Shown in pieces: positions 1-64,000 of a stretch of 64,000 bases of DNA; position 1 is the first letter of the stretch; every line of letters starts with the position of its first letter. The stretch is from contig CAVUXE010000058.1 in assembly GCA_963745235.1 (NCBI GenBank), positions 32,001-96,000 on the forward strand, given 5' to 3'. A program made the translations under genes and the position numbers. The DNA is from an uncultured Spirochaetota bacterium (lineage in GTDB: Bacteria; Spirochaetota; Spirochaetia; SZUA-6; Fen-1364). Under the pieces are notes generated by a model. The model saw only the letters and a program-made list of their open reading frames with translations. It was not told the DNA's origin and did not search any database.

Positions 1-638
1 TCCAGCAGGCGCTCCTGAAGATCGTGGAAGGCACGGTGGCCTCGGTGCCGCCGCAGGGCGGCCGCAAGCACCCCAACCAGGAGATGCTGCGCATCGACAC
101 CACCAACATCCTCTTCATCTGCGGCGGGGCGTTCGTCGGCCTGGACAAGATCGTGGAGCAGCGGACGGTCGCGCATCCCCTGGGCTTCGGGTCCGACCCC
201 AAGGGCCTCGGAGAAAAGGACCTGGTGGAGCTCTATAGCCAGCTCCAGCCGGATGACCTGATCAAATACGGGCTCATCCCGGAGTTCGTGGGCAGGCTTC
301 CCATTGTCGTCCCGCTGGAAGAGCTGGACGCGGATGCCTTGCGGCGCATCATCACGGAGCCCCACAACGCCATCCTCAAGCAGTACAAGGCTTCCTTCAA
401 GCTGGACGAGGTGGAGCTGGAGTTCGACGAGCGCGCCATAGACGCAATCGCGCACAAGGCCATAGAGCGCAAGACTGGCGCGCGCGGCCTGCGTGCCATC
501 GTCGAGGCCCTGATGATGGACGTCATGTTCGATATCCCCTCCCTCAAGGGCGCCAAGAAGGTCGTCATCACCGAGCGCGTGGTCACGAGCTCCGAGAAGC
601 CCGAGATCATCCTTTCCGGTCAGAAGAAGACCGCCTAG
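1..638 (+). CDS. clpX: ATP-dependent Clp protease ATP-binding subunit ClpX (5' partial)
   Basis: Frame open from the window edge ([11 protein letters not shown]). Motifs [30 protein letters not shown] and KTGARGLR. Directly upstream of lon. Confidence 0.97.
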
Positions 639-652
639 CGCTTTCAAGCGCA

Positions 653-3260
653 ATGAAGATCCTCCTCAAGAGACACGAGATGTTCATGGTCCCGCTGAAG
701 GACCTGGCGGTTTTCCCCCGGATGGTCGTGCCTCTGTTCGTGGGCCGAAGACGGTCCCTGCGCAGCGTGGAAGAGGCGATGCGCCTGGGTCGGCCGCTCT
801 TCCTGGTGTCGCAAAGGAAGACCGGCGTGGAGGAGCCGGATGAGCGAGATGTGCACGACGTGGGCACGGTGGCGCGCGTGCTGCAGATGCTCAAGCTTCC
901 GGATGGGAAGATCCGGCTTCTGGTCGAAGGGCTGGAGAGGGCCGCCATCTCGAAATACTCGGAGACGCGGGATTCATTCCGCGTGATCGTGAGGCCGCTG
1001 CCGGAAACCCGGGACATCACTCCCCAGATGTCAGCCCTCATGCGCACGGCGCTCTCGCAGTTCACCCGGTTCGCCGAGGTCTCCAAGAAGGTCCCCCCGG
1101 AAGCCGTCACCGCCGTGGAGGGCGCGGAGCTGCCGGACGCCCTCGTTGACCTGATTGCGGGAAACCTGCCTCTGAAGCTCCCCCAGAAGCTGGAGCTCCT
1201 CTCCATCGAGAACCCGGAGACCCGCCTGGAGAGGTGCGCGGCAATCGTGGCTTCGGAGATCGAGGTGCTCTCCCTGGAGCAGGAGATCACCGGCAAGGTC
1301 AAGCGGAAGCTGGAGAAGACGCAGAAAGACTACTTTCTCAACGAGCAACTCAAGGAGATCCAGCGGGAGCTGGGCGCGGAGGGGGAGGACCCGACCGGCG
1401 CCAGGGAGCTGGAAGAGAAGGTGAAAGCCAAGGGGCTTCCCGCCGAAGTGGCGGAGAAATGCCAGAAAGAGCTCAAGCGCCTGGGTCGCATGCAGCCCAT
1501 GTCACCGGAGTCTGCGCTCCTGCGGACCTACCTGGAATGGATCGTGGACCTGCCATGGAAAGAGGCCACCGCGGACAATCATGACATCGAGCGCGCCCGC
1601 CAGATCCTGGATGAAGACCACTACGACCTGAAGAAGGTCAAAGAGCGCATCCTCGACTTCATTGCGGTGCGCCAGCTCTCCCCCACGGTGAAGGGGCCGA
1701 TCCTCTGCTTCATCGGTCCGCCCGGGCACGGGCAAGACCTCCCTTGGCCGCTCCGTTGCGCGCTCCCTGGGACGCAACTTCGTGCGCGTTTCCCTGGGCG
1801 GGGTCCGGGACGAAGCAGAGATCCGCGGGCACAGAAAGACGTACGTCGGCGCGCTTCCCGGCAAGATCATCCAGTCCATGCGCAAGGCTGGCTCACGCAA
1901 TCCGGTTTTTCTCCTGGACGAGATCGACAAGATGAGCTCCGACTGGCGGGGAGACCCTGCCTCCGCGCTGCTGGAGGTGCTGGACCCTGAGCAGAACGCG
2001 ACCTTCATGGATCACTACCTCGAAGTGCCGTATGACCTGTCCCACGTGATGTTCATCACGACGGCGAACTCCTCGCACAACATTCCCTATCCGCTTCGCG
2101 ACAGGATGGAAGTGATCGAGATCTCCGGATACACCGAGTTCGAAAAAGAGAAGATCGCGGAGAGGTTCCTCGTTCCCAAGCAGATCCGGGAAAACGGGCT
2201 GGGCTGGGCAGACATCACGTTCCAGAAGTCCGCCATCCTCAAGCTCATCAGGGGTTTCACGATGGAGGCGGGGGTCCGAAACCTCGAGCGGGAGATTGCG
2301 AACATCATCAGGAAGGTCGCGCGGGAAGCGGTGAAGCAGGGCAGGATGCCTTCGGCGGCGGTCCCGCCGGCGGAGCTCGAAAGCCCGGAGGCGGCCGCAC
2401 AGGGGGAGACACCTTCCGCCGCCGCAGCCGCGCCCGACGTCACTGCTGCTCCGGCGTCCGTACCTGATGCAGCGGCAATTCCGGCAGCCGACCAGACCGC
2501 CCCCGTGCCTGAGCTATTCAAGGTCACCGTCACCGGCAGGAATGTGGAGAAGTACCTCGGCAAAGTCAAGTTCCTGGAAAGCACCTTCTCCCGTGACATG
2601 AAGCCGGGGCTCGCCTACGGACTTGCGTGGACCGAGGTGGGAGGACAGCTCCTCCCCGTTGAGGTGGCCATCCTCGAGGGAAAGGGAGAGCTCATGCTCA
2701 CCGGAAGCCTCGGGGACGTGATGAAGGAAAGCGCCCAGGCCGCGCTCTCTTTCCTGCGCGCCCACCATGCGACCCTGGGCATCCCGGCGGATTTCACGAA
2801 GGACCGCGACATTCACATCCACGTTCCCGAGGGGGCAATCCCGAAAGACGGCCCATCCGCGGGCATCACCCTGGCCGCCGCCGTCCTTTCCGCCGTCACG
2901 GGGGTCGCGCTGAAAAGCGGCTTCGCGATGACCGGGGAGATCACGCTGACCGGCCGGCTCCTTCCCATTGGCGGAGTGAAGGAAAAAGTGCTGGCCGCGC
3001 ACCGCTACAAAATGACGCACGTTCTCCTCCCCCTGCGAAACGAGAAGGACCTGGAGGAGATCCCCGCCGAAGTGCATCAGGACATGGGCTTCGAATTCGC
3101 GGATTCGGTGCTGGATGCCATTGCGATACTGTTCCCGCGGGGGAGCTTTCCCGAGGCGGATTCAGCGGGGCAGCCCGGCCGCCAGGAGGACCATGCGAAG
3201 CTCCCGGAAGGCGCGGCAACGCCTGAGGACGACGTCCCGCTGACCCAGCCGACCGTCTAG
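653..3260 (+). CDS. lon: Lon protease, split by one frameshift near 1724-1727 (probable sequencing error)
   Basis: N-domain is in ORF 653..1990. Walker A GPPGTGKTS is restored by removing one base. ORF 1782..3260 carries [26 protein letters not shown] (catalytic Ser) and GGVKEK (catalytic Lys). Confidence 0.95.
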
Positions 3261-3320
3261 GAAGCAGACGCTGCCCGCCCGGGAATTGCCCCCCCGGAAT
3301 TTCTGTATATTCATTCCACC

Positions 3321-4451
3321 ATGAATAGTCTTGACCGGTCCGTGGCCTGGGCGCGCATGAATATGCCCCTGACGGAAGGAGAAATCGCCGCGCTGGAAAG
3401 GCTTGAAGGGATCCGGCTGGCCTGCTCCATGCACCTGGAGCCGAAGGCGCTCCCCTTCTTCGAGGCGTTCCTCGAAAAGGGCGGAGAGCTGTTCCTGACG
3501 ACGTGCAACCCTCGCACCGTGCGTGATGAAGTGGTCACCCGCCTGGTTTCGCGCGGCGCCGCGGCGCATGCGTGGAGAGACATGACGGGGGAGGACCAGG
3601 CGGAAGCGACGAGGCGCGCTCTTGCCTGGGGACCGACCCACCTGTACGAAATGGGAGCAACGTTCACCGCGCATGTCCTGGAAACGGCCGCAGAGGTTTC
3701 CGTCACCGCGGGGCTGGAAGCAACGGGGTCCGGGATCTCGCGGATCGCCGGGCTCACCCGGGACGGTCTCGTGCTCGGCTTTCCCGTGTTCAACTGCGAC
3801 GACGTTCCGATCAAGGAAGGCCTGCACAACCGCCACCTGGTCGGGCTGAGCACCTGGAATACGTTCATGGAGCGAACGCAGCTCAGCCTGCATGGCCGCC
3901 GCGTCCTGGTGGTGGGTTTCGGCCTGGTGGGGCAGGGAGTCGCCGAGGTGGCCCGGGCTTTCGGCGGGACCGTGAGCGTCGCGGAATCGGACCCGTCCCG
4001 CGCCCTGTTTGCCGCGTACGCGGGTTACCCTGCCGGCCGCCTGGAGGACCTGGTGGACCAGGCGGACGTCATAGTGACCGCGACGGGCAGGCCTGGCGTC
4101 CTGAACGCGCGGCATTTTGCGCACCTGAAAGGCGGGTGCTTTCTCCTGAACGTCGGTCACACGCCGGATGAGATAGACGTTGCCGCCCTGGGCCCTCGGA
4201 ACGAGATCCTTCCCTTCGTGGAGCAAGTGGCGCCATGTGGCAGAAAGGCGTTTCTTTTTGCAGGAGGGTCTATGGCCAACCTCACCGCGGGGCAGGGCGA
4301 TTCGCTCAATTCCTTTGACATCACGATGGCGACCCTGGCTTCCGGCGTCCGCTTCCTGGTCAGCCGGGAGGCCGGCCGGTTTCCCGCGGGCCTTCACGCT
4401 CTTCCCCGCAGCGCGTGGGAGCACGTTGCCCGCCTGGCCTCAGGTGTTTGA
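3321..4451 (+). CDS. Adenosylhomocysteinase (AhcY/SAHH)-family protein, short and divergent
   Basis: LEGIRLACSMHLEPK, CNP, Rossmann VVGFGLVGQG, IVTATG, LNVGH and ANLTAGQG follow the SAHH layout. Several catalytic motifs are altered. Confidence 0.8.
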   Translation: MNSLDRSVAWARMNMPLTEGEIAALERLEGIRLACSMHLEPKALPFFEAFLEKGGELFLTTCNPRTVRDEVVTRLVSRGAAAHAWRDMTGEDQAEATRRALAWGPTHLYEMGATFTAHVLETAAEVSVTAGLEATGSGISRIAGLTRDGLVLGFPVFNCDDVPIKEGLHNRHLVGLSTWNTFMERTQLSLHGRRVLVVGFGLVGQGVAEVARAFGGTVSVAESDPSRALFAAYAGYPAGRLEDLVDQADVIVTATGRPGVLNARHFAHLKGGCFLLNVGHTPDEIDVAALGPRNEILPFVEQVAPCGRKAFLFAGGSMANLTAGQGDSLNSFDITMATLASGVRFLVSREAGRFPAGLHALPRSAWEHVARLASGV

Positions 4452-5234
4452 CGCGCTGCGGCGGTGACCCTCCATCCGACGCCTGAGCTCGCCCATGAGC
4501 GATCGCATGGCCTGATCACCCCGATCGACGAGCTCATCCAGTTTTTTCAGGTTCCTGTAGTGCATCCCGCGCAGGTCGGGGTTGACCGTCACGTCCGCGT
4601 CAGCCAGGCCTTTCTGGCCCGCGCTGCCCAGCAGAATGTCGAAGGTGTAATAGGCGATATCGAGGATGTTGCGGGGAGGGCCGGATTGCTGCTTGCGCGC
4701 GTGCAGGTTCACCGCTATGACCACATCCGCTCCCAGCCTGCGCGCAACGTCGGCCGGCACGTCATTCACAAGCCCCCCGTCAACAAGGGCAGACTCACCG
4801 TTACGGACCGGCTCGAAGAGCCCCGGCACGCTGCAGCTGGCCCGCACGGCCCGGGCCACGGATCCGGCGGTGAAGACAACCGGCTCACCGCGTTCGAGAT
4901 CCGTGGCGACAGCCGCGAACGGAATGCGCAGGTCGGAGAAATCACGCACCCCGATCATGGCCTCCACGTAGCGTTCAAGCTTGTCGAGGCGCATCATCCC
5001 CTGCCGGGGAATGGTGAGGGATACGATGTGGGACCATTCCAGGCGGCGGGCCGCATCACGGATCTGCTGCCATGAGCGTCCCGCGCAGAAGGCGGCGCCC
5101 ACCACGCTTCCCGCGCTGGTGCCGGCGACGCAGTCCACACGAATGCCTTCCTCCGAAAGGACCCTGAGGACGCCGATATGGGCAAGACCAAGCGCGGCGC
5201 CCCCGCCGAGGGCGAGCCCGATGCGGACGCTCAC
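4440..5234 (-). CDS. Patatin-like phospholipase (RssA-like)
   Basis: LALGGGAALGLAHIG, GTSAG nucleophile and DGG motif. GTG start at 5234 lies just downstream of a sigma70-like promoter. Confidence 0.92.
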   Translation of the reverse strand: MSVRIGLALGGGAALGLAHIGVLRVLSEEGIRVDCVAGTSAGSVVGAAFCAGRSWQQIRDAARRLEWSHIVSLTIPRQGMMRLDKLERYVEAMIGVRDFSDLRIPFAAVATDLERGEPVVFTAGSVARAVRASCSVPGLFEPVRNGESALVDGGLVNDVPADVARRLGADVVIAVNLHARKQQSGPPRNILDIAYYTFDILLGSAGQKGLADADVTVNPDLRGMHYRNLKKLDELVDRGDQAMRSLMGELRRRMEGHRRSASNT

Positions 5235-5240
5235 GTCAGG

Positions 5241-5270
5241 AGGATAGCGGCGACGGTGGACGGGAGTCAA
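5241..5270 (-). promoter_or_regulatory. Putative sigma70 promoter for the patatin gene (leaderless)
   Basis: Minus strand reads TTGACT-N18-TATCCT-N6-GTG. Confidence 0.55.
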
Positions 5271-5331
5271 GGTTGCCCGGTGGACGACACCGCGCACGGG
5301 TGCCTACATTTGTGACAAGGAGCACTTTTCC

Positions 5332-5949
5332 ATGAAAGAGCACATTCGACCGGCCACCCCGGTTCTGGTCATCTCGATTGCCCTCCTTCTTGCGGGCGCG
5401 GCTGCCGCTGGCTTTGCGCAGGCGGCAGTGCCCGTGTCGATCGACGGCACGGTGACGTCCATAAGCGCCACGCGGATCACTCTCACGGCAGCGGACGGCA
5501 GCACGAAAAGCGCCACTGTTTCCCCGGGCACACTGGCCCTGGAGCGGCGCAGTGCGACACTCTCCGACATCCGTGAGGGAGACGCCATGGGAGTCACCAC
5601 CCACCGGGCGGAGGACGGCGCAATGACGGCGACGGCAATCAATATCTTCTCCGCGGAGCTGTACAAGGTCGTCAAGAAGGGGCAGTTCCCCATGCAGCAA
5701 CCGGGCCAGATCATGACCAACGCGGTGGTCACGGCGTTCCTGCCCAAGGGAGACACGCATGCGCTCACCATGACCTATAATGGTGAGAAGTTTCCCATCG
5801 TGGTCCCCGGCAGCGCCGAGGTTCACCGCCTGGTGACCGTGAGCCTGGCCATGGTGAAGGCAGGAATGCACATCCTGGTCAGAGGCAGTCCGAACGCCGA
5901 CGGGAGCATCAAGGCGGCCGTGGTGAGCTTCGACAGTCCGCAGGGATAG
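5332..5949 (+). CDS. Secreted beta-rich protein, DUF5666-like
   Basis: AAGGAG RBS and a signal peptide. Two related repeats end in DGAMTATAI and DGSIKAAVV. Confidence 0.65.
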   Translation: MKEHIRPATPVLVISIALLLAGAAAAGFAQAAVPVSIDGTVTSISATRITLTAADGSTKSATVSPGTLALERRSATLSDIREGDAMGVTTHRAEDGAMTATAINIFSAELYKVVKKGQFPMQQPGQIMTNAVVTAFLPKGDTHALTMTYNGEKFPIVVPGSAEVHRLVTVSLAMVKAGMHILVRGSPNADGSIKAAVVSFDSPQG

Positions 5950-6030
5950 CCGCGCAATCTTCCCTTGCATATTCGCGCCCCCGCGGCTAAGAATAGTGGA
6001 CGCCGCCGGGCGACCTCCGCGCGGAGAGGT

Positions 6031-7822
6031 ATGCCTCGGCGGGGCTTTGGGGGCGCTTCCTGAAGTATCGCAGCATTCGAGCAAAGCTCCTCGTCTACTT
6101 CGTCGCCGTCATAGTGCTGCCCCTCCTGACCCTGGGAATCCTGGGGCCGTCCATCTCGGCGCGGATCATCGAGAGAGAAGTCACAAACCACACGGTCCAG
6201 CTGATCCGGCAGGTGACGCGAAATATCGAGTTCTATATCCGGGAGATGGAGGGCATCATATCGATCCTCGCCGAGGATGGGGATATCCAGGCCTTCTACG
6301 GCATCAGCGACGCCGGAGCGCCTTTTTCCCCGCAGCGGAAAGCCGGGGCCTTGCGCCTTCTTGGCAACATCACCCAGGTAAACACGGAGATTGCCGGTAT
6401 CCTCCTGGTGAACGATCTGGACGGGCACCTCAGCAACGAGATCCAGCCGATAACCCGGGACCCTCTCTGGGAAGAGGGGTGGTATCGTCAAGCGGTGCGC
6501 TTCGCGCCGGCCGTCCAGCTTCTCCCCCGGCCCGTTGGCAGGAACCTGCGGAACACCCCCGGCTACAGCGCTGACGACGTGGTCTCCATCGTGAAGGCGG
6601 TCATGGACCCTCGCACCGGGCGGGCCCGGGGAGTGGTCCTGATCGATATGAAGCTGCAGGTCGTCCAGGACATCTTCGTCGACATGAAAGTCGGGCAGGG
6701 CGGGTTTCTCTTCATCGAGGATGCGGAAGGCGGCACCGTCTACGCGCCGGTCAATCCCGTCGTGTACCGCGTGAGAAGCGAGTGGCTCACGGGCCCGCGG
6801 ACCAGCACCATGCGCAGGATCAGGCGGCGCCGGACTACCAGATCATCGCCCAGAGCTCGGATTACACCAGATGGAAGACAATCGGAGTCTTCCCGCTGAA
6901 CGAGATCATGAGCCAGGTGAGCCTCATCCGGTACTACTCCTTCATCATCGCCGGTGTGACGCTCCTGGTTGCCGTGATAGTCTCCATCTTCTTCACGGGA
7001 TCGATCGCCCGGCCGGTCATTGCGCTGCGGGCCCTCATGAAAGAGGCGGAGGAGGGGAACCTCGCCGTACGCTTCAAGGGACACCAGGAAGACGAGATCG
7101 GCTACCTGGGCAAGAGCTTCAACACGATGATCGAGGAGATCCAGAAGCTCATCGACCTGGTCTATCGAGAGCAGCAGAGCAAGAGGGAGGCGGAGCTGAA
7201 GACGCTTCAGGAGCAGATCAAGCCGCACTTCCTCTACAACACCCTGGACACCATCCAGTGGATGGCGCAGGACCACGGGGCGAAGGACATCGTCCAGGTC
7301 GTGGGCGCCCTCACGAGCCTCTTCCGCATCGCCCTGTCCCGGGGCAAGGAGATGATCAGCCTGAGCGACGAGCTGGAGCACGTGCGAAGCTACCTCATCA
7401 TCCAGAAGCTGCGCTACGAGGACAAGTTCGATTTCTCGCTCTGCGTCCAGGACGAGGTGCTGCCGTACATGGTGCTGAAGCTGACGCTCCAGCCCCTCGT
7501 GGAGAACGCGATCTATCACGGGATCAAGGAACGGCGCGGGCACGGGTCCATCCGGGTCGAGGCGCTGCGAAGCGACGGGGTGCTGGTGCTGCGCGTGCGC
7601 GATGACGGGGTCGGGATGTCGGAGGAAAAGCTTGCCGCCGTCCGCGCCCTCCTCACGAAGGCCCCCGAGGAAAGCTCCCAGAAGAACGGCTACGGCATCT
7701 CGAACGTGAACGAGAGGATCCAGCTTTCCTTCGGCAAGGATTTCGGGCTTCGCTTCGAGAGCGCGCCCGGGGAGGGAACCACCGTCGAGATCCTGCACCC
7801 TCTGATCCAGGGGGAGGTATGA
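6031..7822 (+). CDS. YesM-like sensor histidine kinase (Cache-HAMP-His_kinase), two frameshifts (~6041-6053 and ~6820-6835)
   Basis: GGAGAGG RBS before ATG 6031. TM segment KLLVYFVAVIVLPLL, HAMP DEIGYLGKSFN, QIKPHFLYNTL, LQPLVENAIYHG and DDGVGM. Confidence 0.9.
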
Positions 7823-7829
7823 GGCGACC

Positions 7830-9035
7830 ATGTGGAAAGTCCTGATTGCGGATGACGAGCCCAAGATCCGGCGGGGTCTCCGCTCGACCATAGAGCAGAT
7901 ACGCCCGGACATGCGGGTGGTTGCGGAGGCGGAGGATGGGGAAACGGCGCTTGCCCTTGTCCAGAAGGAGAAGCCCGACATCCTCATGATCGATGTGCGC
8001 ATGCCCTTCCTGAACGGCCTTGACCTGATCCAGAAGATCAACGAGGTCTGGCGGGACTGCGTCATCATTGTCGTGTCCGGACACGACGAGTTCGAGTACG
8101 CCCAGCGCGCTCTTTCCCTCAGGGTCTTCGAGTACGTGCTGAAGCCCGTCCCCCGGGACGCCCTTGCATCCGTGCTGGTGCGCGCGGAGGCGGAGCTCAC
8201 CGCCGCCCGGCAGCGCAACCATTACATGAGCTGGGCGCACGAGCAACTGGAACGCAACATGCCCATCCTCCGCGAGCAGCTTTTCCGCGACTGGGTGCGC
8301 GGACGGCTGTCCCGTTCCGAGATCAAGGAGCAGGCGGCCTTCCTGGGCATCGTCACCACCGGCTACCGCATGATTGCGCTCGTGCACGTCATGGAGAAAA
8401 TGGCGACGGCCGAGCTTTCCCGGGAGAAGGACAGGCGCGTCGAGCTGTTCGCGGTGCGGCGGATCGCGGAGGAGGCGTTCAAGGATTTTCCTCCCGTCTC
8501 CGTGTTCCTTGACGAGCAGGATGACGTGGTTGTCCTCGCCGGGGCCTCCGTGGGCCCCCCCTGGACCCGCGCGGTGGAAACCGCGGAGTCTCACGCCGCG
8601 GGGTCGCTGGCGCATGCCCTCTTCATAGCGCACGCCCCCATTCCCGAAGGAGCGGAAGGCGTGGCGGAGACCTACGAGGCCCTCAGCGCGGAGGTCGCCC
8701 GCAGGAGCGGGCACCACTCCTTCGTCCTCCTGGCGCAGAACTACGTGGATTCCCACTACGGCAAGGCGGAGCTCACCCTGGAAGAGGTGGCCGGGGCGGT
8801 CCAGGTGAGCCCGGGCTACTTGAGCCGACTCTTGAAGCGGGAGACGGGCTTCTCCTTCGTCGACTATCTCACACGGGTGCGCATCAACACGGCGGTCAAC
8901 CTCATGGCGGATCCGGCGGTCAAGGTCTACGAGGTGGCGGAAGCGGTGGGCTACCAGAGCCAGCACTATTTCAGCCGCGCATTCAAGCGCGTCTTCGGCC
9001 GTTCTCCCGTGGAGTACAGGAAGGGGGGTGCGTAG
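7830..9035 (+). CDS. YesN-like response regulator (REC plus AraC HTH)
   Basis: VLIADDE, IDVRMP and YVLKP in the REC domain. C-terminal YLSRLLKRETG...VGYQSQHYFSRAFK. Confidence 0.95.
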   Translation: MWKVLIADDEPKIRRGLRSTIEQIRPDMRVVAEAEDGETALALVQKEKPDILMIDVRMPFLNGLDLIQKINEVWRDCVIIVVSGHDEFEYAQRALSLRVFEYVLKPVPRDALASVLVRAEAELTAARQRNHYMSWAHEQLERNMPILREQLFRDWVRGRLSRSEIKEQAAFLGIVTTGYRMIALVHVMEKMATAELSREKDRRVELFAVRRIAEEAFKDFPPVSVFLDEQDDVVVLAGASVGPPWTRAVETAESHAAGSLAHALFIAHAPIPEGAEGVAETYEALSAEVARRSGHHSFVLLAQNYVDSHYGKAELTLEEVAGAVQVSPGYLSRLLKRETGFSFVDYLTRVRINTAVNLMADPAVKVYEVAEAVGYQSQHYFSRAFKRVFGRSPVEYRKGGA

Positions 9036-9036
9036 G

Positions 9037-10896
9037 GTGCAGAGGTCATGGAGGGCAGGGTTTTCCTGCGTGCTGTTGTTTGCCTCACTCTTCGCGTGCA
9101 GTCGGGAACGTCCCGTTGACCAGGCCTACCAGTTCCTGATCGGAGTATCCCTGGCGAACCTCACCGAGCCCTGGCGGATCAACATGAGCGAGGAAATAAA
9201 GAGCCAGGCGTCCCATTACCCGAATCTCCGCGTCGTGTTCACCGACGCCGCAGATTCCAGCAGCAGGCAGATCCAGGACGTGAAAAAGCTCCTGGATTGC
9301 GGGATCGACCTCCTCATCATCTCTCCCAACGACTCCGAGGCGCTGACACCCATTATCGCGGAGGCGTACAAGCGCATCCCGGTCATCCTCCTGGACCGCT
9401 CCGTGGTGGGCTACGACTACACCCTCTTTATCGGCCCCGACAACAGGCTGATCGGCAAGCAGGCCGGGCAGTACGTCACCGACCTGCTGGGCGGCAAGGG
9501 AGGGAAGGTCGTGGAGATCATGGGACGCTCCGGCTCGCCTCCTGTCCTCGACAGGCGCCTGGGTTTCCAGGAGGCCATTGCGCCGCACAAGAGCATCAGG
9601 ATCGTTGCCAGCATCAACGCGGACTGGCTGCGGGACAAGGCGGAGGACGAGCTGACGGCATGGCTCGCGAAGAACGGCCCCGTGGACGTGATCTTTGCCC
9701 AGAATGACGCGATGGCTGACGGAGCGCACCGGGCCGCGGTGAAGCTCGGTATCAACGGGATCCGCGTCGTCGGCATCGACGGGCTGCCGGGGCCCGGCGG
9801 CGGCATCGACCTGGTGCGCAGCGGGGCCCTTGCCGCCACCTTCACCTGCCCCACCGGCGGCAAGGAGGCCCTCATCTATGCGATGGATATCCTCCACCAC
9901 GAAGAGGGCATCCCGAAGAAGATGATCCTTCGGACTTCCCTCGTCACGAAGAAGATAATCGAGAGCGGCGCCCTGGGGGCGCCCGCGCGGCCGCGCCTTC
10001 CCGCAGACCACCGCATTGTGCTGGGTTTCGCCCAGACAGGGACGGAAAGCAACTGGCGCCTGGCGAACACCGAATCCATCAAGACCGCGGCGCGCCAGGC
10101 CGGGATCGACCTCGTCTTCGTGGACTCTGAAGGTCAGCCGGAAAGGCAGATCGCTGCCGTGCGGTCATTCATCGCGCGCAAGGTGGACGTCATTGCATTC
10201 TCCCCGATCGTCGAGTCGGGGTGGGAGCCCGTGCTCCGGGAGGCGAAAGCCGCCGGGATCCCGGTCTTCCTGTCCGACCGCACCGTCGACGTAAAGGACG
10301 AGTCGCTCTGGGCCAGCTTCATGGGCTCGGATTTCCTGGAGGAAGGGCGCCGCGCCGCGCGATGGCTCATCAACTATATGAAGACGGACAAACCCGTCAA
10401 CATCGTCGAGCTGCTGGGCACAATCGGCTCTGCCCCCGAAATCGACAGGACCCAGGGCTTCAAGGAGATACTCAAGGACCATCCCAACTACCGCATCATC
10501 GTTTCAGAGAGCGGCAACTTCGAGCGAAGCACGGGCAGGCAGGTCATGCAGCAGATCCTCAAAGACCTGGTCGCGAAGGGCCAGAACATGGACGTGCTGT
10601 TCGCGCACAACGATGACATGGCCATCGGCGCCATCGCGGCCATGGAAGAGGCGGGTCTGAAGCCGGGGAAGGACGTGGTCATCGTGTCGGTAGACGGCAT
10701 CCGTGACGCATTCAGCGCCATGATCGCGGGGAAGCTCAACTGTTCCGTGGAGTGCAGCCCCCTCCTTGGCCCGCAGCTCATGAAGGCCGTGAAGGACTAC
10801 GAGCTGGGCAAGGAACTGCCTGTCCGGATCATCACGGCGGAGAGCGTGTTCCCGGCCGCGGTGGCAAGCAGGGTTCTGCCGTACAGAAAGTACTAG
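9037..10896 (+). CDS. Lipoprotein with two tandem type-I periplasmic sugar-binding domains
   Basis: Lipobox-like LFAC. Domain 1 has FAQNDAMA...GIDG...PTGG. Domain 2 has GFAQTGTESNWR...FAHNDDMA...VECSPLLGP (YtfQ-like). Confidence 0.9.
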   Translation: MQRSWRAGFSCVLLFASLFACSRERPVDQAYQFLIGVSLANLTEPWRINMSEEIKSQASHYPNLRVVFTDAADSSSRQIQDVKKLLDCGIDLLIISPNDSEALTPIIAEAYKRIPVILLDRSVVGYDYTLFIGPDNRLIGKQAGQYVTDLLGGKGGKVVEIMGRSGSPPVLDRRLGFQEAIAPHKSIRIVASINADWLRDKAEDELTAWLAKNGPVDVIFAQNDAMADGAHRAAVKLGINGIRVVGIDGLPGPGGGIDLVRSGALAATFTCPTGGKEALIYAMDILHHEEGIPKKMILRTSLVTKKIIESGALGAPARPRLPADHRIVLGFAQTGTESNWRLANTESIKTAARQAGIDLVFVDSEGQPERQIAAVRSFIARKVDVIAFSPIVESGWEPVLREAKAAGIPVFLSDRTVDVKDESLWASFMGSDFLEEGRRAARWLINYMKTDKPVNIVELLGTIGSAPEIDRTQGFKEILKDHPNYRIIVSESGNFERSTGRQVMQQILKDLVAKGQNMDVLFAHNDDMAIGAIAAMEEAGLKPGKDVVIVSVDGIRDAFSAMIAGKLNCSVECSPLLGPQLMKAVKDYELGKELPVRIITAESVFPAAVASRVLPYRKY

Positions 10897-11047
10897 ACCC
10901 CCGGGAGCCCGCGGCGACGGCGGAAAAGTACACAAAATAGCTGATTCGTCTAAATACAGCCGACCTCGAAATATGCTCAGATAGAATCGCTTTCGGATTC
11001 GAAGGTGATCTTTGCCAGGGGACAGCCGAACGCGGGGGGGCAGGGTT

Positions 11048-11680
11048 ATGCGGCAAATTCTGAGGGGGTTGGCGGCGGTATCCTTCTTCCTGCTGTTTGC
11101 GGCAGCGGGATCATACGCCGCGGGGGGACGCACGGTGACCTGTGTCGGCATCTACTCCGAAACAGACGCCGGCTATGTCAGTTACCGCGTCGGAACCGGG
11201 AATTGGATTGTCGTCAAGCTCGGAGACATCATCCCCGCAAACGCGGAGATTCGAGTCAACGTGGACAGGGACTGGATAGAGGTCACCCCGTCGGACAACC
11301 CGAATGCGGTGTACGAAATCCACGGCCCTGATACGGGTGAGCTCGTGAAGAAAGTATCTGATCTCCTGAAGGGCAAGCCGAAGATCGTCAGCTTCCCCAA
11401 GGGAAGCGCCTCCAATCCCGACCCGAAGTTCAAGAACAAGCTGGTTGTCGGACCGTACCTGGGCAGGCAGGTCTACGTGACCCCGGACGGGGATGAGAAC
11501 GACATCAGGTACGGCGATGTCCTGGACAGAAAAGGGAAGGTACGAATCATCGCGATCAACAACACGATTGCCCTCATGAATGCCAGCCGCAAAGTCACCA
11601 CCGTCATCGGTCCGCTCAACTTCGACCTGGAGAAAGTGCTTACGAACCAGAAGCTCTACAAGTACTTGAACGCCCCCTGA
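11048..11680 (+). CDS. Hypothetical secreted protein
   Basis: Signal peptide MRQILRGLAAVSFFLLFAAAGSYA, natural codon usage, located inside the sugar-uptake cluster. Confidence 0.75.
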   Translation: MRQILRGLAAVSFFLLFAAAGSYAAGGRTVTCVGIYSETDAGYVSYRVGTGNWIVVKLGDIIPANAEIRVNVDRDWIEVTPSDNPNAVYEIHGPDTGELVKKVSDLLKGKPKIVSFPKGSASNPDPKFKNKLVVGPYLGRQVYVTPDGDENDIRYGDVLDRKGKVRIIAINNTIALMNASRKVTTVIGPLNFDLEKVLTNQKLYKYLNAP

Positions 11681-11842
11681 GAGGAGGGCTGAAAGAGGGG
11701 AGGGCAGGAGAAAGAAGAGAAACTCACCTGAACATCCGTCATGAATGACGGAGAGGCGTCTGCAGGCTTTTCCTTGCCGGCCGAGGCCGGCGTGGAAGAG
11801 GAAAATCAGATCAGAGAGACACTTTTCTAAGGAGGAGCTTTC

Positions 11843-12817
11843 ATGAGGAACTGGAGAAAGGTCCTGGTGCTGGCGGCGGTGGCAATGATGGTTCTTTCGG
11901 TTGCCGCCTTCGCAGCTCCCAAGACGTGGGTTGTTGGTTTTTCGCAGATCGGATCAGAGAGTGAGTGGCGGACCGCTGATACGAGGTCTGTCCAGGATGC
12001 AATCAGCGGCGACCCGACGCTCGTGATGGTCTATTCGGACGCGCAGCAGAAGCAGGAGAACCAGATCAGGGCCCTGCGGTCATTCATTGCGCGCAAAGTC
12101 GACGTCATCCTCTTTACCGCCCTTGTTGAGACCGGGTATGGCCCCGTGCTCCAGGAAGCCCAGCGGGCCCACATTCCCGTCATCATGATCGACCGGGACG
12201 TCGCGAAAGATGACCAGAAGTACCGCCTGACGATCATGGGCTCTGATTTCATCAAGGAAGGCGAGAAGGTAGGACACTGGCTCGAGACGTACCTGAAGGA
12301 CAAGGGCATCGATGACGGGTCCACGCCCGTCGACTTCGCCGAGCTCCAGGGAACGACAGGCTCAGCTCCCGCCGTCGACAGAGCTACCGGTTTCCGCAAC
12401 ATTCAGAAACTTCATGCCAACTGGGTAATCAAGCACTCGCAGGATGGCGACTTCACCTCTTCCCAGGGGAAGCAGGTCATGGAAGCCTTCCTGAAGGATG
12501 ACCCGAAGATCCAGGTGCTCTTTGCGCACAACGATCAGATGGCGCTCGGTGCCATCCAGGCAATCAAGGAAGCCGGACTCCAGCCGGGCAAGGATATCGT
12601 CATCATTTCGATAGATGGCGTGAAGGGCATTTTCCAGGCAATCGTCAACGGTGAGGCGAACGCCACCGTGGAATGCAACCCGCTGCTCGGACCGCAGGCC
12701 GTCCAGGCCATCCACGATCTGAGAGCAGGCAAGAAGCTCCCGGGGCGCATCTGGACCATCGAAAGCCAGTTCGATGCCTCCAATGCAGCGGCCGCCCTTC
12801 CGGATCGCCAGTACTAA
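11843..12817 (+). CDS. ytfQ: Sugar ABC transporter substrate-binding protein (YtfQ/galactofuranose-like)
   Basis: AAGGAGG RBS. VGFSQIGSESEWR, DAQQKQENQI and VECNPLLGP. Confidence 0.85.
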   Translation: MRNWRKVLVLAAVAMMVLSVAAFAAPKTWVVGFSQIGSESEWRTADTRSVQDAISGDPTLVMVYSDAQQKQENQIRALRSFIARKVDVILFTALVETGYGPVLQEAQRAHIPVIMIDRDVAKDDQKYRLTIMGSDFIKEGEKVGHWLETYLKDKGIDDGSTPVDFAELQGTTGSAPAVDRATGFRNIQKLHANWVIKHSQDGDFTSSQGKQVMEAFLKDDPKIQVLFAHNDQMALGAIQAIKEAGLQPGKDIVIISIDGVKGIFQAIVNGEANATVECNPLLGPQAVQAIHDLRAGKKLPGRIWTIESQFDASNAAAALPDRQY

Positions 12818-12862
12818 GTCTTCCCCGAATCGGCATCTGATTGATACAATAGAGAATGATGA

Positions 12863-12884
12863 GGGACCACCAGGGGGTGGTCCC
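12863..12884 (+). terminator. Intergenic stem-loop after the binding-protein gene (attenuator or mRNA stabiliser)
   Basis: GGGACCACC-loop-GGTGGTCCC, followed by GCCTTT. Confidence 0.55.
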
Positions 12885-12925
12885 GCCTTTCAAAGGGATT
12901 TCACGCGGCCAGAGGAGACGCTGGA

Positions 12926-14452
12926 ATGACAGAAGAGACGCCCGTCCTCTCCATGAAAAGGATCACGAAATCATTTCCAGGCGTGAAGGCCCTTTCCGGC
13001 GTTGACTTCCGCCTTTTCAAGGGAGAGGTCCACGCAATCATGGGCCAGAATGGCGCCGGAAAGTCCACGCTGATCAAGGTTCTCACCGGAGTGCATGAGC
13101 AGGATTCCGGGGAGATCGTGCTGGAAGGCAAACGCATACGCCCGGATTCTCCTCTTGCAGCGCAGAAGCTCGGAATCAACTCGGTATACCAGGAGATCAA
13201 CCTCTGCCCGAATCTCTCGGTTGCGGAGAATATCTTCGCCGGCAGGCAACCCGTGCGGTTCGCACGGATCGACTGGAGGACAATGGCTCGGAGGTCGGAA
13301 GAGATCCTGAAGCGGTTGAACATCGTCATCGATGTCACACAGACCCTCTCATCGTATTCTATTGCGATTCAGCAGATGGTGGCCATTGCCCGCGTGCTGG
13401 ATACTTCCTCCAGAATACTCATCCTTGACGAGCCGACCTCCAGCCTGGATGAAACTGAAGTGGAGCAGCTCTTCAAGGTCATCCGGTCCCTGCGGGACGA
13501 GGGAATGGCAATCATCTTCATCACCCATTTCCTTGACCAGACCTTCGAGATTTCGGACCGGATCACGGTGCTGAAGAACGGCGAGTTCGTTGGCGAGTTC
13601 AAGACGGGAGAGATTTCGAAATTGGACCTGATTGCCAGGATGCTTGGCAAGGAGCTCTCAGAGTTCAGCTACGCTGCGGACAAGGAGCATGCGAAGAAGA
13701 GTTTCGACGGTGCGGAGGAGGGCGCAAAAAGCCTGCTCAAAGTGAAGAACCTGGGGCTGCGGGGATCAATTGCCCCCTTTGATCTTGTTCTGAACGAAGG
13801 TGAGGTCCTCGGATTGGCCGGGCTCCTGGGTTCCGGCAGGACGGAGATGGCGCGCCTCATCTTCGGCATCGACAGCGCCAACCAGGGCGAAATCCAGGTC
13901 AAAGGAAGGAAGACGGCCATCAATTCCCCCCGAAGCGCAATGATGGCCGGCATGGGGTTCTGCTCCGAAGACCGGAAAAGCGAGGGCGTGTTCACGGACC
14001 TCACCGTTCGGGAAAACATCATCCTGGCCCTGCAGGCCAGGAACGGCGTGTTCAAATACATCACGCCGCGAAAGCAGCTGGAGATCGCGGATGAAATGAT
14101 AAAGTCTCTGGCCATCATGACTCCGAGCGCGAACAGCCGGACCGGACAGCTCAGCGGCGGCAACCAGCAGAAGGTGATGCTCGCCCGATGGCTTGCCACC
14201 CATCCCGTCGTCCTGATCCTTGACGAGCCCACGAGGGGCATCGACGTCGGAGCCAAGCTGGAGATCATGGAGCTGATCCTGAAACTGAGCATGCAGGGGA
14301 TGGGCGTCATCTTCATTTCCTCCGAGCTGGAGGAAGTGGTGCGCTTGAGCAGCAAGATCGCCGTGCTGAAAGACAAGGCAAAGATAGCCGAGTTGAACGG
14401 GGATGAGATGAACGAGAGCAACATCATGCGGACCATCGCGGGGGGGAATTGA
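12926..14452 (+). CDS. ytfR: Sugar ABC transporter ATP-binding protein (YtfR-like)
   Basis: GQNGAGKST, two LILDEPT motifs and LSGGNQQK. Confidence 0.9.
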   Translation: MTEETPVLSMKRITKSFPGVKALSGVDFRLFKGEVHAIMGQNGAGKSTLIKVLTGVHEQDSGEIVLEGKRIRPDSPLAAQKLGINSVYQEINLCPNLSVAENIFAGRQPVRFARIDWRTMARRSEEILKRLNIVIDVTQTLSSYSIAIQQMVAIARVLDTSSRILILDEPTSSLDETEVEQLFKVIRSLRDEGMAIIFITHFLDQTFEISDRITVLKNGEFVGEFKTGEISKLDLIARMLGKELSEFSYAADKEHAKKSFDGAEEGAKSLLKVKNLGLRGSIAPFDLVLNEGEVLGLAGLLGSGRTEMARLIFGIDSANQGEIQVKGRKTAINSPRSAMMAGMGFCSEDRKSEGVFTDLTVRENIILALQARNGVFKYITPRKQLEIADEMIKSLAIMTPSANSRTGQLSGGNQQKVMLARWLATHPVVLILDEPTRGIDVGAKLEIMELILKLSMQGMGVIFISSELEEVVRLSSKIAVLKDKAKIAELNGDEMNESNIMRTIAGGN

Positions 14453-14453
14453 C

Positions 14454-15476
14454 ATGTCCTGGTGGAAGTCCTTGAGCCGCAGCAACATCGCGTGGGCCCT
14501 CATTGCCCTCGCGGCTCTCCTGCTTTTCAACGTGGTCTTCACGCCGAACTTCATGCACGTTGAGATCCGTGAAGGACACCTGTACGGCCACCTGATCGAT
14601 ATCCTGAAAAATGGCGCACCCATCATGCTGCTGGCCATCGGCATGACGCTCGTGATTGCCACGCACGGAATCGACATCTCGGTGGGCTCCGTGGTGGCCG
14701 TTGCCGCCGGAGCGGTGGCCATTCTCATTGGCGGAGACCTGGCAGGCCATCCGAAGTACCCCATCATCGTGGCCATGCTCGCGGCACTGCTGGTATGCGG
14801 CGCTGCGGGAATGTGGAACGGGATGCTGGTCTCCCGGATCGGCATGCAGCCCATCATTGCCACCCTGATCCTTTTCGTGGCCGGCCGCGGGATCGCCATG
14901 CTCTTCACGAACTCCATGCAGATCTGGCTGTACGCAAAACCATTCGCCATCCTGGGACAGGGCTACGTCCTGGGTCTCCCGTTCGACGTGTACATCGTCG
15001 CATTCGTCCTGCTCATGACGCATATCTTTACCCGGCGGACCGCCGCGGGGATGTTCATCGAGGCGGTGGGAATCAACCCCACGGCGGCCCGGTTCTCCGG
15101 AATCAACTCCCGGAACATCGTCTTCTGGGTGTACACGTTCAGCGGGCTGTGCGCGGGAATTGCGGGGCTTGTCGTGTGCTCCACCGTCATGAACGCTGAC
15201 GGCAACAACGCAGGAAGACTGTTCGAGTTGGATGCCATCCTGGCCGTCGTGCTCGGCGGAACCTCGCTGAACGGCGGAAGGTTCTATCTCATGGGCAGCA
15301 TCATAGGCGCCCTCATCATCCAGACCCTCACCACCACCATCTACGCGTTCGGCGTCCCTTCTGACGTTGCCCCCGTCGTCAAGGCACTGGTCGTGTGGAC
15401 CTTCTGCCTGCTGCAGTCTCCGAAGTTCAGGCTCAAGGTATCGCAGGTCTTCGTCCACAGGGAGCAGACGACATGA
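14454..15476 (+). CDS. ytfT: Sugar ABC transporter permease (YtfT-like)
   Basis: GMTLVIATHGIDISVGS, ELDAILAVVLGGT and multiple TM helices. Confidence 0.88.
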   Translation: MSWWKSLSRSNIAWALIALAALLLFNVVFTPNFMHVEIREGHLYGHLIDILKNGAPIMLLAIGMTLVIATHGIDISVGSVVAVAAGAVAILIGGDLAGHPKYPIIVAMLAALLVCGAAGMWNGMLVSRIGMQPIIATLILFVAGRGIAMLFTNSMQIWLYAKPFAILGQGYVLGLPFDVYIVAFVLLMTHIFTRRTAAGMFIEAVGINPTAARFSGINSRNIVFWVYTFSGLCAGIAGLVVCSTVMNADGNNAGRLFELDAILAVVLGGTSLNGGRFYLMGSIIGALIIQTLTTTIYAFGVPSDVAPVVKALVVWTFCLLQSPKFRLKVSQVFVHREQTT

Positions 15477-16474
15477 AAAGGAAATCCCTGGCCAGCTTCC
15501 GCAACCTTCCCGTTTTCGTCACCCTGGGATTGTTCATCATCATGTTCAGCGTCGGATCCATTTCGTTCCCCGGGTTTTTCGCGCTGCAGAACTTTCTCAA
15601 CCTGTTCATTGACAACTCATTCCTGCTGATCCTCGCGGTGGGCATGACTTTTGTCATCATATCCGGAGGCATCGACCTGTCCGTCGGATCGGTGCTCGCC
15701 CTGGCCGGGATGGTCACCTCCAGCCTCCTGGAAAAGTCCCACATGAGCCCCGTCGTCGTGATTCCGATCGTCCTCGCCATCGGGACGACGCTCGGCCTGT
15801 TCATGGGATACCTGATCCAGACCTTCGACCTGCCGCCTTTCATCGTGACTCTTGCCGGGCTGTACCTCGCTCGCGGCCTGTGCTATATCGTCAGCCTCTT
15901 CACGATCGCGGTCACGAACCCGTTCTTCGTGAGCACGGCGCATGCGCAGATCAACATCGTCGGCACCAATTTCCTCTCGCCGGGCGCGCTGGTCGCGATT
16001 GTCGTCGTCCTTGTCGGGTTCTTCATCTCCCGCTATACGAAGTTCGGCCGAACCGTCTTCGCCATCGGCGGCAGCGAGCAGTCCGCGATCCTGATGGGGC
16101 TTCCCGTGGCGCGGACCAAGATCGCCATCTACGCCTTGAGCGGCTTCTGTTCGGCGCTGGGCGGCATCGTGTTCACGCTGTACACGCTTTCCGGCTACGG
16201 GTTGAACGGAAGCGGGATGGAGCTGGACACCATCGCAACGGTGGTCATTGGCGGCACCCTTCTGACGGGCGGCGTCGGGAACATTTTTGGAACGGTCCTC
16301 GGCGTGCTCGTCTACGGGATCATCCAGGTGCTGATCGTTTTCCAGGGCACGCTCAATTCGTGGTGGACCCGCATCGTCATAGGCTTTCTCGTCTTCGTAT
16401 TCTGCCTGATGCAGAGGCTGTTCGAAAACAGGAAAGGCGCCCAGGTCCTCAGAAGCGTCGGCGCGAGAGGTTGA
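15473..16474 (+). CDS. yjfF: Sugar ABC transporter permease (YjfF-like)
   Basis: ATG overlaps the previous stop. GMTFVIISGGIDLSVGS and GTLNSWWTRI. Confidence 0.88.
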   Translation: MKRKSLASFRNLPVFVTLGLFIIMFSVGSISFPGFFALQNFLNLFIDNSFLLILAVGMTFVIISGGIDLSVGSVLALAGMVTSSLLEKSHMSPVVVIPIVLAIGTTLGLFMGYLIQTFDLPPFIVTLAGLYLARGLCYIVSLFTIAVTNPFFVSTAHAQINIVGTNFLSPGALVAIVVVLVGFFISRYTKFGRTVFAIGGSEQSAILMGLPVARTKIAIYALSGFCSALGGIVFTLYTLSGYGLNGSGMELDTIATVVIGGTLLTGGVGNIFGTVLGVLVYGIIQVLIVFQGTLNSWWTRIVIGFLVFVFCLMQRLFENRKGAQVLRSVGARG

Positions 16475-16486
16475 AACCGAGGCCGG

Positions 16487-19165
16487 CTACCGCCGCGCCT
16501 CTCCGCCGTCCGGCCTGCCGGCCAGCCCCCGAAGGACCGCGGGCAGAATGCCGCCGTTCCTGTAATACAGGAGCTCGATGTCGGTGTCGATCCGCGCCGT
16601 CACCGTGAACCTGGTGGTCCCTCCGCGAACACTTTCTGCGCTGACTTCCAGGGCATCCCCTGGTCGAGACGGTGCTCCAATCGCGTACAGCTCTTCGCCC
16701 GTAAGCCCAAGGCTTGCCGCGCCCTGTCCCTCGGCAAATTGAAGCGGGAGGACCCCCATTCCCACGAGGTTGGACCTGTGAATGCGCTCGAAGCTCTGGG
16801 CGATCACCGCGCGCACTCCCAGGAGACGGGTTCCCTTTGCCGCCCAGTCCCGTGAGCTTCCGGTGCCATACTCCTTTCCCGCGATGATGATGAGGGACAC
16901 CCCTTCTGACCGGTATCTCTGCGCCGCGTCGAAAATCGGCATCCTGTCCCCTGACGGGAGATGGCGTGTGATCCCGCCCTCAGCGCCGGGAACGAGCCCG
17001 TTGCGAAGCCGGATGTTCCCGAAGGTCCCTCGGATCATCACCTCGTGGTTCCCCCGACGGGAACCGAAGGTGTTGAACTCTTTCGCATCGACGGCGCGAT
17101 CTTTCAGCCACCGCGCGGCCGGGCTGTCCTCAGGGATCTCCCCCGCCGGGGAGATGTGGTCCGTGGTCACGGAGTCTCCCAGCAGCGCAAGCACCCGGGC
17201 CTCGCTGACGGCAGCCACCTCCTGCGCATCCGGGGTCAGCCCGTCGAAGAAGGGGGGTTTCCGGATGTAGGTGGATGTTTCCATCCACCTGTACCGGCTG
17301 CCTCCCGGCACCTCGATGGTGTTCCAGCTCTCGCTGCCCGTGAAGACCGACGCATATGCCTTGTGAAAGACCTCGGGGCCAAGCGCGGAGCGGATCATCC
17401 CTTCGATCTCCGCCTGCCTCGGCCAGAGATCCCGCAGGTAGACCGGCTCCCCGTCATGGTCAACACCGACGGGGTCCGTGGCCAGGTCTATGTCCATCGT
17501 TCCCGCCAGGGCATAGGCGACCACGAGCGGAGGGGACGCGAGGTAGCTCGCCTTGACCGACGGGTGGATCCTTCCATCGAAATTGCGGTTGCCCGAAAGC
17601 ACCGCGGCCACCGTCAGGTCGTTTTCCCTGATGGCCCTGTTCACGGCTTCGGGGAGCGGGCCCGAGTTGCCGATGCACGTGGTGCACCCGTACCCGACGA
17701 GATGGAATCCGAGGGCTTCCAGGTACGGGGTGAGCCCGGCGCGGTCGAGGTACATCGAGACAGCGCGCGAGCCAGGGGCAAGGCTCGTCTTGACGTGGGG
17801 AGGCACGCGCAAGCCCAGCTGCACGGCATTTCGCGCAAGGAGCCCTGCGCCGATCATCACGGCCGGGTTCGACGTGTTCGTACAGCTGGTGATTGCGGCG
17901 ATGACCACCGAGCCGCTGCGAATGGTCTCCCGAGCTCCCATGATCTCGATCTCCGCCTCGCGCCCGGCGGTCTCCTCGCGTCCCGCCGGCTTCCAGGAGC
18001 CCCGGGTCTTCGACAGCGGGATGCGGTCCTGCGGCCTGCGCGGGCCGGCCACGCAGGGCTCAACGCCGCCAAGGTCCAGCTCCAGCACCTCGGAGTACTC
18101 CGTTTCTCCTCCCTGGTCGGAACGGAACAGCCCCTGCTCCTTGCAATACCTCTCCACCAGGTCGACCAGCTCCTGCGTCCGTCCCGTGTCCCTCAGGTAC
18201 GCCAGCGTCTTTTCGTCCACCGGGAAAAATCCGCCGGTCGCCCCGTATTCGGGGGACATGTTTGCGATTGTCGCCCTGTCCGCCACGCTCAGAAGCGACA
18301 ACCCGGGACCGAAGAACTCCACGATCTTCTCCACCACCCCGTGTGCTCGGAGCATCTGCGTGACGGTGAGCACGAGGTCGGTTGCCGTCACGCCCTCCCG
18401 CAGCGCGCCCCGCAGGCGCATCCCCACCACCTGCGGCACGAGCATGTACAGGGGCTGTCCCAGCAGAGCTGCCTCCGCTTCGATCCCCCCGACTCCCCAT
18501 CCCAGGACGCCGATCCCGCAGATCATGGTCGTGTGGGAATCCGTACCCACCACCGTGTCGGGGAATGCGACGCCGTCCCTGACGTCAACGACGCGCGCCA
18601 GGAGCTCGAGGTTCACCTGGTGAACAATGCCGGTCGCGGGAGGAACCACCCGAAGGCCGCTGAAAGCCCCGGCTCCCCAGCGAAGGAACTGGTAGCGCTC
18701 CCTGTTCCTTTCGTACTCGCGCGCGCTGTTTGCTTCGAAAGCAATCCTCGACGCAAAGCGATCCACCTGGACGGAATGATCGATGACGAGGTCCACCGGG
18801 ATGAGCGGGTTGATGCGGGCGGGGTCTCCGCCCAGGTCCGCCATGGCGTCCCGCATTGCGGCGAGGTCCGCGACGGCCGGCACACCGGTGAAGTCCTGCA
18901 TGATGACGCGAGCCGGCATGAAGGGGATCTCGCGCTGTCGGGGTGAGCGTCGGGCGGCCAGGACGGAGGAGACGTCCTCCTCACGCACCACGAAACCGTC
19001 AACGTGGCGGAGCACGGACTCCAGCAGGACCTTCGTCGCAAAGGGGAGCCTGGATACGCTGCCCAGTCCCTTCTTTTCCAGCTTCTCCAGGCTGTAGTAG
19101 TGCAATCGTGTGCGGCCGGACAGCGCGGTCCGTGTGCCCAGGGGATCACGCGGGTTTTTCATCAT
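16487..19165 (-). CDS. acnA: Aconitate hydratase AcnA
   Basis: QDFTGVPA, DLVIDHSVQ, GIVHQVNLE, DSHT, AITSCTNTSNP, GYGCTTCIGNSG and GSSRDWAAKG. Confidence 0.97.
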   Translation of the reverse strand: MMKNPRDPLGTRTALSGRTRLHYYSLEKLEKKGLGSVSRLPFATKVLLESVLRHVDGFVVREEDVSSVLAARRSPRQREIPFMPARVIMQDFTGVPAVADLAAMRDAMADLGGDPARINPLIPVDLVIDHSVQVDRFASRIAFEANSAREYERNRERYQFLRWGAGAFSGLRVVPPATGIVHQVNLELLARVVDVRDGVAFPDTVVGTDSHTTMICGIGVLGWGVGGIEAEAALLGQPLYMLVPQVVGMRLRGALREGVTATDLVLTVTQMLRAHGVVEKIVEFFGPGLSLLSVADRATIANMSPEYGATGGFFPVDEKTLAYLRDTGRTQELVDLVERYCKEQGLFRSDQGGETEYSEVLELDLGGVEPCVAGPRRPQDRIPLSKTRGSWKPAGREETAGREAEIEIMGARETIRSGSVVIAAITSCTNTSNPAVMIGAGLLARNAVQLGLRVPPHVKTSLAPGSRAVSMYLDRAGLTPYLEALGFHLVGYGCTTCIGNSGPLPEAVNRAIRENDLTVAAVLSGNRNFDGRIHPSVKASYLASPPLVVAYALAGTMDIDLATDPVGVDHDGEPVYLRDLWPRQAEIEGMIRSALGPEVFHKAYASVFTGSESWNTIEVPGGSRYRWMETSTYIRKPPFFDGLTPDAQEVAAVSEARVLALLGDSVTTDHISPAGEIPEDSPAARWLKDRAVDAKEFNTFGSRRGNHEVMIRGTFGNIRLRNGLVPGAEGGITRHLPSGDRMPIFDAAQRYRSEGVSLIIIAGKEYGTGSSRDWAAKGTRLLGVRAVIAQSFERIHRSNLVGMGVLPLQFAEGQGAASLGLTGEELYAIGAPSRPGDALEVSAESVRGGTTRFTVTARIDTDIELLYYRNGGILPAVLRGLAGRPDGGEARR

Positions 19166-19260
19166 CGTTTCCTGTCCCCTTATACACCATGGGAAGGAAG
19201 CTGTGCTATTGTCATCTCCCCCGGTTTGCTCTATCATTGATGCGAGAGAGTTGGAAAGAG

Positions 19261-19875
19261 ATGCTGGTTCCTGCCGAGGTCTGGACAGTGGCGAAAGCCG
19301 AGCAGGGCAACGCGGTGCTTGTCAGACCCCTCGGTCTGGACGTCGCAGTGCCCATTTTCATAGCGCCCCTGGAGGCGCAGTCCATTCTCATCGGGCTCGG
19401 GAGCGTGAAGATGCCCCGGCCGCTCACGCATGATCTTTTCATCACGGTCCTCGAGAGCCTGGAGTCCTCCGTCAACCGCGTGGAGATTACGGCGCTCAAG
19501 GAAGGCACCTACTACGCGAAGCTGATCCTTGATTCCTCGGGGTCCGAGATCGCCGTGGATGCGCGTCCATCCGACTGCCTTGCCCTGGCGGTCCGCGTCA
19601 AGTGCCCCATCTACATCGATGAGGCCGTGGTGGACGAGGCCGGCATCTCCGTGAAGATGGTTGAAGAGAAGAACAGGGAGCTCAAGCAGGAACAGGGAGC
19701 CGGGGAAACGGCAACGGAAGAAAGCGAGACGCCCACGGTCACCGAGGTGGCACCCCTGGTGCAGGAAGACGAAATGTCGAGCCTCAGAAAGCTCCTTCAG
19801 GCGGCTATTGATGAGGAAAACTACGAGGAAGCGGCTCGCCTGAGAGACAAGATCAGGGAAATAGAAAGCGCCTGA
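19261..19875 (+). CDS. Bifunctional nuclease family protein (DUF151) with C-terminal UVR motif
   Basis: PIFIAPLEA, RPLTHDL, DARPSDCLALA and C-terminal AIDEENYEEAARLRD. Confidence 0.92.
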   Translation: MLVPAEVWTVAKAEQGNAVLVRPLGLDVAVPIFIAPLEAQSILIGLGSVKMPRPLTHDLFITVLESLESSVNRVEITALKEGTYYAKLILDSSGSEIAVDARPSDCLALAVRVKCPIYIDEAVVDEAGISVKMVEEKNRELKQEQGAGETATEESETPTVTEVAPLVQEDEMSSLRKLLQAAIDEENYEEAARLRDKIREIESA

Positions 19876-21412
19876 GTAGCCTGTCGGACTGAGTCGGCAG
19901 CCGAAGCGGCCACCGAGCGTCCACGGCGGGGCATTTTGCGCCCGGTCGGCCCCGTTGTCCGTCGCGAGGCTGTCGGCCTCCCGCGAAAGCCTGTTGGGTG
20001 ATCTTTCCGAGCCCACTTCCTTTCCCTTCAGGCAGTCGAGAGGCTCCAGAGCCGTCTCATGTTGTACGCCAGGCAGACCAGATCCCACTCGATGCGCACC
20101 TTGGCCATGCCGCGAAGCAGAAACTGCCGCAGCCCCATCGCGCTCTTGATGATGCCGAATACCGGCTCGACGCTGGAGGCTCGCCTGCCATAGATGCGCT
20201 TGCCCTCATCAGATGTCACCTTCTCGCGCATGGCGATCAGTCGAGGATCAACGACCTTCTTGGCAGGATGGTTCTTGGGCGGCCGGTAGTCGTAGCGGCG
20301 ATAGTTGTTGTCCTCACTGCTGATCGCCACGTACAGATCCACCTTCTGCTGAACGCGCTCAATTGCCTCGGCGTTCACATAGCCCCCGTCGGCCAGCATC
20401 CCCTGCACGGGTCCGACCGACTCCACCACGTTCTGCAAGGCCACCTCCAGCTGATTCGCGTCGCTGGGGGTGGCAATGACATCGGTGGCCAGGATCAACT
20501 GGCTGCCCTCGGCGTCCACAACCGCCTGCGCGTTGTAGGCCTGTTCGTAGCTGTCGCGGCGGCTCTTGCGCATCAGGGCGCTATCGGGATCGGTGAGGTT
20601 GATCTGCTGAGAGTCCTTCGGCTGCTTCACAGGACTCTCACCCCCCGACTTCGGTCCTTGCGGTTTGTCCTTGTCGTCTTGCTTCTCACCCTCGTCCTTC
20701 GCCCGCTTCTCCAGTTCCTCGCGAGCCCAGCGCATCTTTTCCAAAAGCGCTTCGCGTCGTGCTATCTCCGGGGGGAGCTTCTGTCCATCCTCAGCAGGCT
20801 CCGCATCTGCTTTTGCCGCGCGTTGCAACAACTCCTCTATGTCCTTGCGCAATTGCTCTTCCAGTTGCCCTGCCCGATCATAGCGCACACTCTTGTGCTT
20901 GGAGGCGTTCGCTTTGATGTGCGTCCCGTCCACGCTGACCATCCCCACCTTCACCAGACCCATTTGCCGCCCCAGGCGTAGAACCTCAACAAATGCTTCC
21001 TTGACGACCTTCCCGTTCTCTCGACGAAACTCGCAGATGGTGTCGTGATCCGGATGGGTGTCCCCGCTCAGGTAGCGAACCGCTACGTCACGATAGGTCG
21101 CCCGCTCGATTCTCCGCGAGGCGAAGACTCCGTTGCAGTAGCAATAGATCAGCAACGCCAGCATCATTCGGGGTGGATATTGCTTGCTGCCGCTGCCGCG
21201 GGTGTTCACCGACATGGTGGAGAGCCTCATCGAATCCACCGCGCCGATCACGAAGTGCACCAAATCGTTCTCGGGGACCCACTGACGAAGATCCACAGGA
21301 AGGAGCATCGGCGTGTCCCGATCCACGTTCACCAGCCGCTCTGCCATGCCTTCAATTTACCATGCCCCGCGGATTTCCGGAATACCCGACGACGAAAGTC
21401 CGACAGGCTACT
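19875..21412 (-). mobile_element. IS1182-family insertion sequence
   Basis: Perfect 16-bp terminal inverted repeat AGTAGCCTGTCGGACT (19875-19890) / AGTCCGACAGGCTACT (21397-21412) around a DDE transposase. No clean target duplication is visible. Confidence 0.9.
20028..21347 (-). CDS. IS1182-family transposase
   Basis: DUF772-type N-terminus (YPPRMML, SRRIE, PDHDTICEFR), VDGTHIKANASK, YNAQ, LADGGY and VEPVFGIIK. Confidence 0.93.
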   Translation of the reverse strand: MAERLVNVDRDTPMLLPVDLRQWVPENDLVHFVIGAVDSMRLSTMSVNTRGSGSKQYPPRMMLALLIYCYCNGVFASRRIERATYRDVAVRYLSGDTHPDHDTICEFRRENGKVVKEAFVEVLRLGRQMGLVKVGMVSVDGTHIKANASKHKSVRYDRAGQLEEQLRKDIEELLQRAAKADAEPAEDGQKLPPEIARREALLEKMRWAREELEKRAKDEGEKQDDKDKPQGPKSGGESPVKQPKDSQQINLTDPDSALMRKSRRDSYEQAYNAQAVVDAEGSQLILATDVIATPSDANQLEVALQNVVESVGPVQGMLADGGYVNAEAIERVQQKVDLYVAISSEDNNYRRYDYRPPKNHPAKKVVDPRLIAMREKVTSDEGKRIYGRRASSVEPVFGIIKSAMGLRQFLLRGMAKVRIEWDLVCLAYNMRRLWSLSTA

Positions 21413-21425
21413 ACTATGATGCGCG

Positions 21426-22523
21426 TCAAGCCGCCTCTTGGTTTCCCCCTTTCTTGATTTCCTTCGCATAGTCTCCGAGCTTCTTCTCATAGAGCCTCGG
21501 ATCAATCCAGCGGTATAACTCGCGAGACAAGAGCATTCGGCGCATTATGGAGAAGGTCTTGCGCAGTAGAGCGATCCGCGCGCGCCCGTACCCTTTACGG
21601 TCAACCAACTCGCGGTAGAAACGAGCCAGCACAGGAGAGGAGTCCACGAGGTGGATCACCGTCTGGGTGAAGAGGCTGCGGGTTAGTCCTCGGCTACGTC
21701 GGTTGATCGCCCCGTTGTGTGTTACCCCGCCACTGGAGCGCACTGTAGGTACCACCCCCAAGTAGGAGTGTAGCCGCCGGGCGCTCCTGAACCTTGTGAT
21801 GTCTCCCACCTCCGAGAGGAAGGCCAAGGCCAACAAAGGGGTTACTCCGCGGATGCTGATGAGCAGCTTCACTTCGGCCTCAAACGGCCTGCCTGCCTGG
21901 TAGATCGCGCGTTTGAGATTTTCCTTCTGGTCCTGCAAGCTTGCCAGAAGTGCCAGGCTGGTTTTGATGCAGACACGACTTGCCGCGGAGAGCTCTACCG
22001 TCTTCAGAAGCTCCTCTGTTCCAGTAGGATTGTCCACAAGACGGTTTCCCAGTACTCGATCCCTTATCCCGTTGTCTAATAGAACCCCGTGAATCTCGTT
22101 CTTCAATTGACGGATCTGTTTGTTCAACAACTCGTACAGTCCGAAGTACCTTCTCAACTCCCGCACCACTGGTCCCGGCTGCCACACCTCCGGCAGCTTC
22201 ATCTCTCCGCTGCGTGAGGCCAGCCACAACGCCAAGGACAGATTGGCCGCGTCCCGTTTGTCCGTCTTTTGCCAAGAGTCGCGGATGATACGGAAGCGGT
22301 AGGCGTCGATCACCGCGCAGCTCGCTCCCTGGTTCTGAATCTTCTCCGCCCAGTACAGCGCTCCGGCAGAGGCTTCCAGCACAACCGCGTCCTCGTTGCC
22401 CAGGCTCGCGACGTAGCCCTTGATATCCACCTGGGTCCGCACAAAACTCTCCTCCGTTCCTCCCTCGTCCCGTACGGAAATCGTTGCGTACTTCTTGTGC
22501 AGATCCACCCCGTAATACCTCAT
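21426..22523 (-). CDS. IS110-family DEDD recombinase/transposase
   Basis: GVDLH, VLEAS and KTDKRDA (DEDD tetrad), SIRGV, YLGVVP..RSSG. Purine-rich RBS before ATG 22523. Confidence 0.94.
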   Translation of the reverse strand: MRYYGVDLHKKYATISVRDEGGTEESFVRTQVDIKGYVASLGNEDAVVLEASAGALYWAEKIQNQGASCAVIDAYRFRIIRDSWQKTDKRDAANLSLALWLASRSGEMKLPEVWQPGPVVRELRRYFGLYELLNKQIRQLKNEIHGVLLDNGIRDRVLGNRLVDNPTGTEELLKTVELSAASRVCIKTSLALLASLQDQKENLKRAIYQAGRPFEAEVKLLISIRGVTPLLALAFLSEVGDITRFRSARRLHSYLGVVPTVRSSGGVTHNGAINRRSRGLTRSLFTQTVIHLVDSSPVLARFYRELVDRKGYGRARIALLRKTFSIMRRMLLSRELYRWIDPRLYEKKLGDYAKEIKKGGNQEAA

Positions 22524-22800
22524 GTCCCCCTCCCTTCTCGAAACCCTCAGGGTCCAAACGAGGAGACTTCCTGGAAGGCGCTGGTAACTCCATCCTACTA
22601 TCCAGCATCGCCAGTGGCGTGCTATTTTGTCGGTACGGAACGGCGGTGGGTGGCCTGCCAAACTCTTAGTCGTGGTCGCCGCTCGGGTGCCACAAGCCTA
22701 TAGAAGGCCATCTACCGTCCTCCTCTTGGGTCCCGGGTCTTCGAGGAATTCAGTATACAGCCACCAACCACTTGATCATCAACGCCTTCCGGGAACTGCA
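22524..22800 (-). ncRNA. Candidate bridge/seek-type RNA of the IS110 element
   Basis: Lies downstream of the junction-formed promoter. Long-range stem GGAAGGCGUUG/CAGCGCCUUCC plus internal stems (UGGCCU/AGGCCA, AGUGG/CCACU). Boundaries are inferred. Confidence 0.55.
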
Positions 22801-22819
22801 AGGCGCATCATAACAACTC

Positions 22820-23519
22820 CTAGTCCGGGCCGATGGTCGTTCCGACGTACGCTCCGCCGGTCAGTATCCGCTCGAGGTTCGCCAGGTCCCTTCCTTCCGC
22901 AAAGACCACGGGGATGCGGGATTCAGCGGCGGCGCGGGCCGCCGTGGCGTCAAACGGCGTGTTTTTCCCCGGCGTCCAATCCCCGCCGACGATCCCCAGC
23001 ATCTCTTTCCACGTCAGTCGCTCCAGCGCGCGGGCGTCCGGATCGAGTACGGGGGTCCTCGGAATAGACCATCGCGATGTTCGACAGGTTGACGACGAGC
23101 GAGGCGGAGAACCTCTGGGCAAGGACCACGGCGTCGTTGTCCGTCGAAAAACCCGGCTTCCAGCCCGCTGCAACCATCACCCTGCCGGCAAACACGGCGG
23201 CCGCCGTGGGGTCCGTGACCAGATTCTCCACGCACCAGGGGCGCAGGATGCGGCGCACCAGCTCGCCGTTCAGCCGTGTGGCGGCTATCCCCACCCAGTC
23301 CTGGTCCTCGCTGCTCGCGGCCGGAGCCACTTCACGCAGCGCTGCCTGGTATTCGCGCGCGAGGCTTCCTCCGCCGCAGACGATGATCAGCTTGCGGTCC
23401 TGGTCCCCCGCAAGGTAGCTTTCCACCAGGCGCGCAAAGCCGTCGAGGTAGGAGATGTCCAGCCCGTGCGGCGCGATGATGGATCCGCCCAGGGAAATGA
23501 CGGTGACATTCGGCATCAT
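22820..23519 (-). CDS. pyrH: UMP kinase (archaeal/spirochaete type), frameshift in the G5 run at 23051-23055
   Basis: VISLGGSII, IVCGGGSLAREYQ, DWVGIAATRLN, GWKPGFSTD and WTPGKNTPFD...YVGTTIG. Confidence 0.92.
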
Positions 23520-23525
23520 GGGTGA

Positions 23526-23576
23526 ACTATAGCAGAGGACCCTGCCCTTGCAAAATAAGGGCTGGGAGTCTATATC
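23526..23576. promoter_or_regulatory. Back-to-back sigma70-like promoters for pyrH and serA sharing a palindromic TTGCAA -35
   Basis: Plus strand: TTGCAA(23548-53)-N17-TATATC-N6-ATG. Minus strand: TTGCAA-N16 (ending TGC)-TATAGT-N6-ATG. Confidence 0.55.
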
Positions 23577-23582
23577 TGCATC

Positions 23583-24539
23583 ATGGAAAAGATGAAAGTC
23601 TTCATTGCGGATTCGATTGCGAAAGAAGGGATGGCGGAGTTCGCCCGCTACCCGGAGCTGGAGCTGGTGGTGAAAACCGGATTGTCCCCGGAGAAGCTCG
23701 CCGCGGAGCTCGGAGACTGCGTCGGGCTGGTGGTGCGCTCGGCCACGCAGGCTTCGCGGGACGTCATCTGCGCAGGCAAGAGCCTCAAGGTCATTGGCCG
23801 GGCCGGCGCCGGGGTGGACAACATCGACGTCACGGCAGCCTCTGAACGGAGCATCGTCGTTCTGAACACCCCCGGCGGAAACGCGGAAGCAGCCGGAGAG
23901 CTTGCCGTCGCCATGATGTTCTGTCTTGCGCGCGAGATCGCGCGGGCCGACGCGTCCATGAAGGCGGGGACGTGGGACAAGAAGAGCTTCAGCGGGTGCG
24001 AGCTCCTGGGAAAGACGCTCGGGCTCATAGGAATCGGCAACGTCGGACGCATCGTCGGCACGCGGGCCCTTGGCCTGGGAATGAAGGTCATGGCCTATGA
24101 CCCGTTCGTGAGCGCGGACAAGACAAAGGCCCTCGGATTTGCGCCGGCGGGATTCGATGAGGTCATCCGGGCGGCGGACTTCATTTCTGTTCATGCCCCC
24201 AGGACTCCGGAAACGAAAGGGATCCTGAACGCGGCGACCTTCGCAAAAATGAAGAAGGGCGTGTACATCCTCAACTGCGCGCGCGGCGGAATCGTCGTGG
24301 AGAAGGACCTGCTTGCCGCCCTGGAGGACGGGACGGTGAAGGGCGCTGGAATAGACGTGCACGAGAAAGAGCCTCCGGATGACTGGAGCCTGGCGCGGCA
24401 CCCCCGCGTGCTGGCAACGCCGCACATCGGGGCTTCGACCGCCGAGGCTCAGGTCAATGTCTCCGTGATGATCGCGAAGCAGATCGCCGCGTACCTCATC
24501 AAGGGTGAGGTCATCAACGCCGTCAACGGGGTGGCATAG
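23583..24539 (+). CDS. serA: D-3-phosphoglycerate dehydrogenase-like protein without an ACT domain
   Basis: VVRSAT, GRAGAGVDNID, GIGNVG, NCARGG and TPHIGASTAEAQ. Confidence 0.85.
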   Translation: MEKMKVFIADSIAKEGMAEFARYPELELVVKTGLSPEKLAAELGDCVGLVVRSATQASRDVICAGKSLKVIGRAGAGVDNIDVTAASERSIVVLNTPGGNAEAAGELAVAMMFCLAREIARADASMKAGTWDKKSFSGCELLGKTLGLIGIGNVGRIVGTRALGLGMKVMAYDPFVSADKTKALGFAPAGFDEVIRAADFISVHAPRTPETKGILNAATFAKMKKGVYILNCARGGIVVEKDLLAALEDGTVKGAGIDVHEKEPPDDWSLARHPRVLATPHIGASTAEAQVNVSVMIAKQIAAYLIKGEVINAVNGVA

Positions 24540-24619
24540 GCGCGTTCCCGCGAGCTTCGGACCCCGGAGATATTGCCGAATCGCCGGTACGGGGGTACAT
24601 TGCGACAGGGAGCGGGAAT

Positions 24620-25390
24620 ATGAGCTCTGACATAACTGACCTCCTTCGGGACTGGGAGTTCGACTCAGACAATCAGATCCGGATCATCCAGGCGGACGAT
24701 GGCAGACAGGTGCTACAGGTGCGCCAGCCCATGGGGATCGAGCAGTATGAGCTGGACGGACGGCCTGACGGCAAACGGCCCCTGGGTCGCGAGAGCATGG
24801 TGGAGGAGTACCAGGCGCGGCTGGAGAACTACCGGTCTGCCCACGGAACCGATGACGGCTTCGCGATAACGCACGACGATTTCGCCAATCTTCAGGGGGA
24901 AGGAGTTCTGTACTACTTCCGCTATCTCGTCCTGTTCCAGATCGGTGACTTCGTGCGGACGGCCCGGGACACGGAGCACAATCTCAACCTTTTCACCCTC
25001 GTGGAGAAGTACGGGGCGAATGACGAGGACCGAAAGGACCTGCTCCAGTACAAGCCCTACGTCGTGCGCATGAACGCAATAGCCCGGGCCATGATCTCCC
25101 TTCACAAGGAAATGAAGGATGCGGCGGAGGACATCCTCACAAACGCCATCAGCGCCATCGAAGGGATGAACGAGATCGACACGCCGGCGTTCCAGTTCGA
25201 ACGTGTGAGGTCGCTCAACTACCTCAAGGCGACACTGAAGCAGATCCATGAAAAGAAGGAGACGCCCCTGGACGCGCTGAAGAATGAGCTCTCCGCGGCC
25301 ATCGAGGAGGAAGACTACGAGAAGGCGGCTGTGATCAGGGACCAGATCCGCCAGGCAGAAGAAGACCCCGCCGCCGATTCTGCGGAATAA
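24620..25390 (+). CDS. UvrB/UvrC (UVR) motif-containing protein
   Basis: GIEQYELDGRPDGKRP N-terminal motif and C-terminal AIEEEDYEKAAVIRD. Confidence 0.85.
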   Translation: MSSDITDLLRDWEFDSDNQIRIIQADDGRQVLQVRQPMGIEQYELDGRPDGKRPLGRESMVEEYQARLENYRSAHGTDDGFAITHDDFANLQGEGVLYYFRYLVLFQIGDFVRTARDTEHNLNLFTLVEKYGANDEDRKDLLQYKPYVVRMNAIARAMISLHKEMKDAAEDILTNAISAIEGMNEIDTPAFQFERVRSLNYLKATLKQIHEKKETPLDALKNELSAAIEEEDYEKAAVIRDQIRQAEEDPAADSAE

Positions 25391-25455
25391 CGTCTTTCCG
25401 TCGCATCTTGTTCCTTCGCGCTCACGCTGGTATCCTCATGGCAAGGCACGCACAG

Positions 25456-25803
25456 ATGATCAGGAAAAAAGCAGAGATGGAGAGAGAGGTGCGCGAGCGC
25501 ATGCGCGACGGCACGGGGGTCGTGGAGATCCTCCATGTATTCCGGCAGAAGGAGCTGCATGGAAAGGTCCGACTCCTGGCGCGCATGCGCCTCGTGAAGG
25601 GCAGCTCGATCGGGTACCACCTCCATGAAGGGGAGGAAGAGATTTTCTACATCCTATCCGGGACCGGCCAGGTGACAGAAGGAAGCACCACCTCCACTGT
25701 CGGGCCGGGAGACGCGGTCCTCACCGCAAGCGGCGGTGGACATTCCATCGAAAACCTGGGTGAGGAACCCCTGGATTTCCTCGCAACCATACTGCTGTAT
25801 TGA
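25456..25803 (+). CDS. Cupin domain protein
   Basis: SIGYHLHEGEEEIFYILSG...GGGHSIEN. The start may be 25438. Confidence 0.88.
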   Translation: MIRKKAEMEREVRERMRDGTGVVEILHVFRQKELHGKVRLLARMRLVKGSSIGYHLHEGEEEIFYILSGTGQVTEGSTTSTVGPGDAVLTASGGGHSIENLGEEPLDFLATILLY

Positions 25804-25814
25804 GACGGTAATCG

Positions 25815-28262
25815 ATGCTCGCCTTTCTTCGCTCCCCCCGGCCGCCGGACAGGCTGGCAAGCTCGTTCCGCTGGCTCGACAGGAAGCTCTTTCCCCGGAC
25901 AGAGGCCCCCGGGTATTCCGCCCGCCACGAGCGTGGCTCGTTTCGGCTGGAGCTTCGCAGGGAGAGCTACTTCGCCTGGGAGACGATGGTGCCCGAGAAG
26001 CAGGTTTCTGACTTCGTCCTGGAGGCGGATCTGGAGGCGGACCCTGCCAACGGGCATTCGGCGCTTGGCGTTGTCCTGCGGCACGTGAACGACGAAAACT
26101 TCTATTTCTTCCTCATCTCTTCCCGCGGGAACTACCGCTTCGACCTGCTCTTCAATAACCATCCCCGGCACCTCGTCGAATGGACCCCTTTGCCGGAAGC
26201 GGACGGCCCGACGAGGAGGCTTTCCGTTGTCGCCCATGGCTCTCATTTCTCTTTTGTCGTGGATGACGAGTGGGTCGGTGAAATCGATGACGAAGTACTT
26301 CCCGCCGGGGGAGTCGGATTCGCGGCCCAGACGTTCCCGGGGACGAAGGAGGGGGTGTTTCGCATAAGGCGGATCGCGTTGAATGCCCACCCCCTGGACG
26401 TGGAGCGGGAGCACCTGCGCTGGACGTACTTCTTCCCCGTGTCGCCGCAGGCCCGCGTCCGGCTGGCCGAGGCCTTTTTCGGCATGGGGAGCTTCAGCGC
26501 GGCGGTTGTCCAGCTTCGACGGGCGCTGAAGGGCAGGGAGGGAACGGCCGCCGAGCACTTCCTGCTCGCGGAGTCCTGCGCCCGGCTGTCTCTCCTGCCC
26601 GAAGCGCTGACGGAGATCGACACGGTGCTTCGGCTGGAACCGGGGCACACGGGTGCTCGCAAGGAGAAGCCAAACCTCCTCTACCTCGAGAACCGACTGC
26701 TGGAAGCCCGTGACGAGATGAGCGCCCTCCTGGCAGACGGGACAGTGCCTTCCGGACCCGCGGACTGGAACCTGCTCGGGAACGCTGAATACGGCCTGGG
26801 CAACTGGGCGAAGGCTTCAGAGGCCTATTTGCGGGCCTGCGATGCGCAGCCCGACATGCCTCTTTTCCTCGGAAACGCCGCGCGCAGCCGGGAAAAAGAA
26901 GGACGCATGGAGGAGGCCAGAGACCTGTACCTGAGGGCCGCGCGCGTCCTGTTCGCCGAAGAGACGTTCGACGAGCTGTCCCTGCTTCTGCCTCGACTCC
27001 ACGCCCTGGATCCCGGCAACCCGGAGGTCCGCTCCCTCGAGGCGAGGATGCTCTACCGGGAGGGAAAGACAGAGGACGCATACGCCATCCTCGGCGCGCT
27101 CGCTGAGGAGGGGAAGGCTGACGGCACGGCCAGCTATCTCCTGGGCATCATCCTCAGCGCAAAAGGCCGCCGGGAAGAGGCGCTCCCTCACCTGGAGCGC
27201 GCGGCGCGGGCGGAACCCTCATTCCCCCTGTACCAGTTTCGGCTGGCGGAGACCCTTCACATGCTGGGCCGGGACCCGGGGTCCGTCCTGGAGACGGCCC
27301 TCACTCTCGCTCCGAACGACCCCTGGACAAACAACCTCGCGGGAATGATCAGGCTCGAAGGGAAAGACCTGGATGGTGCCGTGGAGTTTCTGAGCAAGGC
27401 GCACGCGGAGGCGCCTGCCGAGGTTGACATCTCCATGAATCTTTCCGAGGCGTTGTCCCGCGGGGACCGGCACGAGCAGGCTCTTGCCGTCCTGGACGAG
27501 CTGGATCGCGCTGTCGGCCCCAGCGCAGCCGTGGCCAACCAGAAAGGGAACGTTCGCGGCCGCATGGGTGATCACGCGGCGGCGGTGATGGAATACGAGA
27601 GCGCGCTCCGCCTCGACCCGCAGAACCCGGTCTACAAGGAGAACTGCGCGGCTGCATGCATCGAGATCGACATGGTCCACAGGGCGGAGGAGCTGCTGGG
27701 CCAGGTGGAGGAGGAGCACCCCTCCGCGTCCGTCTACAACCTGCTGGGCAACGTCGCGGTCCTGAAGGGAGAGCTCATTCGCGCGGAGATGGCGTACGCC
27801 GCCGGCCTCCGCATCCAGCCGCGCAACCCCGACCTCCAGGTCAACCTCGCCATGCTGCACCTGCAGAAGAACGAGTATGGGAAGGCGAAGGAGATACTCC
27901 AGGGCGTGCTTGCGTCGACTCCCGGTCACCCTCGCGCGGCGCGCGTGCTGGACAGAGCGCGCGCTCAGCGGGAGACGCTCATCTCCTGCGCTCAATGCGG
28001 CCGGCAGTGGTGGGCGCCGAAAGACCTGCCATCCCAGCCGGGGTTGAAGATTCGAGGCGAGCCTCCCGGGGATGCCCCCGCGGGCCGCTGTCCCACCTGC
28101 GGCAGGGTCTCCTGCGTCGCGTGCGCCTCAGCCCACATCAGGGACATGCACTTTTTCTGCGAATACTGCGGAGAGAACCTGAAGCTCTCGGAAGATTCCC
28201 TCAAATGGCTCCTTGCGCGGGCAATCGAAGCTGCGCCCGTACCCGGGGAAGGGGATGGATAA
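25815..28262 (+). CDS. TPR-repeat protein with N-terminal beta-sandwich (DUF1080-like) and C-terminal Cys-rich domain
   Basis: Repeated helical TPR motifs (e.g. NLLGNAEYGLGNW, ALRLDPQNP). C-terminal CAQC, CPTC, CVAC and CEYC. Confidence 0.85.
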   Translation: MLAFLRSPRPPDRLASSFRWLDRKLFPRTEAPGYSARHERGSFRLELRRESYFAWETMVPEKQVSDFVLEADLEADPANGHSALGVVLRHVNDENFYFFLISSRGNYRFDLLFNNHPRHLVEWTPLPEADGPTRRLSVVAHGSHFSFVVDDEWVGEIDDEVLPAGGVGFAAQTFPGTKEGVFRIRRIALNAHPLDVEREHLRWTYFFPVSPQARVRLAEAFFGMGSFSAAVVQLRRALKGREGTAAEHFLLAESCARLSLLPEALTEIDTVLRLEPGHTGARKEKPNLLYLENRLLEARDEMSALLADGTVPSGPADWNLLGNAEYGLGNWAKASEAYLRACDAQPDMPLFLGNAARSREKEGRMEEARDLYLRAARVLFAEETFDELSLLLPRLHALDPGNPEVRSLEARMLYREGKTEDAYAILGALAEEGKADGTASYLLGIILSAKGRREEALPHLERAARAEPSFPLYQFRLAETLHMLGRDPGSVLETALTLAPNDPWTNNLAGMIRLEGKDLDGAVEFLSKAHAEAPAEVDISMNLSEALSRGDRHEQALAVLDELDRAVGPSAAVANQKGNVRGRMGDHAAAVMEYESALRLDPQNPVYKENCAAACIEIDMVHRAEELLGQVEEEHPSASVYNLLGNVAVLKGELIRAEMAYAAGLRIQPRNPDLQVNLAMLHLQKNEYGKAKEILQGVLASTPGHPRAARVLDRARAQRETLISCAQCGRQWWAPKDLPSQPGLKIRGEPPGDAPAGRCPTCGRVSCVACASAHIRDMHFFCEYCGENLKLSEDSLKWLLARAIEAAPVPGEGDG

Positions 28263-28420
28263 CCAGTGCACGGCCTCGAAGCGGCCTCCCTCCCGCACAT
28301 CCCTGTGCTCGGTCGGCCTCGACATCCTTGTCTACGCTTGACAAACATTGGGCCATCGATAGTATGGTAATAACAGATGAGCGCTCGCTGCGCGCTCGGG
28401 AATCGACAAAAGGGCACTTG

Positions 28421-29095
28421 TTGAGCAGAAAAGCTTTCATACTTTCTCTTTTTCTCATTTTCGTTGCATGCCTGTCGTTCGCGCAGGAGATGGTGTCCGC
28501 GGAGAAGTTCTTTGCCGCCCTGTCGACAAGCTTCGGGGCGGTCAAGGACTACGAAGCGGCAATCACCATTACGCAGGGGAAGTCCGTTTCTCATGGAAAG
28601 GTTTCCTATAAGACTCCGTTCTACCTCCGTATTGATTTTGATGACCCCAAGGGCCAGGTGGTCGTCTTCAACGGGGAGACGCTCACGTTCTACTCTCCCC
28701 AGTACGAGGTTGTCCTCGAGCAGAAGTACAAGAAGAAGGGCGCGGCCCAGATAGAGAATCTTGCCAGCAGCCAGGGGCTGACGCTCCTGCAGCGCAACTA
28801 CTCCATGGCGTACCTCACAGGGCCCGCGCCTGTTCCGCTGGAGGACGGCTCACGGGAGATGGTCGTGAAGATGAAGCTGACCTCGCATGGCACGACGGGC
28901 TTCAACCAGCTCATCGTCTCCGTAAAGGACCAGCTCATCAGGAGGATCGAAGGGACAGAGGTGAACGGAGACAAGGTCACGATGGACATCGCCAACATCC
29001 GCGTCAACCAGGGCGTGCCTGACGAACGGTTCAACTATGACCCTCCGCCCTATGCGAATGTCATCTCCGACTGGCTCTTTGATCCGGAAGAGTGA
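28421..29095 (+). CDS. lolA: LolA-like outer-membrane lipoprotein carrier
   Basis: Signal peptide, YKTPFYLRIDFDDPKGQVVVFNG, and NQGVPDERFNYDPP. TTG start is inferred. Confidence 0.8.
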   Translation: MSRKAFILSLFLIFVACLSFAQEMVSAEKFFAALSTSFGAVKDYEAAITITQGKSVSHGKVSYKTPFYLRIDFDDPKGQVVVFNGETLTFYSPQYEVVLEQKYKKKGAAQIENLASSQGLTLLQRNYSMAYLTGPAPVPLEDGSREMVVKMKLTSHGTTGFNQLIVSVKDQLIRRIEGTEVNGDKVTMDIANIRVNQGVPDERFNYDPPPYANVISDWLFDPEE

Positions 29096-29100
29096 GGCAT

Positions 29101-30240
29101 ATGGAATCGATCGGTGAGAAGCTTCGGCTCGCCCGAGAGCGGAACAACCTGACGATAGACCAGATTGCCCGAGACACCCATGTTGCGAAACGGTTCCTGA
29201 AGGCGCTGGAGGACGAGGACTTCTCCGTTTTCCCGGGTGAAACGTATGTCATGGGTTTCCTGCGCAACTATTCAGAATACCTGGGGCTGAATCCCGAGGA
29301 GCTGATCACCGTCTACCGCAACATCAAGATCCAGGAGCAGCCGCTGCCCATGAGCGAGCTCCTGGAGTCGAAACCGAAATACCCGCCGCTCCTGGTGGTC
29401 GTTGCCGTGGTCACCGCCGTGCTCATCCTTGGCGCAACCGGCTACCTCATCTATCGGGCAGCCTCCCACGGCGGGGGAACCGCGCCTGCCTCTGCCGGAT
29501 CACAGCCGGGCGGCCACCAGGAGTTCGTCTTTCAGGACGAGGTCCGCACCATGTGGTTCGCGTCGGGAGACGTGATCAGCGTGCCGATTTCCGGCAAATC
29601 ATATCGCATCCAGATCGGCTCGATCGGAGATACGCTGACTCTCAAGGTGCCGGGCGGCACGGTGGATCTCAGCCTCGGCAAGGAGAGATACATAGACCTG
29701 CAGGGGGATTCCTCCGCTGACGTCAAGATCGTCTGGAATGACGTGGACCGCACCTCCCCGCAGATGCGGGTGAACCTGGGGCTCTACCGCACCTCGGGTC
29801 AACCGGCCGACACCTCCGCGGGAGCGGGCACGCCTGCGGCGGCCGGGCAGGCCCCGGATACCGGCGCCAACGCGGTCCCGGCCGCGGCTGCCGCTCCGCC
29901 CATGCGGAGCGCGGACTTCGCCCCCGTTGCCCTCCTGAAGAACGCCTCCTCCGAACCATTCACTCTTGCCTTCACCTTCAAGGGAGACTGCCTGTTCCGT
30001 TTCCTCGTGGACGACAAGGATCGGGAGGACCGCTTCTTCCAGAAAGGTGAGCAGTTCAGCATCGAGGCCGCCAGGAACCAGGTTACCATCTGGATGTCCA
30101 ATGCCGGTGCCGCCCGGATGCGCGTGGACAACAGGGATTTCGAGCTGGGCGCGCTCGGAGAGGTTGCCACACGGAAGGTCGCCTGGCGCAAGGATGCCGC
30201 GGCGGCCGGGTATGTCCTCGAGATCACGGCGCTCTACTAG
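29101..30240 (+). CDS. rodZ: RodZ-like HTH membrane protein
   Basis: IGEKLRLARE, ALEDEDF..FPGETYVMGFLRNYSEYLGL, one TM helix and a periplasmic beta domain. Confidence 0.8.
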   Translation: MESIGEKLRLARERNNLTIDQIARDTHVAKRFLKALEDEDFSVFPGETYVMGFLRNYSEYLGLNPEELITVYRNIKIQEQPLPMSELLESKPKYPPLLVVVAVVTAVLILGATGYLIYRAASHGGGTAPASAGSQPGGHQEFVFQDEVRTMWFASGDVISVPISGKSYRIQIGSIGDTLTLKVPGGTVDLSLGKERYIDLQGDSSADVKIVWNDVDRTSPQMRVNLGLYRTSGQPADTSAGAGTPAAAGQAPDTGANAVPAAAAAPPMRSADFAPVALLKNASSEPFTLAFTFKGDCLFRFLVDDKDREDRFFQKGEQFSIEAARNQVTIWMSNAGAARMRVDNRDFELGALGEVATRKVAWRKDAAAAGYVLEITALY

Positions 30241-31559
30241 GCGCGAAGGTCCCGGGATCCCTCCCTCCCGCTCTTTCCACATAGAGAGCCTCGGTTGCGC
30301 AAAGAACCAGGTGGATTCCGAGCTGATGATGGCTGCTCTCCAGAGGAAGGGGTGGTCCCTTGCGGAGGGCCCCGAGGCTGCCGATGTCCTGATCGTGAAC
30401 ACGTGCGGTTTCATCTCCGCGGCAAAGAAGGAATCCCTCGAAACGACCCTGGAGCTCAAGGCGCGCTATCCCGGGCAAGAAGGTCATCATGGTGGGCTGC
30501 CTGAGCGAACGCTACGGGAAGGCGCTGGAGGACCAGCTGCCTGAGCTGGACGGCTTCCTTGGCAACAAGGACCCCGCCGCAATTGTGGGCCTGGTGGAAG
30601 GCACCGGCGCGGCGGCCCCCGGCACTCGCATCCCGCGCCTGGAGAGGACCCGCCTTCTCTCGTTTCCCGGGACCGCATATGTGAAGATCGCGGAAGGATG
30701 CGCCAACCGCTGCACATACTGCGCGATCCCCCTGATCCGCGGCGACCTCTCCTCCCGGCCCGTAGAATCCATCACCGAAGAGGTCCGGGGGCTTCTGCGC
30801 CGGGGAGTGAAAGAGCTCGTGCTCATCGCGCAGGACCTCGGAAGCTTCGGCTCAGACCGCGACGGGCCCGAGTTGCCCCTCCTTCTGCGGGAGATCGCCT
30901 CACTGCCCGGGCAATTCTGGGTGCGGCTCCTGTACATCCATCCCGACAAGTTCCCCCGGGGAATCCTGGACATCATGGCTGCCGACCCGAGGTTTCTTCC
31001 CTATTTCGACCTGCCCTTTCAACACGCCTCCCCCGGTATCCTTCGCGCCATGGGTCGCAGGGGAGTCCCCGAGGCGAACCTCGGGCTCCTGGAAGAAATC
31101 CGCCTCCGGCTCCCGCGGGCGGTGATTCGGTCCACGTTCCTTGTCGGGTTCCCCGGAGAATCGGATGCAGACTTCCAGCGTCTCCTCGATTTCCAGGAGA
31201 AGGCGAGGTTCGACTGGCTCGGCGCTTTCACCTATTCGCGGGAGGAAGACACCCCCGCGTATTCGATGAAAGACCAGGTTCCCAAGGCGGTTGCGGAGAA
31301 GAGGCTGCGCGAGGTCGAAAGCCGGCAGACCCTCGCGACAGCGGGAGCGCTGGATGCGCAGGTCGGGAGGACGCTCGACATCCTTGTCGAGGAGAGAGTG
31401 GACGGAGAAGACATGAGCATCGGAAGGGCATACCTCCATGCCCCCGATGTGGACGGGCTCGTGGTAGTGCGCAGGAGCCTTCCCCCGGGGGAGTGGGTGC
31501 GGGCGCGCATCACCCGTCGCAACGGGGTGGACCTCGAAGCAGAGCCGGCGCATGAGTGA
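30212..31559 (+). CDS. rimO: Ribosomal protein S12 methylthiotransferase RimO, frameshift near 30473-30476
   Basis: SLGCAKNQVDSE, VNTCGFI, VGCL, radical-SAM EGCANRCTYCAIP and TRAM APDVDG. Start uncertain. Confidence 0.93.
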
Positions 31560-33642
31560 ACCTTCCTGGCTCGAGTCACTCAACGAAGAGCAGAAAGAGG
31601 CTGTCGTTCACGAGGGGGGCCCTCTCCTCATCCTTGCGGGCGCAGGCTCGGGAAAGACGCGGGTCATCACCACGAAGATCGCCTATCTGCTAGAATGCAA
31701 GGGCCTGAGTCCGCGCTCCATCCTTGCCGTGACCTTCACCAACAAGGCGGCCCAGGAAATGAAGGGGCGCGTCCTGACCATGGTCCCGCGCGCGCAGGAT
31801 GTCATGGTCAGGACTTTCCATTCCTTCGGCGCGTGGTTCCTCCGCGTCAACGCCGCACTGGCGGGACTGACGCCGCATTTTCACATCTATGACGAGGACG
31901 ACTCACTGTCCCTCTTGAAAGGCTGCCTTGAGAATGCGGGGGACAAGGGGGCCCTGAGACAGGTGTACAACCAGATCAGCAGGGTCAAAGATTTCGCGCT
32001 GGGCGTGGATTCCCCGCCGGAGGAGATTCGGGGCCACGGCTGTGATCCCGAGCAATATCGCAGGTATGAGACGGCGCTGCGAAAGACGGGAAACGTGGAC
32101 TTCGGTGACCTGATCCTCCTTCCCATCCGCCTCATGCGTGCGCATCCCGAGGTGCGCGAGCGTACGCGCCAGAGGTTCCACGTCGTCCTGGTGGATGAGT
32201 ACCAGGACTCCAATATCGCCCAGTTCGAGCTCCTGAAGGAGCTGTGGCGACCCGAGACCTATCTTTGCGTGGTCGGGGACGATGACCAGTCCATCTACCG
32301 CTTCCGCGGGGCGGAGGTGGGAAATATCCTTTCCTTTCCCAAGGTGTTCCCCGGGACCACGATTGTCCGCCTGGAAAGGAACTACCGCTCGACCCAACCC
32401 ATCCTGGACATTGCCTCCGCGGTTGTCAGCAACAACAAGGGCAGGCTCGGGAAGACTCTCTGGACGGACAGGCAGGAGGGCGAGCAGCCCGCCGTCTACT
32501 GCCTGGAAGACCAGGAGGAAGAGGCCGAGCTGTGCTCACGGATTGTCGGCGACGGGTTTTCGGGAGACACCGCAATCCTCTACCGCATGAACGCGCAGTC
32601 CCTGCATTTCGAGAGACTCTTCCGGGAGAAGCGCATTCCGTTTCGCCTGGTCGGGACGACGGGCTTCTATTCCCGGGAGGAAGTGAAAGATGCGGTGGCG
32701 TACCTTTCTCTCCTTGCCAATCCGAACGACGAGGTCCGGTTTCGCCGGGTCGTAAACAAGCCGGGCCGGGGAGTCGGAGAGGCGAGCGTGGAGAAGATCA
32801 TTACCGAATGGCGCTCGGATGGAGGGGGGATCCCGCAAGCCTGCCGGCGCGCGGCCGGACGGCTTCCCCCCCGCGCGCGGGCGGGGCTGTCCGACCTGCT
32901 GGCACTCCTTGACGAGCTCGGGTCTGCCCTGCCTGAGACGCCGCTTTCCGAGCTGGCACGGGTGCTGATCTCCCGGGCAGGCCTCTTCGAGATGTACAAG
33001 AGCAAGGACCGCTCGGATGGCACCGCGCGGTCCCAGAACCTGGAGGAGATGGTCAGCGACCTTGCTTCCTACGGGATGGGCCCCGAGGAGCTCGTGCGCT
33101 ACCTCGAGGATGTCGCGCTGGCAAGCCCCGGCGACGAGAAGGCCGCGGGGGACGCCGACGCGAAGGTGAGCCTGATCACCATTCACAACACCAAGGGCCT
33201 CGAGTTCGACCGGGTGATCGTCACGGGCCTGGAAGAGGGGATCTTCCCGCACGAATCAAGCGACTGGGGAGAGCCGGAGGAGATCGAAGAGGAGAGACGG
33301 CTGTTCTACGTGGGGATAACGCGCGCCCGGGAAAAGCTCATCCTGACATGGTGCAGGCGGCGGCGGATCTTCGGCCGATATTCCGACATGGCCCCGTCAC
33401 GCTTCCTGGATGAGATTCCCGAAGGAGCCGCCAAGAGGCTGGGTGAGGACGGCGCAAAGGAGGTCTCCGACGAGTACGCGGTCGGAACCGGCGTCTATCA
33501 TGATGAGTACGGCCCCGGCGTGGTGGAGAGGAAATGGTATACTGACGGGACCCTCCTGGTGCAGGTCAGGTTCGAGTCGGGGAGGGTCGCGAAGTTCCTG
33601 CCGAAATACACGCGGCTGGAACGGATCAGCCTGGGTGAGTAG
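31552..33642 (+). CDS. uvrD: UvrD/PcrA ATP-dependent DNA helicase
   Basis: AGAGSGKT, TFTNKAA, VDEYQD, VGDDDQSIY, NYRS, KGLEF and EERRLFYVGITRA. Confidence 0.96.
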   Translation: MSEPSWLESLNEEQKEAVVHEGGPLLILAGAGSGKTRVITTKIAYLLECKGLSPRSILAVTFTNKAAQEMKGRVLTMVPRAQDVMVRTFHSFGAWFLRVNAALAGLTPHFHIYDEDDSLSLLKGCLENAGDKGALRQVYNQISRVKDFALGVDSPPEEIRGHGCDPEQYRRYETALRKTGNVDFGDLILLPIRLMRAHPEVRERTRQRFHVVLVDEYQDSNIAQFELLKELWRPETYLCVVGDDDQSIYRFRGAEVGNILSFPKVFPGTTIVRLERNYRSTQPILDIASAVVSNNKGRLGKTLWTDRQEGEQPAVYCLEDQEEEAELCSRIVGDGFSGDTAILYRMNAQSLHFERLFREKRIPFRLVGTTGFYSREEVKDAVAYLSLLANPNDEVRFRRVVNKPGRGVGEASVEKIITEWRSDGGGIPQACRRAAGRLPPRARAGLSDLLALLDELGSALPETPLSELARVLISRAGLFEMYKSKDRSDGTARSQNLEEMVSDLASYGMGPEELVRYLEDVALASPGDEKAAGDADAKVSLITIHNTKGLEFDRVIVTGLEEGIFPHESSDWGEPEEIEEERRLFYVGITRAREKLILTWCRRRRIFGRYSDMAPSRFLDEIPEGAAKRLGEDGAKEVSDEYAVGTGVYHDEYGPGVVERKWYTDGTLLVQVRFESGRVAKFLPKYTRLERISLGE

Positions 33643-33646
33643 GAAA

Positions 33647-34432
33647 ATGCAAGGGATGAAGGACGTCCAGGGCGGCCCGGACAGCAGGAACATGCCCATC
33701 CAGAAGGTGGGGATACGCCACATACGCTACCCGATCACCGTCCGGGACAAGAGCCGGGAGACGCAGGACACGGTGGCCAACCTGACCTTGTCGGTGAACC
33801 TCCCGCACAACTACCGCGGGACTCACATGAGCAGGCTCATCGAAGTGCTGGACCGGTTCAAGAACGAGGTGAGCTACCACACCCTCGACGTGATTCTCCT
33901 GTCCATCAAGAAGGCGCTGAACGCGGAGGAATCGCATATCGAGATCTCCTTTCCTTTCTTCCAGCGCACCCGGGCCCCGGTGTCCGGGATGGAATCCACC
34001 ATGTCCTACGACTGCCTGATCTCGGCAACCTACGCGCAGCACCTGGAGATCTCCACCCGCGTGGATGTGCCGGTGCACACATTGTGCCCCTGCTCGCGGG
34101 AGATATCGCGTGTGTCCGCGCACAACCAGAGAGGGACCGTATCGATAACCGTCGGCATGACCAAGTTCATCTGGATCGAGGACCTGATCGACATTGCAGA
34201 GACCTCCGCCTCCAGCCCGGTCTATACGCTGCTGAAGAGGGAGGATGAAAAGTTCATCACCGAGCACGCCTACGAGAACCCCCGGTTCGTGGAGGACGTG
34301 GTGCGCGAGGTCGCGCTGCGCCTGGACCCGCTCCCCGGCCTGCGCTACTACTCCATCGAAGTGGAGAACTTCGAGTCCATCCACAACCACAGCGCGTACG
34401 CGGTCATCACCAAGAGCTTCGATGGACGGTAG
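33647..34432 (+). CDS. folE2: GTP cyclohydrolase IB (FolE2)
   Basis: GTHMSRL, LCPCSREIS, AHNQR, LKREDE, NPRFVED and ESIHNHSA. Confidence 0.95.
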   Translation: MQGMKDVQGGPDSRNMPIQKVGIRHIRYPITVRDKSRETQDTVANLTLSVNLPHNYRGTHMSRLIEVLDRFKNEVSYHTLDVILLSIKKALNAEESHIEISFPFFQRTRAPVSGMESTMSYDCLISATYAQHLEISTRVDVPVHTLCPCSREISRVSAHNQRGTVSITVGMTKFIWIEDLIDIAETSASSPVYTLLKREDEKFITEHAYENPRFVEDVVREVALRLDPLPGLRYYSIEVENFESIHNHSAYAVITKSFDGR

Positions 34433-35261
34433 CCGGGCCGCCGCGGTGGTTCCTGTGGTCAAGCGGGCACGGGGATTCCGGCTCTACGATCAACAGGGCA
34501 GGCGGTACCTCGACCTCTATCGGGATGACGGCGGGGCGCTCCTGGGGCACCGAAGCGGATCCACGGTCACGCTGATGAAGTCTGTCCTTTCCCAGGGGTT
34601 GGCCGGGGCGCTCCCGTCCGTCTGGGAGGCGCGCCTCCTCGCGATGATCGCAGCCATGTTTCCCGCTCACCGCAACGTCCGCCTCTATTCATCACGCTCG
34701 CGGGCGCTGGAGGCCGTGTCCTGCTTCGAGGGAATGAGGGTCGAACCGTCCGACATCTACGACCCGGCAATCCACGCCCAGCCGCGCGGACAGCCCCGCG
34801 CGTCGCTTTGGCGCCCTTTTCTGCCGGACGGCGCTTCCCCCCCCGCCGCCCATTCGGCCCTCCTCCCCGTCCTTCCCCTGACTGTCTGCGAATCCCCGGC
34901 ACCCGTGTGCTTTCCGGAAGGGCCGCTCGTCGGGCTCTCCGACTCAGACCACCTCCCGGGCTTCGTGCTTGCCGGCGCTTTCACGGCCCTGGCTCAGCTG
35001 CGCGCGGCGCGCGCCAACCCCTTTGAGGCTCCTGCCGCCGTGCAGAAAGCCCTCGACGCCTCACGGGGCTGGGCGCGCACGGGCCCCTACGTGAGGGCCA
35101 CTTTCTCTCCCGACGAATATCCGCGCGTGCATGGCGAGTTCCTGCGCGCCGGCGTTCTCCTGTGCCCCAGGTATCCTGGCCCCAGCATCCTCCCGGGGGA
35201 GTGCTCCCCGGGAGAGGCGAGGCTGCTCGCGAAGCTCTTCACCAGCATCCCCGGAGGTTGA
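34422..35261 (+). CDS. Truncated class-III aminotransferase-like protein
   Basis: VKRARGFRLYDQQGRRYLDL...GALLGH resembles the N-terminus of class-III PLP enzymes. The rest is short and lacks DEV and Lys motifs. Confidence 0.65.
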   Translation: MDGSRAAAVVPVVKRARGFRLYDQQGRRYLDLYRDDGGALLGHRSGSTVTLMKSVLSQGLAGALPSVWEARLLAMIAAMFPAHRNVRLYSSRSRALEAVSCFEGMRVEPSDIYDPAIHAQPRGQPRASLWRPFLPDGASPPAAHSALLPVLPLTVCESPAPVCFPEGPLVGLSDSDHLPGFVLAGAFTALAQLRAARANPFEAPAAVQKALDASRGWARTGPYVRATFSPDEYPRVHGEFLRAGVLLCPRYPGPSILPGECSPGEARLLAKLFTSIPGG

Positions 35262-35263
35262 TC

Positions 35264-35563
35264 ATGGACATTACAGCCTTCTCCGTCGACGCATCGCATC
35301 TGCTGTTCGGCGCGTTCGCCACCTTCTGCGCAATCCTCCTGTGGTCGCGCACCCGGGAGATGGGGTGGACCTTCCTCATCATGGCCGTCATCATTTCCTA
35401 CGCCGACATCGTGCTGGGGACCCTGCGAACCTACGGAATCCTGGGACCGGAGCCTGTGGTGGGGCCGGGCATCCCGCTGGTGCGCATCCTGCTCGCGGAT
35501 GTGCCCCTCCTTTTCTTCGGCATAGGATTCATCATCGCCTTCGCCCGCAAGAGGACGCACTGA
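35264..35563 (+). CDS. Small membrane protein (3 TM)
   Basis: GGAGG RBS and hydrophobic segments. Closely spaced within the operon. Confidence 0.75.
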   Translation: MDITAFSVDASHLLFGAFATFCAILLWSRTREMGWTFLIMAVIISYADIVLGTLRTYGILGPEPVVGPGIPLVRILLADVPLLFFGIGFIIAFARKRTH

Positions 35564-35565
35564 TC

Positions 35566-37045
35566 ATGGCCCCCGTCCACGTCATCCCGGCGCGGGACGA
35601 GCAGAACATGGAGCAGAAGCTCGTGACCCTGCTGCTTGCCGCGGTGGAGGACAAGCCGGACCTCATCGTGTCCGTCTTTGCCGGCACCCCGGCGTTCGGC
35701 GCATATCGGTTGCTGGTGGAACGGGCGCGGGCGGAGCTCGTTGACTTCTCCCGGGTGCGCTTCGTTGTCTTCGACGAGCTGGTCCGCCCGTCCCCCGTCG
35801 CTCCGTTTCGGGCGGTTCTGGACGAACGGTTGCTCGGCCCCCTGGCCGTGCCCCCGGAGAATGTCATTGCCTTTGACCCGACGCGACGCCACGCGGATGA
35901 AACGGTCCGCATCGCAAGCTGGCTCGGCGTTGCCGGCATCGATATCGCGCTCCTCTCCGTGGATTCCCGAGGCCACATCGGGTTTCACGTCACGGGGTCG
36001 GACCTGGAGTCCAAAGCGGGGATCCTGGCGGTCCCCAACAAAGAACGCTGGGGCGCGGACAACGCCTTTTCTCTTGGCCTGGCGGATCTCCGCACTGCCT
36101 CGCGGATCCTCCTTTTTGCCGCCGGGCGCAACCTTGCCGAGATCGTGCAGCGTCTCATGGAGGGGAGCTTCGACCCGGCAATTCCGATCTCCGTCCTCCA
36201 GCGGCACGAGAACGTGACCCTCATAGCGGACCGCGGAGCGCTCTCCCGCATCGAGCGCAAGGAGCGCATCAGCGGATTCCACTCCGGCCTTTTCATCATG
36301 GACGCTGAGACAGTCCCCTCCGAGCGCCGGGTCCTCGTCATCTCTCCGCATCCGGATGATGCCCCCATCAGCCTGGGCGGGACCATGGCCATGCTCAGCC
36401 CGCGCTGCCCGGCTGGTCACCGCGGTCATGAGCACGGGCCATCGCTCTTTCATCTACGGCACGCAGCGAAGCGAGCGCATCGCAATCCGCGAAGGGGAGG
36501 TGGTCAAGGAATCACGCATCCTGGGGGTCGAGCCCCGGTTCCTGCGGCTTCCCTTCTACGACAGCAATTACGACGTCACGGAGCGCGACATCTCCGCCCT
36601 CCTGGCGCTGGTGGAGGAGCTGGACCCCGACTGGGTATTCATGCCGCACGTCCGGGATTCGCACCCCGCCCATATCGCAAGCAGGCGCATCGCGGTGGAG
36701 ACCCTGCGCCGTTTTCTCGGCGGGACGCAGAAGACCATCGAGGCGTGGAACTTCGAAGGGCCCTGGGCCCTGTTCAACCGCGGTGACTTCGACACCATCG
36801 TGACCGTGCCGCGCCTGCCCTTCGAGCGCAAGCTGCAGGCAATCCGCGCGCATGAATCCCAGGTGGCGCGAACGCCCTACGACGTGGCGGCCGAGTCCCT
36901 GGGCCGGCTGCGCGCCGCCCTGGTGCCCGAATCCGAGCTTGCCGGGTTCGGCGCCCGGCCGCCCCGGCTGGAGGCGTGGCTGGAGCTTTTCTCCCGGGAA
37001 ATCCTCCGCGGCGAGCCGGTGGCCGAAGCTCCGCCCCGGGAGTAG
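35566..37045 (+). CDS. NagB-like domain fused to a PIG-L/LmbE deacetylase, frameshift near 36400-36412
   Basis: N-terminal GTP..AY, FDEL, GHIGF and PISVLQRH. C-terminal SPHPDD, R..E, DSHPAH and KLQAIRAHESQ. Confidence 0.8.
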
Positions 37046-37115
37046 ACCCCCGGCACTGACACCGTGCGAGGCCTTTGCTGCGCCGAGGGCCAAAGGCAGG
37101 ATGGCGGCATTCTCC

Positions 37116-37158
37116 TTGACATCATCATATTACAGCCGTAATATTACGACCGTCATGA
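37116..37158 (+). promoter_or_regulatory. Sigma70 promoter overlapped by a palindromic TetR-type operator
   Basis: TTGACA(37116)-N17-TAATAT. Perfect inverted repeat ATATTAC-agcc-GTAATAT (37127-37144) and an imperfect second copy at 37141-37158. Confidence 0.7.
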
Positions 37159-37778
37159 AGGAAAGGAATCCCCGCCGGGGAGGCGAGGCAGCCGCGGAGG
37201 ACAGAAAAGGCAAGTCTCATGAGAAGATCCAGGGCGCGGCGGCCCGCCTCCTGCGCACAGACGGCATAGGAGGCGCGAGCGTCCGCAGGGTCATGGCGGC
37301 TGCCGGCATGACCGGGGGCGGGTTTTACGCCCACTTCCCGTCGAAGGCGACGTTGACGCAGGAGGCTTTCTCCTGCGCAGCGCGGGAGAAACGCAGGGTC
37401 CTTTCCGCGACGCTGGGGGACGCCCGGGGGCCTTCCTACATCGACCGGTTCCTTCGCGCTTACCTCACGCGCGATCATCGTGATGACCTGCAGACCGGAT
37501 GCCCTTACGCGGCGCTCCTCTCGGAGCTGCCCCGTTCGAGCCGGGCCGTGCGGTCCCGGGTGCGGGAGGAGTTCTCCCGCGGCGTGAAGGCCTTTGCGGA
37601 GCGGTTGGAGGGGAGGGAGCCGTCGGAAGCCCGGGAAAAGGCAATCCTTGCCCTGTGCCTGGCGTTCGGGGCGCTGGCAATGTCGAGAACGCTCGCGGAT
37701 TTTCCGGAAGGGGACGAAGTGCTGGACCTGGCTGCCGCGGGAGCGAAGTATTTCAAGGGAGTGAAGAGCAGATCATGA
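37155..37778 (+). CDS. TetR/AcrR family regulator
   Basis: SVRRVMAAAGMTGGGFYAHFPSK and YLTRDHRDD...GCP. Confidence 0.92.
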   Translation: MKERNPRRGGEAAAEDRKGKSHEKIQGAAARLLRTDGIGGASVRRVMAAAGMTGGGFYAHFPSKATLTQEAFSCAAREKRRVLSATLGDARGPSYIDRFLRAYLTRDHRDDLQTGCPYAALLSELPRSSRAVRSRVREEFSRGVKAFAERLEGREPSEAREKAILALCLAFGALAMSRTLADFPEGDEVLDLAAAGAKYFKGVKSRS

Positions 37779-39035
37779 AGAAAAGGGTTGTCGTGACGGG
37801 GATGGGGATCGTGTCGCCCCTGGGGGTCGGGCTGGAGGTCGCATGGGAGAGGCTCATGGCGGGAAGATCAGGAATCAGGGCCATCGACCGGTTCCCCGTT
37901 TCACATCTTGCATCCCGAGTCGCCGGCATGGTGCCCCTTGGCTCCGGACCGGGAGAGCTCGACCTGTCGAGCGGTTTTCCGCCCCGCGAGACGAAGCGTA
38001 ACGATCCGTTCATCTTGTACGCGCGGAAGGCCGCGGAGGAAGCCCTTGCAGATGCCGGCTATGCTCCGGAGGACACGGCGGAAAAGGAGCGCGTCGGCGT
38101 CATTGTCGGCACCGGGATAGGGGGCTTTTCCACGCTGGCAAACGGGGCCGTGGACTTCTCCGCCCGCGGGGAGACCGGGCTCTCGACATATTTCATCACG
38201 TCCCAGCTCGCCAACCTGGCGAGCGGGCAGATTGCCATTGCCCACGGCTTCGGTGGGCCGAACTTCTCTGTCATGAGCGCTTGCGCGACGGGCGCGGAGG
38301 CAATTTCCTGCGCGGCCCGCGCCATCCTCCTGGGGGAGGCGGATGTTGTTCTCGCCGGGGGCAGCGATGCCGCGGTCCATCCCCTGTCGATTGCCCGGGT
38401 TCACGAAAATCCACGCCTTGAGCACCCACTGGAACGACACCCCGCAGCGCGCCTCACGGCCGTTTGACTCCGAGCGGGACGGTTTTGTCCTGGCGGAAGG
38501 AGCGGGGGTCCTCATCCTGGAGGACCTTGAGCACGCGAAGGCGCGAGGGGCGCGCATCCACGCGGAGCTTGCAGGGTACGCTTCGGTGAGCGACGCCTAC
38601 CACATCACCGCCTCCCACCCCGAGGGCCTGGGGGAGCAGCGCGCGCTGCGTCTCTGCCTGCAGCGGGCAGGGATCCCGGCAGACAGCGTGGACTATCTCA
38701 ACGCCCATGCCACGGGCACACAGATAGGAGATGCGGGAGAACTGCACGCCATCATGAGGGTGTTTGGCAGCGGGAGCAGGCCTGCAATCTCCTCTACGAA
38801 GGGCGCAATGGGGCACACCTTCGGGGCCGCGGGGGCCATCGAGGCAATCATCTCCGTGATGTCGATCACGCACGGAGCGTGCCCGCCGACCCTGAACCTC
38901 GAAAAGCCGGACGAGGAGTTCGCGGGCCTGAACCTCGTGCCCTGCACGCCCCAGGAACGCCCCGTCCGCGTGGCCCTTTCGAACTCCTTCGGGTTCGGCA
39001 GCACGAAAGTGGCCCTCGTGTTTTCCCGGTTCTGA
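37775..39035 (+). CDS. fabF: Beta-ketoacyl-ACP synthase II, frameshift near 38394-38396
   Basis: RVVVTGMG, SACATG (Cys), SRPFD..RDGFV, DAYH, NAHATGT, STKGAMGH and SNSFGFG. Confidence 0.92.
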
Positions 39036-39040
39036 TGCAA

Positions 39041-39063
39041 AAGGCCCGGGGGGGCCGGGCCTT
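39041..39063. terminator. Putative bidirectional intrinsic terminator between fabF and the ferredoxin gene
   Basis: AAGGCCCGG-N5-CCGGGCCTT between convergent genes. Confidence 0.65.
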
Positions 39064-39081
39064 CTCTTCGCAAAGGGATTT

Positions 39082-39267
39082 CTACTCGACGATAATGGCT
39101 TCGGCAGGGCAGTCGGTTGCGGCGTCCTTCACCACGTTCTGGAGATTGGCCGGAACCTCGGGGTTGATGACCTCGGCGGCGTCTTTTCCCATCTTGAAAA
39201 CCTGCGGAACCGCGTCCGTGCACAGGCCGCAAGCGGTACAGAGGTCCGGGTCGATTCGCACCTTCAT
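39082..39267 (-). CDS. Monocluster ferredoxin
   Basis: CTACGLC...DCPAEAI, 61 aa, AAGGAG RBS. Confidence 0.93.
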   Translation of the reverse strand: MKVRIDPDLCTACGLCTDAVPQVFKMGKDAAEVINPEVPANLQNVVKDAATDCPAEAIIVE

Positions 39268-39484
39268 GCGTTGCTCCTTTCGTTGTTGATTTTCCGCCGC
39301 GGTTGCGGCGTGAGCTCCACAATACCTGATTCCGGCCCATTGCACAAGCCGCACCGGAATGGGAGTGGCCGCGCCGGAGTCGAACGACACGAATGTCACT
39401 CGCGCCGGGGCCGCCTTATTGACACCACGGCATATTTTGCTATTCTTTGCAGAGAAACAAAACAATACGAACCGGAGGCTTCAC

Positions 39485-39742
39485 ATGATCGCTTTGACCA
39501 TAGGCATTGTCCTCATACTCTTCGCTGTTTACTCCGTCCTTCCGGTCTCCTGGGGTCTGCAGTGGTGGGCGGAGGTCATCCAGTTTCTCAAAGGCGGAGT
39601 GCCCATCCTGGCGGTCTTTGTCGGCCTCATAGCGTTTTTCGTCGGCATTGCGGACATCAAGGACAAGAGAGAAGCCAAGAAGGAAGAGGAAGAGGAAAAG
39701 GCCGAGAAGAAGGAAGAAAAGAAGGCGGATGAGAAGAAGTGA
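39485..39742 (+). CDS. Small membrane protein with Lys/Glu-rich tail
   Basis: GGAGG RBS, upstream TTGACA-N16-TATTCT, two TM helices, and GIADIKDKREAKKEEEE. Confidence 0.8.
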   Translation: MIALTIGIVLILFAVYSVLPVSWGLQWWAEVIQFLKGGVPILAVFVGLIAFFVGIADIKDKREAKKEEEEEKAEKKEEKKADEKK

Positions 39743-39827
39743 AGCTCTTGACATTCCCGGACCGATGTGTCACGGTACCCTTCCTGCGGCTCCGGAGCCG
39801 CATTTTTCACGGAAGGGTTGAGCACAG

Positions 39828-40259
39828 ATGAAAACCATATTTGTCAAGCCGGATGAGGTGGAGCGCAAGTGGTACCTCATCGACGCCGAGGGCAAGGTCC
39901 TGGGCAGGCTGGCGTCCCGGGTGGTGGGGATCCTCCGGGGCAAGAACAAGCCTGAGTTTTCCCCTCACTGGGACCTCGGTGACTCGGTCATCATCGTCAA
40001 TGCGGACAAGATCCGGGTCACGGGCCGCAAGCCGGCTCAGAAGATGTACTATCGCCATTCCGGATACCCGGGTGGCTTCCGCGCGGAGCCTTTTGAGAAG
40101 GTTTTCGCGCGCAAGCCGGCCTGGCCACTGGAGCGGGCAATCCAGGGCATGCTCCCCAAGGGAGCCCTGGGGAGAAAGATCTTCAAGCACCTGAAGGTCT
40201 ATGCGGGGCCCGAGCATCCCCACGTTTCCCAGAAGCCCGTCAAGCTGGAAATCAGCTGA
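39828..40259 (+). CDS. rplM: 50S ribosomal protein L13
   Basis: [28 protein letters not shown] and GMLPK. Confidence 0.98.
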
Positions 40260-40273
40260 AAGAGGAGAATGCT

Positions 40274-40666
40274 TTGGTAAAGAACCTTGCAGTCGCAACA
40301 GGCAAGCGCAAGACATCCATAGCGCGCGTATTCCTTCGTGACGGAGCCGGAAAAATAACCGTGAACGAAAAGTCGGTGGAAGAGTATTTCGCGGGGCTTC
40401 TCACGGCCCAGAGCGTGCTCGCTCCTCTGGAGGTCACCAGCAATACCGGCAAGTTCGATGTGCTCATCCGCGTCAGCGGCGGCGGCGTGTCCTCCCAGAT
40501 AGAGGCGTGCAGGCACGGGCTGGCTCGGGCTCTCAACGCGTATGACGCGTCCAACCACACCGCCCTGCGGGCAAACGGCTTCCTGACCAGGGACCCGCGC
40601 ATGGTGGAAAGGAAGAAGTACGGCCAGGCCGGTGCCAGAAGACGCTTCCAGTTCTCCAAGAGATAG
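40274..40666 (+). CDS. rpsI: 30S ribosomal protein S9
   Basis: TGKRKTSIARV and LTRDPRMVERKKYG...QFSKR. Confidence 0.98.
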   Translation: MVKNLAVATGKRKTSIARVFLRDGAGKITVNEKSVEEYFAGLLTAQSVLAPLEVTSNTGKFDVLIRVSGGGVSSQIEACRHGLARALNAYDASNHTALRANGFLTRDPRMVERKKYGQAGARRRFQFSKR

Positions 40667-41297
40667 AGCCTCAGGAACCTCGTTTCCCGTCGTTTCAATC
40701 GAGCTCAAGGGGGCTGCCGGCGAGATGGTTCGAATCCATCTGGCCGACGGCTCTTTTTTTGTCATCCACGCCGAAGTTTTTGCCACGGAGGGTCTGGCCG
40801 CGGGAGACGTCCTGGATGATGCCCGCGTTGCGGCGCTGAAAGCCCGTTCGGAGCTCATCCTCGCCCGGCAGACCGCGCTTCGGCTCCTGTCGCGGGCCGC
40901 CCAGACCCGCAGGGGGCTGGTCAGGAAACTCCGATCCCGCGGCTTCAGCGGTGAGGCGACCAGCTCCGCGGTGAGCCGAATGATCGAGCTCGGCTACGTC
41001 GATGACCGGGCGTATGCCGAGAACTGGGCGAGGTTTCGCCTCTCCGCGCGGAAGGAGGGGTGGAAGTCACTGTACCGGGGGCTTCTGCGCAACGGGGTGC
41101 CGCGCGCCATCGCAGAGGATGTGCTTGAACAGGAATGCACTGAGGAAGTCGAACTGGAGCGCGCCCGACTGCTGGTCCACGGGCTTGCGCCCAGGACCGC
41201 GGTGAGCAGGCTCACGTCCCGGGGTTTTCGCTCCCGGACAATTGCCCGAATACTTTCGGAAATGAAGAGGGAAGCCCGGCAAGAGACGGAGGAGTAA
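40632..41297 (+). CDS. recX: Regulatory protein RecX (start uncertain; 40725 is an alternative)
   Basis: ALRLLSRAAQT..L..KL..RGF, GYVDDRAYA and RLTSRGF. Confidence 0.82.
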   Translation: MPEDASSSPRDRASGTSFPVVSIELKGAAGEMVRIHLADGSFFVIHAEVFATEGLAAGDVLDDARVAALKARSELILARQTALRLLSRAAQTRRGLVRKLRSRGFSGEATSSAVSRMIELGYVDDRAYAENWARFRLSARKEGWKSLYRGLLRNGVPRAIAEDVLEQECTEEVELERARLLVHGLAPRTAVSRLTSRGFRSRTIARILSEMKREARQETEE

Positions 41298-41922
41298 AGT
41301 GGAAAGCCGCCTCCACGACACACCGGGGAAGGTCGAAGACCCTTTGCGCGCAGTCAAGGATGACGGAATCCGACGAAGCGACGATGCCCGCGTAGGTCTT
41401 CAGCGGGTAGTCTGCCGTGTGCTCGAGGGTCACGAGGGAAGGGACGCCGAGGGGAGCCAGCCGTTCGCGGACCTCGGACGCCATGAGGGCTGAAAACGCA
41501 ATGGGAGAATCGAGAAACACGTCCAGGCGTTCAGGAGCCAGTGCCTGCAGCGAATGAAGGATCGCGATGAAGGCCCTGTCCGTCAGGGCAGAGCGCCGAT
41601 AGCTGCCGTGCGTCGCCGAAGAGTCCCGGGTGACTCCATCGTCCGAGATGAACAGGGGGGATCCTCGAAGAAAGCTTTCCACCGTGATGAGGACATTGTA
41701 CCAGTCGATTCCAAGGCTTTGTCCTTTCAGAGCCGTCGGGGGGAGAAGCTTGCGCTTCCGAGTGAAAGCGATCGACTCTTGAATCACTCCGCGAAAGAGT
41801 GTATTGCGCTCGATTCGCGAGAGTCGGTGCCTGTCTCCGACGAGCTTGAGCGACGCCTTTTCCGGATATCCCCTTTCGCGGAGGTACCTGTACTCGGTGA
41901 GAGCATTCTCAAATTTTCTCAT
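41212..41922 (-). CDS. DUF434 domain protein
   Basis: YLRERGYPEKASLKLVGDRHRL, IDWYNVLITVES, ADYPLK and VASSDSVILD (PIN-like acidic pattern). Confidence 0.8.
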   Translation of the reverse strand: MRKFENALTEYRYLRERGYPEKASLKLVGDRHRLSRIERNTLFRGVIQESIAFTRKRKLLPPTALKGQSLGIDWYNVLITVESFLRGSPLFISDDGVTRDSSATHGSYRRSALTDRAFIAILHSLQALAPERLDVFLDSPIAFSALMASEVRERLAPLGVPSLVTLEHTADYPLKTYAGIVASSDSVILDCAQRVFDLPRCVVEAAFHFTPPSLAGLPSSFPKVFGQLSGSENPGT

Positions 41923-41949
41923 TGACATTATGGATATAATTGGTATACT
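41922..41949 (+). promoter_or_regulatory. Sigma70 promoter in an AT-rich divergent intergenic region
   Basis: TTGACA-N16 (ending TGG)-TATACT upstream of the response-regulator operon. Confidence 0.55.
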
Positions 41950-42003
41950 GAGTAATATAGAGAATTGACAAATGCGCTGGGCATTATTGAAAGGATAGCA
42001 GAC

Positions 42004-42633
42004 GTGGCGAAAAAGGAAAAGAAGGTCCGCATCTTCTCGGCCCTGGAAGTTGCGGACATCTGCGGGGTTGTCAATCAGACAGCGATCAACTGGATCAAGA
42101 ACGGCTTCCTCAAAGCGTTCATGACTCCGGGCGGCCAATATCGGGTGTATGCTGAAGACCTGCTGACGTTCCTCTCATCACGGGGAATGAGAATTCCGGA
42201 AGAGCTGCAGGAGGGCGATGAGAACGCCGCCGACTGGCGGCGGATCCTCATCGTGGATGACGATGAGAACATCAACACCCTGCTCAAGAGGTTCCTCACG
42301 CGCCGACTGCCGTCGTACACCATCATGCAGGCTTTCGACGGATTCGAGGCCGGCAAGCAGATCACGGAAATGAAGCCCGGCGTGATCCTCCTGGATATCA
42401 GCCTCCCGGGAATTGACGGGCACAAGCTGTGCAAGAGGATCAAGGAAGATCCCGCGCTGGGCTCGCCGGTCATCATTGCGATCACGGGATTGACCGACTC
42501 CTCGCTGGAGAAGACCATCCTCGAGGAAGGCGCAGACGCTTTCTTCGCGAAGCCCCTGGATTTCGAGAGACTGTGCGCGCGCGTCGAGGAGCTCACCGCT
42601 TCGCGGGTGACCGCCGGCGATGCAAATGGCTGA
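42004..42633 (+). CDS. Response regulator with N-terminal excisionase-like HTH and C-terminal REC
   Basis: FSALEVADICGVVNQTAINWIKNG..TPGGQYRV, then ILIVDDD, LLDISLPGIDG and FAKP. The start may be 41965. Confidence 0.9.
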   Translation: MAKKEKKVRIFSALEVADICGVVNQTAINWIKNGFLKAFMTPGGQYRVYAEDLLTFLSSRGMRIPEELQEGDENAADWRRILIVDDDENINTLLKRFLTRRLPSYTIMQAFDGFEAGKQITEMKPGVILLDISLPGIDGHKLCKRIKEDPALGSPVIIAITGLTDSSLEKTILEEGADAFFAKPLDFERLCARVEELTASRVTAGDANG

Positions 42634-43012
42634 CGCCCGGGTGATCCTTGTCGTGGAGGATGAGGACTCCATCCGTCTCACCCTGCGCGATTTCCTGAAA
42701 AAGAAGGGACACTCGGTCCTCGTCGCCTCCGACGGCGTCGGGGCCATCAAGCAGATCCTTGACCACCCCGTGGACCTCGTTGTCACGGACTACCGCATGG
42801 ACATCCTGGGCGGCGACTACTGGATACGGTTCCTGCGCAAGTTCTGCGGGGACAAGAAAGTCATCATCACGAGCGGCTTCCTCCAGCCCGAGTTCCCCAT
42901 TCCGTTCCCCGTTGTCTACAAGCCTTACGATTACTCGGACCTCGAGTCGCTCATCAGGAAGACCCTCGGCGAGCCTCCCGAACCAGGTGACGCGGATGGC
43001 GGCTCCGCCTGA
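42626..43012 (+). CDS. Single-domain response regulator
   Basis: ILVVEDE, VTDYRM, ITSG and YKPY. Confidence 0.88.
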   Translation: MADARVILVVEDEDSIRLTLRDFLKKKGHSVLVASDGVGAIKQILDHPVDLVVTDYRMDILGGDYWIRFLRKFCGDKKVIITSGFLQPEFPIPFPVVYKPYDYSDLESLIRKTLGEPPEPGDADGGSA

Positions 43013-43286
43013 GCGCCGGGGCCTGCGGGCCGTGGTGCACGGCCGCGTCCAGGGAGTCGGCTTTCGATGGTCCACTGTCCGTGAGGGCCGTTCCCTGGGT
43101 CTCAGCGGGACCGTCACAAACCGTCCGGATGGGACCGTGGAGGTGATGGCCGAAGGGGACCCCGCCCTGCTGGCCCGTCTCATCGCCTGGCTGGAGAAAG
43201 GCCCGCCGGGCGCCAGGGTGAACAGCGTGGATGTCCAGTGGCTTCCCTGGTCGGGCTCCTACAGCGGATTCGGCGTGGACTTCTAG
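42996..43286 (+). CDS. acyP: Acylphosphatase
   Basis: VHGRVQGVGFR, NRPDGTVEV and GPPGARV. Confidence 0.95.
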   Translation: MAAPPERRGLRAVVHGRVQGVGFRWSTVREGRSLGLSGTVTNRPDGTVEVMAEGDPALLARLIAWLEKGPPGARVNSVDVQWLPWSGSYSGFGVDF

Positions 43287-43342
43287 AGTCACTCTCTGAT
43301 AAGCTCCCCCATCGCGTGACCCGGCAGGTGAGGAGACGGAAA

Positions 43343-45175
43343 ATGTGCGGAATCTTCGGCTATGCGGGAGAAGGTGCGAACGCCGAGGTGCTGATCGAAG
43401 GAATCAAGCGCCTCGAGTATCGCGGCTACGACTCGTGGGGCGTCTGCGTCGCGTGCGACGACCAGCTCTCGCTCCTGCGGCGCGTCGGCAGGATCGGAGG
43501 CGTCGACCCCGCCGGGTTGACCCTGGGCGCGCACGGCCCGTGTGCCTCGGGCATCGCGCACACGCGCTGGGCCACGCACGGATCTCCCACGGAGGCCAAC
43601 GCCCACCCTCACGCGGACTGCGCCGGGAGGATCGCCGTCATCCACAACGGGATCATCGAGAACCACGCAGGGCTGCGCGCGACCCTTCAGGGCAAAGGTC
43701 ACGTCTTTGCAAGCGAAACGGATACGGAGGTGATCCCGCACCTCATCGAGGAGTTCCTGAAGTCCGAGCCCAGCTTCGCGGCGGCGTTCCTGGGGGCAAT
43801 GAAGCTCCTCGTGGGCGCGTACGGAATCGCGGCCGTGTACGCCGGAGAGCCCGGGACCATTTTCGTTGCCCGACACGGCAGCCCCATTGTCCTGGGACTG
43901 GGCAGGAACAGGACGCTCGTGGCAAGCGATCCCGCTCCGCTGGTGGCGCACACGCGGGAAGTCATCTACCTCGACGACGGGGAAGCGGCGCTTCTTCACG
44001 GAGACGGGTTCGAGACGAAGACGCTGGAAGGCGCTCCCGTCAGCAAGAGGGTCCAGCAGATCGCTTTCAGCCTCCCCGACATCGAGCGGGGGGGATTCCC
44101 GCACTTCATGCTCAAGGAGATTACCGAGCAGCCCGAATCCATCCACAACGCGTACCGCGGGCGGATTTTCCGCGCGGAGGGGACGGCCAAGCTGGGCGGC
44201 GTGGATGAGGGGCTCCTGCGGCGGGTGAAGCGCTGCCACATCGTGGCCTGCGGCACCTCCTGGCATGCGGGACTGATCGGAAAGTACCTCATGGAGACCC
44301 TCGCCAGGGTCCCGACGCAGGTATCTTTCGGGTCGGAGTTCCGCTACGCGCACCCGGTCCTGGAGCCGGACACCATGGTCATTGCCATCAGTCAGTCCGG
44401 TGAGACCGTGGACACCCTGGCGGGCGTGCGCGAGGCAAAATTGATGGGCGCGGACACCATTGGGATCTGCAACGTGGTGGGGTCCAGCATTGCGCGGGAG
44501 TGCGGAAAGGGGATCTACATCCATGCCGGCCCCGAGATCGGCGTCGCATCCACGAAGGCCTTCACGAGCCAGCTGGTTGTCCTGAGCCTGCTCGCCGTCC
44601 ACCTAGGCCGCATGCGGGGCCTGTCCCTGCGCGCCGGCCTGCTCTTCCTGGATGCCCTGGAGAAGCTTCCCGAGCAGGCGCAGGAGCTGATTGCGCAGAG
44701 GGAGCGGATCAGGGAGATCGCGCTGCGATATTCGAAGAATGACAACTTCCTCTACATCGGCCGGCTGTTCGAGTATCCCACCGCGCTCGAGGGCGCGCTG
44801 AAGCTGAAGGAAATCTCCTACGTCCACGCGGAGGGGGTCCAGGCGGCGGAAATGAAGCACGGGCCCATTGCCCTGATAGAGCCGTCGGTTCCCACCGTGG
44901 TGCTGGCCGCGCAGACGGAAATCCGCGACAAGATGATGGGGAACATCCACGAGATCCGGGCCCGCGGCGGCAGCATCATCGTGGTGGCCCAGGAGGGAGA
45001 CACCGAGGCTGCCTCCCTCGCGGAAGATGTCATCTTCGTCCCGAAGACCCTCGACCCGCTCGTTCCCATACTCTCCGTCATCCCGCTGCAGCTGTTTGCG
45101 TATTCGATTGCCGTGGCGCGCGGGCGCGACGTGGACAAGCCCCGCAACCTGGCCAAGAGCGTGACGGTGGAGTAG
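43343..45175 (+). CDS. glmS: Glutamine--fructose-6-phosphate transaminase
   Basis: MCGIFG, LEYRGYDS, HTRWATHG, SQSGET, GVASTKAF and DKPRNLAKSVTVE. Confidence 0.98.
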   Translation: MCGIFGYAGEGANAEVLIEGIKRLEYRGYDSWGVCVACDDQLSLLRRVGRIGGVDPAGLTLGAHGPCASGIAHTRWATHGSPTEANAHPHADCAGRIAVIHNGIIENHAGLRATLQGKGHVFASETDTEVIPHLIEEFLKSEPSFAAAFLGAMKLLVGAYGIAAVYAGEPGTIFVARHGSPIVLGLGRNRTLVASDPAPLVAHTREVIYLDDGEAALLHGDGFETKTLEGAPVSKRVQQIAFSLPDIERGGFPHFMLKEITEQPESIHNAYRGRIFRAEGTAKLGGVDEGLLRRVKRCHIVACGTSWHAGLIGKYLMETLARVPTQVSFGSEFRYAHPVLEPDTMVIAISQSGETVDTLAGVREAKLMGADTIGICNVVGSSIARECGKGIYIHAGPEIGVASTKAFTSQLVVLSLLAVHLGRMRGLSLRAGLLFLDALEKLPEQAQELIAQRERIREIALRYSKNDNFLYIGRLFEYPTALEGALKLKEISYVHAEGVQAAEMKHGPIALIEPSVPTVVLAAQTEIRDKMMGNIHEIRARGGSIIVVAQEGDTEAASLAEDVIFVPKTLDPLVPILSVIPLQLFAYSIAVARGRDVDKPRNLAKSVTVE

Positions 45176-45178
45176 GGT

Positions 45179-46439
45179 ATGGACGTCATGGGAAGCGAGG
45201 CCGCACCGGCCCGCCTGGTCCTTTTCGAAGATCACCTGCTGTCGGACATGAACCCCATAGCGCTGACGCGTCCCGCCTTCGCGGTGACCTGCGCGTGCGC
45301 GACCCTGTATGATGTGGCGGCGGAAGCCGCCGGCGTGCGTCCGGCCTGGGTTGTCCGCGGCTACCTCGCCGCGCTCGCGGCGCGCCGTTATCCGGCGAGC
45401 CCCCTGGGGGACGGGCCGAAGCTCTTCCTGAATGCATCCATCGTCCCCGACACCCGCTATGCGCAGAAGTTCTGCGAGCTTGCACGCTCGGCGAAGCCGT
45501 TCGTGGCGACCGCGGGTGAAAGGGTCTCAGCCGCGTTTGTTCCGGCCGGCATTCCCGTCCCCCGGCCCTTGACGCCGGAGAACATCACTCCGTGGCTCCT
45601 GGAGGCGAAGCTGCCCCTCCACGAGGAGGAGCTTTTCCACACCTTCGATCACCAGTTCGAGGTGGTGAAGTTCCTCGAGCCGCTTTTCGTGACGAACATC
45701 GCGCACCGGCTCGCGAAGGGGACCTACCGGGAGCTGAAGCCGGGCGTCTTCGCGGCGGACAGCGTCACCGTTGCCGACAGCGCGGCGTTTCACGTCAAGG
45801 AAGGACCCGTCGTCCTCGAACGGGATGTGGAGGTCCGGGATTTCACCTATTTCGAGGGACCCGTCCACGTCGGGGCAAGATCCCGCGTCATCGAAAGGGC
45901 CTCGCTGAAAGAGCACGTCTGCGTCGGGGAGACCTGCAAGATCGGCGGTGAGGTAGAGGCGAGCATCATCGAAAGCTATACGAACAAGCAGCACCACGGC
46001 TTCCTGGGGCATTCCTGGGTGGGCTCCTGGGTGAACCTGGGCGCCGGCACGAGCAACAGCGACCTGAAGAACACCTACGGCGAGGTGCGCCTGGAGTACC
46101 CGCACCGGCGCGTGGATACCGGGATGCAGTTCCTGGGCTGCATCATCGGCGACTTCGCGAAGAGCGCCATCAACACGAGCATCTTCACGGGCAAGATCAT
46201 CGGGGTCTCCAGCATGCTCTACGGCGTCCATCGGCTCCAATGTGCCGAGCTTCTGCAACTATGCCCGCTCCTTCGGGCAGATCACCGAATGCCCCGTGGA
46301 CCAGGCCATCCTCATCCAGAAAAGGATGTTCGCGCGCAGGGGGATCCGCAGACCCCGGAGGATGCCGAGCTGCTCCGAGACGGTCTTCGAGCTGACGCGG
46401 GCGGAAAGGCTGATCTCCGACGAGCCTCCCGCGCTGTAG
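45179..46439 (+). CDS. GlmU-related sugar nucleotidyltransferase-like/hexapeptide-repeat protein with frameshifts near the 3' end
   Basis: PIALTRPAF, KIGGEVE.S, NKQHHGFLGHS and NLGAGTSNSDLKNTY. The C-terminus continues in other frames to 46439. Confidence 0.8.
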
Positions 46440-46682
46440 GCAGACCTCGCCAGGGCCAGGGCAGCCGGGCAGGCTTTTCCAAAACGCCCTGTACAGCAGC
46501 TCCGGCGAGGGGTACAATACTGATTGCGCGCGGTGCCGCCACGAGCGCGCTCCCGCTGGCAACCGCAGCTTCCTGGCCGGCCGCTACCTCAACGGGCCTG
46601 CGCACTCGCGCGTTCCGGTGCCTTGACCGGGCCACCGCTGCGTGAACAGCGCGCGGAGCTACCGCGCAGGGGAGGTGGGGGG

Positions 46683-46925
46683 ATGCGTGATGCCGAGAAG
46701 GTTCAGAGCGAGATTCTCAAGATCATCAACGATGACCCGACAATCGGGGGAGCCGACCGCATCGTCGTGAGCGTGGAAAAGAAGGGAGTGTGGCCGCGGG
46801 CAAAAGAGGTGATCATCCTCAAAGGGAATGTCCGCTCTGACAGCGACAGAATGAAAGCGGAGAAGGTTGCGACCATGCACGCCGCGGGGCGGGAGGTCGT
46901 CAACAGCATCAACGTTCACGTCTGA
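46683..46925 (+). CDS. BON domain protein
   Basis: GGAGG RBS and IILKGNVRS...AEKVA...REVVNSI. Confidence 0.8.
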   Translation: MRDAEKVQSEILKIINDDPTIGGADRIVVSVEKKGVWPRAKEVIILKGNVRSDSDRMKAEKVATMHAAGREVVNSINVHV

Positions 46926-47335
46926 CGGGGCGGGCGTGCCGGCGTGCGCGGATAGGCTTTCACCGCCGCATAGACGAACTGGGCCAGGTCAGGATCCAAT
47001 GCGGCGGCCTCGCTTCGAAACGCGTCAGCCACCGCGTCGTTGCTGAACTCGCCGTCCGCGACCACCACGGGGGTCATCTTGGCGCGCCCCGGGATCTCCC
47101 CCGAGTCTATCCTGTTGTGCTGGTATCCGTGCTCACGGGTCCAGGTGACCGCCCGCTCCCGTCCAGCCTTGTCGTAGCAGAGCTGGAAGCCCCTCAGCGC
47201 TGCCAGGGAGCCAGCGAGGGAGCTCGCAGCGCCGGGGCTGTCGTACCAGACGATGAGATCGAAATACTCGTCCGTGAACCAGCGGCGAAACCCCTCACCG
47301 GGGATCTGCCGCGCGTCTTGAATTTCGGCTAACAT
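46916..47335 (-). CDS. Conserved hypothetical protein
   Basis: RQIPGEGFRRWFTDEYFDLIVW...GFQLCYDK, a protein-like pattern with an RBS. Confidence 0.75.
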   Translation of the reverse strand: MLAEIQDARQIPGEGFRRWFTDEYFDLIVWYDSPGAASSLAGSLAALRGFQLCYDKAGRERAVTWTREHGYQHNRIDSGEIPGRAKMTPVVVADGEFSNDAVADAFRSEAAALDPDLAQFVYAAVKAYPRTPARPPRQT

Positions 47336-47405
47336 TTCTCTTCGCACCTCGGTACCTTCGAGTATATCATGCCGGCCGAAAAGACAAAAAGCCCGGGATC
47401 GATCC

Positions 47406-47951
47406 ATGACTCATGAGGACCACCTCGCGCTGTTGAGGGGAGGGGTCAAAGCCGGAGCTGCCTTCTGGGCAGACCTGGGATCCGGCACGGGGGCCTTCAC
47501 CATGGCCCTGGCCGCGCTCCTGGGAGGAGAGGGGAGGATACTCTCCGTAGACAGGGATGCGCGGGCCTTGGCCGAACAGGAACGCGCCATACGCGCCCGG
47601 TTTCCGCGGCTGCAGGTGGAGCTGGCAGCGGCGGACTTCACCAGGCTGACCGGGATATCGGGTCTCGATGGCGTCGTGATGGCCAATTCACTCCACTTCC
47701 AACGCGACGCGGAAGAGGTCCTCCGCTGGGTGAAGGGCTGGCTCCTCCCGGCAGGCCGCATTGTCATTGTCGAGTATGAGGTCACGCTTCCCAACCCATG
47801 GGTCCCTTACCCGGTCCCCTTCAAGCGACTGCTCAGGCTTGCCGAGGCCGCGGCGCTCGGGCCTGCCCGTCTGCTGGAGACGAGGCCAAGCCGCTACCAC
47901 GGGCGGGTCTATTCGGCCGTCATGGAGAGATCAGAGGCCGCCGAGCGCTGA
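47406..47951 (+). CDS. Class I SAM-dependent methyltransferase
   Basis: WADLGSGTGAFT, VDRD, ADF and ANSLHF. Confidence 0.9.
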   Translation: MTHEDHLALLRGGVKAGAAFWADLGSGTGAFTMALAALLGGEGRILSVDRDARALAEQERAIRARFPRLQVELAAADFTRLTGISGLDGVVMANSLHFQRDAEEVLRWVKGWLLPAGRIVIVEYEVTLPNPWVPYPVPFKRLLRLAEAAALGPARLLETRPSRYHGRVYSAVMERSEAAER

Positions 47952-47995
47952 GGCAAAAGCACCCAAGCCGACGCTATGCCCTCGCAGCTTCGCCG

Positions 47996-49153
47996 TCAAT
48001 CAACGCGCTGGTCGATGGGAATCCACGCGCGCGGCGCGGGACCCCGGTAGAGACTCTCTGGACGATAGATGCGGTTGTCCTTGCGCTGCTCCAGCACGTG
48101 AGCGAGCCATCCCGCCACGCGCGCCATTGCGAAGATCGGCGTGAAGAGGATCCGGGGAAGCCCCAGCATCGTGTAGACGGCGCCGGAAAAGAAGTCCACG
48201 TTTGGATAGATCGGTTTCCCTTTCTCCTCCATCCGCTCTCGGAACTGCCTCTCGATCTCCTTGAGGATCTCGTAGGAGCGGGGATCACCCTTCTTTTCCG
48301 CCAGCTCCTTGAGAAACTCCTCCATCACATACGAGCGGGGGTCTTTCACCTTGTACTCCCGGTGGCCCATGCCCATGACCTTGCGCTTTTCCGCCAGGGC
48401 TTTGTCCAGCCAGGGCCCCACCCTTTCCTTCGCGCCGATCTCCTCCACCATCTCCATGACCTTTCGTTGGCGCCCCCGTGGAGGGATCCGATAGAGGGCC
48501 CCCATGGCCGCGGAGATGCTGCAGTAGCAGGTGGACAGGGTGGATGCGACCACGCGCGCGGTGAAGGTGGATGCGTTGAACTCATGCTCCGCATGCAGGA
48601 CGAGGCAGCGTGTCCATGATCCTGCCCTCGTACTCCTCGGGCTCCCTCCGCGCACCATGAAGAGGAAGTTCGCGCCGTGAGACCTGTCCGCAAGGGGCGG
48701 CACGTACTGCTTGTTCTCGCGGGATCTCTGGTAGGCGGCAACCACGCTTGCGGTCTGCACGACCTGGTGCAGGGTGTCGCGGCAGTCGCATGTCGCCGAG
48801 TGCTGGATCGTGATGCTCCACGTAGCTCGACATGTAGGCCATGACGGACTGGAGCAGCTGCATGGGGTGGGCGCTCACGGGGAACGCGCGGATCATCTCC
48901 CTGATCTGGGTCGGGATGTCCCGGCTTGCCCGCATGCGCTTGCGCCAGGCATCCAGCTCGGCTTGCGCGCGGCAGCCTTTCGTACAGGAGGAGGTGCGTG
49001 ACCTCTTCGAAGTCGGAATGTCGCCGCAAGGTCCTCGATTGCGTAACCGCGGTAGTAGAGCTTGCCCTTCTGACCGTCGATGCGGGAGACGGCGGTCTCA
49101 TCCGCGATGATCCCTTCCAGCCCCTTGGAGTAAGTCCCGGTGTCCACGCTCAT
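47996..49153 (-). CDS. gltA: Citrate synthase (short type), multiple frameshifts
   Basis: GLEGIIADET..IDG..GKLYYRGY, LHAEHEFNASTF, LHGGANE, MGMGHREYK.DPR and YPNVDF spread across frames. Confidence 0.9.
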
Positions 49154-49167
49154 GGTGCATTCCTTCG

Positions 49168-50411
49168 TTATACTTCGATGAGGAGCCGCCAGGGATCCTC
49201 CACCAGCTCCTTGACGCGCCGGAGGAAGCTGACCGCTTCCTTCCCGTCGATGAGCCGGTGATCGTAGGTGAGGGCCACGTACATCATCGGGCGGATGACA
49301 ATGGTCTCCTCCGGCGTCTTCTTCCACCACGGGTCGTTTCTGAATGGTGTGCATGCCAAGGATGGCCGACTGCGGGTAATTGAGAAGCGGAGTCGAGAGC
49401 AGGGAGCCGAATACGCCGCCGTTGGTGATGGAGAACGTGCCTCCGGCAAGCTCATCAGGAAGTATCTTTCTGTCGCGCGCGCGTGAGGCAAGGTCCGCAA
49501 CGGCGGCCTCCAGCTGCGCGATGCTCGAGCCGGTCCGCTCCCTTCACAACGGGTACGACCAGTCCTCGATCCGTGGAGACGGCCACCCCGATGTCGAAGG
49601 TGTTGTAGTACACGATCTCATCGCCGTCGATGCGCGCGTTGACCATCGGGAACTCGGCAAGAGCGCGGCAGACCGCTTTCACAAAGAAGGACATGAAGCC
49701 GAGCCTGACGCCATGGATCCGTTCGAACTCCTCCCGGTACCGGCTGCGAAGGTCCATGACGTTCTTCATGTTCACTTCGTTGAAGGTGGACAGGGAGGCC
49801 GTGGAGTGCTGCGCTTCGAGGAGCCTTTGCGCAATGCGCTTGCGAAGCGAGCTCATCGGGGTGCGGGTGGGGGGCGTCGCGCCGTTTCCCGAGGAGGCGG
49901 GCGGCCTCTGCGCTGGCGCCGGCGGACGGGCAGGTTCCGGGGCGGCCGCCCGCGCGGGAGGGGCCGCCGGTGCGGGAGCCGAAGTGACGGCAGCCGAAGG
50001 GGCGGCTGTCGGTGCGGGAGGGGTGGCAACCGCGAGGACAGGCGGCGCAGCAGCCCGCGCAGGAGCGGGAGGTTGCGGCGCGGCAGGCATGGCCGCGGGT
50101 TGTGCGGAGGCCGGCGCGGTCCGCGCAGGGGCCGGCGTCGGCTGGGGGGCGGGCGGCTGAGCGGCCGGCTTTGACGCCGCGGAATCGATGTATCCGACAA
50201 CCTGCCCGATGGTGACCTCCGTGCCTGGCTTGACCGTGATGGAGACCACCCCTGCTGCCGGCGCGGGCACCGTCACGTTGGCCTTGTCCGTCTCCAGCTC
50301 CAGCAGGTCGCCGCCCTCTTCCACGAAATCCCCCTCCGCCTTGAGCCAGGAGGATATGATGCCCTGCGTCACGGACTCTCCGACACTGGGAATCTTTATC
50401 TCGAGCTTCAC
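49168..50411 (-). CDS. sucB: 2-oxoglutarate dehydrogenase E2, frameshifts in the 3' third
   Basis: Lipoyl [24 protein letters not shown] and [15 protein letters not shown]. Confidence 0.93.
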
Positions 50412-50429
50412 TTCCTCACCTCTCCGCCA

Positions 50430-53303
50430 TCACTTTGCATAGTGGCGCTCCTTCGCGGGTGAGCCTCCGTTGCGCCTCCCTTTTGCGGCGGCCTTTGCTC
50501 CGCCGTTGCGCGAGGAGGCGGCTGCACGCGCGTTTCCTCCGTTTCCTCCCAACGCCTCCGCCATGATCTCCGCCTGCTCCCGGGTGTGCACCTGGTGGGA
50601 CCCGGTTGCGGGGCTCGCCGCCTCCTCCCGTCCGACGTAGGAGAGGGGAACGCCGGGAAGCTCGCGGGCGAACCTCTCGCTCATGAACATCCAGGCGCCC
50701 CGGTTGCGGGGCTCTTCCTGGACCCACAGCCGATCCCGCACGGACCTGTACCCTTCCAGGATCCCAGCAAGGATCTGCGCGGGGAAGGGATACAGCTGCT
50801 CGACCCTCACGATGGCCGTGGATGGGTCACCGCCGTCCTCGCGCGCCTTGAGGAGATCGTAGAAGATCTTGCCGCTGCACAGGATCAGGCGCCGCGGCTT
50901 CGCCGGCCGGGCAGGGTCTTCCAGGACCTCCTGGAACTCGCCCCGGGAGAGATCGGAGAGAGGGGAGAGCGCCCGCGGGTGGCGCAGGAGGCTCTTGGGC
51001 GTCATGACGATGAGCGGCTTGCGGAAGCTGCGCTTGACCTGCCGGCGCAGGAGATGGAAATACTGCGCGGGGGTTGTGCAGTTGCAGACCTGGATGTTGT
51101 TCCGCGCGCACAGCATCAGGAACCGCTCCAGGTGGGCGCTCGAGTGCTCGGGACCCTGGCCCTCGAAGCCGTGCGGAAGGAGGAGCACGATTGCGCTGAT
51201 GGTTCCCCACTTGGCCTCGCCGGCCGCGACGTAGTTGTCGATGATCACCTGGCCCCCGTTGGAGAAGTCCCCGTACTGGGCTTCCCACATGACAAGGGAA
51301 CGGGGCTGGCCCAGAGCGTGTCCGTACTCGAAACCCAGGATGGAGTATTCCGACAGAGGGCTGTCGTAGACGGAAAAGCGCCCCTGGTCCGGCGCCAGGT
51401 TGGCGAGAGGAATGAAGGGCTGCGGAACAAGGGTCTCCGTGTCCCACCATACGAGGTGACGCTGGGAAAACGTGCCGCGCGCGCTGTCCTGGCCGCTCAA
51501 TCGAACCGGTATGCCTTCCATCAGCAGCGAGCCGAACGCCAGGGACTCCGCGAAAGCCCAGTCCACCAGGCCTTCCTTTTCCAGCCGCGCGGCCTTCTCG
51601 TCGATGATCCTCTTCAGCTTGGCATGGACGTGAAAGCCGGCGGGAATGGCGGTCAGTTTTTCCGCAACCAGCCTGATGCTCTCCTCAGAGGGGGCCGCCA
51701 CGCGCTCTCCCCACTCCCAGGCGTTGGGCTCGCGCGTGAGCACTGGGCCATCAACCTCGGTTGTGCGAGCCTCCTGGAGGGCCACCTTGAGCGACTCCCG
51801 GAAGGAAAGCCGCGTCCGCTCGGTCTCTTCCCTGGTGACAACCCCTTCCGCAATCAGGCGCTCGGTATAGAGAACAGGCTGGCTCCTCTTGCGCTCGATG
51901 ATCTTGTACATCAGGGGGTGGGTGAACGATGGGTCATCACCCTCGTTGTGGCCGTACTTGCGGTAGCAGAAGACGTCCACGACCACGTCGCGGCCGAAGG
52001 TCTGGCGGAACCGCACGGCAAGGTCCATCGTGTAGGCGACCGCCTCGGGGTCGTCACCGTTCACGTGGAACACCGGTACGGGCAGCATCTTCGCGACGTC
52101 CGTGGGGAAGAACGTGGAGCGCGCATCCCGGGCGGAGGTCGTGAACCCTATCTGGTTGTTGATGATGACATGGATGGTGCCCCCGGTCTTGTAGCCGCGC
52201 AGGGTGGACAGGTTGAACGTCTCCTCCACGATTCCCTGCCCGGAGAAAGCCGCATCCCCGTGCAGGACCAGGGGGACCACCTCTTTCCTCTCCGTGTCCC
52301 CGCGCTCCCGCTGCACGGCTCGCGCCATCCCCTCCACCACCGGATCAACCGATTCGAGGTGACTCGGGTTTGCAACGAGGTTCACGCGGACCGCGCGGCC
52401 GTCAGGAAGAGAGTGCTCGGTCTCGAACCCCAGGTGGTAGCGCACGTCTCCGCTCGAGCTGAAGTCTCCGGGGTCCTCGATGCCCTCGAACTCCCGAAAG
52501 AGCTCCACCGGAGGCTTGTTGAGGATGCGGTTGAGCACCGTGAGCCGGCCGCGGTGCGTCATTCCCATGATGATTTCGCTTATCCCCATGTCCGGAGCGC
52601 TGTCCACGAGGCGGTGGAGGGCCGGGATGACCGACTCCGCTCCCTCGAGGGAGAAGCGCTTCTGGCCGATGAAGGCCGTGTGCATGAAGTGCTCGAACTC
52701 TTCGGCCGTGAGAAGGTCGTCCAGGATGACCTTCTTCTTTTCCTGGCCGAACGAGGGACGGTTTCGGCTGGATTCCATCTGCTGGATGAGCCAGCGGCGG
52801 ATGGGCTTGTTCTGAATGTGGAGGAACTCCACGGCCACCGTGGAGCAATAGGTCTCACGGAGAGCCTGGATGATGTCCGCAAGCTTCATCTTCGAGCGGG
52901 AGAACACGTTCCCGGCATAGAACTCCGTCTGAAGGTCGCTCTCCGACAGCCCGAACTCGCTCAGGGTGAGCTGCTCATACGTATGCGCGGGCTCCGCGTA
53001 GTAGTTTTTCTGCTCTCCCTCGGACGGGGCCAGGGGATTGAGATGGGCGTACAGGTAGCCGACGTCCCGGTATCCCCACAGGAGACTGTCCACCCTGCTT
53101 TGCTTGAATGCCATGTCGGTGGGGACGGGACCGTCGCTCGCCGTGCCTCCTCCCCGCCTCTTCAGCGCGATATGGCTGCTCTCCTGGTTATGGAAGAACT
53201 CGTTCCACTGCGGCTCGACGGACCTCGGGTCCGCCAGCCATCGCTCATGAAGTTCTTCGATCCAGGGGACGTCCACCGACGAAAAAACGGACGCGTCGTT
53301 CAT
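50430..53303 (-). CDS. sucA: 2-oxoglutarate dehydrogenase E1
   Basis: KRFSLEG, GMTHRGRL, NPSHLE, HGDAAF, RGTFSQRH, WEAQYGDF and GQGPEHSSA. Confidence 0.98.
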   Translation of the reverse strand: MNDASVFSSVDVPWIEELHERWLADPRSVEPQWNEFFHNQESSHIALKRRGGGTASDGPVPTDMAFKQSRVDSLLWGYRDVGYLYAHLNPLAPSEGEQKNYYAEPAHTYEQLTLSEFGLSESDLQTEFYAGNVFSRSKMKLADIIQALRETYCSTVAVEFLHIQNKPIRRWLIQQMESSRNRPSFGQEKKKVILDDLLTAEEFEHFMHTAFIGQKRFSLEGAESVIPALHRLVDSAPDMGISEIIMGMTHRGRLTVLNRILNKPPVELFREFEGIEDPGDFSSSGDVRYHLGFETEHSLPDGRAVRVNLVANPSHLESVDPVVEGMARAVQRERGDTERKEVVPLVLHGDAAFSGQGIVEETFNLSTLRGYKTGGTIHVIINNQIGFTTSARDARSTFFPTDVAKMLPVPVFHVNGDDPEAVAYTMDLAVRFRQTFGRDVVVDVFCYRKYGHNEGDDPSFTHPLMYKIIERKRSQPVLYTERLIAEGVVTREETERTRLSFRESLKVALQEARTTEVDGPVLTREPNAWEWGERVAAPSEESIRLVAEKLTAIPAGFHVHAKLKRIIDEKAARLEKEGLVDWAFAESLAFGSLLMEGIPVRLSGQDSARGTFSQRHLVWWDTETLVPQPFIPLANLAPDQGRFSVYDSPLSEYSILGFEYGHALGQPRSLVMWEAQYGDFSNGGQVIIDNYVAAGEAKWGTISAIVLLLPHGFEGQGPEHSSAHLERFLMLCARNNIQVCNCTTPAQYFHLLRRQVKRSFRKPLIVMTPKSLLRHPRALSPLSDLSRGEFQEVLEDPARPAKPRRLILCSGKIFYDLLKAREDGGDPSTAIVRVEQLYPFPAQILAGILEGYRSVRDRLWVQEEPRNRGAWMFMSERFARELPGVPLSYVGREEAASPATGSHQVHTREQAEIMAEALGGNGGNARAAASSRNGGAKAAAKGRRNGGSPAKERHYAK

Positions 53304-53321
53304 ATCTCTCCCTCGTGGCGA

Positions 53322-54221
53322 TCAACCGCCCTTGCGACTCCCCGGCGCCTGAGCCGCCAGCCGGGAGGAGAGGAGGCCGGGCACCTCGTCGGGGCGGTCG
53401 GCGACGGGGACCCCTGCCTGCCGCAGGGCAGCCACCTTGGCCTCAGCCGTGCCTTTGCCCCCGGAGATGATGGCTCCGGCGTGTCCCATCCTCTTTTCCG
53501 GAGGCGCAGTGCGGCCGGAAATAAAGGAGACCACGGGTTTCTTCATGGACTTTGAAATATACTCTGCGGCCCTCTCCTCGTCATCGCCCCCGATCTCTCC
53601 GATCAGCGCCACCCCGGTTGTGTTGGGGTCGGCCTCAAACAAGGCCAGGAGCTCGACGAAGCTCGTGCCGATGACCGGGTCCCCTCCCACGCCAATGCAG
53701 GTGGACTGTCCTATTCCTGCGCGCGTGAGGGCCCATACCACCTCGTAGGTCAGAGTGCCGCTTCGCGAGATCACGCCGATCCCTCCCGGCGTATGGATGC
53801 GGCCGGGCATGATGCCCACTTTTGCGGCGCCCGGGGAGACGAGCCCCGGGCAGTTGGGGCCGATGAGCCGGCATCCCCGCTCGGAGAGGTAATGGGTGTC
53901 ACGGATCATGTCCAGGACGGGTATGCCTTCGGTGATGCAGACGATCAGCGGGATCCTCGCATCCGCGGCTTCGCGCAGCGCCGCGCCCGCAAACCGCGCG
54001 GGCACGAAGATCACCGTGCAGTCCGCGCCTGTCCGCTGGACTGCTTCCGCAACCGTATTGAAGACCGGTATGCCGTCGACGTTCTCGCCGCCCTTGCCGG
54101 GGGTCACTCCTCCGACCACCTTCGTCCCATAGTCGCGCATGGACCTGGCGTGGAAGGACCCGTCCCTCCCCGTGATGCCCTGGACGATCACCTGCGTCTC
54201 AGCGTTCAGCAGTATGCTCAT
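53322..54221 (-). CDS. sucD: Succinyl-CoA synthetase alpha subunit
   Basis: [22 protein letters not shown] and RMGHAGA. Confidence 0.98.
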
Positions 54222-55369
54222 GCCGTGCCCTTCCCATCAGTTGACCTCGCCCGGGCCACGACGCCTTGCACGGCCTCGGTCAGGTCCTCATATGCATCGA
54301 TCCCCGCGCCCTTGAGGATGGCTCTCCCCTCCGCCTCGTTGGTCCCGATCAGCCGTATGACCAGGGGCACAGGGATGGACAGGCGCTCGCGCGCCATGAC
54401 GATCCCGCGGGCGATGTCGTCACAGCGGGTGATGCCTCCGAAGATGTTGATGAGGATCGCCGTGAGGCCGCGATGCTTGAGGATGATCCGAAGCGCGTTC
54501 AGCACCTTCTCGGGATTCGAGCTGCCCCCGACATCCAGGAAGTTGGCCGGACTGCCGCCGAAATACTTGATGAGGTCCATGGTTGCCATGGAAAGTCCTG
54601 CCCCGTTGACGATGCAGCCAATGGTCCCCTCCAGGCCGACATAGGAAAGGCCGTTTGACCGGGCGTCCATCTCGTCCGCGCCGTACTCCTCCGGGCTTCG
54701 CAGGTTCTCCAGCTCGGGATGCCGGAACAACGCGTTGTCGTCGAATATCACCTTCGCGTCCGCCGCGATCAGCTTCCCCTGCTGGGTCTTCGCGCAGGGG
54801 TTGATCTCCACGAGGGAGCAGTCTTTCTCCGAGAACAGCCGGTACATCCCCTGGAGGATGGCCCACGCCTGGTCGGAAAGTTCCCGGCCGAACGCGGAGG
54901 CCAGCTTCCCCTGGTGGGAGGCGGCCACCGGACCGTTCTCCGGGTCAAGGGGGAACCGTATGATTCGATCCGGCTGGGTGGCTGCAATCTCCTCGATGTC
55001 CATCCCGCCGGAAGCGCTGGCGATGCACTGCACCGTCTTTCCCGACCTGTCCACCGCGAGGCTCACGTAGAACTCCGCGGCAATGTCCACGGCGGCGGCC
55101 ATCAGCACACGCTGCACCTCGATGCCCTTGATCTTCATTCCCAGGATGTCGCGCGCCCTGGCCTCCGCCTCATCGGCGGATTTCGCCATCTTCACGCCCC
55201 CCGCCTTGCCCCGGCCTCCCACGAGGACCTGGGCCTTCACCATGACGGGAAAGCCGATGGAGGCGGCAATGGCGCGCGCCTCCTGGGGGGTGGATGCCGG
55301 CCTGCCTTCAGGCACCGGGATCCCGTACTCCCTGAGGAAACCTTTTGCCTGGAACTCGTGCAGCTTCAT
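54218..55369 (-). CDS. sucC: Succinyl-CoA synthetase beta subunit
   Basis: [28 protein letters not shown] and ANFLDVGG. Confidence 0.98.
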
Positions 55370-56085
55370 GCGCTTCCTTCCCTGAGCTTCGTGATTGCCC
55401 TTTTTGTTGCGTTGATATTCTTAGTGATCTTGATCTCGCGCGGGCACACCCGTGTGCAGTTGAAGTGGTTGTCGCAGGCCCACGCGCCGTCAGGCGCGTC
55501 GAGCACGGACAGCCTCCGGGCAAAGCCATGGTCCCGGCTGTCGAAGACGAACCGTGCGGCCTGCACGAGCGCCGCCGGGCCCAGGTACGCGCTGTTCGTC
55601 TCAAGCACCGGGCAGGAGGAGTAGCAGGCCCCGCAGAGGATGCAGCTCGTCGTGTCGTCGAACGCCGCGCGCTCGGCCTGGCTCTGGATGCGTTCTCCCT
55701 CCCGCACCGGTTCATCGTTGATGAGGAAGGGCTGCACGGACCTGAACTTCTGGAAGAACACTCCCTGGTCCACCATGAGGTCCCGCTGCACAGGCAGGAA
55801 GCGAAGGGGCTGCACCGTCACAAGGGCGCTCTCCTCCTTCGCGACGTCCCGCACGAGGGTCTTGCATGCAAGCCGCTCGACCCCCGCGATGATCATGGCA
55901 TCAGATCCGCACACCCCGTGGCCGCAGCTCCTTCGAAAGGAGAGGCTGCCGTCCTGCTCTTCCTTCACGCGGATGAGGGCGTCAAGGATGCGGTCCGTCG
56001 GCTCGGCTTCCACGGGATAATCCGCGTCATGCGGCTCCCGTTCCCTGTCCGGGTCGAATCTCCTGATGCGCAGCACGATCCTCAT
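55366..56085 (-). CDS. sdhB: Succinate dehydrogenase iron-sulfur subunit
   Basis: SCGHGVCGSD, CILCGACYSSCP and CDNHFNCTRVCP. Confidence 0.95.
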   Translation of the reverse strand: MRIVLRIRRFDPDREREPHDADYPVEAEPTDRILDALIRVKEEQDGSLSFRRSCGHGVCGSDAMIIAGVERLACKTLVRDVAKEESALVTVQPLRFLPVQRDLMVDQGVFFQKFRSVQPFLINDEPVREGERIQSQAERAAFDDTTSCILCGACYSSCPVLETNSAYLGPAALVQAARFVFDSRDHGFARRLSVLDAPDGAWACDNHFNCTRVCPREIKITKNINATKRAITKLREGSA

Positions 56086-56106
56086 GCGGTCCTCCTCAGT
56101 ATGCTT

Positions 56107-57843
56107 TCAGTACACCCGCGGCTTGGGGGCCCATTTCGATGCGTCCACGGGCCGTGAGCGCAGGAGGGCCTCTTTCTCCCCGAGCCACACGAGGCTGTGG
56201 CGAAGCCACCGCGCGTCATCCCTCTCCGGGTAGTCGTCCCGCGCATGGGCGCCGCGGCTCTCTGTCCTGGCCCGCGCCGCCGTTGCCGTGAGGTATGCCA
56301 GGTCCACAAGGTTGCCCAGCTCGAGGATCCCGAGGAGGTCGGTGTTGAACTTCCGTGCCTTGTCCTGGACGCGCACCTCTCTCATGCGGTCCCGCAGCTC
56401 CTTCATCTTCTGGACCGCAAGGCACAGGTCATTCTCGTTGCGAAAGATCCCGACTTTCTCCATCATCACGGTCTCCATCTCCTCCCGGACGAGCTTTCCG
56501 TGCGGCCCTCGCGTTCCGTCGGTCAGTCGCGCCACGTCGCTTCGTGACTGCTCTGCCGCGTCCCCGGCCAGGGGGCCGTAGTCCGCCGAGCGCACAAACG
56601 CGGCCATGTGCCTGCCGGCTCGTCGTCCGAAAACCACCAGGTCCACGAGGCTGTTGGTCCCGAGCCGGTTGGCGCCGTGAACCGAAACGCAGGCGCATTC
56701 TCCGGCAGCGTAGAGCCCCTCGTACAGGCCGCCCGTTTCGTCCGCAATCACTCTTCCTTCAATGTCAGTCGGAATCCCCCCCATCGCATAGTGGGCAGTG
56801 GGCTGGATAGGGATGGGGTCATCTGCCGGGTCGATACCGAGGTAGGTCCTGCTGAAGCCCGTAATGTCCGGCAGCTTCTTTTCAAGCACTTCCCGGCCGA
56901 GCCCGGTCGCGTCCAGGAGCACCCAGTCGTCAATCCGCCCGTCTCCGCGCATCCCATTGCCTGACGCGATCTCCTTGAGGATGGCGCGGGAAATCATGTC
57001 CCGCGGGGCCAGGTCCAGGAGGCCGGGCGCATACCGCTCCATGAAACGCTCCCCCGCGCGGTTTCTGAGGATCCCCCCCTCACCGCGAACCCCCTCGGTA
57101 ATGAGGATCCCCATTCCCTTGATGCCGGTGGGGTGGAACTGGAAGAACTCCATGTCCTGGAGCGGAACGCCGCGCCGGGCGAGCACCGCGGGGCCGTCGC
57201 CGGTATTCGCGTACGCGTTGGAGGTGATGCGGAACATGCGGCCGAAGCCGCCGGTTGCGAAAAGGACAGCCTTTGCCCGGAAAGTATGAATCTCCCCGGT
57301 GGCCAGCTCGATGGCTACCGCGCCGCAGCACCTGCGGCCGTCCAGGATCACGTCCAGCACGTGGAACTCGTCGTAGAACTCAACGCCGTTCTTGATGCAC
57401 TGCTGGTAGAGGGTCTGCAGGATCATGTGGCCCGTGCGGTCCGCCGCGTAGCAGGAGCGGCGCACCGGTCCTTCCCCGAAGTTTCGGGTGTGCCCTCCGA
57501 AGCGTCTCTGGTCGATGCGGCCCTCGGGGGTGCGGCTGAAGGGGAGCCCCCGGTTCTCCAGGTCGTAGACGGCGCGCACCGCGTCCTCAGCCAGAAGGAT
57601 GGCGGCTGACTGGTCCACCAGGTAGTCACCGCCTTTCACCGTGTCGAAGGCGTGCCACTCCGGCCTGTCTTCCTCGACGTTTCCGAGTGCGGCGCCGATC
57701 CCTCCCTGGGCAGCGCCAGTGTGGCTCCTCATGGGATGGACCTTGGAGATGACAGCCGTCTTTGCCCCGGCGCTTGCCTCCAGCGCCGCGTACAGCCCTG
57801 CTCCTCCGGCTCCGACGATCAGCGCGTCGAACTCGTGGACCAT
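56107..57843 (-). CDS. sdhA: Succinate dehydrogenase flavoprotein subunit
   Basis: [35 protein letters not shown] and RTESRGAH. Confidence 0.96.
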
Positions 57844-57854
57844 GAGAAACCTCC

Positions 57855-58778
57855 TTACAGGCTCTCCAGCTCCCGAACCCCCCGGCGCACCGACTCCGCC
57901 GAGGCTTCCAGGGATTTTCTCTCTGTCTCCGTCAGGGGAAGCTCCACTATCCTTTCTACTCCGTTTCTTCCCAGGATGACGGGAACACCAAGGAAGATGT
58001 CGCGAAAACCGTACTGCCCGCGCAGGTAGACGGAAGCCGGGATGAGGCGCTTCTCATCCTTGATGACCGCTTCCACCATCTTGGCTACCGACGCTCCGGG
58101 GGCATAGAACGCGCTGCCCGTTTTCAGAAGGCCAACGATTTCCGCCCCCCCGGTGCGAGTCCTGCCCACCAGGGACTCTATTGTGGAAGAGTCCAGGAGC
58201 TGCCCGATGGGGATGCCCCCCGCCGAGGTGAAGCTCGTGAGCGGGACCATGTCGTCCCCGTGACCGCCGAGCACCATGGCCTGGACGTCTCCGGGCCAGA
58301 CGCCCAGTCGCTCCGCGATGAAGAAGCGAAACCTGGTCGAATCCAGGACACCTGCCATGCCGATCACTTTCGACAGGGCGAACCCTGTCTCTCGAAGGAC
58401 TGCCATGGCTATGACATCGAGGGGATTGGTCACGACAATGACCACCGCGTTGGGCGCCCGGCGGGCTATCTCCCGGGCCGCCTGCCGCGCAATCCCGACA
58501 TTCGTGCGCAGGAGGTCCATGCGGTCCATGCCCGGCTTGCGTGCTATGCCCGCCGTCAGGACCACCACGTCGCTGCCGGCCATCTCCGCGAAGTCCGTGG
58601 TCCCCCGAATGCCGACCTCGTAGTCGCGAAGCGGCGCGGCGTGGAGGAAGTCCATGGCCTTGCTCTGCGCCAGGCCGTCGACCACGTCCACCATGACGAT
58701 GTCCGCGATGTTCTTCTCCGCGATGTAGTAGACCGCTTTTGCCCCCACGTTCCCGGCGCCTATGACGGTCACCTTCAT
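57855..58778 (-). CDS. mdh: Malate dehydrogenase (LDH-like), canonical copy
   Basis: [33 protein letters not shown] and GSAFYAP. Confidence 0.93.
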
Positions 58779-59698
58779 GCGGCACCTCCCCGCACCACGG
58801 ACGCGATCAGGCGGGCGGACTGCGCCAGCGCCTCTTTCTCCTCCCTCGTGAGCTCGGGGGTGAGGATCTTCGTCACTCCCTTCTCCCCGACGATTGCCGG
58901 GACGCTCAAGGCAGCGTCTCTGAGCCCGTACTCTCCCTCCAGCATCAGGGAGACGGGGAATATGCGCGACAGGTTCATGTGGACGCTGTCGGCGAGCTCC
59001 GCGATTGCCGCGGAAGGGGCGTAGTAGGCGCTCGATCTCTTGGCGAGCTCGACGACCAGGTCCCCCGCGCTTCGCGTTTCAGAGATGACAGCCGCGATGC
59101 GCTCCGGGGGAAGGAGCTGCGGGAGGGGCACCCCGGAGACGCTGCAGTAGCGGGGCAGGCAGACCATGTCGTCGGAGTGCCGGCCGATGACGAGGGCGGA
59201 AACGATTTCCATGGACACATCAAGCTCGCGGGAGATCAGAGCTCGCAGGCGCATTGAATCCAGGATGCCGCCGAGCCCCAGCACCCGCGTGCGCGGCATT
59301 CCGGAGCGCAGCGTGAAAAGCGCGGTGAGCGAGTCCACCGGCTCCGTTGCCATCACCACGACGCTGTCCGGGGCAAGGCGCGCCACCTGCGGGGCAAGCG
59401 CTTCGATGACAGGGGCATTTTCCCCGTAGAGGTCCTCACGGCGCATGCCCGGCGAACGGATGGCTCCCGCCGCTATCACCACCATCTGGGACCCCTGGAT
59501 ATCGGCAACGGTGTCGGAGCCGACAAGGGAGTTGCGGTATCTCCTGATGGGCGCGGCCTCCATGATGTCGAGCGCCTTGCCGCGGGACAGGCCCTGCTTG
59601 ACGTCGATGAGGAGCACGTCCGTGACGCCCTTCTCCGCGATGAAGAATGCCGCGTTGGCTCCGACGTTCCCGCTCCCTATGATGCTCACCCTGGACAT
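58775..59698 (-). CDS. Malate dehydrogenase-like paralogue, divergent
   Basis: GSGNVG, IRSPGMRREDL, ATEPVD, LDSMR, GRHSD and SSAYYAP. Confidence 0.85.
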   Translation of the reverse strand: MSRVSIIGSGNVGANAAFFIAEKGVTDVLLIDVKQGLSRGKALDIMEAAPIRRYRNSLVGSDTVADIQGSQMVVIAAGAIRSPGMRREDLYGENAPVIEALAPQVARLAPDSVVVMATEPVDSLTALFTLRSGMPRTRVLGLGGILDSMRLRALISRELDVSMEIVSALVIGRHSDDMVCLPRYCSVSGVPLPQLLPPERIAAVISETRSAGDLVVELAKRSSAYYAPSAAIAELADSVHMNLSRIFPVSLMLEGEYGLRDAALSVPAIVGEKGVTKILTPELTREEKEALAQSARLIASVVRGGAA

Positions 59699-59767
59699 GC
59701 TGAATACCTCCGTCGGCAGGGATACCGAGGAGCGCCCCTGCCCCTGCCTTAATTTTCTCTGTCCGTA

Positions 59768-61688
59768 CTAGCTGGCGCGCGCCATGTTCAAAAGGCCCCC
59801 GGCAAGCAGGATGCGACGGTGCCTGTCGGAGACGTCGAGCTTCGTCATGATGGTCTTCCCGTTCACCTGGACCGGCACGTCGGTGGTCCCGCTCTCCAGG
59901 AGCTTGCGCACGCCCGTGATCCGCACCTTGTCCCCCTGGCGGATGGTCTCATAGTCCGCGGGGCTCGCGAAGGTGAGGGGAAGGATTCCGAAGTTTATCA
60001 GATTCGACTTATGGATCCGCGCAAAGCTCTTGACGATCTTCACCCGCACCCCGAGGTACCGGGGCGCCAGGGCAGCGTGCTCCCGGGAGGAGCCCTGCCC
60101 GTAGTTCTCTCCGCCAACAACGGCACCGCTCTTCTTCTCCCGGGCCCTGTGCGCAAAACCTTCGTCCGCCTGGATGAAGACGAAGTCGCTGATGGCCGGA
60201 ATGTTGCTGCGGAAAGGAAGGACGCGGTTGCCGGCCGGCATGATGATGTCAGTGCTGATATCGTTTCCCACCTTGATGAGCACCTCTGCCTCGATGGTGT
60301 CCTCCAGGGGGCCGAAGGTCGGAAAGGGCTGGATGTTCGGACCGCGGATGATCTGCACGCCATCAGCGCTGCGGGCCGGCATGAAGAACCAGTTGGGGTT
60401 GAAGGCGTAGCGCTTCGGATACTCGATGCTGGGACAGCTCCCCAGGGTGCGCGGGTCGGTGATCTTCCCGGTCAGGGCGGACGCCGCCGCGGTCTCCGGC
60501 GAGCACAGGTACACGAAGTCATCGTCCGTCCCGCTCCTGCCCTTGTAGTTGCGGGGCATGGTGCGCAGGGAGTTCGTGCCGCTTGCCGGCGCCTGGCCCA
60601 TCCCGATGCACCCGAGGCAGCCCGCCTCAGAGATGCGCGCGCCGGCGTCCACAAGGGCTTTGATGCCTCCCATGGCCATGACGTTCTCCAGGGTCTGGCG
60701 GCTGCCCGGGTTGACGCTGAGATCCACCAGGGGATGGCGCTGCTTTCCTTCCAGCGCCCGGGCCACCATCATCAGGTCCCGGTAGCTCCCGTTGGTTGAG
60801 GAGCCCACGAGGACCTGCTGGACTTCCACGTTGGAGAGCTCCGCGGCGGTCTTCACGTTGTCCGGGTTGGACGGGCAGGCCACCAGGGGCTCGACGGCGG
60901 AGAGGTCGATTTTCGTGACCTCGTCGAACCGGGGATCCGCGCCCTGCGTGAGCGGACGGAAGTCCTTCTCCCGGCCGTTCATCCCGAGGTACCAGCGGGT
61001 GATGTCGTCAGAGGGAAACACGCACGCGGTGAACCCCATGTCCACCGCCATGTTCGCGATGGTGCCTCGGGCGGCCATGTCCAGGGCGGCAACGCCCGGG
61101 CCGAAGAACTCCATGATCTTTCCCGTTCCGGCCTTCGCGGAGTAGCGCCGCAGGAGCTCCAGGATGACGTCCTTCCCTGATACCCAGGGCTGCAGGGCCC
61201 CTTCGACCTGGATTCCCCAGACCTTCGGGGTCATGAGGTAGAAGGGCTTTCCGGCCATTGCCATGGCCACCTCGTTGCCTCCCGCGCCAATGGCGAGCAT
61301 CCCGAGGCACCCGCCCGTGGTCGTATGGCTGTCCGATCCGAGAAGGGTCTTGCCCGGGAGCGCCGAAGCGCTGGCGGTGGACATGGTGAGACACTCCGTT
61401 GCCCGGGGGGGAGAGGATGACGCCGTACTTGGCCGCGCACGAGATCAGGAAGCGGTGGTCATCCGCGTTCTTGAAATCCGTCTGGATGATGTTGTGATCG
61501 ATGTAGCTCACCGCCAGCTCCGCTTTCACCCGGGGGAGGCCCATGGACTCGAACTCCAGGTAGGCCATGGTTCCCGTGGCGTCCTGCGTGAGGGTCTGGT
61601 CGATGCGGAGCCCGATCTCCTTCCCGGCGCCGGGCGATCCTTCCATCAGGTGCTCGCCAATGAGCATTCCGGTAATCGTGTCTTTCAT
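59768..61688 (-). CDS. Aconitate hydratase, short (~640 aa) Aquifex/archaeal type, frameshift near 61352-61358
   Basis: IDQTLTQDATGTMA, YIDHN, GSDSHT, GSSTNGS, GCLGCIGMG, STDIIMPAG and YGQGSSREHAA. Confidence 0.88.
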
Positions 61689-61788
61689 TCGTCACCCTTT
61701 TCCCGAATCGAGCGCTGCTCGCTATAGTATACTAACAGAGAAACGTGCGAGCGAGCGCGAAATACCGTGATTGCAAGCACGAACTTCG

Positions 61789-61818
61789 TTGACGCCGCCG
61801 GGAACACGGCAGTATATT
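61789..61818 (+). promoter_or_regulatory. Putative sigma70 promoter of the atp operon
   Basis: TTGACG-N18-TATATT, 9 nt before ATG 61828, with no SD sequence. Confidence 0.55.
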
Positions 61819-61827
61819 CGCTCTGGC

Positions 61828-62559
61828 ATGACATCCCTCGGAGCCGAGACGATATTCAGTTTCGCAGGATTCCGAGCGCCAAACACCCTCTTGGCGACGC
61901 TCGTCGTGGATGCCGTGATCCTTCTCCTCGTGGTCGCCGTGCGCCGGCGGATAGCCCTGGTGCCCGGGCGGTTCCTGCAGTCGGTGGAAGGAGTCGTCGA
62001 CTATCTGAAGACCACCGTTGACCAGGTGGCGGGCGTCCGGTCGGGAATGATCTTTCCCTGGGTCGCCGTCTTTTTCATCTATATACTGTTCAACAATCTC
62101 ATGGGTCTCCTGCCGGGCTTCGGCTCAATCGGGTTCCTGCGGGCCGCGGAGGACGGCGGGCAGCGGTTCGTTCCCATTCTCCGCGGGGCGACATCGGACC
62201 TGAACGTGACTCTCGCCCTGGCAATCGTGTCTGTGTTCGCAACACACATTCTGGCCATCAGGACCACGGGGCTCGTGGACTATCTCAAGAGGTTCTTCGC
62301 CCTGAACCCGATATTCCTCTTCGTTGGCCTGCTGGAAATCGTCCAGGAGCTGACAAAGTTCATCTCCTTTTCATTCCGCCTCTTCGGCAACATCTCGGGC
62401 GGAGAGATCGTGCTCGGCACCGTCGCCGCGATGTTTGCTTTCCTCCTGCCTGTCCCGTTCCTTGCCCTCGAGATCCTCGTCGGCGTGGTCCAGGCGGCAG
62501 TTTTCGCGCTTTTGACCATGGCATTCATGGCAATACTGACGGAATCATCTCATCACTGA
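61828..62559 (+). CDS. atpB: F0F1 ATP synthase subunit a
   Basis: NNLMGLLPG, TSDLNVTLALA, SFSFRLFGNI (essential Arg) and LEILVGVVQAAVF. Confidence 0.95.
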   Translation: MTSLGAETIFSFAGFRAPNTLLATLVVDAVILLLVVAVRRRIALVPGRFLQSVEGVVDYLKTTVDQVAGVRSGMIFPWVAVFFIYILFNNLMGLLPGFGSIGFLRAAEDGGQRFVPILRGATSDLNVTLALAIVSVFATHILAIRTTGLVDYLKRFFALNPIFLFVGLLEIVQELTKFISFSFRLFGNISGGEIVLGTVAAMFAFLLPVPFLALEILVGVVQAAVFALLTMAFMAILTESSHH

Positions 62560-62781
<222 letters not shown>

Positions 62782-62797
62782 TCCCCGGAGGGAAGGC

Positions 62798-63310
62798 ATG
62801 GGAGACGCCCTCGGAGCTTTCCACATCAACTGGATGCTCCTCACCGGCCAGATCATCAACTTCCTGGTCATCGGGTGGGTGCTGTATCGGTTCCTGCTGA
62901 AGCCGCTGCAGGCCAACATGAAGACGCGCAGCGAAAAAATAGCCCGGGGCCTGCAGGACGCGGAAAAAGCGAGACTGGCCCTGGATGAGGCGGGCAAGGA
63001 GAGGGAACGGGTCCTTGCGGAGGCGTATGCCCAGGCTTCCCGGATCCTGGAGCGTGCCCGCGACGAAGCCGAGCGCCTCCGCGCTGCGGCCCTGGAGCGC
63101 GCGGGAGCGGATGCGGAAAGGATGATTGTCGAAGCGCGGGGAGTCATGGCGCTCGAGCGTCAGGAGATGGAGAGGGCCATGCAGGGCCTTTCCCTCCAGC
63201 TCTCCGGGAAGATCCTCGAATCCGTGGTCACCGACCTGTTCAGCGAGGATGAGAAGGCGCGGATCGTGGCTGAAGGCATGAAGCGGATCCGGGAAGTGGT
63301 CGTATCGTGA
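62798..63310 (+). CDS. atpF: F0F1 ATP synthase subunit b
   Basis: GQIINFLVIGWVLYRFLLKPL followed by a coiled coil. Confidence 0.93.
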   Translation: MGDALGAFHINWMLLTGQIINFLVIGWVLYRFLLKPLQANMKTRSEKIARGLQDAEKARLALDEAGKERERVLAEAYAQASRILERARDEAERLRAAALERAGADAERMIVEARGVMALERQEMERAMQGLSLQLSGKILESVVTDLFSEDEKARIVAEGMKRIREVVVS

Positions 63311-63645
63311 ACAGGCTGGCGGAGCTCAGCTTCACGCCGGCGGGAGAGATCGACGAAGAGATTGCCGCGCGGATCGTGGACAATCTCTCCCGCTCCCAGC
63401 TGAAGTCATATCTCGCGGCGCTGCGCCGGGAGATGAGGCGACGCCGGGTATACGTTGCGATCTCCGGGGGCAGGGAGAGCGAGGTGAGCGGAGCTATCGG
63501 GGAGAGATACCCCGGCAAGGAGCTTTCCGTGTACCGGGACGATGGCCTGGGCGCGGGGGTCAAGGTGAGCGCGGGTGACGACATCGTGGATGCCAGCGTG
63601 ATGGGCTACCTCAGGGAATTGCTGGAAGAGATTGGAAAGGCATGA
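63307..63645 (+). CDS. atpH: F0F1 ATP synthase subunit delta, short form (112 aa)
   Basis: Position between atpF and atpA. C-terminal DDGLGAGVKVSAGDDIVDASV matches the delta C-terminal motif. Confidence 0.82.
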   Translation: MNRLAELSFTPAGEIDEEIAARIVDNLSRSQLKSYLAALRREMRRRRVYVAISGGRESEVSGAIGERYPGKELSVYRDDGLGAGVKVSAGDDIVDASVMGYLRELLEEIGKA

Positions 63646-64000
63646 AAGCTGAAGACCTGGTCAAACAGATAGAGCTGAAGCTGCAGAGGGCGGAAGTGCG
63701 CCCCGCCGTTGCCAACGTCGGGCACGTGGTATCAGTGGGTGACGGGATCGTGAAGGCGGACGGCCTTTCCCGCGCGGGGTACGGCGAGCTGGTGCAGCTG
63801 GAAGACGGAAGGCTCGGGCTTGTCATGAGCCTGGACGAGGACTTCGCTTCCATCCTGCTGCTCTCGGAGGAATCCTCGGTGCCCGAGGGCATGGAGATGA
63901 AGACCACGGGAACGCTGCTGTCCCTCCACGTTTCCGATGATCTTTTCGGCAGGGTCATTGATCCGTTCGGCAGCCCGCTGGACGGACGACCCCTGTCGGT
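63642..64000 (+). CDS. atpA: F0F1 ATP synthase subunit alpha (3' partial; absent from the ORF track)
   Basis: Translated by hand: MKAEDLVKQIE...VGHVVSVGDGIVKADGL...GELVQL...LFGRVIDPFGSPLDG. Open to the window end. Confidence 0.93.
   Translation, partial: MKAEDLVKQIELKLQRAEVRPAVANVGHVVSVGDGIVKADGLSRAGYGELVQLEDGRLGLVMSLDEDFASILLLSEESSVPEGMEMKTTGTLLSLHVSDDLFGRVIDPFGSPLDGRPLS

What the first reader, a model, noticed from the sequence alone, without database searches (positions are those of the whole stretch)
22524..22800. Structured ~280-nt non-coding region: candidate bridge RNA enclosed by a long-range stem
Seen, as minus-strand RNA: GGAAGGCGUUG (22790-22780) pairs with CAGCGCCUUCC (22583-22573), closing a ~200-nt domain. 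Inside are AGUGG/CCACU, GCUGU/AUAGC, UUCCUC/GAGGAG, and UGGCCU/AGGCCA around a large internal loop capped by GUGG/CCAC. Short matches to the insertion site occur: AGGCU and ACUA flank the capping hairpin (site AGGCTACTA), AUAGG matches the donor junction, and UAGUAG occurs at 22600-22595. These matches are short and could be chance; I could not assign target or donor guides with confidence. Established: IS110 non-coding ends encode bispecific guide RNAs. Inference: this may be a programmable recombinase RNA with a different, single-multiloop architecture.
Basis: partly seen in the sequence, partly recalled or inferred. Interest (0 to 1): 0.75.

Follow-up and report, generated by a model that had tools for sequence, protein, structure and literature searches.

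The report
Bridge RNA gene of an insertion sequence
The structured non-coding stretch is the guide ("bridge" or "seek") RNA gene of an IS110-family mobile element, whose loops spell out the element's own ends and its insertion site; it is a well-supported new example of a mechanism described in 2024, not a new kind of system.

Summary
The 300-nt left end (window 22816-22524, minus strand) of a 1.4-kb IS110-family element encodes a bridge/seek RNA. Inside are two guide-bearing regions. The target module (22705-22663) has a 5' segment complementary to the right flank and a 3' segment identical in sense to the left flank. Both track the flanks of each homologue (0 of 10,000 shuffles reach the observed match). 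The donor module (22631-22595) matches the element's own ends, and the 2-nt core (AG here; AT, AC, GG elsewhere) covaries. Circularisation would create a TTGACG-17-TATGAT promoter. In each module the guide that pairs with the top strand comes first. The donor guides lie in a multiloop, and the ends carry 10-bp subterminal inverted repeats. All three are published IS1111-group traits, but here the RNA lies upstream of the transposase, a rare arrangement already noted in print. The window copy sits in the terminal repeat of an IS1182-family element. No transcript was shown. I rate it a new member of a known kind, of moderate-low interest.

The parts
21413..22816 (-). Body of the IS110-family element (right-donor end TTGTTATG... 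to left-donor end ...CATCATAGT), 1404 bp, flanked by one AG core on each side
   Evidence: A second copy in the same genome (G000:C71) differs inside the element by one substitution and a 3-nt indel. A DNA contig of another sample covers exactly 21411-22823. Ends come from junction alignment of 66 loci and coordinates.
22817..22818 (-). Core dinucleotide AG at the left junction
   Evidence: The core read in the left-target guide equals the left-junction core in 46 of 46 distinct rows. Cores AG, AT, AC and GG occur in different lineages.
21411..21412 (-). Core dinucleotide AG at the right junction
   Evidence: The core read in the left-donor guide equals the right-junction core in 31 of 38 distinct rows. 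Coordinates.
22819..22826 (-). Left target flank (LT) GGACTAGG. It includes the stop codon of the upstream amino-acid-kinase-family gene.
   Evidence: It matches the left-target guide GACUAAG at 6 of 7 positions (read). The same LT precedes an empty site at G000:C71:2860-2878.
22803..22812 (-). Left subterminal inverted repeat TATGATGCGC. Its first six bases (22812-22807) are the -10 hexamer of the junction promoter.
   Evidence: It is the reverse complement of GCGCATCATA at 21424-21415. ATGAT is invariant in 56 aligned left ends.
22570..22793 (-). Bridge/seek RNA domain (224 nt) closed by helix P1
   Evidence: The whole structure has 90.0-90.7% of cells paired, against 31-54% when partners are slid by 1-3 columns. 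It has 23-25 pairs with changes on both sides, against 12.1-12.4 in shuffles (0 of 500 reach the observed value).
22775..22793 (-).
22570..22589 (-).
22759..22771 (-). Segment (a): 5' strand of helix P3a, pairing with 22656-22642
   Evidence: P3a has 14 pairs, 91.6% of cells paired and 6 pairs with changes on both sides. It is in the unconstrained MFE of 15 of 17 sampled homologues.
22720..22748 (-). P2 hairpin (UUCCUC ... GAGGAG)
   Evidence: 6 pairs, 86.3% of cells paired, 2 pairs with changes on both sides.
22706..22717 (-). Segment (b) CGGUAGAUGGCC: nearly invariant, and an alternative 5' partner (P3b) of 22656-22642
   Evidence: P3b has 12 pairs, 88.8% of cells paired and 4 pairs with changes on both sides. 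It carries an A.C mismatch in 47 of 55 rows at one pair and in 19 of 55 at another. RNAalifold chose P3b.
22694..22705 (-). Target module, 5' side: right-target guide (RTG) UUCUAUAGGCUU, complementary to the top strand of core plus right flank
   Evidence: Its reverse complement matched the right flank (8 nt) at a mean of 5.30 positions, against 2.96 in shuffles (sd 0.18). 0 of 10,000 shuffles reach this; n = 44 distinct pairs.
22672..22693 (-). P4 hairpin capping the target module (GUGGC...GACCAC)
   Evidence: 6 pairs, 98.1% of cells paired, 2 pairs with changes on both sides.
22663..22671 (-). Target module, 3' side: left-target guide (LTG) GACUAAG plus core AG, in the same sense as the left flank and so pairing with its bottom strand
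   Evidence: LTG matched the left flank (7 nt) at a mean of 4.74 positions, against 2.23 in shuffles (sd 0.17). 0 of 10,000 shuffles reach this; n = 46 distinct pairs.
22642..22656 (-). 3' strand shared by P3a and P3b (AGGCCACCCACCGCC)
22624..22631 (-). Donor module, 5' side: right-donor guide (RDG) GACAAAAU. GACAA pairs with the first bases of the left end (TTGTT, with one rG.dT).
   Evidence: RDG against the right-donor end (5 nt) scored 4.79, against 4.36 in shuffles (sd 0.07). 0 of 10,000 shuffles reach this; n = 24 distinct pairs. The variants TTTTT, TTGAT, TTGGT and TTGTC are each matched by guide variants. In the window copy the positions that would pair with the core are mismatched.
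22604..22623 (-). P6 hairpin between the two donor guides
   Evidence: 6 pairs, 98.8% of cells paired, 5 pairs with changes on both sides.
22595..22603 (-).
   Evidence: The 5-nt guide equals the last 5 nt of the right end in 20 of 21 distinct pairs. One lineage changes both together (ATAGC). The core covaries.
22526..22534 (-). Shine-Dalgarno-like GGGAGGGGG ahead of the transposase start
   Evidence: Read from the sequence. GAGG is conserved in the alignment.
21426..22523 (-). Transposase / bridge recombinase gene (365 aa)
   Evidence: NCBIfam NF033542 'IS110 family RNA-guided transposase' scores 180.6 bits against a cut-off of 140. Pfam PF02371 gives E = 9.5e-18. PF01548 scores 24.9 bits, below its cut-off of 29. 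D7, E50, D88, D91, S264 and G265 are invariant in 17 homologues at 52-88% identity.
21424..21429 (-). TTGACG, the -35 hexamer of the junction promoter, overlapping the transposase stop codon
   Evidence: On a circle joined through one core the spacer to TATGAT is 17 nt. No sigma-70-like site was found in the linear sequence 21350-23000.
21415..21424 (-). Right subterminal inverted repeat GCGCATCATA
21397..21410 (-). Right target flank (RT) TAGCCTGTCGGACT, which is the tip of the terminal inverted repeat of the neighbouring IS1182-family element
   Evidence: The same repeat lies at the other end of that element (about 19875-19890) and at both ends of its second copy on C71. CCTGTCGG matches the right-target guide at 5 of 8 positions if the TAG is skipped (read).
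19875..21412 (-). IS1182-family element whose terminal repeat is the insertion site (context, not part of the RNA)
   Evidence: NCBIfam NF033551 scores 338.8 bits against a cut-off of 270. The genome holds two copies. A contig of another sample joins the sequences on either side of both elements.

Best explanation
The region is the gene for a bispecific guide RNA (bridge RNA, also called seekRNA) of an IS110-family element with IS1111-type logic.

Proposed mechanism:
1. The element excises as a circle. Joining right end, AG core and left end creates a TTGACG-17 nt-TATGAT promoter.
2. Transcription from about 22800 gives an RNA that folds into a domain closed by helix P1.
3. [quoted passage not shown] 4. 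[quoted passage not shown] 5. The DEDD/serine recombinase encoded downstream then exchanges strands at the AG core. This inserts the element without duplication at sites resembling GACTAAG-AG-CCTATAG.

In this genome the sites used are the tips of the terminal repeats of an IS1182-family element.

Shown here: the conserved structure, the guide-to-flank and guide-to-end covariation, the core covariation, the promoter halves and the copies. Inferred by analogy with IS621, ISEc11 and ISEc21: the circle, the transcript, RNA-protein binding and the catalysis.
For: Recombinase. NF033542 'IS110 family RNA-guided transposase' scores 180.6 bits against a cut-off of 140. D7, E50, D88, D91 and S264 are invariant in 17 homologues.

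Conservation of the non-coding end. blastn matched the window's left end in 58 of 61 other distinct upstream regions, at 69-100% identity, down to homologues with about 60% protein identity.

Structure. With P3b: 49 pairs, 90.0% of cells paired (31-47% when slid), 23 pairs with changes on both sides against 12.1 +/- 1.9 in shuffles, 0 of 500 reaching the observed value. With P3a: 51 pairs, 90.7% paired, 25 such pairs.

Target guides. RTG against the right flank: 5.30 of 8 against 2.96, n = 44. LTG against the left flank: 4.74 of 7 against 2.23, n = 46. In both, 0 of 10,000 shuffles reach the observed value. The result holds with one row per distinct guide (n = 31 and 28).

Core and donor guides. 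LTG core equals the left-junction core in 46 of 46 rows. LDG core equals the right-junction core in 31 of 38. LTG core equals LDG core in 46 of 47. LDG equals the right end in 20 of 21. RDG against the left end: 4.79 of 5 against 4.36, 0 of 10,000.

Promoter. The halves are 17 nt apart only on a circle, and the linear sequence holds none.

Mobility. Two near-identical copies occur at different sites in the genome, with a 98% copy at a third site in another assembly. In that copy (L010) the right flank CCTATAG is the exact complement of the guide.

Strand rules and guide order agree with published systems (passages and sections read).
Against: No transcript was shown. The only RNA-library data are two assembled contigs, which cannot show start, end or strand and may derive from DNA. 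One covers 22400-22632 and the other 21410-21556. Neither covers the target module.

No Rfam family matched at E <= 1. Folding energy alone is not exceptional (z = -1.82).

The window copy fits its own guides imperfectly. The left flank matches at 6 of 7 positions. The right flank matches at 5 of 8 only if an extra TAG is skipped. The RDG positions opposite the core are mismatched.

The LDG core differs from the right-junction core in 7 of 38 rows. The donor guides vary little, so their covariation rests on few independent changes. Sequences are related, so shuffle controls overstate independence.
Confidence: 0.88

Rival explanations
1. Only the target module is a guide, acting as a short seekRNA of about 74 nt (22717-22645 closed by P3b). 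The 'donor module' would be scaffold, and the element ends would be recognised by the protein through the 10-bp subterminal inverted repeats and through target-like flanks. Siddiquee et al. emphasised this for the IS1111 family.
For: The donor guides are nearly invariant: LDG is AUAGU in 20 of 21 distinct pairs. The RDG effect is small (4.79 against 4.36). In the window copy the RDG does not pair with the core. IS1111-type elements have long subterminal repeats, and shorter seekRNAs of 74-96 nt predominate in purified complexes (sections 9 and 12 of PMC11187229). P3b would close a module of that size.
Against: The core dinucleotide changes together in LDG, LTG and the junctions across four core types (46 of 47 and 46 of 46 rows). 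One lineage changes the right end and LDG together (ATAGC). Left-end variants TTTTT, TTGAT, TTGGT and TTGTC are matched by RDG variants. P1, which encloses both modules, has 10 pairs with changes on both sides. That argues the long form is under selection.
Confidence: 0.07
2. The region is only a structured 5' leader that controls transposase translation or stability, with no guide function. The flank matches would arise because related copies share insertion sites.
For: The RNA lies directly upstream of the transposase start. A CUCCUC stretch could pair with the Shine-Dalgarno-like GGGAGG (read). Related sequences inflate shuffle statistics.
Against: The guide segments are the hypervariable parts of an otherwise conserved RNA, and each tracks its own flank. 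The signal survives reduction to one row per distinct guide (RTG 5.32 against 2.91, n = 31; LTG 4.86 against 2.17, n = 28). Near-identical RNAs sit beside similar flanks at unrelated loci in different assemblies.
Confidence: 0.03
3. The RNA gene is genuine for the family, but the window copy is a decaying or trans-dependent copy that no longer directs its own movement.
For: The window copy has an extra TAG between core and right flank compared with copy B. Its guides fit its flanks imperfectly. No site within 2 mismatches of the guide-predicted 15-nt target exists in this 85.7%-complete genome.
Against: Copies A and B differ inside the element by one substitution and the 3-nt indel, which implies recent movement. 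The reading frame is intact and the catalytic residues are present. The TAG is probably part of this IS1182 copy's own terminal repeat, since the same TAG precedes the repeat at that element's other end.
Confidence: 0.15

Closest known systems
IS621 bridge RNA (IS110 group; Durrant et al. 2024, PMC11208160; Hiraizumi et al. 2024, PMC11208158)
   Same: It is encoded in the left non-coding end, upstream of the recombinase. The promoter is split between right and left ends. It has separate target and donor modules. Left guides have the sense of the top strand and pair with the bottom strand, and right guides pair with the top strand. A 2-nt core is read by the guides.
   Different: In IS621 the left guide is 5' of the right guide in both loops (LTG 50-58, RTG 77-80, LDG 123-130, RDG 157-165). 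Here the order is reversed. IS621 has two simple internal loops in series. Here a long-range stem closes the whole RNA and the donor guides lie in a multiloop. Subterminal repeats are 10 bp here, against 2-3 bp. The core is AG, not CT. The proteins are barely alignable (phmmer E = 0.14 to 8wt6).
IS1111-family seekRNAs (ISEc11, ISPa11, ISKpn4; Siddiquee et al. 2024, PMC11187229) and predicted IS1111-group bridge RNAs (Durrant et al. 2024, section 'Diverse IS110s encode bridge RNAs')
   Same: The segment complementary to the top strand lies 5' of the one complementary to the bottom strand. The subterminal inverted repeats fall in the 7-17 bp range. Donor-binding nucleotides lie in a multi-loop. 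Insertion is into a repeat of another mobile element, as in the title of Partridge & Hall 2003 on IS4321/IS5075, which I saw only in a reference list.
   Different: The RNA is upstream of the transposase rather than downstream. The transposase has 365 aa, against 330-350 quoted for the family. Relatedness of the protein to IS1111 transposases was not established. The only indication is a tblastn match of 24% identity over 88% of the query to an ISEc11-family gene.
ISMtsp17, and IS with two long non-coding regions (ISHvo10, ISAcp5), named as exceptions by Siddiquee et al. 2024
   Same: ISMtsp17 is described as a member of the tight IS1111 cluster with its non-coding region upstream. Some relatives of the window element carry long non-coding regions at both ends.
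   Different: Only that one sentence about ISMtsp17 was found in the library. No RNA, guides or structure are given there, so likeness beyond the position of the non-coding region cannot be judged.
Bridge-RNA clusters of the 2026 genomic-language-model survey (bioRxiv 10.64898/2026.10.21.760802)
   Same: That survey clustered intergenic sequences next to PF01548+PF02371 proteins. It reports many covariance models that deviate from IS621 yet covary with target and donor (passages read).
   Different: I could not check whether this family is among its clusters. Its database and supplements were not available here.

Membership tests
IS110-family RNA-guided (DEDD) transposase | Scores above the curated cut-off of the family model | tested here: met
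   NF033542 scores 180.6 bits against a cut-off of 140. PF02371 scores 64.8 bits against 21.3.
IS110-family RNA-guided (DEDD) transposase | N-terminal RuvC-like DEDD domain (PF01548) and conserved D, E, D, D plus the serine of the C-terminal domain | tested here: inconclusive
   PF01548 scores 24.9 bits, below its cut-off of 29. D7, E50, D88, D91 and S264-G265 are invariant in 17 homologues. The motif G256-x2-P259-x4-S264-G265 fits the G--P----SG pattern quoted. Equating these residues with IS621 D11/E60/D102/D105/S241 rests on position, not on a structural alignment.
Bridge RNA / seekRNA | Structured RNA gene in a non-coding end next to the recombinase, conserved among homologues | tested here: met
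Bridge RNA / seekRNA | Two segments that match opposite strands of the target on either side of the insertion point and covary with it | tested here: met
   (0 of 10,000 shuffles for both guides); table
Bridge RNA / seekRNA | Two segments that match the element's own ends (donor) | tested here: met
   LDG equals the right end in 20 of 21 pairs. RDG against the left end scores 4.79 against 4.36, 0 of 10,000. Variation is low, so support is weaker than for the target.
Bridge RNA / seekRNA | Core dinucleotide read by all four guides | tested here: inconclusive
   Met for LTG (46 of 46 rows) and largely for LDG (31 of 38). For RTG it is seen by reading (CU opposite AG, with the register varying by one nucleotide). 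For RDG the core positions pair in some lineages (for example L041, L011, L067) but not in the window copy.
Bridge RNA / seekRNA | Promoter reconstituted at the junction of right and left ends in the circle | tested here: met
   At sequence level only: TTGACG-17-TATGAT on the joined ends, and none in the linear form. Neither the circle nor the transcript start was observed.
Bridge RNA / seekRNA | RNA is made and bound by the recombinase, and reprogramming redirects recombination | not testable with these tools
   Only two RNA-library contigs lie on the element. They cannot show a transcript.
IS1111 group | Subterminal inverted repeats of 7-17 bp | tested here: met
   TATGATGCGC (22812-22803) and GCGCATCATA (21424-21415), 10 bp. 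Definition.
IS1111 group | Long non-coding region and guide RNA downstream of the transposase gene | tested here: not met
   The RNA is in the 293-nt left end. The right end is 13 nt beyond the stop codon. Published exceptions exist (ISMtsp17).
IS1111 group | The segment matching the top strand lies 5' of the one matching the bottom strand | tested here: met
   True in both modules. Rule.
IS1111 group | Transposase related over its full length to that of IS1111 | not tested
   No reference set of ISfinder proteins was available. The only indications are a tblastn match of 24% identity over 88% of the query to an ISEc11-family gene (E = 8e-7) and all plasmid hits below 60% identity.
IS110 group (IS621-like) | Left guide 5' of right guide in two simple internal loops; subterminal repeats absent or 2-3 bp | tested here: not met
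   The order is reversed, the donor guides lie in a multiloop, and the repeats are 10 bp.
Any Rfam family | Match to a curated covariance model | tested here: not met
   0 matches at E <= 1 in 21000-23200.

The most novel reading that the evidence does not exclude
Two upstream segments are each complementary to the same 3' strand (22656-22642): (a) at 22771-22759 and (b) at 22717-22706. Both pairings carry changes on both sides across the family: P3a at 6 of 14 pairs, P3b at 4 of 12. The RNA may therefore be a conserved two-state switch. P3b would close a compact seekRNA-like target module. The usually more stable P3a would open it into a three-way junction and free the nearly invariant segment (b). 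Such a switch could gate target binding or time the choice between excision and insertion. No bridge RNA I read about is described this way.
Probability: 0.15. Interest if true: 0.6.

Novelty: new member of a known kind. Interest (0 to 1): 0.35.

Why it matters
This adds a fully dissected natural bridge RNA from a recombinase lineage far from every characterised one. No plasmid-borne relative reaches 30% identity in the listed hits, and E-values against the solved IS621 and ISCro4 proteins are 0.14 or worse.

It combines IS1111-type logic (guide order, multiloop donor site, long subterminal repeats) with the upstream position typical of the IS110 group. That bears on the published idea that the RNA gene moved between the two ends of the element during evolution.

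The guides, core, donor and natural target are now defined to the base. The system can therefore be tested directly in a two-plasmid assay, and the 66 homologues give a ready-made natural reprogramming series.

It does not change the picture of how such elements work, and large surveys have already catalogued much bridge-RNA diversity.

Tried and rejected
- Rfam scan of 21000-23200 at E <= 1 found nothing.
- Folding energy of the single sequence was not distinctive.
They conflict with P3a and P6, which covary. One lineage (L070) does show a change compatible with GCUGU/AUAGC, but L026 and L037, with the same 3' change, do not (read).
- I considered pairing segment (b) (CGGUA) with UACCG just 5' of the RDG. 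I dropped it because the most distant group (GGGA against UACC) does not keep it (read).
- I tested a handshake-like match between the 3 nt after the LDG core and the first 3 nt of the right flank. It was weak: 0.97 against 0.76, with 206 of 10,000 shuffles reaching it.
- RNA evidence: two metatranscriptome runs each gave one contig on the element. This does not show transcription, and the uncovered parts say nothing either way.
- The guide-predicted target was not found in the genome within 2 mismatches.
- I did not place the transposase on a tree among IS1111-group and IS110-group references, because no named reference set was to hand.
- I did not build a covariance model. A 224-position model seemed likely to exceed the time forecast, and I did not try. 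Structure counts therefore rest on a MAFFT alignment.
- The roughly 250-nt structured insert in the right end of some relatives was aligned but not explained.
- Supplements are closed. [quoted passage not shown] - Papers: of PMC11208160, PMC11208158 and 10.64898/2026.10.21.760802 I saw passages only. Of PMC11187229 I saw the abstract and sections 6, 9 and 12. All others I saw as search listings only.
Full report
**What is there.** On the minus strand the window holds a 365-aa gene (22523-21426). It scores 180.6 bits on NCBIfam NF033542, 'IS110 family RNA-guided transposase', against a cut-off of 140. It hits Pfam PF02371 (E = 9.5e-18) and, below its cut-off, PF01548 (24.9 bits against 29). D7, E50, D88, D91, S264 and G265 are invariant in 17 homologues at 52-88% identity. 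The finding is the non-coding stretch upstream of this gene. Rfam holds nothing like it (0 matches at E <= 1). Its folding energy alone is not exceptional (MFE -112.5 kcal/mol, z = -1.82, 10 of 200 shuffles fold as well).

**Boundaries and copies.** The same genome has a second copy on contig C71 and an 83%-identical copy on C30. Inside the element, the window copy and the C71 copy differ by one substitution (22053) and a 3-nt indel at the right junction. Another assembly holds a 98% copy at an unrelated site (L010). Junction alignment of 66 loci gives the layout:
- left flank
- 2-nt core
- TTGTTATGATGCGC ... GCGCATCATAGT
- 2-nt core
- right flank

In the window this maps as follows:
- left flank GGACTAGG at 22826-22819
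- core AG at 22818-22817
- element body at 22816-21413
- core AG at 21412-21411

The ends carry 10-bp subterminal inverted repeats, TATGATGCGC and GCGCATCATA. A DNA contig from another sample covers exactly 21411-22823.

**Conservation.** I collected 12 loci from genome assemblies and 80 from metagenomes (98 confirmed, the best 80 kept). The window's left end found a blastn match in 58 of 61 other distinct upstream regions, at 69-100% identity. These include homologues whose proteins are only about 60% identical. In the alignment of 56 left ends, a nearly invariant scaffold is interrupted by a few hypervariable segments.

**Structure.**
It has 19 pairs, 10 of them with changes on both sides.
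- For the whole structure, 90.0-90.7% of cells pair, against 31-54% when partners are slid by 1-3 columns. It has 23-25 pairs with changes on both sides, against about 12 in shuffles (0 of 500 reach the observed value).
- Related sequences inflate such controls, but the slid-partner control keeps relatedness and is equally clear.

**An unresolved point.** The 3' strand AGGCCACCCACCGCC (22656-22642) can pair with segment (a) at 22771-22759 (P3a) or with segment (b) at 22717-22706 (P3b).
- P3a has 14 pairs, 91.6% of cells paired and 6 pairs with changes on both sides.
- P3b has 12 pairs, 88.8% paired and 4 such pairs. It also has an A.C mismatch in 47 of 55 rows at one position and in 19 of 55 at another.
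- P3a is in the unconstrained MFE of 15 of 17 sampled homologues, and P3b in 2 of 17. Forcing P3a gives the lower energy in 11 of 17.
- RNAalifold chose P3b.

I take P3a as the better-supported ground state and leave a switch open.

**Guides.** Published rules for IS621 say that left guides pair with the bottom strand and right guides with the top strand, and that the core is included (passages).
- **Right-target guide.** The 5' variable segment of the target module (22705-22694, UUCUAUAGGCUU) is the reverse complement of core plus right flank. In L010 the flank AG-CCTATAG is matched exactly.
- **Left-target guide.** The 3' variable segment (22671-22663, GACUAAG-AG) has the sense of left flank plus core.
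- **Test over all loci.** Over distinct guide-flank pairs, the right guide matches 5.30 of 8 positions against 2.96 in shuffles (n = 44). The left guide matches 4.74 of 7 against 2.23 (n = 46). None of 10,000 shuffles reaches either value. With one row per distinct guide the figures are 5.32 against 2.91 (n = 31) and 4.86 against 2.17 (n = 28).
- **Donor guides.** GACAA (22631-22627) pairs with the first bases of the left end. Its variants follow the left-end variants TTTTT, TTGAT, TTGGT and TTGTC (4.79 of 5 against 4.36, 0 of 10,000, n = 24).
- **Core.** The core is AG in 39 distinct rows, AC in 6, GG in 5 and AT in 3. The left-target guide carries the junction's core in 46 of 46 rows. The left-donor guide agrees with the left-target guide in 46 of 47 rows and with the right junction in 31 of 38.

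**Results against a clean picture.** In the window copy the right-donor guide does not pair with the core. The window's right flank fits its guide at only 5 of 8 positions, and only if an extra TAG is skipped.

**Promoter.** TTGACG (21429-21424, overlapping the stop codon) and TATGAT (22812-22807, inside the left repeat) lie 17 nt apart once the ends are joined through one core. The linear sequence 21350-23000 has no sigma-70-like site on either strand. This matches the junction promoters described for IS621, ISEc11 and ISEc21. I did not observe a circle or a transcript. Two metatranscriptome contigs lie on 22400-22632 and 21410-21556, which proves nothing.

**Target in this genome.** The right flank is the tip of the terminal inverted repeat of an IS1182-family element (NF033551, 338.8 bits against a cut-off of 270) that spans about 19875-21412. 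That element has two copies in the genome, and two of their four ends carry the IS110-family element. One free end, at C71:2860-2878, reads GGACTAGG-AG-CCTGTCGGACT, which is the window's left and right flanks joined. A contig from another sample joins the sequence left of the IS1182 element directly to the sequence right of the IS110-family element. That is the site before either insertion.

**Comparison with what is known.** The mechanism is that of bridge RNAs (Durrant 2024; Hiraizumi 2024) and seekRNAs (Siddiquee 2024). Three traits differ from IS621 and match published IS1111-group traits:
- guide order with the top-strand match first
- subterminal repeats of 7-17 bp

The position of the RNA upstream of the transposase is the IS110-group norm and an exception in the IS1111 group. 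Siddiquee et al. name ISMtsp17 as such an exception, and the library holds nothing more on it. A 2026 preprint reports thousands of IS110-adjacent RNA clusters, many unlike IS621 yet covarying with target and donor. I did not place the protein on a tree. It is remote from solved bridge recombinases (E = 0.015-0.54), and the listed plasmid hits are at 29.8% identity or less.

**Verdict.** The RNA is a new member of a known kind. Its main value is a completely mapped natural system from a distant lineage, plus a possible two-state fold that would need chemical probing.

Noticed in passing
window 19875-21412: An IS1182-family element (439-aa transposase at 21347-20028) with terminal inverted repeats of about 16-17 bp (..AGTAGCCTGTCGGACT). 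The IS110-family element is inserted in its tip. A contig of another sample shows the site without either element, consistent with a very short (about 2-4 bp) duplication around CTAG.
   Followed up: partly
window 23519-22820 (minus strand): The upstream amino-acid-kinase-family gene (PF00696: N-terminal part E = 1e-13, C-terminal part E = 0.002) changes reading frame at about 23070-23050. This is either a pseudogene or an assembly error. Its stop codon lies inside the left target flank of the IS.
   Followed up: partly
L022 1402-1473; L011 2851-2907; L015 2852-2998; L007 1370-1520 (= G000:C30 9397-9547); L061 2605-2633: The right terminus (..TTGACGCGCATCATAGT-AG) is tandemly duplicated two or three times in several relatives, with units of 14 to about 128 nt. 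In L011 the junction of the repeat again lies at an AG. This suggests recombinase-mediated unequal exchange at half-matching sites rather than replication slippage.
   Followed up: no
L011 2596-2870 and the same region of L012, L014, L015, L029, L030, L038, L045, L046, L095: A subset of relatives carries an extra non-coding insert of about 250-330 nt between a degenerate internal copy of the right terminus and the true terminus. It contains a conserved long hairpin (GGTTGTCCAC...GTGGACAACC) with compensatory changes. The window copy lacks it. Its function is unknown, and it recalls IS with two long non-coding regions.
   Followed up: partly
L051, L052 (metagenome loci): The guides and the left junction carry core AT, but the right junction reads AC. 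The right-target guide of these elements also specifies AC. A donor and a target differing in the second core base could reveal where in the core the strands are exchanged.
   Followed up: no
L036 about 950-975, compared with L031: One relative has an extra AGT/TAG at the left junction (TTCAGT-AGT-AG-TTGT). The window copy has an extra TAG at the right junction. In the window this may simply be part of the IS1182 repeat.
   Followed up: partly
G000:C73 3687 (+) and 4590 (-): Two inverted sites about 900 bp apart read ACTTAG-AG-CCTATCCGAAAAC and ATTAAG-AG-CCTATCCGAAAAC. They look like the ends of another small element and lie within 3 mismatches of the target predicted from the window's guides. 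They are possible free targets.
   Followed up: no
window 22570-22524: Between the RNA domain and the start codon, CUCCUC (about 22563-22558) could pair with the Shine-Dalgarno-like GGGAGG (22534-22529), as in the single-sequence MFE. This could mask translation in the long transcript. Both segments are conserved, so there is no covariation to test it.
   Followed up: no
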